Source: Promethearchaeota archaeon (GTDB lineage Archaea > Asgardarchaeota > Lokiarchaeia > Sigyniarchaeales > SOKP01). Taken from it: a stretch of DNA of 28,448 nucleotides. The DNA lies in NCBI GenBank assembly GCA_048941265.1, contig JBHLNT010000040.1, positions 1 to 28,448 on the forward strand. Direction: 5' to 3'. This document shows positions 1-28,448 of the stretch, piece after piece. Under the pieces are notes generated by a model that did not search any database, was not told the origin of the DNA, and worked only from the letters and a program-made list of their open reading frames with translations. The position numbers and the translations under genes were made by a program. Numbering within the stretch: the stretch's first letter is position 1; each line of letters begins with the position of its first letter.

Positions 1-453
1 AAAATTTTCTTTAAAATTATTAAAATTATTTACACTTTTTTTTAGTTCATTACATTTATTTTTAAACACATCTCTCTTAATTCTTTCATGAAAAATATCG
101 CAAAAAAGGAGTTTAAAAGGTGATATAGAATCATTTTCATTTAATTTCTTGAATAGATCTTCTCCTTTATCGAAATTAATTAATTCGTTAATATCGATAA
201 ATTTTTGGAAAATTCTTTTAATACTTTGTTGTAATTTATTGAAATCTTTTAATCTAATTTTAGAATTTAACATTTCCTTAATTGTATTTCTTAGATAATA
301 AAATCCCATAGAAATAGTGGTTTCTTCTGTTTTGTTATCGGGATTAATGAGTGTAACTCTAATTTTACCTAAATTAAATATACGCTCTTTTGCGAGATCT
401 TGAAAATTTTTAATTTTGTCCTGTAATAAATTTAAAGAATATTCTAAACTCAT
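1..453 (-). CDS. Hypothetical protein, partial (runs off the left edge)
   Basis: ATG at 453-451. The frame is open for 151 codons to position 1 (MSLEYSLNLLQDKIKNFQDLAKERIFNLGKIRVTLINPD...). It starts 22 nt after the stop of the co-oriented 476-1186 gene. No recognisable motif. Confidence 0.75.
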   Translation of the reverse strand, partial: MSLEYSLNLLQDKIKNFQDLAKERIFNLGKIRVTLINPDNKTEETTISMGFYYLRNTIKEMLNSKIRLKDFNKLQQSIKRIFQKFIDINELINFDKGEDLFKKLNENDSISPFKLLFCDIFHERIKRDVFKNKCNELKKSVNNFNNFKENF

Positions 454-475
454 GCTATTTTGTGCATTATTTTAT

Positions 476-1186
476 CTATATTAATGAACTTTTATCAAAT
501 TTTAATTTTTGAACCATAATTTCGTAAATTTTATCTTTAACATCTTTGTTTTGAGTAAAATCGAGGTGATCCATAATTAAAAATTGGCTTCCAAATTCGT
601 TTTCTATTTGATTTGTAAATTGATTCATTCTTTCTATCAATATCAACGATGGAGGTCTACTTAAAATAAATAATACTGCTAAATCACTATTTTTAAAGCG
701 AATCATCTTAAATTCCATACCCTCAACACTTAATCCTTTTAATTGTCTTTCAATAGCTTCCTTACTAAAGCTGGTTATTGCAGTAAATAAACCAATCACT
801 AACTCAATATCTTTTTTGAAGATTGAGTGATTCCATCCGAATTTTACAAGTCCAGCTGACGCATTAAAAATAATATAACTCTTAATACATTCAACATCTG
901 GATCTCCCTTTAGCAAATCTATTAAATATGTACGGGTTAGCTCCAATTCTTCTTTAAGATCCGGTAAATCAAAAAGTTCTTCAAATTCGCTTACTTTATT
1001 TTCAAATTTTGACTCAATTATTAATTCTATTGTTGATTTAACATCCATTAGATAATCTTCATTTTGTAGATTATTTTTTAGTATATGTTCGGTGCTTTCA
1101 TAAAGGTTTTCAAATTTTTCTAATAGATACACTTTCCTTAGCTTATCAAACGCATCTATAATCTCAGAATTTATTGTATTTATCAA
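476..1186 (-). CDS. Protein with a C-terminal longin-like domain
   Basis: The C-terminal ~135 aa (YIIFNASAGLVKFGW...DIELVIGLFTAITSFSKE...LKGLSVEGMEFKMIR...LAVLFIL...MNQFTNQIENEF) follow the beta-beta-alpha-beta-beta-beta-alpha pattern and the D-x-x-L-x-x-G-x-x-x-A-I-x-x-F-x-x-E signature of Asgard longin-like domains. The N-terminus is acidic and looks helical. TTG start. Confidence 0.6.
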   Translation of the reverse strand: MINTINSEIIDAFDKLRKVYLLEKFENLYESTEHILKNNLQNEDYLMDVKSTIELIIESKFENKVSEFEELFDLPDLKEELELTRTYLIDLLKGDPDVECIKSYIIFNASAGLVKFGWNHSIFKKDIELVIGLFTAITSFSKEAIERQLKGLSVEGMEFKMIRFKNSDLAVLFILSRPPSLILIERMNQFTNQIENEFGSQFLIMDHLDFTQNKDVKDKIYEIMVQKLKFDKSSLI

Positions 1187-1306
1187 AATAATCTCGATGA
1201 ATTTTAAAATTGTTATTTATTAGTTTCTTATTATATTTATAACGAACTCTCTATTTTTATACCTATTTAGTTTTGTTAGTAATTAAATAAGAAGCTGATT
1301 TGCGAT

Positions 1307-1332
1307 AAAAAAATAAAATAAAAAAAATAAAA
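1307..1332 (-). terminator. Putative oligo-T terminator
   Basis: Several T-tracts on the minus strand immediately after the MFS stop at 1343. Archaeal intrinsic termination uses oligo-T, but the region is AT-rich throughout. Confidence 0.35.
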
Positions 1333-1342
1333 TTAATAATTT

Positions 1343-2761
1343 TTATAATTTCATTTCAATTAATTTTGCTTTGTTTTGTTTAACCTTATCTGGTGTTATA
1401 TCATACATCTTCCAAAAGATTAAGACTCCAATCCCTATATATATGGCTGGTAAAAGTCCAAAGTGTAATTGAAGCCCAAATAACGCACTCGCAGGTTGAG
1501 CTGAGGGTTTAGCGCCCTCCTTGAATCCTGTAAGTGTATGAACGATGGCTAGTGTTAATGCTTGAATTACTCTTGCTAAATTGAGGAAAAATTGACGAAA
1601 TCCTCCGTATGTAGATTCCCTTCGCTTTTCGGTCATAACTACGGATTCATCAATCACATCGCTAAAAACCGGTGTTATCATAACCCAAAAACCACCAAAT
1701 GCAAGTCCGTATAAAAAGAGCACTATCAGGTCACCAATTAATATCAAGTCACTGGTTAAATACATCATAAAGGTTAAAGGAGCTGCAGTAATTGCCATTA
1801 AACTAGCACTGTAGATCCAGGTTTTTCTATTATCTTGGGTTTTATTTGTCCATCTGATCCATAATGGAAGTGAGATTAATCCTCCAAAAAAAAATGCTAA
1901 TATAAGAAAAGTTACAACCTCCGGATCTACCTTTAAAATAAAGTAAGTATGATAATATACCGACGCCAGCATTAACTGAACCATTGCCTGATATAAAATG
2001 TATAATAATAGATATGCCAAATAATTTTTATGTGATAAAACACTTTTTACTGATTTTAAAAAAGATTCTCTCTCTTGTTGTTCATAACTCACCAGATAAT
2101 GTTGTACCGTTTCTTTATCATCAGTTATTCCCGCATACATAAGAAACCAAACACCAAGACTAATTCCTACGCATACCCACGCCATTATTGCATAAGAGCT
2201 AATATTTCCAAAATTTATAATCATTGGGGGAACTACAAAAGATAAAATTACTCCAATAAAACCAAAATATACTTCAAAGGTAGATAATATCCTACGCTCT
2301 CCCTGGTCTCTGAATTTATCTGGGCCAAGAGCCCAATAATTTACCGTAAAAAAAGATTCAACGGTATCGAATAAACATGTAGAAAAAACGAGCCAACCGA
2401 ATAAACCCCATTCAGAATTTTGAACAAAAATTGGTGGGGAAAATACTAGTAGAAAGCAGAATATCATTGGAATGAAGAAAACAGCGATAAATGGAAATCT
2501 ACGTCCCCATTTTTTCGTCCATCTGAAAGGACGATCGGTCAAATATCCTATCAAGGGATCGTTAAAAGCATCATAAATGGCATAAATAGTTACCCCGAGC
2601 CCCGCGAGTAATGAATTTAATCCAAGCTCAGCCTCATAAAAAAAGAAAATTAAAATACTGAGTACACCTTGTATTAATTCAATTGCTATGCTGGCCGTAT
2701 TAAACGAAGCCATATTCTTTTTAGAATGTAATATTATTGGTGCTTCTATTCTTTCACTCAT
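1343..2761 (-). CDS. MFS transporter, GPH (MelB-like) family
   Basis: About 12 hydrophobic segments, with the GPH motifs YDAFNDPLIGYLTDR, WGRRFPF and DVIDE...RRESTY. Confidence 0.92.
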   Translation of the reverse strand: MSERIEAPIILHSKKNMASFNTASIAIELIQGVLSILIFFFYEAELGLNSLLAGLGVTIYAIYDAFNDPLIGYLTDRPFRWTKKWGRRFPFIAVFFIPMIFCFLLVFSPPIFVQNSEWGLFGWLVFSTCLFDTVESFFTVNYWALGPDKFRDQGERRILSTFEVYFGFIGVILSFVVPPMIINFGNISSYAIMAWVCVGISLGVWFLMYAGITDDKETVQHYLVSYEQQERESFLKSVKSVLSHKNYLAYLLLYILYQAMVQLMLASVYYHTYFILKVDPEVVTFLILAFFFGGLISLPLWIRWTNKTQDNRKTWIYSASLMAITAAPLTFMMYLTSDLILIGDLIVLFLYGLAFGGFWVMITPVFSDVIDESVVMTEKRRESTYGGFRQFFLNLARVIQALTLAIVHTLTGFKEGAKPSAQPASALFGLQLHFGLLPAIYIGIGVLIFWKMYDITPDKVKQNKAKLIEMKL

Positions 2762-2768
2762 TCTCTAT

Positions 2769-2779
2769 TACCTCTAATA
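2769..2779 (-). promoter_or_regulatory. Shine-Dalgarno-like site (AGAGGTA)
   Basis: TATTAGAGGTA lies 7 nt upstream of the ATG at 2761. The identical 11-mer precedes the esterase ATG (24397-24407). Confidence 0.55.
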
Positions 2780-2953
2780 GATTTGATTTTTTTTATTAAA
2801 TTTGTTATTTCCTAATTTGTTTTTTAGATAAATAAATATTTATAACTAACTGCTATTTTTCACAAAATCTTTTAAAAATCAAATTTGGTTATAATTCAGA
2901 ATATAATTTTTAAATAAATGAAATTTTAATATTTAGACTGATTTTCAATAACC

Positions 2954-4234
2954 ATGAGCAAAAAACCTAATATCATCTTATTTATAACTCACGATCAAGG
3001 CCAGCTTATCGGTTGTTATAATTCACCCCGGATGCCAAACTCATTAAATACTCCAAATTTGGATGATTTAGCAGCAAAAGGAGTAAGATTCGAGAGTAAT
3101 TTCTGTACTGCCCCTCAATGCAGTCCCAGTCGAGGCAGTATTCAAACATCATTGTATCCTCACCAAAATGGTCTCATGGGATTAGTTAATAGAGGGTGGA
3201 CCTTACCAACAACAAATAAAACACTACCTATGTATTTAAAAGAAAATGGATATACTACACATTTGATTGGAATACAACATGAAAGCAAAAAACCTTCTAC
3301 ATTAGGATATGAGAATATAATGCAATTTGATAAGATCTCAGATTTCTTTTTAGAGCATAATAATGATAAAGATCCATTTTATGTATGTATAGGTACATAT
3401 GCAGTTCATATCCCATTCCGCCAATTTGGCGTTCCTGTTGATCCTGCAAATGTGCAAGTACCCCCATTTTTACCAGACCATACAACAGTTAGAGAGGATC
3501 TATCAGAACTTTATGGTTCTATACATTATGTAGATGATTTGATTGGAGAGATAATTAATTTGCTAGAAAAATATGATTTGCACAATAATACACTTTTTAT
3601 TTTCACTACAGATCATGGTCCCGCCTTGCCAAGGGCAAAATGTACCTTATATGATCCTGGAATAAAAACTTCACTCATAATGTCTCTCCCAAGTTCAGAA
3701 TTGTTTTCTTCTGGAAAAGTTATTACAAGTATGATAAATAATATTGACTTATTGCCATCTATACTCGAACTTATTGATGGAAATATTCCAAATAATATTG
3801 AGGGAAAAAGTTTCTTACCTATTTTAGAGGAAAAGCAAACCTCAATTCGCTCAGAGATTTTTGTTGAAAAATCTTGGCATGATGATTACGATCCGATGCG
3901 AGGTATTCGAACTGAGAAATTTAAATACATTAGAAATTTTGAAAAATTAGACACTTCATTTAAAATGCCTCTGGATATCGCTAATATTAGGTCAGGAAAG
4001 GCCGTCAATGAAACCATGAAAGAAATATATACTACACCTCGATTAGAAGAAGAACTTTACGATCTTGAAAAAGATCCTAATGAAAAAAGCAACTTATTCC
4101 ATGATCCTGCATATAAGAATATTGCGGAACAATTAAGAACGAAGCTTAATGAATGGATGGAACGAACAAACGATCCTATTCTTAACGGAAAAATTGAACA
4201 TCCAAAAATAGCACGAAAAAAAGGAACTAAATAA
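2954..4234 (+). CDS. Sulfatase (formylglycine-dependent, sulfamidase-like)
   Basis: N-terminal KPNIILFITHD, signature CTAPQCSPSRGS (CxPxR), then TTDHG, RAKCTLYDPG and ELYDLEKDPNE. Confidence 0.92.
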   Translation: MSKKPNIILFITHDQGQLIGCYNSPRMPNSLNTPNLDDLAAKGVRFESNFCTAPQCSPSRGSIQTSLYPHQNGLMGLVNRGWTLPTTNKTLPMYLKENGYTTHLIGIQHESKKPSTLGYENIMQFDKISDFFLEHNNDKDPFYVCIGTYAVHIPFRQFGVPVDPANVQVPPFLPDHTTVREDLSELYGSIHYVDDLIGEIINLLEKYDLHNNTLFIFTTDHGPALPRAKCTLYDPGIKTSLIMSLPSSELFSSGKVITSMINNIDLLPSILELIDGNIPNNIEGKSFLPILEEKQTSIRSEIFVEKSWHDDYDPMRGIRTEKFKYIRNFEKLDTSFKMPLDIANIRSGKAVNETMKEIYTTPRLEEELYDLEKDPNEKSNLFHDPAYKNIAEQLRTKLNEWMERTNDPILNGKIEHPKIARKKGTK

Positions 4235-4297
4235 TTTTTATTTTGGAGGAAATTAATTTTATGTTATAGAAAATAAATTTTAGATCGTTCATGATTC

Positions 4298-5578
4298 ATG
4301 TCAAGGAAGCCAAAATATTTCTTTCAATGTTTAAAATGTAAAGAAACTTTAAAAGATGTAAATGAAACAAATTCTTTCTGTCCTAAATGCTCAGGTCCTC
4401 TATCTGTTCAAATGAATATAGCACAATTAAAAGAAATAATCTCGAAAAACAATTTCTACAAGCAAAAGATTACTTCAATGTGGTCCTTTTTTGAATTTCT
4501 ACCATTACTCGATAAAAAAAAAATTATTTCATTAATGGAGGGAAACACTCCGACTATAAAGAGTAACAGATTAGCTGAGGATTTTAGTCTAAAAAATTTA
4601 TTTCTTAAGCTTGATTTTTTAAATCCTACAGGCTCTTTCAAAGATCGGCAGATTTCAATGGGAGTAAGTAAAGCAATAGAACTAAACAAAACCTCTGTAA
4701 TCACGGTGTCTTCAGGAAATGTGGGTGCTTCTGTTGCTGCTTATTCCGCGAGAGCAGGTTTAAAAAATATTATTCTAATCCCTTCAATAGCCCCTGAAAG
4801 TAAAATTATCCAAATTAAACAATATGGGGGAAATGTGGTTAGAATTGAGTCTGATTCTACGAAATTTATCTCTCAAATTGTACAAAATGCGAGTAAAAAA
4901 TTTGAAATGTCGAATTTGATTACTGCTGGCATATATAATCCATTTATCATTAAAGGGGCTAAAACAATATCATATGAGATTGCCATTCAGAGTAGGACAA
5001 GTAAGCAAGGATTTCCCGATGTTATTATTGTTCCAGTTGGAGGATCGGGATTGTTAAGCGGAATATATGAGGGATTTGAAGAATTATATGAGTTAGATTT
5101 TATCGAAAGCATTCCAAAACTGTTTGGTGTACAACCCGAAGGATGTGCTCCTTTTGTGAATGCAATTGAAAACGATCTTACACCAGAATATTTATTTCAA
5201 AATCCATGGAAGAATATTAAAACAATTAGTACTGCACTTGCTGATGATATTCCACTTGATTGTTATACAGGGATTCCTGCGCTCAAAAATTCAGGAGGAA
5301 ATGCACTAGCAGTATCAGATGATGAAACATTGGCTGCTGGAAAACAGCTAAGTAATTTAGAAGGAATTTTTGCTGAGCCTTCTAGTTGTACTACTGTAGC
5401 AGTGATTCCAAAATTATTAGAAAAGGGTTTCATACAACCAGATGAAATTATTTACTGTCTAATTACTGGAAGTGGATTTAAAGATATCAAATCCATTGAG
5501 CCAATGCTTTCAGATTCTATAAATGTAAAAAAAGATTTTGACTGGAAAAACTTATTCGAAAAGATTTTAAAAAGCTAA
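4298..5578 (+). CDS. thrC: Threonine synthase (PLP-dependent)
   Basis: N-terminal CxxC...CPxC zinc ribbon, EGNTP, NPTGSFKDR (PLP Lys), SSGN, PVGGSG, EGIFAEP and LITGSGFK. Confidence 0.82.
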   Translation: MSRKPKYFFQCLKCKETLKDVNETNSFCPKCSGPLSVQMNIAQLKEIISKNNFYKQKITSMWSFFEFLPLLDKKKIISLMEGNTPTIKSNRLAEDFSLKNLFLKLDFLNPTGSFKDRQISMGVSKAIELNKTSVITVSSGNVGASVAAYSARAGLKNIILIPSIAPESKIIQIKQYGGNVVRIESDSTKFISQIVQNASKKFEMSNLITAGIYNPFIIKGAKTISYEIAIQSRTSKQGFPDVIIVPVGGSGLLSGIYEGFEELYELDFIESIPKLFGVQPEGCAPFVNAIENDLTPEYLFQNPWKNIKTISTALADDIPLDCYTGIPALKNSGGNALAVSDDETLAAGKQLSNLEGIFAEPSSCTTVAVIPKLLEKGFIQPDEIIYCLITGSGFKDIKSIEPMLSDSINVKKDFDWKNLFEKILKS

Positions 5579-5619
5579 AAGCAATGAGATATTAAAAAAA
5601 ATTAAAATTAAGGATAATT

Positions 5620-7596
5620 TTAATCGGAAGCCAGATCTTCCAGAAATCCTGCCCCAATTTTGTTATACTCTTCAGCATATTTAACTCCATATTTTTTACC
5701 TGTCTCTCCGTAGACATATTTGACAAGGAGATTTACTCTAATGGCGTTGGGCACGTCTTCTTCTAAAAGCTCTATATAAAGTCGATTTGCCCTGGCTAAT
5801 AACAAATTTTGATGAAAAAAGTTCTTAAGTACAGTTTTATGCTCACTGATAGCTTTTATTTTATCATCTATAAAATCTGTAATATCTACGTGAAAGTTTA
5901 TAACAGTTGGATTTCTGGCAAATAAATATCTCTCTCCAGGCAAGTGTATACTTAGTCCCTCATCAAAATGATCTGGATAGCATAAATCAAAGGAACTCTG
6001 CCAACACGCCTCGTTAACTGCCTGTGCAGTTATAACATGGTCCATGTTTTCCTCATCAGTCCCATTTAAATCAAATGAAACCACAATATCAGGTTTGTAT
6101 TTTCGTATCAGATAAATTAATTTTTTCCGTAATTCCATATAATCCACTCCAACTAAAGTGTCAGTTGGATAATCCATATGGACTATTTCCTCTGCCCCCA
6201 ATCTTTTATATGCCCGCTCGACTTCTTTTCGATTTCTTTTATAACCTTGTTCAGCAGTAATTCCTACACAATCCCAATAATCGTCCGTAATTCGGACACA
6301 TATCAATTTATTCCCCTCAGCTGAAAGTTTTTTAAGTGTCCCTCCAGCCCATATCGTAAGGTCGTCAGCATGTGTTCCAAAAGCTACTACAGTTTTATAC
6401 ACAAATAAATCTCTAACTGTTTTCCTCACTACCTCAGCAGCTTCCTTACCTATTGATTCTGTTTCATGCCCAATAAACTTACCATCAACAATGTCATCGA
6501 CCCAAACTTGAGGTTTCAAGCTAAATTGATCTAAGGGAATAAGATACCCTATTGAATCGTTAGAATTAGAAATAAACATTATCTCTTTTTCTGAGGTATT
6601 TTCAAGAATTTTGGTAAATAATCCTGGAAAAGGTTCACCAGGTATATGTACAATATGTAAATTTCCAATCCGGACTTTACTAATAGTGCTTATCGCGGTA
6701 TCGTCTTCTTTGAGTTCTCTTTCAAAAATCCCAATTGCAAATAAAAATTGAAAATCTGGATTCTCAAGCTTCATGTCAACTTTTCGATGTCTTATCTCAA
6801 TTGGGGATTCTTCCAATTTTAATGCTTTAGGAAAGATATTTTGAATCTCTGAAAACACTTCTTTTGCAAATAATTCCATTTTTTCATATCCTGCTTCACA
6901 ATAAATCGGTGATTGTGAACCACATAACCCCATACCAAATAATGAGGTTCCTCCGAACTCTTTTTCTATCATATCACACACAATTCCGGGATAATCTGCT
7001 GAGATAGATACATTTTCTCTTGTCGTTATCTCTGGCTGGGCTGAATATGTCCATAAACTGCCAATTACTTTATCATTTGACATAAATTTTAAAACTTTTA
7101 GAGCTCCATTTATATCATCTTTTATTCGATAATTTTCAATAAGCTTTTCTAAGTTTGATTTTGCTAAGTAGAGCTCAGTATCTTCAAGGTTTTGTTCAGC
7201 TTCTACTACTGCTTGAACTATACACTCAATTAAAAAAAATTGATATTTCTTATTAATTCCATTCACTCCGATGAGAGGACCCCATAATCCCATTGTATCA
7301 GGTCCTGCATGAGTATGGGTGGCCCATACATAAATTTGTCTTTCTTTGTAATCATAAGCAGATAATCTATCTCGGACCCTATCTATAAAATCTGCCATTA
7401 AACCAATACATTCTACTGAAACTAATGCGATTTTGGCAGTTCCATCTGATAAAACCATTGCCCGAGCATAGATGGGATGATGAACATCCTTAATTTTAGG
7501 AGCCATCATCGTCAAATATCCTGCGATATAACAATCTCCAATACCAGGTGGAGGAACAATATTTTTTTTTGATGTTCCACATTTCAAGACGGTCAT
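5620..7596 (-). CDS. Fusion of a neutral-ceramidase-like metallohydrolase and a PIG-L/LmbE N-acetylglucosaminyl deacetylase
   Basis: The N-terminal ~400 aa contain LYARA-like IYARA, ATHTHAGP, ISADYPG, PGEP and IGY (neutral ceramidase superfamily). The C-terminal ~255 aa contain HADD, R-x-x-E, DH, VDITD and YAE (LmbE/PIG-L). Confidence 0.8.
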   Translation of the reverse strand: MTVLKCGTSKKNIVPPPGIGDCYIAGYLTMMAPKIKDVHHPIYARAMVLSDGTAKIALVSVECIGLMADFIDRVRDRLSAYDYKERQIYVWATHTHAGPDTMGLWGPLIGVNGINKKYQFFLIECIVQAVVEAEQNLEDTELYLAKSNLEKLIENYRIKDDINGALKVLKFMSNDKVIGSLWTYSAQPEITTRENVSISADYPGIVCDMIEKEFGGTSLFGMGLCGSQSPIYCEAGYEKMELFAKEVFSEIQNIFPKALKLEESPIEIRHRKVDMKLENPDFQFLFAIGIFERELKEDDTAISTISKVRIGNLHIVHIPGEPFPGLFTKILENTSEKEIMFISNSNDSIGYLIPLDQFSLKPQVWVDDIVDGKFIGHETESIGKEAAEVVRKTVRDLFVYKTVVAFGTHADDLTIWAGGTLKKLSAEGNKLICVRITDDYWDCVGITAEQGYKRNRKEVERAYKRLGAEEIVHMDYPTDTLVGVDYMELRKKLIYLIRKYKPDIVVSFDLNGTDEENMDHVITAQAVNEACWQSSFDLCYPDHFDEGLSIHLPGERYLFARNPTVINFHVDITDFIDDKIKAISEHKTVLKNFFHQNLLLARANRLYIELLEEDVPNAIRVNLLVKYVYGETGKKYGVKYAEEYNKIGAGFLEDLASD

Positions 7597-7753
7597 AACT
7601 TATTCTTTCCTCTAGTTATTTAGTTCTATATTATGGTAGTGTAATTATTGGTATATATTTGAATTCTATTATTTAAAATTTTTAATTTTAAATTTAGGAG
7701 ATGATAATAAAGAAAGAATATAAAAAAAAGATGAAATTTGAATAAAGTCTAAT

Positions 7754-9148
7754 TTATAATTGTTTTTGCTTTAAAATTTCTGAATTTTCTGCTACTTTTG
7801 CTTTATCTAATTTATATACTTTCCATATGAGTAAAAAGGCTAAGAAGTAGAAGGCCATAGGAATACCTGCCATGAGTAGCCGAATTCCAAATTGTGCGAG
7901 TAATGTCTGAGAGGTTTGTCCGGGAGGTGCACCTGCTTTATAACCTGTGAGAGGATGAATCACTGCAAATGCAACTGCTTGTATTATAATTGAAATTCTT
8001 TCAAAAAAAATCCTAATTCCAGTCAAAGCTCCCTCATTTCGTTTTCCAGTTCTCACCACTATATCATCAACGACATCTGAAAATGTTGGGTACATAAGAA
8101 CCCAGAAACATCCAATACCTATTCCAATAAGAGCTATGATTAGAGTAGTGCTTAGAATATCGCTCACAAAAAATAATGGAACAAATAAAATTGTAGTTAG
8201 TAATGTACCATAAGTAACAGCTTTTTTATTCCCTAATTTTCGACCCATCATAGTCCATATAGGAACTGAAATTAATACTGCCAAAAGAAATCCCGCAGCC
8301 ATTACAGTCTCAAACTCGGGGTCTGAAGATCCTATTATATATTTGTTCCAATAGGGCAGAGAAGCGAGCATCATAACGGTCATGACAGCATGCCCTAATG
8401 CTATAAGGACGTATGCTAAGAAATTTATATCCTTTATTCCATAGTTTAGGACTTTCCAGAAGGATTCTTTTTCTGTCTGATCCTCTAAAATCCGCAATTG
8501 CCGCTCGATTAGTTCCTCATCTTCTTTCATCCCAGGCAGTGCTAAAAATGCCATTATAAAACCAATAATTGACACGACTAACGCTGCGATAATGAAGGAT
8601 GAAACATCACCATAAACAATAATTAAAGGAGGGATTAAAACGCCTAAAGCTATTCCTACTACTCCCCAAGCTGTATTTTGTGCTCCAGCCCGAGTTCTCT
8701 CTTGGATTGATCTAAATTTATCAGGAAAAAGTGCGAGATAATTCACTATAAACATAGAATATAGAAATTCAAATATGCAAATAGTAATTAGAAGCCATAT
8801 AAACATCCCTATCTCATCAGTAAAGGGTACTGTGAAAATGAAAAGATATACCCATACAAAAGAAAGAGCACCTGCCGCGAAGAATGGATATCTACGACCC
8901 CAACGTTTCGTAAAGTTAAATTTTTTATCAGAAATCCATCCCAATAAAGGATCATTAATCATATTCCAAATTCCGTAGATAACAAATGCTAATCCTACCC
9001 AAAAAATAGTAAGAAGTAATTCATTTTCATAAAAATCAATAACTCTTACGGTGAATGCTGCTGTGAAGAAGTTATCAACAAAACCTCCAATTCCATATGA
9101 GATATATACAAATCTCGAATACTTGGATTTTTCACTCATTTCTAACAC
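7754..9148 (-). CDS. MFS transporter, GPH (MelB-like) family
   Basis: WNMINDPLLGWISD, WGRRYPF, DVVDD...RNEG and about 12 TM segments. Paralog of 1343-2761. An alternative ATG start lies at 9139. Confidence 0.92.
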   Translation of the reverse strand: MLEMSEKSKYSRFVYISYGIGGFVDNFFTAAFTVRVIDFYENELLLTIFWVGLAFVIYGIWNMINDPLLGWISDKKFNFTKRWGRRYPFFAAGALSFVWVYLFIFTVPFTDEIGMFIWLLITICIFEFLYSMFIVNYLALFPDKFRSIQERTRAGAQNTAWGVVGIALGVLIPPLIIVYGDVSSFIIAALVVSIIGFIMAFLALPGMKEDEELIERQLRILEDQTEKESFWKVLNYGIKDINFLAYVLIALGHAVMTVMMLASLPYWNKYIIGSSDPEFETVMAAGFLLAVLISVPIWTMMGRKLGNKKAVTYGTLLTTILFVPLFFVSDILSTTLIIALIGIGIGCFWVLMYPTFSDVVDDIVVRTGKRNEGALTGIRIFFERISIIIQAVAFAVIHPLTGYKAGAPPGQTSQTLLAQFGIRLLMAGIPMAFYFLAFLLIWKVYKLDKAKVAENSEILKQKQL

Positions 9149-9296
9149 TTTTTTCTAATTTTACAAAAATTAACACTATTTCAAAAAATATAGCTATATG
9201 TTAATTTTTTTTTAATCAATAAATAATTAATTATCATAACATGGAAAATACCGATATTGAAAAATAACAAATGGTTAATTGCGAAGTGTGATTATC

Positions 9297-10307
9297 ATGA
9301 AAGCAGCCGTTTTTGATGGAAAAGAGATTAAAATTAAAGAAGTTCCAAAACCTCATCCAACAAATTCTCAAGCGCTAATTCGTGTAAAAGCAGCAGGAAT
9401 CTGCGGAACTGATCTTGCTATAGTTAAAGGTTATTTGCCTACTCCAACACCTCTAATACTAGGACATGAATTTGCCGGAGAGGTTGTAGAAGTAGGAAAA
9501 GATGTTGATTCCTCGTGGATAGGGAAGCGAATTACTTCTGAAATTAATAGTAATATTGATTTTGACTGTTTTTATTGTAAACGTGAAATTTTTACTCAAT
9601 GTATCTCAAGAAAGGCACTTGGTATTGACATTAATGGCGCATTTGCTGAATTCATTGCAGTTGAATCCTATTTGTTGCATGAATTTCCTGAATCAATCTC
9701 GTATGAAGAGGCTACATTTATAGAACCATTGGCTGCAGCTTACCAAACATTTGAAATGATGCCTTTAGGACCAGATGATAATATAGCGGCAATCTTTGGA
9801 CTTGGAAAATTAGGTCAGCTAATAGTTCAAGTTGCTAAGTTAAAGGGTCTCGGGTTGATTATTGTAGATGGAAATGAAAAAAAATTAGCACTAGCTAAGA
9901 AATTTGGTGCTACTCATATTATTAATAGACTTCAAACAAAAGATATACCAAACGCGATTCAAGATTTAACAAACGGCCTAGGTGCTGATATTATAATTGA
10001 CACTTCGGGTAATCCTGATGCGTTACAAGACATAATTGCTTCATGTAGAACTAGAGGTAAAATCCACATAAAAAGTACCCATGGTTTAGCAACACCTATT
10101 AATCTTACAGACATAGTAGTTCGAGAAATAACTCTTTATAGTAGTCGATGTGGACCTTTTGAAAAAGCAATTGACGGTTTAAAATCAGGAAGTATAAAAG
10201 TGGAAGAATTGATCTCTCAAGAATTTCATCTAGAGAGCATTTTTAAGGCCATTACATCATACAATAAGGACCCAAATCAGATCAAAATAATTATAAAAAT
10301 GGATTAA
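9297..10307 (+). CDS. Zn-dependent alcohol dehydrogenase (MDR family, threonine/sorbitol dehydrogenase-like)
   Basis: GICGTD, GHEFAG, EPLAA and Rossmann GLGKLG. ATG 9297 (MKAAVF) fits the family N-terminus better than TTG 9279. Confidence 0.88.
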   Translation: MKAAVFDGKEIKIKEVPKPHPTNSQALIRVKAAGICGTDLAIVKGYLPTPTPLILGHEFAGEVVEVGKDVDSSWIGKRITSEINSNIDFDCFYCKREIFTQCISRKALGIDINGAFAEFIAVESYLLHEFPESISYEEATFIEPLAAAYQTFEMMPLGPDDNIAAIFGLGKLGQLIVQVAKLKGLGLIIVDGNEKKLALAKKFGATHIINRLQTKDIPNAIQDLTNGLGADIIIDTSGNPDALQDIIASCRTRGKIHIKSTHGLATPINLTDIVVREITLYSSRCGPFEKAIDGLKSGSIKVEELISQEFHLESIFKAITSYNKDPNQIKIIIKMD

Positions 10308-11212
10308 AATGTTTTTGTTAAATTTGAAATAAGAATATCCATAAATTCCTTTCGACCATTATATTCTGCAAAATCCGTGCAAACTATTATCGGAGCAGAA
10401 TTTTCTTTTTTTTGTTTCGTAATAGATATTTTACCGTTTTCTCCTACAATAAAAAAATAATTGATGGTTTTAAATAAATTAGGCCTCATCAGATAAATTG
10501 GTACAAACGCATCGAATGGAAAGAACCCGCCTTTATCGCTAAATTTCCATAATTTAAGCCAAAAATCCACATTTTCAGCGATAAACTGCTGGATTGGTTT
10601 ATCTATGGATCGAATTTGTTTTAAGTGATCTTCGTTAAAAATAACCTTACAACATATGTCTAATGCCATTAGAATACGTGGAGTAAGAGTTTGTGCCTCG
10701 ATAATGGTTTTAGTTGCTAAGGGATCACTTTTAAAGTTAAATTCTGTATCATTAAAGAATTGGTCTCCTATAGAGTTTTTATTATTAATGAAAGGATTTA
10801 TTGGTTCTATTACTCCACCCATCGTTATGATACTTTTTAGATTATTTAAAAAATCCGGATAATTTTTTAGAGCAGATGCAATATTAGTTAACGGTCCAAG
10901 AGTTAAAAGAGTCAATTCATTAGGTTTTTCTTTAACTTTATCGATTAAAAACTGTGAAGCTTCATTAATATAACCGAAGTCATGTTTAGACCTTGCGCCT
11001 AAAAAATAGGGAATATTTGTTTTTCCTACTAAATTTAAATATTTTTTAAGGAGTTTAAAACCTTGCTTCACTTGAGTATTTCCAAAAACTGTCGTAATCC
11101 CCTCAATTTCAAAAAAATCAGGATTATTTAACATCAAAAATAAAGCAAGTCCATCATCAACATCTGCAAAATTTTTACCGAGTCCCGGATCAGTATCTAT
11201 TAATACTTTCAA
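10304..11212 (-). CDS. Nucleoside hydrolase (IU-NH superfamily)
   Basis: DTDPG...DVDD, TTVFGN, LGPLTN, MGG and EFNFKSDP. TTG start after a GGGGA SD-like site. Confidence 0.88.
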   Translation of the reverse strand: MKVLIDTDPGLGKNFADVDDGLALFLMLNNPDFFEIEGITTVFGNTQVKQGFKLLKKYLNLVGKTNIPYFLGARSKHDFGYINEASQFLIDKVKEKPNELTLLTLGPLTNIASALKNYPDFLNNLKSIITMGGVIEPINPFINNKNSIGDQFFNDTEFNFKSDPLATKTIIEAQTLTPRILMALDICCKVIFNEDHLKQIRSIDKPIQQFIAENVDFWLKLWKFSDKGGFFPFDAFVPIYLMRPNLFKTINYFFIVGENGKISITKQKKENSAPIIVCTDFAEYNGRKEFMDILISNLTKTF

Positions 11213-11339
11213 ACAATATCCCCTTAAAGCAAATTTAAAAGATAGAGGTTTTAGCTTAAATTTACTTAAACCTTATTAATAATTAAAAATTTTCTGTATA
11301 TAAAAGGTTTTTTAATGAACTTCTGAGGAAAGCAAATAA

Positions 11340-12122
11340 ATGAAGCCACATCATAAAAAAGCAATCGAAAAATTAACTGAAAATCTCAAAGAAGATGAGA
11401 GGTATTTAGCTGTAATAATTACAGGTTCGGTGGCTAAAGGGGAAGAAAGGGATGATTCAGATATTGATTTTATTCTGGTAGTTACAGATGAGGAATATGG
11501 AAAAAGAAAAAGGAGAAATAGAGTTTTTTTCTTTGATACCCAATATTGTGATTATCCGGGGGGATATGTTGATGGAAAAATTGTAAATCTAGAATTTTTA
11601 AAGATTGCTGCTGAACGAGGTTCTGAACCTGCGAGAGATGCATTTAGAGATGCATGGATCGCCTTTTCTAAGATCCCTGAACTCGAAGAAATTTTGAAAA
11701 AAATTCCCATATATCAGAAAGATGAAAAATCTGAAAAAATTCAGAGTTTTTTAGCACAACTCGATATAGCGTTTTGGTTTATCGGAGAAGCAGAAAGAAG
11801 AAAGGATAAATATTTATTAACTCGGGCAGCTACAGATCTGGTTCTCTTCGGAGGGAGATTAATTTTAGCTCATAATGAAATCCTATATCCTTTCCATAAA
11901 TTATTCATGAATGCATTAAAAAGAGCTCCAGAAAAGCCTGAAAATCTCATTGAATTAATTGAAGCTTTATTAGATGAGCCTAGTTCTAAAAATGGGCAGG
12001 CTTTTTATGAAGCAGTGAAAAGTTTTAGAAAGTGGAGAATGCGTGGATTTGCCAATGTGCAATTTATGCTTGATACTGAACTAGCTTGGGTCGAAGGAAA
12101 ACCCTATATAGGAGATATTTAA
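11340..12122 (+). CDS. Pol-beta-type nucleotidyltransferase domain protein with a helical C-terminal domain
   Basis: GSVAKG-x5-SDID motif and a probable third Asp in YVDGK. The architecture resembles KNTase/LinB-type enzymes. Confidence 0.8.
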   Translation: MKPHHKKAIEKLTENLKEDERYLAVIITGSVAKGEERDDSDIDFILVVTDEEYGKRKRRNRVFFFDTQYCDYPGGYVDGKIVNLEFLKIAAERGSEPARDAFRDAWIAFSKIPELEEILKKIPIYQKDEKSEKIQSFLAQLDIAFWFIGEAERRKDKYLLTRAATDLVLFGGRLILAHNEILYPFHKLFMNALKRAPEKPENLIELIEALLDEPSSKNGQAFYEAVKSFRKWRMRGFANVQFMLDTELAWVEGKPYIGDI

Positions 12123-12273
12123 TAAACTATTTCTATTTTATAAAAAATTTTTTACCACTTATCCAAAAAAATTAATCATTATACAAAACTATAAAAAAAA
12201 ATTCCCGATTATTTAAGTAAGCTAAAAATTATTAGCTAATTCTATATATTTATTTATATATTGAAAAAGGGGA

Positions 12274-15200
12274 TTGGTTTTGGAAAAAGCAAGAACCGGT
12301 ACGAATCTTTTTAATGAGAAAGGGACATTATTTTTTAAAACTCTTCCTATGCCTTCTTATGTTTGGCAAATAGTTGAGAACCATTTTATTCTCATTGATT
12401 ATAACAATGCCGCTTATGATATTACTAACGGAACTATCGAAAGCTTTCTAGGGATTAAAGCATCAGAATTATATAATGATCAACCTGGAATTCTGGAAGA
12501 CTTAAATAAATGCATTAGGGAAAAATCGAATTTCTTCAAAGAAATTAAATATAAATTTAACTCGGTTGATAAGGAAAAGTATTTATCTGTCAATTATGGA
12601 TTTATACCTCCTAATATCGTTATTGTACATATGAATGATATTACTGAAAAGAAATTCGCAGAGCAAAAAGTTGCTGAGAGGAAAGAAGCGGAGAAAAAGT
12701 TAAAAGAATCAGAAAAAAAATATAGGCATCTATTCGAGACTTCACCTCTTATGATAGTGTTATTAGATAGTAATGGAAAGATTCTTGACTTTAATCCTGC
12801 TGGTCTTAATCTCTTTAACTTTAAAAAAGAAGAAATTATTGGAAAAAATTATCAAGAATTAGAGAATATACCGTTGAAAAACGTGTCGATTTATAAGGAA
12901 AAGTTAAACACTTTGTTCAATAAGGGTATTTTAGAACCATTCGAAATTCGAGCTATGGTTAAGGGTAAGGTATTAAAGTGGATGAATATTCAAGGCTCCT
13001 TAGTTGATATTGAAAATAAAAAATTAGTACAAATAATATTTCAAGATATTAATGAGCAAAGAATTGCTGAGCAAAAGCTAAAAGAATCCGAAGAAAAATA
13101 TCGTCTTATAGCAGAAAATGCTAATGATATTATTTATATTCTAAATCAAGATTATAAATTAGAATATATAAATGAAAATGATTTTATGAAACAATTGGGT
13201 TATACAAGTGAAGAATTAATAGGTAAATCTCCATTGGAGCTTATTCATCCCGAAGATATTCGAAGGGTTCGCAAAGGGTTAATAAAAGGGTTTAAAATCG
13301 GTCAAGGAATGATTCAGGTTAGAATCAAGGATAAAAAAAACATTTATCATTGGTTTGAAGTTCGAGGAACAACATTTTTAGACACCAATGGAAAAACTAA
13401 AGTGCTTTCAATAGCTCGTAATATCACTGAACGCAAGCATGTAGAACAAGAGTTAAGGAATTCGCTTGAAAATCGTAAGGAATTAGAGAATATCATTAAT
13501 AGAAGCCTTGCAGTTGTTTTTCTTTGGAAAAATAAAGAAGGATGGCCGGTTGAATATGTATCTGAAAATATTGAACAATTTGGATATACTCCTGAAGAAT
13601 TTTTCTCCGGCAAATTAACATATAGCGAAATTATACACCCTGATGATTTGGAAAGAATTGCTGCCGAAGTCAATTTTCATAGTATGGAGGGGATTCAAGA
13701 ATTCGAACAAGAATATCGAATTATCACGAAAAGTGGAGCAATTTGTTATATTAACGATCATACATGGATACGGAAAAATCAGAGAGGTGAGATTACTCAT
13801 TATCAAGGGATTATTTTAGATATTACTGAACGCAAGTCTTTTGAACTTGAATTAAAAGAATCAGAAGAAAAATTCAGGACACTTGCGGAACAATCTTTTC
13901 TGGGAATCGCTATAATTCAAGATAATTTGGTTAAATACATAAATCAAAAAATAGCGAACTTATTTGGCTATTCAATGGATGAAATTCTAAATTGGTCGGC
14001 TGGACAGTTTTTAGATGTAATACATCCCGAAGATAGAGAATTTGTAACTAAACAGGTAATGAAGAAACAATTAGGTGAGAAGAATTCTATTAATCAATAT
14101 CAATTTAGGGGAATTAAAAAGAATAATGATATCATATGGTTAGAAGTTTTTTCTAAAACTATTAATTACCAAGGAAAAACCGCAGATTTTATTACAATCT
14201 TAGACATAACAGAAAAAAAATCAGCAGAAGAAGCACTAAAATCCGAAAAAAAATTTTCGGAGGATGTAATAAATACGACCTCTGATACGATATTCCTATT
14301 TGAACCGCTAACTGGAAAAGCTATTAGATGGAATAAATCATTTAGCGAGGTCACTGGATACACAGATGAAGAAATTTTTTCAATGAAAGCTCCTCATTCC
14401 TATTATAACGAGGAAGACCTAGTCCGAGCAGCTGAAGCTATTAATAAGATATCAGAAATTGGAGAGGCCACTGTTGAATTGTCGTTAATTACTAAAGATG
14501 GGAGATCTGTACCATTTGAATATAGGGCTAGATCCTTTCAAACTCCAGATGGCACAGAACTAATAACTTCTTTTGGTAGAGATATTACTGAGAGAAAGGA
14601 GAATGAAACAAAATTAAGAGAGTCTGAAGAAAAATATCGTGAAGCATATAATCGTGCCAATTTCTATAAAGACCTTTTTGCACATGATATAAATAATATC
14701 ATGCAGGTTATCAATTCATCAGCAGAACTTATCATGTACTATCAAGATAGTTTCGAAAAAACTAAGGATATTAGAACAATAGCAGAATTGATCAAAAAAC
14801 AGATTGCGAGAGCAAAACTATTAGTGAATAATGTAAATACTCTATCAGAACTAGAAGAAAGCACAAAACCAATTAAGATTATAGATGCTTATGAATTGTT
14901 GCAAAATTCAGTTAATTTCGTAAGAACCGCTTACCAGGAGAGAGCTATTGATATATCAGTTCAATCTCATAGTGATAGAATATTTGTTCATGCCAATGAG
15001 TTGCTGGAAGAAGTTTTTGATAATATCTTAACTAACGCTGTTAAATATAATGATAAATCCCTTATTGAAATCTTAATTTTTGTATCCAAGGAAACAAAGG
15101 GAGAACAAAAGTATTTTAGGTTTGAATTTATAGACAACGGTATCGGAATACAAGATGAGCGAAAAGATTTAATATTTAAGCGAGGACACAGAAAACTCAA

Positions 15201-15345
15201 GGGACAAAAAGGGATGGGATTAGGATTATCTTTAGTAAAAAAAATTTTAAGTACTTTGAATGGAGAAATCTGGGTTGAAAACAGGATAAATAAGGATTAT
15301 TCTAAAGGAAGTAAATTCATATTATTGATCCCAGAAGCACCATAA
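12274..15345 (+). CDS. Cytoplasmic multi-PAS sensor histidine kinase
   Basis: Six PAS/PAC modules ending in DITE(R/K)K-like linkers, H-box LFAHDINN, N-box NILTNAVKY, G1 DNGIGI and G2 GMGLGL. No TM segments. Confidence 0.93.
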   Translation: MVLEKARTGTNLFNEKGTLFFKTLPMPSYVWQIVENHFILIDYNNAAYDITNGTIESFLGIKASELYNDQPGILEDLNKCIREKSNFFKEIKYKFNSVDKEKYLSVNYGFIPPNIVIVHMNDITEKKFAEQKVAERKEAEKKLKESEKKYRHLFETSPLMIVLLDSNGKILDFNPAGLNLFNFKKEEIIGKNYQELENIPLKNVSIYKEKLNTLFNKGILEPFEIRAMVKGKVLKWMNIQGSLVDIENKKLVQIIFQDINEQRIAEQKLKESEEKYRLIAENANDIIYILNQDYKLEYINENDFMKQLGYTSEELIGKSPLELIHPEDIRRVRKGLIKGFKIGQGMIQVRIKDKKNIYHWFEVRGTTFLDTNGKTKVLSIARNITERKHVEQELRNSLENRKELENIINRSLAVVFLWKNKEGWPVEYVSENIEQFGYTPEEFFSGKLTYSEIIHPDDLERIAAEVNFHSMEGIQEFEQEYRIITKSGAICYINDHTWIRKNQRGEITHYQGIILDITERKSFELELKESEEKFRTLAEQSFLGIAIIQDNLVKYINQKIANLFGYSMDEILNWSAGQFLDVIHPEDREFVTKQVMKKQLGEKNSINQYQFRGIKKNNDIIWLEVFSKTINYQGKTADFITILDITEKKSAEEALKSEKKFSEDVINTTSDTIFLFEPLTGKAIRWNKSFSEVTGYTDEEIFSMKAPHSYYNEEDLVRAAEAINKISEIGEATVELSLITKDGRSVPFEYRARSFQTPDGTELITSFGRDITERKENETKLRESEEKYREAYNRANFYKDLFAHDINNIMQVINSSAELIMYYQDSFEKTKDIRTIAELIKKQIARAKLLVNNVNTLSELEESTKPIKIIDAYELLQNSVNFVRTAYQERAIDISVQSHSDRIFVHANELLEEVFDNILTNAVKYNDKSLIEILIFVSKETKGEQKYFRFEFIDNGIGIQDERKDLIFKRGHRKLKGQKGMGLGLSLVKKILSTLNGEIWVENRINKDYSKGSKFILLIPEAP

Positions 15346-15524
15346 TTAAGAAGGGTTGACAATAGTTTTTATTTTATTAAAAAAAATCTTCTAATTTTTA
15401 CTTAACAATTTTAGTGATTTTATATAAACAATAAATCTGAATTGAAAATCGTTATTGTTTTTATTAACCCTAATTATAAATTTCTGAATTTTCATTAGTT
15501 TCTCAAAACGCATTTAGTAGAAAT

Positions 15525-15878
15525 ATGGATAAATCAAAAAATTATTACAAAATTCTTGAAGTTGAAAAAGATGCCAGTGAAGAAGAGATTAAGTTGGCAT
15601 ATAGGAAGCTGGCTAAAAAATACCATCCTGATTTAAACAAGAATGATCCACATGCTAAAGATAAATTCATTGAATTAAAAGAAGCATATGATATTCTAAT
15701 TGATCCAAAAAAACGTAAGATATATGATCAAATAGGATATAATCCTCAAAATATTGACTTTAGTGATCTTTTTAGTAAATATGATAATAGAACACTTAGA
15801 GAGCTTTTTAGATCCATATTTGGTAATAATATTAGGAGGGAACACTCCAAACCTCCCCCAGAAACTATGTATATCTAA
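15525..15878 (+). CDS. Small J-domain (DnaJ-like) protein
   Basis: NYYKILEV...[14 protein letters not shown]...[15 protein letters not shown]. No G/F region or zinc finger. Confidence 0.9.
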
Positions 15879-15907
15879 TTTTTGTTATTTTTATATATAC
15901 AAAATAT

Positions 15908-15979
15908 TATCCAAAAACCCGAGCAGGGTTGTCATCGTGCGTCTCATTTTTTTACGCAAGATTCATTCCAAACTGGATA
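15908..15979 (-). promoter_or_regulatory. SECIS element (eukaryote-like) in the 3' UTR of the selenoprotein
   Basis: The minus-strand RNA reads UAUCCA-GUUUGGA-AUGA-AUCUUGCGU-AAAAAAAUGAG-ACGCACGAU-GA-C-AACCCUGCUCGGGUU-UU-UGGAUA. This gives an AUGA/GA core, a helix II with 8 of 9 pairs, an A-rich apical loop and a UAUCCA/UGGAUA helix I. It begins 5 nt after the stop codon of a gene with in-frame UGAs. Confidence 0.88.
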
Positions 15980-15984
15980 TTTAA

Positions 15985-16500
15985 TTATAAATATTTATCA
16001 ATTGCTTCTGTTAGTATTTCTATTGATGGTCTATCTTCTTTACCACCTATATAATACCAAACTATTTCTCCATTTTTATTGATGAGTACTTTAGCAGGAA
16101 CAGCATTATTAACTTGTAAATCATCATGACCGTCGGTTTTTTCTGTTACAAACATATTGTATGATTTAGCTATGTTTCCACCCTTGTCAGAGATAATCGA
16201 GAAATTAAAATTATTATTATCTTTCATTTTTTTCAATCGTCTGATACTATCCTTTGCTATTGCTATTAACTTGACGTTGCGTTTTTCAATCTCTGACATA
16301 TTTTTGGTTAAGTATTTAAAATGCTTTATTCAATATACTCACCATCCCCCTCTAAAGAAGTCGATTAGAACCCCTCGATGATTCTTAAGCATAATCGCTA
16401 AATTTACTTCATTATCATCAATGTCGGTTGTTTCAATAAGAGGAGCTTTGGAACCAATAGGTAATCCTTTATTAGGTATAGTAATATGTAAATCTGTCAT
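15985..16500 (-). CDS. AhpC/TSA (peroxiredoxin-like, thioredoxin-fold) selenoprotein with a UxxU motif, 171 aa
   Basis: ATG 16500 reads MTDLHITIPNKGLPIGSKAPLIETTDIDDNEVNLAIMLKNHRGVLIDFFRGGW*VY*IKHFKYLTKN and continues in frame into the tracked 104-aa ORF (IISD...AKSY...VPAKVLINKNGEIVW...DRP). The TGA codons 54 (16341-16339) and 57 (16332-16330) occupy the CxxC positions of the family motif FxRGxWCPxC. Confidence 0.9.
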
Positions 16501-16703
16501 TAATATACAATAATTACATTAAAAATAAAAAAAATTCGGAAATAATTCAAAAAAAAGGTAAAGAATAACGATTCATTTGGCGTAAAATCTTAATATTCCT
16601 TAATCCTTGGCTAGGCAGTTAGCATACATCTATATTTTATACGTATACCTCATTCTATAAGGAATTAAACTAACATTTTTGATTACATCAGATATATTGT
16701 TTA

Positions 16704-16814
16704 TCATTTAAATCTCATTTCAATAAAATACACAAATTTTTTACAGCTAGGGCAATAACGGTATCCACTTGAATTTTCCTGCAATACATGTCCACATCTT
16801 TGGCAACTTATCAT
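16704..16814 (-). CDS. 36-aa zinc-ribbon microprotein
   Basis: MISCQRCGHVLQENSSGYRYCPSCKKFVYFIEMRFK has two CxxC knuckles (CQRCG, CPSC) 13 residues apart, typical of archaeal C(P)xCG one-domain zinc fingers. Confidence 0.65.
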   Translation of the reverse strand: MISCQRCGHVLQENSSGYRYCPSCKKFVYFIEMRFK

Positions 16815-17053
16815 ACTATATCATGTAGTTGATATTTACCCATCTTTTAAAGTTTAATTTTATATTTTAAAGGGATTTTGATAAAAAGAATAACTTATTA
16901 AACGACAAAAAAATCGATTTTTTATGATGAAAAAACGAACTTTTTATGGCTTGAATAAATTTAAATTATCCAACCCTATTATTATATCAATTCCCAAAAG
17001 TTTATTGCATCAAAATTTTATCTAAAATATTAACAGATAGGGGTTGTTTTTTT

Positions 17054-17809
17054 ATAAACATTGTTAAGATCATTGTCGATGGGTATGGCGGAGTAGGAAA
17101 AACGACCATGCTTAAAAAACTCGAATACGGAGTATTTGACCCAGAAACGAGATTAACGATCGGGATTGATTTTTTTGCTAAAAAAATAAACCTTTTTGGA
17201 CATAATGTAACCGCACAATTTTGGGATTTGGTCGGGGCGGCAAGATTTAATTTTTTACGGCCAATTTGCTATAAAGGAGCAAATTGCATTATTCTCGTTG
17301 CTGATCTCACACGACCGATAACTTTTGAGCGAATTGATTATTTTATTGATGTCGCTAAACAAGTGAATATAAAACCGAGTCAAATTATTCTTGCAGGAGC
17401 TAAAACTGATTTATATTATGAAAGAAGTGTAGACTCTTACTACTTATCAAATATTTTAGAGAAGCTTAATATATCAGAGTCAGTTGAAACTTCAGCAAGA
17501 AATAACCACAATTTAGATGAATTGTTTGAATTAGCAACTGCTTTGGCACTGTTTCATAAGGGAATGATTACTGAAAATGAATATATTTTTATTAAAGAAG
17601 AAATCAAACAAAGAATTCAAGAACCAATCCCTGAACCCTATGAAAAACTAATAAGAAAATGCTGGAAATGTGGAAAGTCTTTGTTCTTTCATGAGTTTTC
17701 CGATTCTAATAACAAAATCTATAGTGAAGATAGATTATTAGAATTATGGGAAAGTCCTTTTCTTGAATTTTTTTGCTGTGCCTGTTATAAAGAGTTGAAT
17801 TCCAAATAA
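17054..17809 (+). CDS. Rab/Ras-like small GTPase with a C-terminal Cys-rich (putative Zn) domain; start uncertain
   Basis: In-frame KIIVDGYGGVGKTT (G1, 17081-17104) lies upstream of the tracked ATG 17108. G2 is TIGIDF, G3 WDLVG, G4 GAKTD and G5 ETSAR. The C-terminus reads CWKC...CCAC. The start is placed tentatively at ATA 17054. Confidence 0.85.
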   Translation: MNIVKIIVDGYGGVGKTTMLKKLEYGVFDPETRLTIGIDFFAKKINLFGHNVTAQFWDLVGAARFNFLRPICYKGANCIILVADLTRPITFERIDYFIDVAKQVNIKPSQIILAGAKTDLYYERSVDSYYLSNILEKLNISESVETSARNNHNLDELFELATALALFHKGMITENEYIFIKEEIKQRIQEPIPEPYEKLIRKCWKCGKSLFFHEFSDSNNKIYSEDRLLELWESPFLEFFCCACYKELNSK

Positions 17810-17833
17810 AAAATTATTTAAAAATTAAACTTA

Positions 17834-18601
17834 TTAATGATTTAATATTTTTTTAACAATTTTTTTCATTTCAACCATACTTGGTGAATCATCTGATAGA
17901 TCTATTATTGCTTTGCCCTCTAAATCATAATTTGTGATGTTTTGATCGTCTGGAATTTGTCCTATGATAGGCAGATTCAATTCATCTAATTTTTCAAGTA
18001 TGATCTCTATATTACCCTTTACTTTATTAATAATAACTCCAATTTTTTTGTAGTTTGTAAACTTTTTAGCACTTTTTCTAATAGAATTAGCGGTTTCAAT
18101 ACTCCTTAAAGAGATATCAGATATAATAATAATGTAATCAACAGATTTCAAGACCATTCTATTTATTTGCTCAAGTCCCGCTTCACAATCAATTAAAATA
18201 AGTTCAAAATCTTTAGAAATTGATTCGATAACTTTTCGTAAAAGAGTATTGGAGGGGCAAAAACATCCAGGACCCTCTGGTTGCCCGATTGAAAACAAGC
18301 AAAAATTTTTACTTTCTGCCATCCCTTCATACACATCAAAATCAATTCTTTCTGCTAATTGTTGGGCATCTTCACTTTTTGTATGAGCTTTTTTCACTGC
18401 ATTAATTCTTATTTCTTCAAGACTTTTATCAGGTGTAAGTTTTACCATGCTACATAAATGAGGATGAGTAGGATCAGCGTCGATCAACAACATTTTTTTT
18501 TTATATGATTGAGTAATTATTTTTGCCATAAGAGTCGTGATTACAGTTTTACCAACACCTCCCTTTCCAGTTACGGCAATTGTTAATGGATTTTCTCTCA
18601 T
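17834..18601 (-). CDS. cooC: CooC/AcsF-type nickel-insertion ATPase
   Basis: Deviant Walker A GKGGVGKT, DADP, Ni-binding GCFC (CxC) and DCEAGLE. Confidence 0.88.
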   Translation of the reverse strand: MRENPLTIAVTGKGGVGKTVITTLMAKIITQSYKKKMLLIDADPTHPHLCSMVKLTPDKSLEEIRINAVKKAHTKSEDAQQLAERIDFDVYEGMAESKNFCLFSIGQPEGPGCFCPSNTLLRKVIESISKDFELILIDCEAGLEQINRMVLKSVDYIIIISDISLRSIETANSIRKSAKKFTNYKKIGVIINKVKGNIEIILEKLDELNLPIIGQIPDDQNITNYDLEGKAIIDLSDDSPSMVEMKKIVKKILNH

Positions 18602-18631
18602 TTCCTGTTTATTATTACATTTTTTAATTAT

Positions 18632-19396
18632 TTAATCTCCTAATTTATTTCTTTCTTCCAAAACTTCCTTTACTTCTTCACAAGTATCGTAATATGGACA
18701 AGCATCGCATTCCCAATCATAATCACAATCGATTCGTTTCTTCCATTTTTCTATTTTATCTTTCCATTTTGAATCAATATATTTTCGGATATCAGATGAG
18801 ATTTCTATAAATTCATTTATTGAATCCGGATAAGAATTAATTAGAATTATTTCCATAGTAGTAATTAATTCCTTAAATTTTTGTTTATACAAGTAAATCA
18901 TAGCTTTTCCAAGAAATTCAAAAGAGAATTTTTCAATTACATTTTCACTTATTCGACACCAAAATCTTCTTGGTATCGTGCGGATTAAGAATCCTTCAAT
19001 ACTACCAGAGATGAAACTAAGATGCCTAAGAGCATCAAAATCTTTTTCATCTATCTTTTTAGAACCGATTAATATGAAAATTCCAAAATCAATCGATTGA
19101 TCTGAAATTTCATTTATTTCTGGCCCAATTAAAGTAATTGTTCCATCTTGAATATACTCTAATTCATTAGAAGGATAAATTAATGAAAAAGATTTCTTAT
19201 CAATACCACCTAATTCGAGTTTTGTCTCTTCTTTTAAAATAATTTCCTTAAATTTATCTAATTCTACTCCAATTCTCATTTTTTTGAAAAAATCAGAGAG
19301 TTCAGAAGTTTTTTTATAAACGCTAACTTTCTTTCCAGTATTAGCTTCCCTTTCTATAAATTCTCTAATCTTACCTAGTACTTTTGAGTTTTCCAC
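18632..19396 (-). CDS. Truncated acetyl-CoA synthase (CdhC/AcsB)-like protein with a C-terminal Cys cluster
   Basis: LELGG, IQDGTITLIGPE, FWCRIS and FSFEFLGKAM match by eye the CdhC segment (VELGG, IEDxxVTxxGPD, WxRVS, SFExFGKA). The protein ends in CDYDWECDACPYYDTC. Confidence 0.72.
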   Translation of the reverse strand: MENSKVLGKIREFIEREANTGKKVSVYKKTSELSDFFKKMRIGVELDKFKEIILKEETKLELGGIDKKSFSLIYPSNELEYIQDGTITLIGPEINEISDQSIDFGIFILIGSKKIDEKDFDALRHLSFISGSIEGFLIRTIPRRFWCRISENVIEKFSFEFLGKAMIYLYKQKFKELITTMEIILINSYPDSINEFIEISSDIRKYIDSKWKDKIEKWKKRIDCDYDWECDACPYYDTCEEVKEVLEERNKLGD

Positions 19397-19460
19397 TATT
19401 TATTAGTAAGCTTTTTTGCTTTTTAAATTGCCTTATTTAATGTATAATTTAATATAATAA

Positions 19461-21386
19461 TCAATCAAATACTTCAAAGAGTACTCTTCCTTGGGAATCC
19501 TTTGGTTTAGGAATTTCAAGGCAATGTGCAAAAGTTGGAGCTAAATCAATTAGATCAACTTTATATTTCAATTCAATACCTTTTTTGATATTTGGACCTG
19601 ATATAATAAGTGGAACACTATTTGAGTAATTTCCAAACTTTTCATTAGGCAAATAATAAGCATGAGCTCCAAAACAGTTTTTTGCAGGATAGATAACAGG
19701 TTTTGCCATATATTTTGGCGAAATTTGAGATGGATTGAGTTGTTCTAATATTTCATCGTAAATTTGGTAAGGGGGATTTAAGAAATAGATAACATCTCCA
19801 ATTCTATCTCCATTTAATCCTAAGTAATCGGCCTCTTCCCTTTTAAGTGCAAGCTTTATGACCTTTTCTCCAGTTTCAGGATCTTTTAAATCATAGAGAA
19901 CTTCAATTATTTTATCTCTTATTGATTCAAAATCTGTAGAACTTACTATACCATAGGGATCCCTACCCTTTAAGTTTACCCAGATAAATGTAGGTTCCAC
20001 ATAAGGAAATGCATAACTATTTTTCCAGTCAACATAAAATTTATTTTGTGACTCATTCCTATTATAATTTAATAAATCGGCTTTCATTAAAACCGATGGA
20101 ATATTAACAATCTTCCATGCAGGCATAGCACCGTGATCAGAAACGAATATTGTAATTGTATTATGATCTACGCAAGAATTAAGTAGGTCCCCCACTAAAT
20201 CATCGATAATTTTATAAGCTATCCTAACATTTTTGCTCGCTCTTTCAAAGTTTTTTTCGGAAAATAGAGGTGAATTTTTATCTAAAAATGCTAATTCTTT
20301 GTGATTAACACTATCTAAAAGATGTACATGAAAGTAGCAGACATTCCAATTCACACGGTTTTTAGCATATTTGATCGCATTTCCTAACGTTAAGGCCTCT
20401 TTTCGAGCATAAGTTAAATAAGACTCTACTTTACCTTCAATTTTATACTCAATTTCTTGAATTTTTGGAGTAAGATCATAACTTATAACATTTTTAATTA
20501 GATCTTCACCTAATTCTTCAGGTTTCGTCCAACCTTTAGTATTATAAAATGAAGTGGTTTGAATTTTTATTGAGCTACCCATAGCAGAAAGTTCTAAGAT
20601 TTTAATTTTAAATAGACAAGGTAAAACGCCATAATTTGTAGAAATTTCTGATTTTATCCAATCACTCCAGCCATTTTTCTTAATTATTATCCATTGATTA
20701 TTTTTTTCATTAAGGATTGACAGAGAATCATAATTTTGACCAGTAGAACTAGTAATATACGAGGTTAAAACAGTTTTTTCAGGTGTGTTCACAGGAGTCA
20801 TATCAACACTTATTTGAAGTGGATCTTTTTTATTTTTAGGAATTTCGACATTATTCTTAACTTTCAAGATCCTTTTTAATAATATTTCTGAATCGCTTGA
20901 AAATTCGAAAAAAAGGGGGTGTGATATTACTCTTGGAAATGATTTATAAATTTGAAAGTCCCCAGTAAATTGCCATATGAGCAGACTCATAGCACCATTC
21001 TTAAAATTAGCTGGCCAGCCACTAGGGTAATTTATTACAAATGGAGTATAACCATTTCTATCTGCAACATCCCAAAGGTATTCTGCTTTGCAAAATCTCG
21101 ATAATTGAGTTCTGGATCTATGCTGTAAACCAAGCTCAAATGGATCTCCTGGAATATGTAAATAGAAACTGGTTGCCCCATGGACTGCCGTTGTTGCTCC
21201 CGTTGCTATTGTAGTCCAATTTGTGGGAGTATCGCAAGGAGGACAGGAATATCCCTCTGTATATACTCCATTCTCTAATAATTGGGAAATATTTGGCAGA
21301 ATACCTTCATTCAAAAATTTATTAAGAAGGTAAGGTATTGCTTGGTCGACTCCTATTAATAATAGCTTTTTCCGATTTGAATTCAT
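19461..21386 (-). CDS. Alkaline-phosphatase-superfamily nucleotide pyrophosphatase/phosphodiesterase
   Basis: IGVDQ, PCDTPTNWTTIATG (Thr nucleophile), DSVNH, VSDHG, VNLKGRDPYG, GAH and DLAPT. Confidence 0.85.
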   Translation of the reverse strand: MNSNRKKLLLIGVDQAIPYLLNKFLNEGILPNISQLLENGVYTEGYSCPPCDTPTNWTTIATGATTAVHGATSFYLHIPGDPFELGLQHRSRTQLSRFCKAEYLWDVADRNGYTPFVINYPSGWPANFKNGAMSLLIWQFTGDFQIYKSFPRVISHPLFFEFSSDSEILLKRILKVKNNVEIPKNKKDPLQISVDMTPVNTPEKTVLTSYITSSTGQNYDSLSILNEKNNQWIIIKKNGWSDWIKSEISTNYGVLPCLFKIKILELSAMGSSIKIQTTSFYNTKGWTKPEELGEDLIKNVISYDLTPKIQEIEYKIEGKVESYLTYARKEALTLGNAIKYAKNRVNWNVCYFHVHLLDSVNHKELAFLDKNSPLFSEKNFERASKNVRIAYKIIDDLVGDLLNSCVDHNTITIFVSDHGAMPAWKIVNIPSVLMKADLLNYNRNESQNKFYVDWKNSYAFPYVEPTFIWVNLKGRDPYGIVSSTDFESIRDKIIEVLYDLKDPETGEKVIKLALKREEADYLGLNGDRIGDVIYFLNPPYQIYDEILEQLNPSQISPKYMAKPVIYPAKNCFGAHAYYLPNEKFGNYSNSVPLIISGPNIKKGIELKYKVDLIDLAPTFAHCLEIPKPKDSQGRVLFEVFD

Positions 21387-21422
21387 TGAAAATCACTTAT
21401 AAGGTTTGAAAGAGGGAGTTAA

Positions 21423-22976
21423 TTAAAACTTAGCATTTTCTTTTAGATAGGTTTCTTTTGGGGCATAATTTACATCGTGAAAACCTAACCTTTGAATAAA
21501 ATCATTTAATCTAGTTAGAAAAGAATGATAATCCTTATTTTTCTTCAATGTCCACCCTGTTTCTGCCACTGCTATTAACCGCGGAAAGACTTGAAATTCT
21601 AAGTGTTTTTCATTTTTAACGTATTCGGTCCATAGACAAGCCTCAAGTCCTAATACTTTTTCATGAAATTTATTTTCTAACTCATCGGGAATAGGATTAT
21701 ACTCATAAGTCTGGATTAAGGGAGTTGTTGAATATTGAAAATTCAAATAAACCGCTTCCATTTCTGACATTACAATTTCTCTACCTTTTCTAGCATTTTC
21801 TAAAACAAAATCAAAATTTTCATTCCAATAATGGCAGATTGCATTGTCTACTAATTTATGGTTAAGAATTTCGTTCCAACCCATTAATCTATGCTCATTC
21901 GAAGCTAAATATTCTGCAATTCTATTTGTAAAATAAACTTGTAAGTCTTCTTCTGATTGAAGATCCTCCTTATTAACTCGAGCTTGACAAGAAATACACT
22001 CTTTCCATCGAGTTCGTGGGACTTCATCTCCTCCTATATGTATAATTTTAGAGGGAAAAAGCTCCATAACTTCTTTTAATACATCTTGGACGAAATTAAA
22101 TACTTTTTCTTTTCCTATACAAAGTACATCCTCAAAAATTCCAAAACGAGTACTTACTTCAAAAGGCCCACCTGTACAGCTCAATTCTGGATATGCTGCG
22201 AGTGCTGCAGTGACATGACCAGGAACGTCTATTTCAGGAATAATAGTTATAAACCTTTCAGATGCATATTCTATAATTTCTTTAATTTCATCCTGAGTAT
22301 AAGATCCTGATATAGGAATCCCGTCGAGTTTTTTTCGATTAACAAAAGTTCCTTTCCTTTTAGATCCAATTTCTATTAGACGGGGGTATTTCTTAATTTC
22401 AATTCGCCACCCTTGATCATCAGTTAAATGCCAATGAAATGTATTAAATTTTAAACTTGCCATAATATCAAGCAGTTTTTTTACATTCTCCTTTCCAAAG
22501 AAATGCCTTGACTCATCCAACATAAATCCCCGCCAATTAAACCGGGAAAAATCTTCAATCCTCACGCATGGAACAAACCATTCTCTATCTATCTTAGATA
22601 CGCTCTCAATTTCAACAGGCAATAATTGGCGGAGTGTTTGTATAGCATAAAAAACACCTTGGGGCATAGATCCTGTAATTTTTATCTTTTTCTGATCAAC
22701 TTCAAGTACATATCCTTCAGGATTTAGTAATCCTTCATTTTTCTCTATATTCAGTATAATTGTATTGCTCTCTTCATCTTTTTTACCTAAGTCTTTTACA
22801 ACCAATTCTAATCCAGTTGCTGGAGCTATAAGTCCCTTTAAATATTCTGCTAAGTATTTTAAAGATGGAGCGGTAACCAAAAGGGTATTACCATTAAGAA
22901 TAAAATTACCTTGTTTTATATCAATTCTCACTGGTTTAGGGATTATTGAGATAATATCATTTGATTTTGGTTCCAT
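21423..22976 (-). CDS. Beta-N-acetylhexosaminidase (GH20)
   Basis: IIPKP, WRGFMLDESRHF, HWHLTDDQGWR, PEIDVPGH, catalytic HIGGDE, LWTE and FPR. ATG 22976 is preferred over TTG 22994. No signal peptide. Confidence 0.93.
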   Translation of the reverse strand: MEPKSNDIISIIPKPVRIDIKQGNFILNGNTLLVTAPSLKYLAEYLKGLIAPATGLELVVKDLGKKDEESNTIILNIEKNEGLLNPEGYVLEVDQKKIKITGSMPQGVFYAIQTLRQLLPVEIESVSKIDREWFVPCVRIEDFSRFNWRGFMLDESRHFFGKENVKKLLDIMASLKFNTFHWHLTDDQGWRIEIKKYPRLIEIGSKRKGTFVNRKKLDGIPISGSYTQDEIKEIIEYASERFITIIPEIDVPGHVTAALAAYPELSCTGGPFEVSTRFGIFEDVLCIGKEKVFNFVQDVLKEVMELFPSKIIHIGGDEVPRTRWKECISCQARVNKEDLQSEEDLQVYFTNRIAEYLASNEHRLMGWNEILNHKLVDNAICHYWNENFDFVLENARKGREIVMSEMEAVYLNFQYSTTPLIQTYEYNPIPDELENKFHEKVLGLEACLWTEYVKNEKHLEFQVFPRLIAVAETGWTLKKNKDYHSFLTRLNDFIQRLGFHDVNYAPKETYLKENAKF

Positions 22977-23078
22977 AATATCCACTAATTTCAAGTATAA
23001 AGTTAATTTTGATTTAATTAAGGATTTAATTTTTAAAATTAATATTTTTCTCTTTAGACTATTAAATCTCTTTTTTTG

Positions 23079-23201
23079 ATGAATTCGACCTTTTTGAAAT
23101 TCATATGCTTTTCAAAGCTTTTAGCAAAAATTTTTGTCCTGATTGATTGCCTAAAGTGTGTTGAAATTTGTCCTGAACAGGCGATAAAAATAAAGATTTA
23201 A
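23079..23201 (+). pseudogene. 4Fe-4S ferredoxin remnant
   Basis: A 40-codon frame ending IDCLKCVEICPEQAIKIKI, which is CxxCxxCxxxCP lacking its first Cys. The N-terminal part is not ferredoxin-like. Confidence 0.55.
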
Positions 23202-23310
23202 CCACTTTTTTTCAAAAATAACGAAATAATAAGACGCAATAAAAAAATAAGAATAATTTTATAAAAAAAATTTTTAAAGCTATATATCGGGAAATGATTA
23301 AAAATGGGTA

Positions 23311-24387
23311 TTAATTTAAGATTTTTTGGCTAAATTGTCTAATTTTTTCTATTGCTTCTTTCGCCTCAGGAAGTATATTAAGTCCAAAACCCTGAAAAAC
23401 GTGAACCATATCATCCCATGTCTGTAATGTTATATCAACCCCAGCTTCTTTAGCTCTTTCATAAAACTTTTTAGCATGGCTATAGAGCATTTCGATTTTG
23501 CTTACTTGAATTAAAATTGGGGGTAAGTTTTTCAAATCAGCTAATGCTGGAGATATTAAAGGATTATTAAGATCTGCGTCTCCTGCATATGTAGGAATCC
23601 ACCAAAAAAGTCCAATATCTGCTAAAATAGGATCTGTTTCTCCATTTTGAAGAAATTCTTCATCGAGCGTTGAAAAATCAGTAGTTGGAGCAAGACAAAA
23701 TGCTCCTGCTGGTAGTTTAATTCCATGGTCTCTTAGCTTTATGAGGGTTGTAAGTGTATAATATCCCCCTGCAGAATCTCCTGCAATAATAATGTTTTCT
23801 GGTTTAACACCAGTCGATAATAACCATTTATAAGCAGCTACACAATCTTCCAGACCTGCAGGAAATGGATATTCAGGTGCCAAACGATAATCTACACTCA
23901 AAATACGCATTTTTAATGCTTGACCTAAAGCAACTGTTAGTAATCGTTGACTATTAGGTGAGCCCATAATCATACCGCCCCCATGAAAATATAACAAGAT
24001 ATTTTCCTTTATGGCATCGGGAACAGTTTGCCATTCCGCTGGGATACCTCCAATATCGATTTTCTCAATCTGTACATCTTTGGAGATTGGATTCTCTTTT
24101 TGATCAATATTAGCACTTTCTTCAAAAGCAAATCGGAGCATTTTGGCTAAAAATAGAACCTCATCATCTGTTAGTAAATTAAATAATTCCTCTACTTCTT
24201 CTTCGTTTTTTGCTTTAAAAAATCGTTCATTTCCCTCTTGAACTTTTTTCCAAAGGGATGGAAAATTTATTCCTTGATTCTCTTTTTGACTAAGAAATTT
24301 AGGAATGAGTTTCATTTGTCTCTTTTGGAGCTGATCAGCTAATTTGAGTACATCAGGTCGAATTTTCGATCTATTTAATATAGGCAT
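23311..24387 (-). CDS. Alpha/beta hydrolase, hormone-sensitive-lipase (HSL) family esterase
   Basis: HGGG oxyanion motif, DYRLAPE, GDSAGG nucleophile, NPLISP and HVF. Confidence 0.92.
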   Translation of the reverse strand: MPILNRSKIRPDVLKLADQLQKRQMKLIPKFLSQKENQGINFPSLWKKVQEGNERFFKAKNEEEVEELFNLLTDDEVLFLAKMLRFAFEESANIDQKENPISKDVQIEKIDIGGIPAEWQTVPDAIKENILLYFHGGGMIMGSPNSQRLLTVALGQALKMRILSVDYRLAPEYPFPAGLEDCVAAYKWLLSTGVKPENIIIAGDSAGGYYTLTTLIKLRDHGIKLPAGAFCLAPTTDFSTLDEEFLQNGETDPILADIGLFWWIPTYAGDADLNNPLISPALADLKNLPPILIQVSKIEMLYSHAKKFYERAKEAGVDITLQTWDDMVHVFQGFGLNILPEAKEAIEKIRQFSQKILN

Positions 24388-24396
24388 TATTAATAC

Positions 24397-24407
24397 TACC
24401 TCTAATA
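24397..24407 (-). promoter_or_regulatory. Shine-Dalgarno-like site (AGAGGTA)
   Basis: TATTAGAGGTA lies 9 nt upstream of ATG 24387. Confidence 0.55.
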
Positions 24408-24513
24408 ATTTAGAATTTATATCTATAAAATTGAATTAAGCAATTCGTTTATAATTATTTAATACTTTAAAAATCGGAAAAAAAAAAAGTAAGCAAATGT
24501 AAATTAAATTGAA

Positions 24514-25908
24514 ATGGTAGGATTCGAACAGATTTTTTATGCCAAATCTATTGCTGTGGTTGGGGCTTCGAATAATCCATCAAAAGCAGCTCATCAGATA
24601 ATTAGTACCATGCTTAAAGGAGGATATCGGGGCACTATCTATCCAGTTCATCCAAGAGAAAAAGATGTTTTAGGCTTAAAATGTTATCAATCAATATCTG
24701 AAATTGAAGAATCCCTCGATTTATTAGTAATTGGAGTGCCTGCAAAAGAAGTGTATAAAATATTTTTGGAAGCCTCTATTCGCGGAGATATTAAAGGAGC
24801 AGTAATTTTATCTGCTGGATTTAGTGAAACCGGTGATCCGGAATTAGTAGAATTAGAAGATAAAATTGTTCAAATCGCAAAAAAGGCAGGGATTAGAATA
24901 TTCGGCCCGAATTGCATTGGAATAATCAATACAGACATTAATCTTAGTACTAGTTTTGCCCCCGTTTCGAAAGTAGTAAATGGAAACGTTGGTTTTATCA
25001 CTCAAAGTGGTTCATTCGGAGGATCACTTCTTATGTTAGCCGAAGAATCACCTAAACCCTTAGGATTTAATAAATGGGCCCATGTGGGCAATATGTCAGA
25101 TGTATCGAATATCGAAATATTAGAGTATTTTGGAGCGGATCCTAAAATTTCTTCAATCGGTATGTATTTAGAAGGGCTCGCTCATGGAAAGGAACTTTTG
25201 AGAACAGCAAAAAAAATTACTCGAAATAAACCGATTTTTTTATTAAAAGTAGGAAAAACGGCATTAGGTTCAAGGGCTACCTTATCTCATACGGGTATTA
25301 TTGCGGGTTCTGATAAAGTTTATGATGCTGCATTTAAACAATCCGGAATAATAAGAGTAGATGATATGGAAGAATTATTTGACTCATTAAAAGCTTCTTC
25401 AATGCTCCCTAAACCTAAGGGCAATAAAATCTGTGTGTTAACAGAAGCAGGTGGTCCAGGAATAATTGCTATTGACGAAATTACAAAAGATAATTATTTG
25501 CAATTAGCACCAATCACAGAACATACAATAAACAAATTAAAAAAAATACTATATCCTATGGCAACGATATGTAAGCCAAATGGTTATATAGATATGACAG
25601 CAGCAGCTTTAGAAAAGGAACATGAAGGTTCATTAAGATTAGTATTGGAAGATTCTAATGTGGATAGTGTTGTTCTAATATCCTTACCTCCAACTTTCCT
25701 CCCTGCTCTCAATGTAGCTAAAAGTATTGCCGAAGTTATAAAGGATTCTGATAAACCTGTGATTGCTTGTTTTATGAAGGGAGAATCTATGCTTAAATCT
25801 AGAAGGTTTTTAGAAAATAATAACATTCCTACATTCGATACGCCTAGGAGAGCAGCCAGAGCCCTTGTAAATTTAACAAAAGCATCTAGCTTCTTAAAGG
25901 AAATATAA
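24514..25908 (+). CDS. acdA: Acetate/acyl-CoA ligase (ADP-forming) alpha subunit
   Basis: CoA-binding AVVGAS, SAGFSE, GPNCIG, QSG, GNMSD, phospho-His SHTG and AGGPG. Confidence 0.85.
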   Translation: MVGFEQIFYAKSIAVVGASNNPSKAAHQIISTMLKGGYRGTIYPVHPREKDVLGLKCYQSISEIEESLDLLVIGVPAKEVYKIFLEASIRGDIKGAVILSAGFSETGDPELVELEDKIVQIAKKAGIRIFGPNCIGIINTDINLSTSFAPVSKVVNGNVGFITQSGSFGGSLLMLAEESPKPLGFNKWAHVGNMSDVSNIEILEYFGADPKISSIGMYLEGLAHGKELLRTAKKITRNKPIFLLKVGKTALGSRATLSHTGIIAGSDKVYDAAFKQSGIIRVDDMEELFDSLKASSMLPKPKGNKICVLTEAGGPGIIAIDEITKDNYLQLAPITEHTINKLKKILYPMATICKPNGYIDMTAAALEKEHEGSLRLVLEDSNVDSVVLISLPPTFLPALNVAKSIAEVIKDSDKPVIACFMKGESMLKSRRFLENNNIPTFDTPRRAARALVNLTKASSFLKEI

Positions 25909-25924
25909 CTTTTGGTTGAAAGCT

Positions 25925-27214
25925 CTATTTTCGATAAACTCCATATTTGAAAACCGTTTCAGTCATTGCTTTAACATTTTCTGGTTTAGACTCATCAGGA
26001 ATTCCAGATACACCTCCATCTACAATATAGCCCCCTCCTTCCATGCACCCTTCAATTGACAGCTTAACGTACTCCTCTACTTGCTGAGGGGTACCAGTCA
26101 CTAAAAGAGTAGCGGGTACATTTCCTTTGATACAGGCATAACCTCCAAATTCCTCTTTTCCTTTAATAATATCTGATTGATCAAACCAATATATCAATCT
26201 CCCCTTATGTTTTTTGGCAAATTCGGTAAGATATGGGAATCTGTCCGTATATTTCCCTTCAAAGAAAGGCATAGGGATTAAATCATTTTTAATGAGCCCT
26301 TCCATGATTTTGGTTAATGTTGGCCAATAAAATTCCTCAAATTGTTCGAAGCTCATGAAACCTTCTGCACCTCTATGTAGTGGAATGAAAACAATATTGT
26401 TTTCTTTAAACATTTTTGCTAGATTCACAACAGATGTTATTGAAGATTCAACTAATAATTCTAACAAAGCTTTTAATTCTTCAGGCTTTCGATACATGTC
26501 TAACATTGTTCCTCTCATTCCTCTGAAAAATTCACTCACTACATCATATGGTGCCTGTGTGATATTTAAGAATTGTATTGGATATCCCAGCTTCTTCATA
26601 TCTCTAGAATAATTAAGTTGAGTCTCTATCCAGCTGAAAAACCTCTGACTTGCTTGTTCAATGGTTTGTAGCATTTTTTTTGATTGGGGTAATGCAAAAT
26701 AGGATGGCAACACAAGTTGGGACATATAACCACTAGCAAGACTAATTAAATTGGGAAATTCTGAGAAACCTTCGAGATTTTTATAATGTCTTGGAAGGAG
26801 CTTTCGGAGTAAAAATCCAGTTGGATCTTTAAAAAATTCTCTATATTCATTAGCTTTCATATATTCTCCCTCAACAAATTGATAAGGTATATTATCCTTC
26901 AAACTTTGCGCCTCTTGTTCTGCTCCAGGCCATTTAAAATATTTTACTCCCAATATATCATAGAGTGTTCCGTTAAACATTACTGCGATGGGAGGAACCA
27001 TATCCCAATTGAGAAGACTAAAAGTTTTAATAGTTGCTTGAGCAAACTTTTCTGAGTCATACATTGCTTCTTTTTTGCTCATTCCCTGCTGGTTAGAAGC
27101 ATAAAATGTTGATAATGGTGCAATTGGTACCCTATCAGGTTCTTTTAAGCTTATCGTCGTTAAAACACGTTGAAATCTTTCCTTATAAAGCTCTTTTGGT
27201 TTTTTTTCATTCAT
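25925..27214 (-). CDS. Uroporphyrinogen-decarboxylase/MtaA-fold family protein
   Basis: EPDRVP, APYD...RG...DMYRKPE, FEEFYWP, CIKGNVP and GGGYI. Confidence 0.82.
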   Translation of the reverse strand: MNEKKPKELYKERFQRVLTTISLKEPDRVPIAPLSTFYASNQQGMSKKEAMYDSEKFAQATIKTFSLLNWDMVPPIAVMFNGTLYDILGVKYFKWPGAEQEAQSLKDNIPYQFVEGEYMKANEYREFFKDPTGFLLRKLLPRHYKNLEGFSEFPNLISLASGYMSQLVLPSYFALPQSKKMLQTIEQASQRFFSWIETQLNYSRDMKKLGYPIQFLNITQAPYDVVSEFFRGMRGTMLDMYRKPEELKALLELLVESSITSVVNLAKMFKENNIVFIPLHRGAEGFMSFEQFEEFYWPTLTKIMEGLIKNDLIPMPFFEGKYTDRFPYLTEFAKKHKGRLIYWFDQSDIIKGKEEFGGYACIKGNVPATLLVTGTPQQVEEYVKLSIEGCMEGGGYIVDGGVSGIPDESKPENVKAMTETVFKYGVYRK

Positions 27215-27286
27215 TTTTTGCTATACTATATCTCATTATATTAATCTACTTAATTTAAAGTATTTAATCTTAAACTTAAAAATAAA

Positions 27287-28448
27287 TCATTTTCTATATA
27301 CTCCATATTTATGAGTAGCATCAACCATCGCTTTCACATTTTCAGGTTTAGCCTCATCTGGTATACCAGCAACTCCACCATCTATAATAAAACCACCTCC
27401 ATCTTTGCAATTTTCTATACTCTCTCTCACATAATCCTCAACCTGTTGAGGCGTACCAGTATTTAATAATGATCCGGGTACATTGCCTTTAATGCAAGCA
27501 TGATCTCCAAAAAGTTCTTTTGCTTTACATAAATCAGTTCTATCAAACCAATATAATACTTTCCTTTTATGTTTTTCAGCAAATTCAGCTAAATACTCTA
27601 ACCGTTGATTGTATCCTCCTTCAAGAAATAACCCTGGGATAAAATTATGTTTAATAAGCCCTTCCATTACACTAGTTAAACCGGGCCAATAAAATTCTTC
27701 AAATTGCTCATTACTCATAAAGCCATCAGCACCTCGATGTAGTGGTATGAAAATTACTTTTACTTTCGGTGTCATTTGGGCTAGTTGCAGACCTGCTTTA
27801 ACTTGGCCCTCAACAAACATGCTAGATAATGTTTTTAGCTCTTCTGGATGACGATACATATCAAGCATAGAACCTCTCATTCCTCTGAGTAGGTCACTAA
27901 TGACATCGAATGGAGCTAATGCAATTCCAGAATGAAAAAGGGGAAATCCTAATTTTTTCAAGCTATTACCATAGTTATTAGTAATAGAAAAATATTTTAT
28001 CAAATATTCTGAAGCTGCATTTAATACTTCATTTATTTTTTTTGTTCCTGACATAGCATTAAACATCGGTAAACTAAACATAACCCCCAACCCACTGGCC
28101 AAATTTGAAAATTCTGGAAATTCAGAAAAACCTTGAAGTGCCCCAAATTGTCTCGGAATGACTTTCCTCAAGATAATACCTGTAGAGTCTTCAAATAGTT
28201 CCTCATATTCTTCTGCTTTTAAATATTCTCCCTCTACGAATTGAAAGGGGAGATGATCTTCCAGCCTGGAATTTTCATCAGCGGCCCCAGGCCATTTAAA
28301 TACTCTAGCATCTAAAATGTCCATTAATTCACCTGGCCATATACTTAACAACGGTGGTAAAGCATCGATATTTAAGGATGTTAAAACCTCTAAATATGCC
28401 TTCGCTGTTTTTTCTAAGTCATACATCGCTTCCTTTTTAGTCATCCCA
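27287..28448 (-). CDS. Uroporphyrinogen-decarboxylase/MtaA-fold family protein, 5'-truncated by the window edge
   Basis: Co-linear paralog of 25925-27214 (FKWPGA, QFVEGEY, IPLHRGA, GIPDE, KYGVYRK). The tracked Met corresponds to an internal Met of the paralog and the frame is open to the edge. Confidence 0.82.
   Translation of the reverse strand, partial: GMTKKEAMYDLEKTAKAYLEVLTSLNIDALPPLLSIWPGELMDILDARVFKWPGAADENSRLEDHLPFQFVEGEYLKAEEYEELFEDSTGIILRKVIPRQFGALQGFSEFPEFSNLASGLGVMFSLPMFNAMSGTKKINEVLNAASEYLIKYFSITNNYGNSLKKLGFPLFHSGIALAPFDVISDLLRGMRGSMLDMYRHPEELKTLSSMFVEGQVKAGLQLAQMTPKVKVIFIPLHRGADGFMSNEQFEEFYWPGLTSVMEGLIKHNFIPGLFLEGGYNQRLEYLAEFAEKHKRKVLYWFDRTDLCKAKELFGDHACIKGNVPGSLLNTGTPQQVEDYVRESIENCKDGGGFIIDGGVAGIPDEAKPENVKAMVDATHKYGVYRK

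Follow-up and report, generated by a model that had tools for sequence, protein, structure and literature searches.

On the minus strand of a Promethearchaeota contig (JBHLNT010000040.1; the window, that is, the whole stretch of DNA analysed, comprises 28,448 nucleotides), a peroxiredoxin-like (PrxL) gene with two in-frame UGA codons is followed by a short structured element. The question raised by this locus is whether the element serves to have both UGAs read as selenocysteine (Sec) and, if so, to which kind of SECIS it belongs. A preliminary description, made from the sequence, had called it a eukaryote-type SECIS element and had taken it as support for Sec decoding of the upstream gene.

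The PrxL gene occupies 15985..16500 (minus strand) and comprises 171 codons plus a TAA stop. When TGA is translated as Sec (U), the ORFs at 16339-16500 and 15985-16299 are joined into a single 171-codon frame, the product of which matched the Pfam families AhpC-TSA (E 4.7e-23) and Redoxin (E 3.2e-16). The first in-frame UGA is codon 54 (16339..16341, minus strand), located about 370 nt upstream of the core of the SECIS, and the second is codon 57 (16330..16332, minus strand); in translation they give the sequence FFRGGW-U-VY-U-IKHF, containing the GGW-U-VY-U (UxxU) redox box. Both U54 and U57 aligned with the two Cys residues of the WCPFC (CxxC) motif in a bacterial homologue (L026), and codon 54 aligned with an in-frame stop in a further homologue (L027). 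The closest orthologue, from a Promethearchaeota MAG, was 87% identical and had kept both TGA codons. Over codons 58-171, the two genes differed at 9, 3 and 21 first, second and third codon positions, respectively, corresponding to 15 synonymous and 14 non-synonymous codon changes. Judged from the sequences, the PrxL coding region 3' of the UGAs appears to stay under purifying selection.

The element itself was located at 15908..15979 on the minus strand, to which all of the following coordinates also refer. Its AUGA follows 18 nt 3' of the TAA stop (15985-15987), in a gap between convergent genes for which the ORF coordinates gave the same value as the preliminary description, namely 106 nt, with the plus-strand J-domain ORF ending at 15878. 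Helix I, AUGA, helix II, the A7-UGAG loop and GA/C were each found where that description had placed them. Helix I pairs UAUCCA (15979-15974) with UGGAUA (15913-15908), and the minimum free energy (MFE) fold adds the wobble pair G15973-U15914, giving the strands UAUCCAG (15973..15979) and UUGGAUA (15908..15914), both indicated by MFE folds and by permutation of the flank duplex. The bulged strand of the putative K-turn (15963..15968) consists of G15968, which pairs with C15931, a 3-nt bulge A-A-U, and the nucleotides G15964 and A15963, which belong to the AUGA core (15966-15963); this core lies directly 5' of helix II as in lokiSECIS. Helix II, identified from sequence and covariation, has nine positions on each strand, AUCUUGCGU (15954..15962) and ACGCACGAU (15934..15942), in which position 4 is a U.C mismatch and the other eight are standard pairs. 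The 11-nt apical loop AAAAAAAUGAG (15943..15953) is made up of seven A followed by UGAG. The segment 15931..15933 contains the GA of the tandem G.A core (15933-15932) and the conserved C15931, and at the sequence level the two target strands, G-AAU-GA and GA-C, correspond to a standard K-turn. The part of the 3' strand that had been described as an internal loop is really a conserved 5-bp hairpin on the non-bulged strand, AACCC-UGCUC-GGGUU (15916..15930), as seen in the MFE folds and in the relatives; for this reason, the predicted fold is a three-way junction and not a two-helix SECIS. UUUUU follows directly 3' of this mini-hairpin.

The MFE structure of a 96-nt piece (15895-15990) consisted of exactly helix I, helix II and the 5-bp hairpin at 15930-15916. 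Its energy was -18.3 kcal/mol (z = -1.61), with 9 of 200 shuffled sequences folding equally well, and thermodynamics alone is weak support for the fold. The core alone folded at -6.9 kcal/mol, which is under the filter of -5 kcal/mol applied by lokiSECISearch (PMC4989117). The preliminary description had also pointed to an alternative UCCA-GUU-UGGA hairpin that might dominate. This hairpin gave -2.2 kcal/mol on the 5' 20 nt and was absent from the 83-nt MFE structure, so that in the computed folds it is possible yet unused. In orthologous PrxL elements, the same 20-nt stretch gave 0.0 kcal/mol in 21 of 27 cases and between -0.2 and -2.7 kcal/mol in the remaining six, and by these models the hairpin is specific to the target sequence. 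Base-pairing between the apical loop and the mini-hairpin was also considered and was set aside, being inconsistent in a by-eye look at nine elements.

Elements with these features have been published as lokiSECIS (Mariotti 2016, PMC4989117), and the earlier remark that they had been reported in Lokiarchaeota was correct. As defined in the text of that paper, lokiSECIS has an AUGA, a 9-bp stem, an 11-nt loop and GA or AA after the stem, and is located near the end of the coding sequence; the first five loop nucleotides are mostly A and the last is G, usually with an A before it. The target has the 9/11/9 geometry with all of the lokiSECIS features given there, and its loop follows the loop rule. 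Having one element for two UGAs, a point raised in the preliminary description, is normal for the class: in the same text, PrxL.1 is described as having one SECIS for the two Sec of its redox box, and in HdrA-VhuD a single SECIS is said to serve as many as six UGAs. In a later survey of Asgard genomes, 1,224 eSECIS-like structures were listed, and type I was the main form for prxL (Huang 2024, PMC11227280). In the text of that survey, type I has a GA_[G/A]A core, an upper stem of 7-15 bp with at most two mismatches, a loop of 8-20 nt and no ministem, and the target agrees with every one of these points. The core, the placement after the stop and the PrxL family are thus the same in the target as in lokiSECIS and eSECIS-like type I. 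The kind was already known, since PrxL with two Sec and a SECIS was described in 2016, followed in 2024 by about 1,200 SECIS-like structures from Asgard genomes, and the target is ordinary for its lineage, a further member of the published class.

In Rfam searches, no family reached its gathering score anywhere in the window, and no SECIS family matched at E <= 10 within 15700-16200, where the matches at this threshold were three noise matches only (SNORD111 on the other strand, MIR1878 and miR-430). These blanks agree with the lokiSECIS report, according to the text of which the authors' archaeal, eukaryotic and bacterial SECIS models found nothing in the Loki selenoprotein genes (PMC4989117).

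The genome was then searched with a strict pattern consisting of ATGA, nine positions with at least eight pairs, an 11-nt loop with at least four A among the first five nucleotides and G last, and GA or AA. Eleven matches were obtained in the 5.01-Mb genome (30.5% G+C), compared to 0, 0, 0, 0 and 0 in five simulated first-order Markov genomes. Eight of the 11 were situated behind ORFs that comprise 72-171 codons and contain 1-4 in-frame TGA, at a distance of 1-18 nt from the stop; among these ORFs were two FlpD/VhuD genes (Pfam E about 1e-42) and the target PrxL gene. The ninth match (16619-16653, within the window) was 47 nt past a 36-codon zinc-ribbon ORF ending TGA-TAA. The other two (C44 and C241) had no such ORF before them, showed no downstream hairpin by eye and were missed by the covariance model R1. 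Seven other elements from this genome, but not the target, served to build the model, which detected the target with a score of 38.7 bits (E 2.5e-6 for the window, 4.4e-4 for the whole genome). R1 added one element behind a third FlpD gene (C251). The target had the lowest R1 score among the elements of its own genome because of the U.C mismatch in helix II and the G/A at the -2b/-2n position.

PrxL homologues were present in 91 of 400 sampled genomes of the phylum (85/134 in family f1, 5/14 in f2 and none elsewhere with the same query). An in-frame TGA was found in all of the PrxL matches listed except for one contig-end fragment, and the PrxL genes of related genomes contained one or two. 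The preliminary description had considered that the motif might not be conserved behind other UGA-containing genes; of the 29 loci fetched, 26 had an R1 match just past the PrxL gene, and no match at E <= 0.01 was found in the loci L115, L120 and L121. Relative to the 87% orthologue, helix II exhibited four compensatory double changes, with AUGA, the loop A's, AG, GA and C identical. In a gapless alignment of 28 PrxL elements (A4), the closing G-C pair was present in 28/28, the consensus apical loop was aaaaaaaUGAG, and the proportion of paired cells was 95.5% for helix II, 90% for the mini-hairpin and 67% for helix I, this last value being low because the registers shift by one column. RNAalifold predicted helix II alone from the gapless PrxL alignment. 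As helix I and the mini-hairpin are shifted by +/-1 column in that alignment, named-structure, model-fitted and alignment-free permutation tests were used.

In the PrxL 3' regions of family f2 (six loci), a scan for AUGA-stem-GA found nothing. When the RNAfold structures of these regions were viewed by eye, a closing helix was seen that surrounds a hairpin with an A-rich loop and a small second hairpin, the loop of which is (U/A)GCA.

A total of 82 distinct elements, 10 from the same genome and 72 from related genomes, were collected via R1 or the core pattern only and placed in a near-gapless alignment (A3). Helix II was paired in 93.6% of cells with changes on both sides in 9/9 pairs, and its covariation score was 0.701 compared to 0.222 when shuffled (0/500) and 0.108-0.156 with slid partners, these core statistics not being fully independent since the models used to collect the elements of the relatives had been trained on the cores of the target's own genome. 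Position 1 of helix II (K-turn 3b/3n) was unpaired in 41 of the 82 rows. The closing pair G(-1b)-C(-1n) was G-C in 79/82 and A-U in 3/82, the latter representing one event as the three rows are orthologues of one gene, and was never unpaired. At the position next to it, U-A was found in 30 rows and A-U in 29, and 19 rows were unpaired. On the basis of sequence, the strands G / A-A-U / G-A and G-A / C are taken to be a standard K-turn with a 3-nt bulge.

The flank statistics are independent, as the flanks were unselected in this collection. The 24 nt after GA folded at -2 kcal/mol or below in 99% of the 82 elements compared to 9% of controls (segments 60-84 nt downstream), with a mean energy of -4.46 kcal/mol compared to -0.49 for the controls and -2.00 for shuffles of the same segments. 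When the halves of the mini-hairpin were swapped among elements, the mean changed from the native -4.46 to -2.46 +/- 0.21, and the native value was reached in 0 of 2000 permutations. Similarly, the flank duplex forming helix I had a mean of -4.22 kcal/mol in the native state compared to -1.90 +/- 0.20 with permuted partners, 0 of 2000 reaching the native value. Two classes could be told apart by regex. Class 1 (30 elements) has the hairpin AGGA-yuGCn-UCCU and a weak helix I, and is found behind genes ending ...FAHYF; class 2 (52 elements, including the target) has CC-yGCra-GG and a clear helix I.

A second covariance model (R2) was built from A4 with the three-way structure. It scored the target at 75.2 bits and found 54 elements in 77 sources, all non-PrxL except for three (the target in the window and two in L025). 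In the model-fitted alignment (A5), changes on both sides were observed in 6/6 helix I pairs and 5/5 mini-hairpin pairs, with A5 biased towards the model as it was fitted to R2. A second SECIS of the same architecture was found in the window at 16587..16667 (minus strand), upstream of the PrxL gene, with AUGA at 16653-16650 and AA instead of GA (R1 28.3 bits, E 4.8e-4; R2 57.4 bits, E 6e-15); it is kept in L025. As a separate observation, R2 also picked out unannotated candidate selenoprotein genes, such as those of a C-U-U family.

In an even sample of 151 genomes from the phylum, G000 among them, R2 matched in 25/25 genomes of family f1, 1/5 of f28 and 5/26 of f31, and elsewhere in none. The six f28/f31 matches had a G+C content of 47-59% and the same plan as the f1 elements: helix I, G(G/A)-AUGA, stem, A-rich loop, GA-C-A, (G/A)CCC-YGCRA-GGG(U/C), helix I. 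Four of the f31 genomes exhibited the same three-way architecture behind cysS genes that contain no in-frame TGA, and no clear UGA gene was found within 2-3 kb on either side of these elements. The cysS-linked copies indicate that the three-way fold can also occur where no UGA gene is visible.

As judged from these comparisons, the target is very probably a functional SECIS of the PrxL mRNA, belonging to the Asgard lokiSECIS class. The earlier claim, in which the element was taken as evidence for Sec decoding of the upstream gene, was upheld by the lokiSECIS features, the R1 match, the orthologous placement, the alignment of Sec with Cys and the selection after the UGAs.

Three other explanations were weighed, the first of which holds that the element acts at the 3' end or on stability. 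The GC-rich mini-hairpin and U5 would then be a terminator or protective hairpin for the convergent genes, with the likeness to SECIS being incidental. Its position between convergent genes would suit such a role, as would the UUUUU after the hairpin of the target and the mostly UUUU sequence in the PrxL orthologues. However, the hairpin in non-PrxL elements is followed by UA, UAU or similar with no U run, and a terminator scan of 15400-17200 returned 0 sites. Furthermore, beyond the U run lies sequence that pairs and covaries with the 5' flank; this pairing would be prevented by termination at the U run. The AUGA/GA, the fixed 9/11/9 geometry and the link to UGA genes would also be left unexplained, and this explanation is considered improbable.

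Slightly more improbable still is a K-turn RNA with another role, either an L7Ae-binding regulator or a box C/D-like sRNA, unrelated to Sec insertion. The GA-AUGA ... GA-C core presumably resembles the K-turns of C box/D box RNAs, and the f31 elements after cysS show that the architecture can occur next to a gene with no in-frame TGA. Against this, eight of the 11 strict matches follow TGA-containing ORFs and the ninth a short ORF ending TGA-TAA, and the element is present at 26/29 PrxL loci. C'/D' boxes and guide-length spacers were not found in the target, the hairpin of which has 9 bp with an 11-nt loop, and the sole Rfam match to a C/D snoRNA, SNORD111, was on the other strand with E 2.1 and 18 bits, compared to a cut-off of 46. 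Lastly, a chance match in an AT-rich intergenic region, with which a folding z-score of just -1.61 would be compatible, has a negligible probability given the 11 strict matches compared to 0 in each of the five simulated genomes, the R1 E-value of 2.5e-6, the R2 score of 75.2 bits and the retention of the element with compensatory changes at orthologous loci.

The lokiSECIS assignment of the target leaves the term 'eukaryote-type' to be considered. It holds as a statement of resemblance in the core and the apical adenines, and fails as a statement of membership, no Rfam SECIS family having matched at E <= 10. Shared with eukaryotic SECIS type I are the AUGA...GA non-Watson-Crick core, the unpaired apical adenines, a helix I below the core, the location in the 3' UTR and, as proposed here, action at a distance on several UGAs. 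The target differs from this type in its shorter helix II, the extra hairpin on the 3' strand and the canonical K-turn bulge with G-C closing; in addition, it gave no Rfam match at E <= 10 (the type I model being SECIS_1, which we take to be RF00031), and its genome has no SBP2-like protein. The VhuD SECIS of Methanococcales/Methanopyrus, compared by description (PMC4989117), shares the C after GA with the target. By the same description it also has the euryarchaeal GAA_A bulge and a GC-rich upper stem, and in the target MFE fold no GAA_A-type bulge was present.

Compared to the published text on lokiSECIS, the conserved 3' hairpin with its YGC loop and the G-C pair closing the 3-nt bulge are extra. 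For the internal loop and the lower stem, the texts of PMC4989117 and PMC11227280 report no highly conserved nucleotides. The extra 3' hairpin has no mention in these two texts, the comparison covering main-text passages. Likewise, it was not mentioned in a 2026 review (PMC13188914) or in the SECIS passages of Sun 2021 and PMC11291895, nor was a mention returned by full-text searches. A related form is the k-junction, described as a K-turn whose non-bulged strand bears an added helix, so that a three-way junction results; this third helix is opposite the loop and directly after the G.A pairs (Li 2023, PMC10573300). Target-type elements are like the k-junction, as described in that text, in having a conserved extra helix on the non-bulged strand. 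They are unlike it in that the helix starts 2-5 nt after GA, past the -1b/-1n G-C pair, and in that helix I usually closes the junction.

The genome was also searched for the Sec machinery. SelB/EFsec (TIGR00475, 246 bits, contig C284) and SelD (185 bits, with one in-frame TGA) were above cut-off, SepSecS was found as a fragment cut by a contig end (196.5 bits), and for PSTK there were weak matches only (about 32 bits). No SECIS was resolved 3' of SelD, where read-through of TGA makes the true stop ambiguous. A search for tRNA-Sec was negative: the three Rfam matches, all below cut-off, were one tRNA-Arg and two ordinary intron-bearing tRNAs, and ARAGORN with introns allowed gave 12 tRNAs in the whole assembly, none of them tRNA-Sec. 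So few tRNAs in a 91%-complete assembly make this result uninformative on absence. Two L7Ae-domain ORFs (126 and 134 aa) were the only ones in the genome. SBP2 has been reported as missing in Mariotti 2016 (PMC4989117) and in the SECIS passages of Sun 2021.

The following mechanism is proposed. The element would be transcribed within the PrxL 3' UTR, where the RNA would fold into a K-turn three-way junction composed of helix I, the G-C pair and A-A-U bulge, the G.A/A.G pairs, helix II and the mini-hairpin. AUGA and GA would form the tandem G.A/A.G pairs, and helix II would be capped by the 11-nt A-rich loop. The folded RNA would recruit the Sec-specific elongation factor with Sec-tRNA(Sec), directly or via a K-turn-binding protein, and the UGAs of codons 54 and 57, about 370 nt upstream, would be read as selenocysteine to give the UxxU redox centre. 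The three-dimensional K-turn, the binding protein, the need for the mini-hairpin and the recoding itself are what we infer from the data above. By analogy, the best reading is that the target would act like the SECIS of eukaryotes and Lokiarchaeota, bringing EFsec to distant UGAs.

A further, tentative suggestion concerns the small 3' hairpin, with its YGC/YGCRA loop 2-5 nt after GA-C. This hairpin might be an obligatory, undescribed recognition module of the Asgard three-way-junction SECIS, an idea that we put forward while leaning somewhat against it. The module is kept from the AT-rich family to GC-rich Asgard families, with covarying stems (AGGA/UCCU, CC/GG, CGG/CCG and AGUUU/AAACU). Its partner could be aEFSec or a stand-in for SBP2. 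If this were true, eukaryotes would have lost the hairpin when SBP2 arose.

For annotation, these results mean that 15985-16500 should be taken as one gene for a 171-residue UxxU selenoprotein where translation table 11 gives two short ORFs, and about ten other genes of the same genome are likewise misread by table 11. The genome, of Promethearchaeota type, is confirmed as a user of the Asgard Sec system, and a SECIS-first scan exposes unannotated selenoprotein candidates. Beyond this locus, the target and the more than 100 relatives examined share the covarying G-C-closed K-turn, the second hairpin and the closing helix. What recognises archaeal SECIS was called unanswered in the discussion of the lokiSECIS paper (PMC4989117), and a conserved hairpin loop beside a K-turn is a concrete handle on this question. 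The three-way architecture would also alter the picture of the ancestry of eukaryotic SECIS.

The window carries a second SECIS element (16587-16667, minus strand) with the same architecture as the one behind the two-UGA peroxiredoxin-like (PrxL) gene. It scored 28.3 bits with the covariance model built from seven other elements of the genome (R1) and 57.4 bits with the model built from 28 PrxL elements with the three-way structure (R2). Its AUGA core (16653-16650, minus strand) is accompanied by a perfect stem of nine positions, three of them G.U, an apical loop of AUAAAAUAUAG, AA-C after the stem, a mini-hairpin CCU-AGCCA-AGG and a helix I of CCUUA/UAAGG. An ORF of 36 codons (16704-16814, minus strand) with a zinc-ribbon arrangement (CxxC...CxxC) terminates in K-TGA-TAA, 47 nt before the element. 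Pfam returned only zinc-ribbon matches for this ORF, all weak. The 36-codon ORF, the TGA-TAA ending and the second SECIS are all kept in the closest relative (L025; PrxL 87% identical). Either selenocysteine is the C-terminal residue of this ORF, or the element serves another UGA.

The two neighbouring elements of that relative (L025:1333-1415 and 2059-2141) were compared with those of the window (16587-16669 and 15900-15982). In the relative, the PrxL SECIS and the adjoining upstream SECIS have a common 3' half, consisting of the hairpin CCUAGCCAAGG and the helix I strand AUUAAGG; the 3' half of the window PrxL SECIS stays PrxL-type, as in other genera. Such a pattern resembles the outcome of conversion or replacement between adjacent SECIS elements.

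Elsewhere in the genome, two paralogous genes of ~146-168 codons on contig C159 (L005:1778-2281 and 2374-2811, minus strand) contain adjacent TGA-TGA codons, giving GC-U-U-E in one motif and AD-U-U-AD in the other; a SECIS stands behind each gene. The C-terminus past the TGAs is conserved and ends in ...FAHYF, and no Pfam family was matched by either paralogue. The family has 103 homologues, all annotated as 'hypothetical', from Promethearchaeota, Lokiarchaeota and Hodarchaeota MAGs. The majority of these end at the TGA (~122 aa), the long ones have WW at that point, and no Cys form was present among the homologues aligned. The family precedes ~30 of the 82 SECIS sampled from this and related genomes. 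The seven Asgard selenoprotein families that Huang 2024 (PMC11227280) list do not include it.

Three further SECIS-linked ORFs had no Pfam family: a CxxC-rich ORF of 72 codons with four TGA (L005:1414-1629, minus strand), one of 126 codons with a single TGA in GGN-U-TMAFC (L007:1025-1402, minus strand) and one of 98 codons with G-U-GC and a hydrophobic, possibly membrane-spanning N-terminal stretch (L008:1730-2023, plus strand).

Only 12 tRNA genes were found in the 5.01-Mb assembly (ARAGORN, introns allowed), and two long Rfam tRNA matches had insertions of 22 and 31 nt. It may be that many tRNA genes are rich in introns, are split or are missing from the assembly.

In four genomes of f31, a distant, GC-rich Asgard family, the full three-way model was matched (L147, L148, L150 and L151; 27-31 bits) 10-35 nt 3' of cysS (CysRS, 463-498 codons seen). 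These cysS genes have no in-frame TGA, and wider views (L164-L166) revealed no clear UGA gene within 2-3 kb. For the PrxL 3' regions of the sister family f2 (L158-L163), an AUGA-stem-GA scan found no element. Inspected by eye, the RNAfold structures of these regions showed a closing helix enclosing a hairpin with an A-rich loop, together with a second, small hairpin whose loop reads (U/A)GCA; the second hairpin may thus outlast the canonical core.
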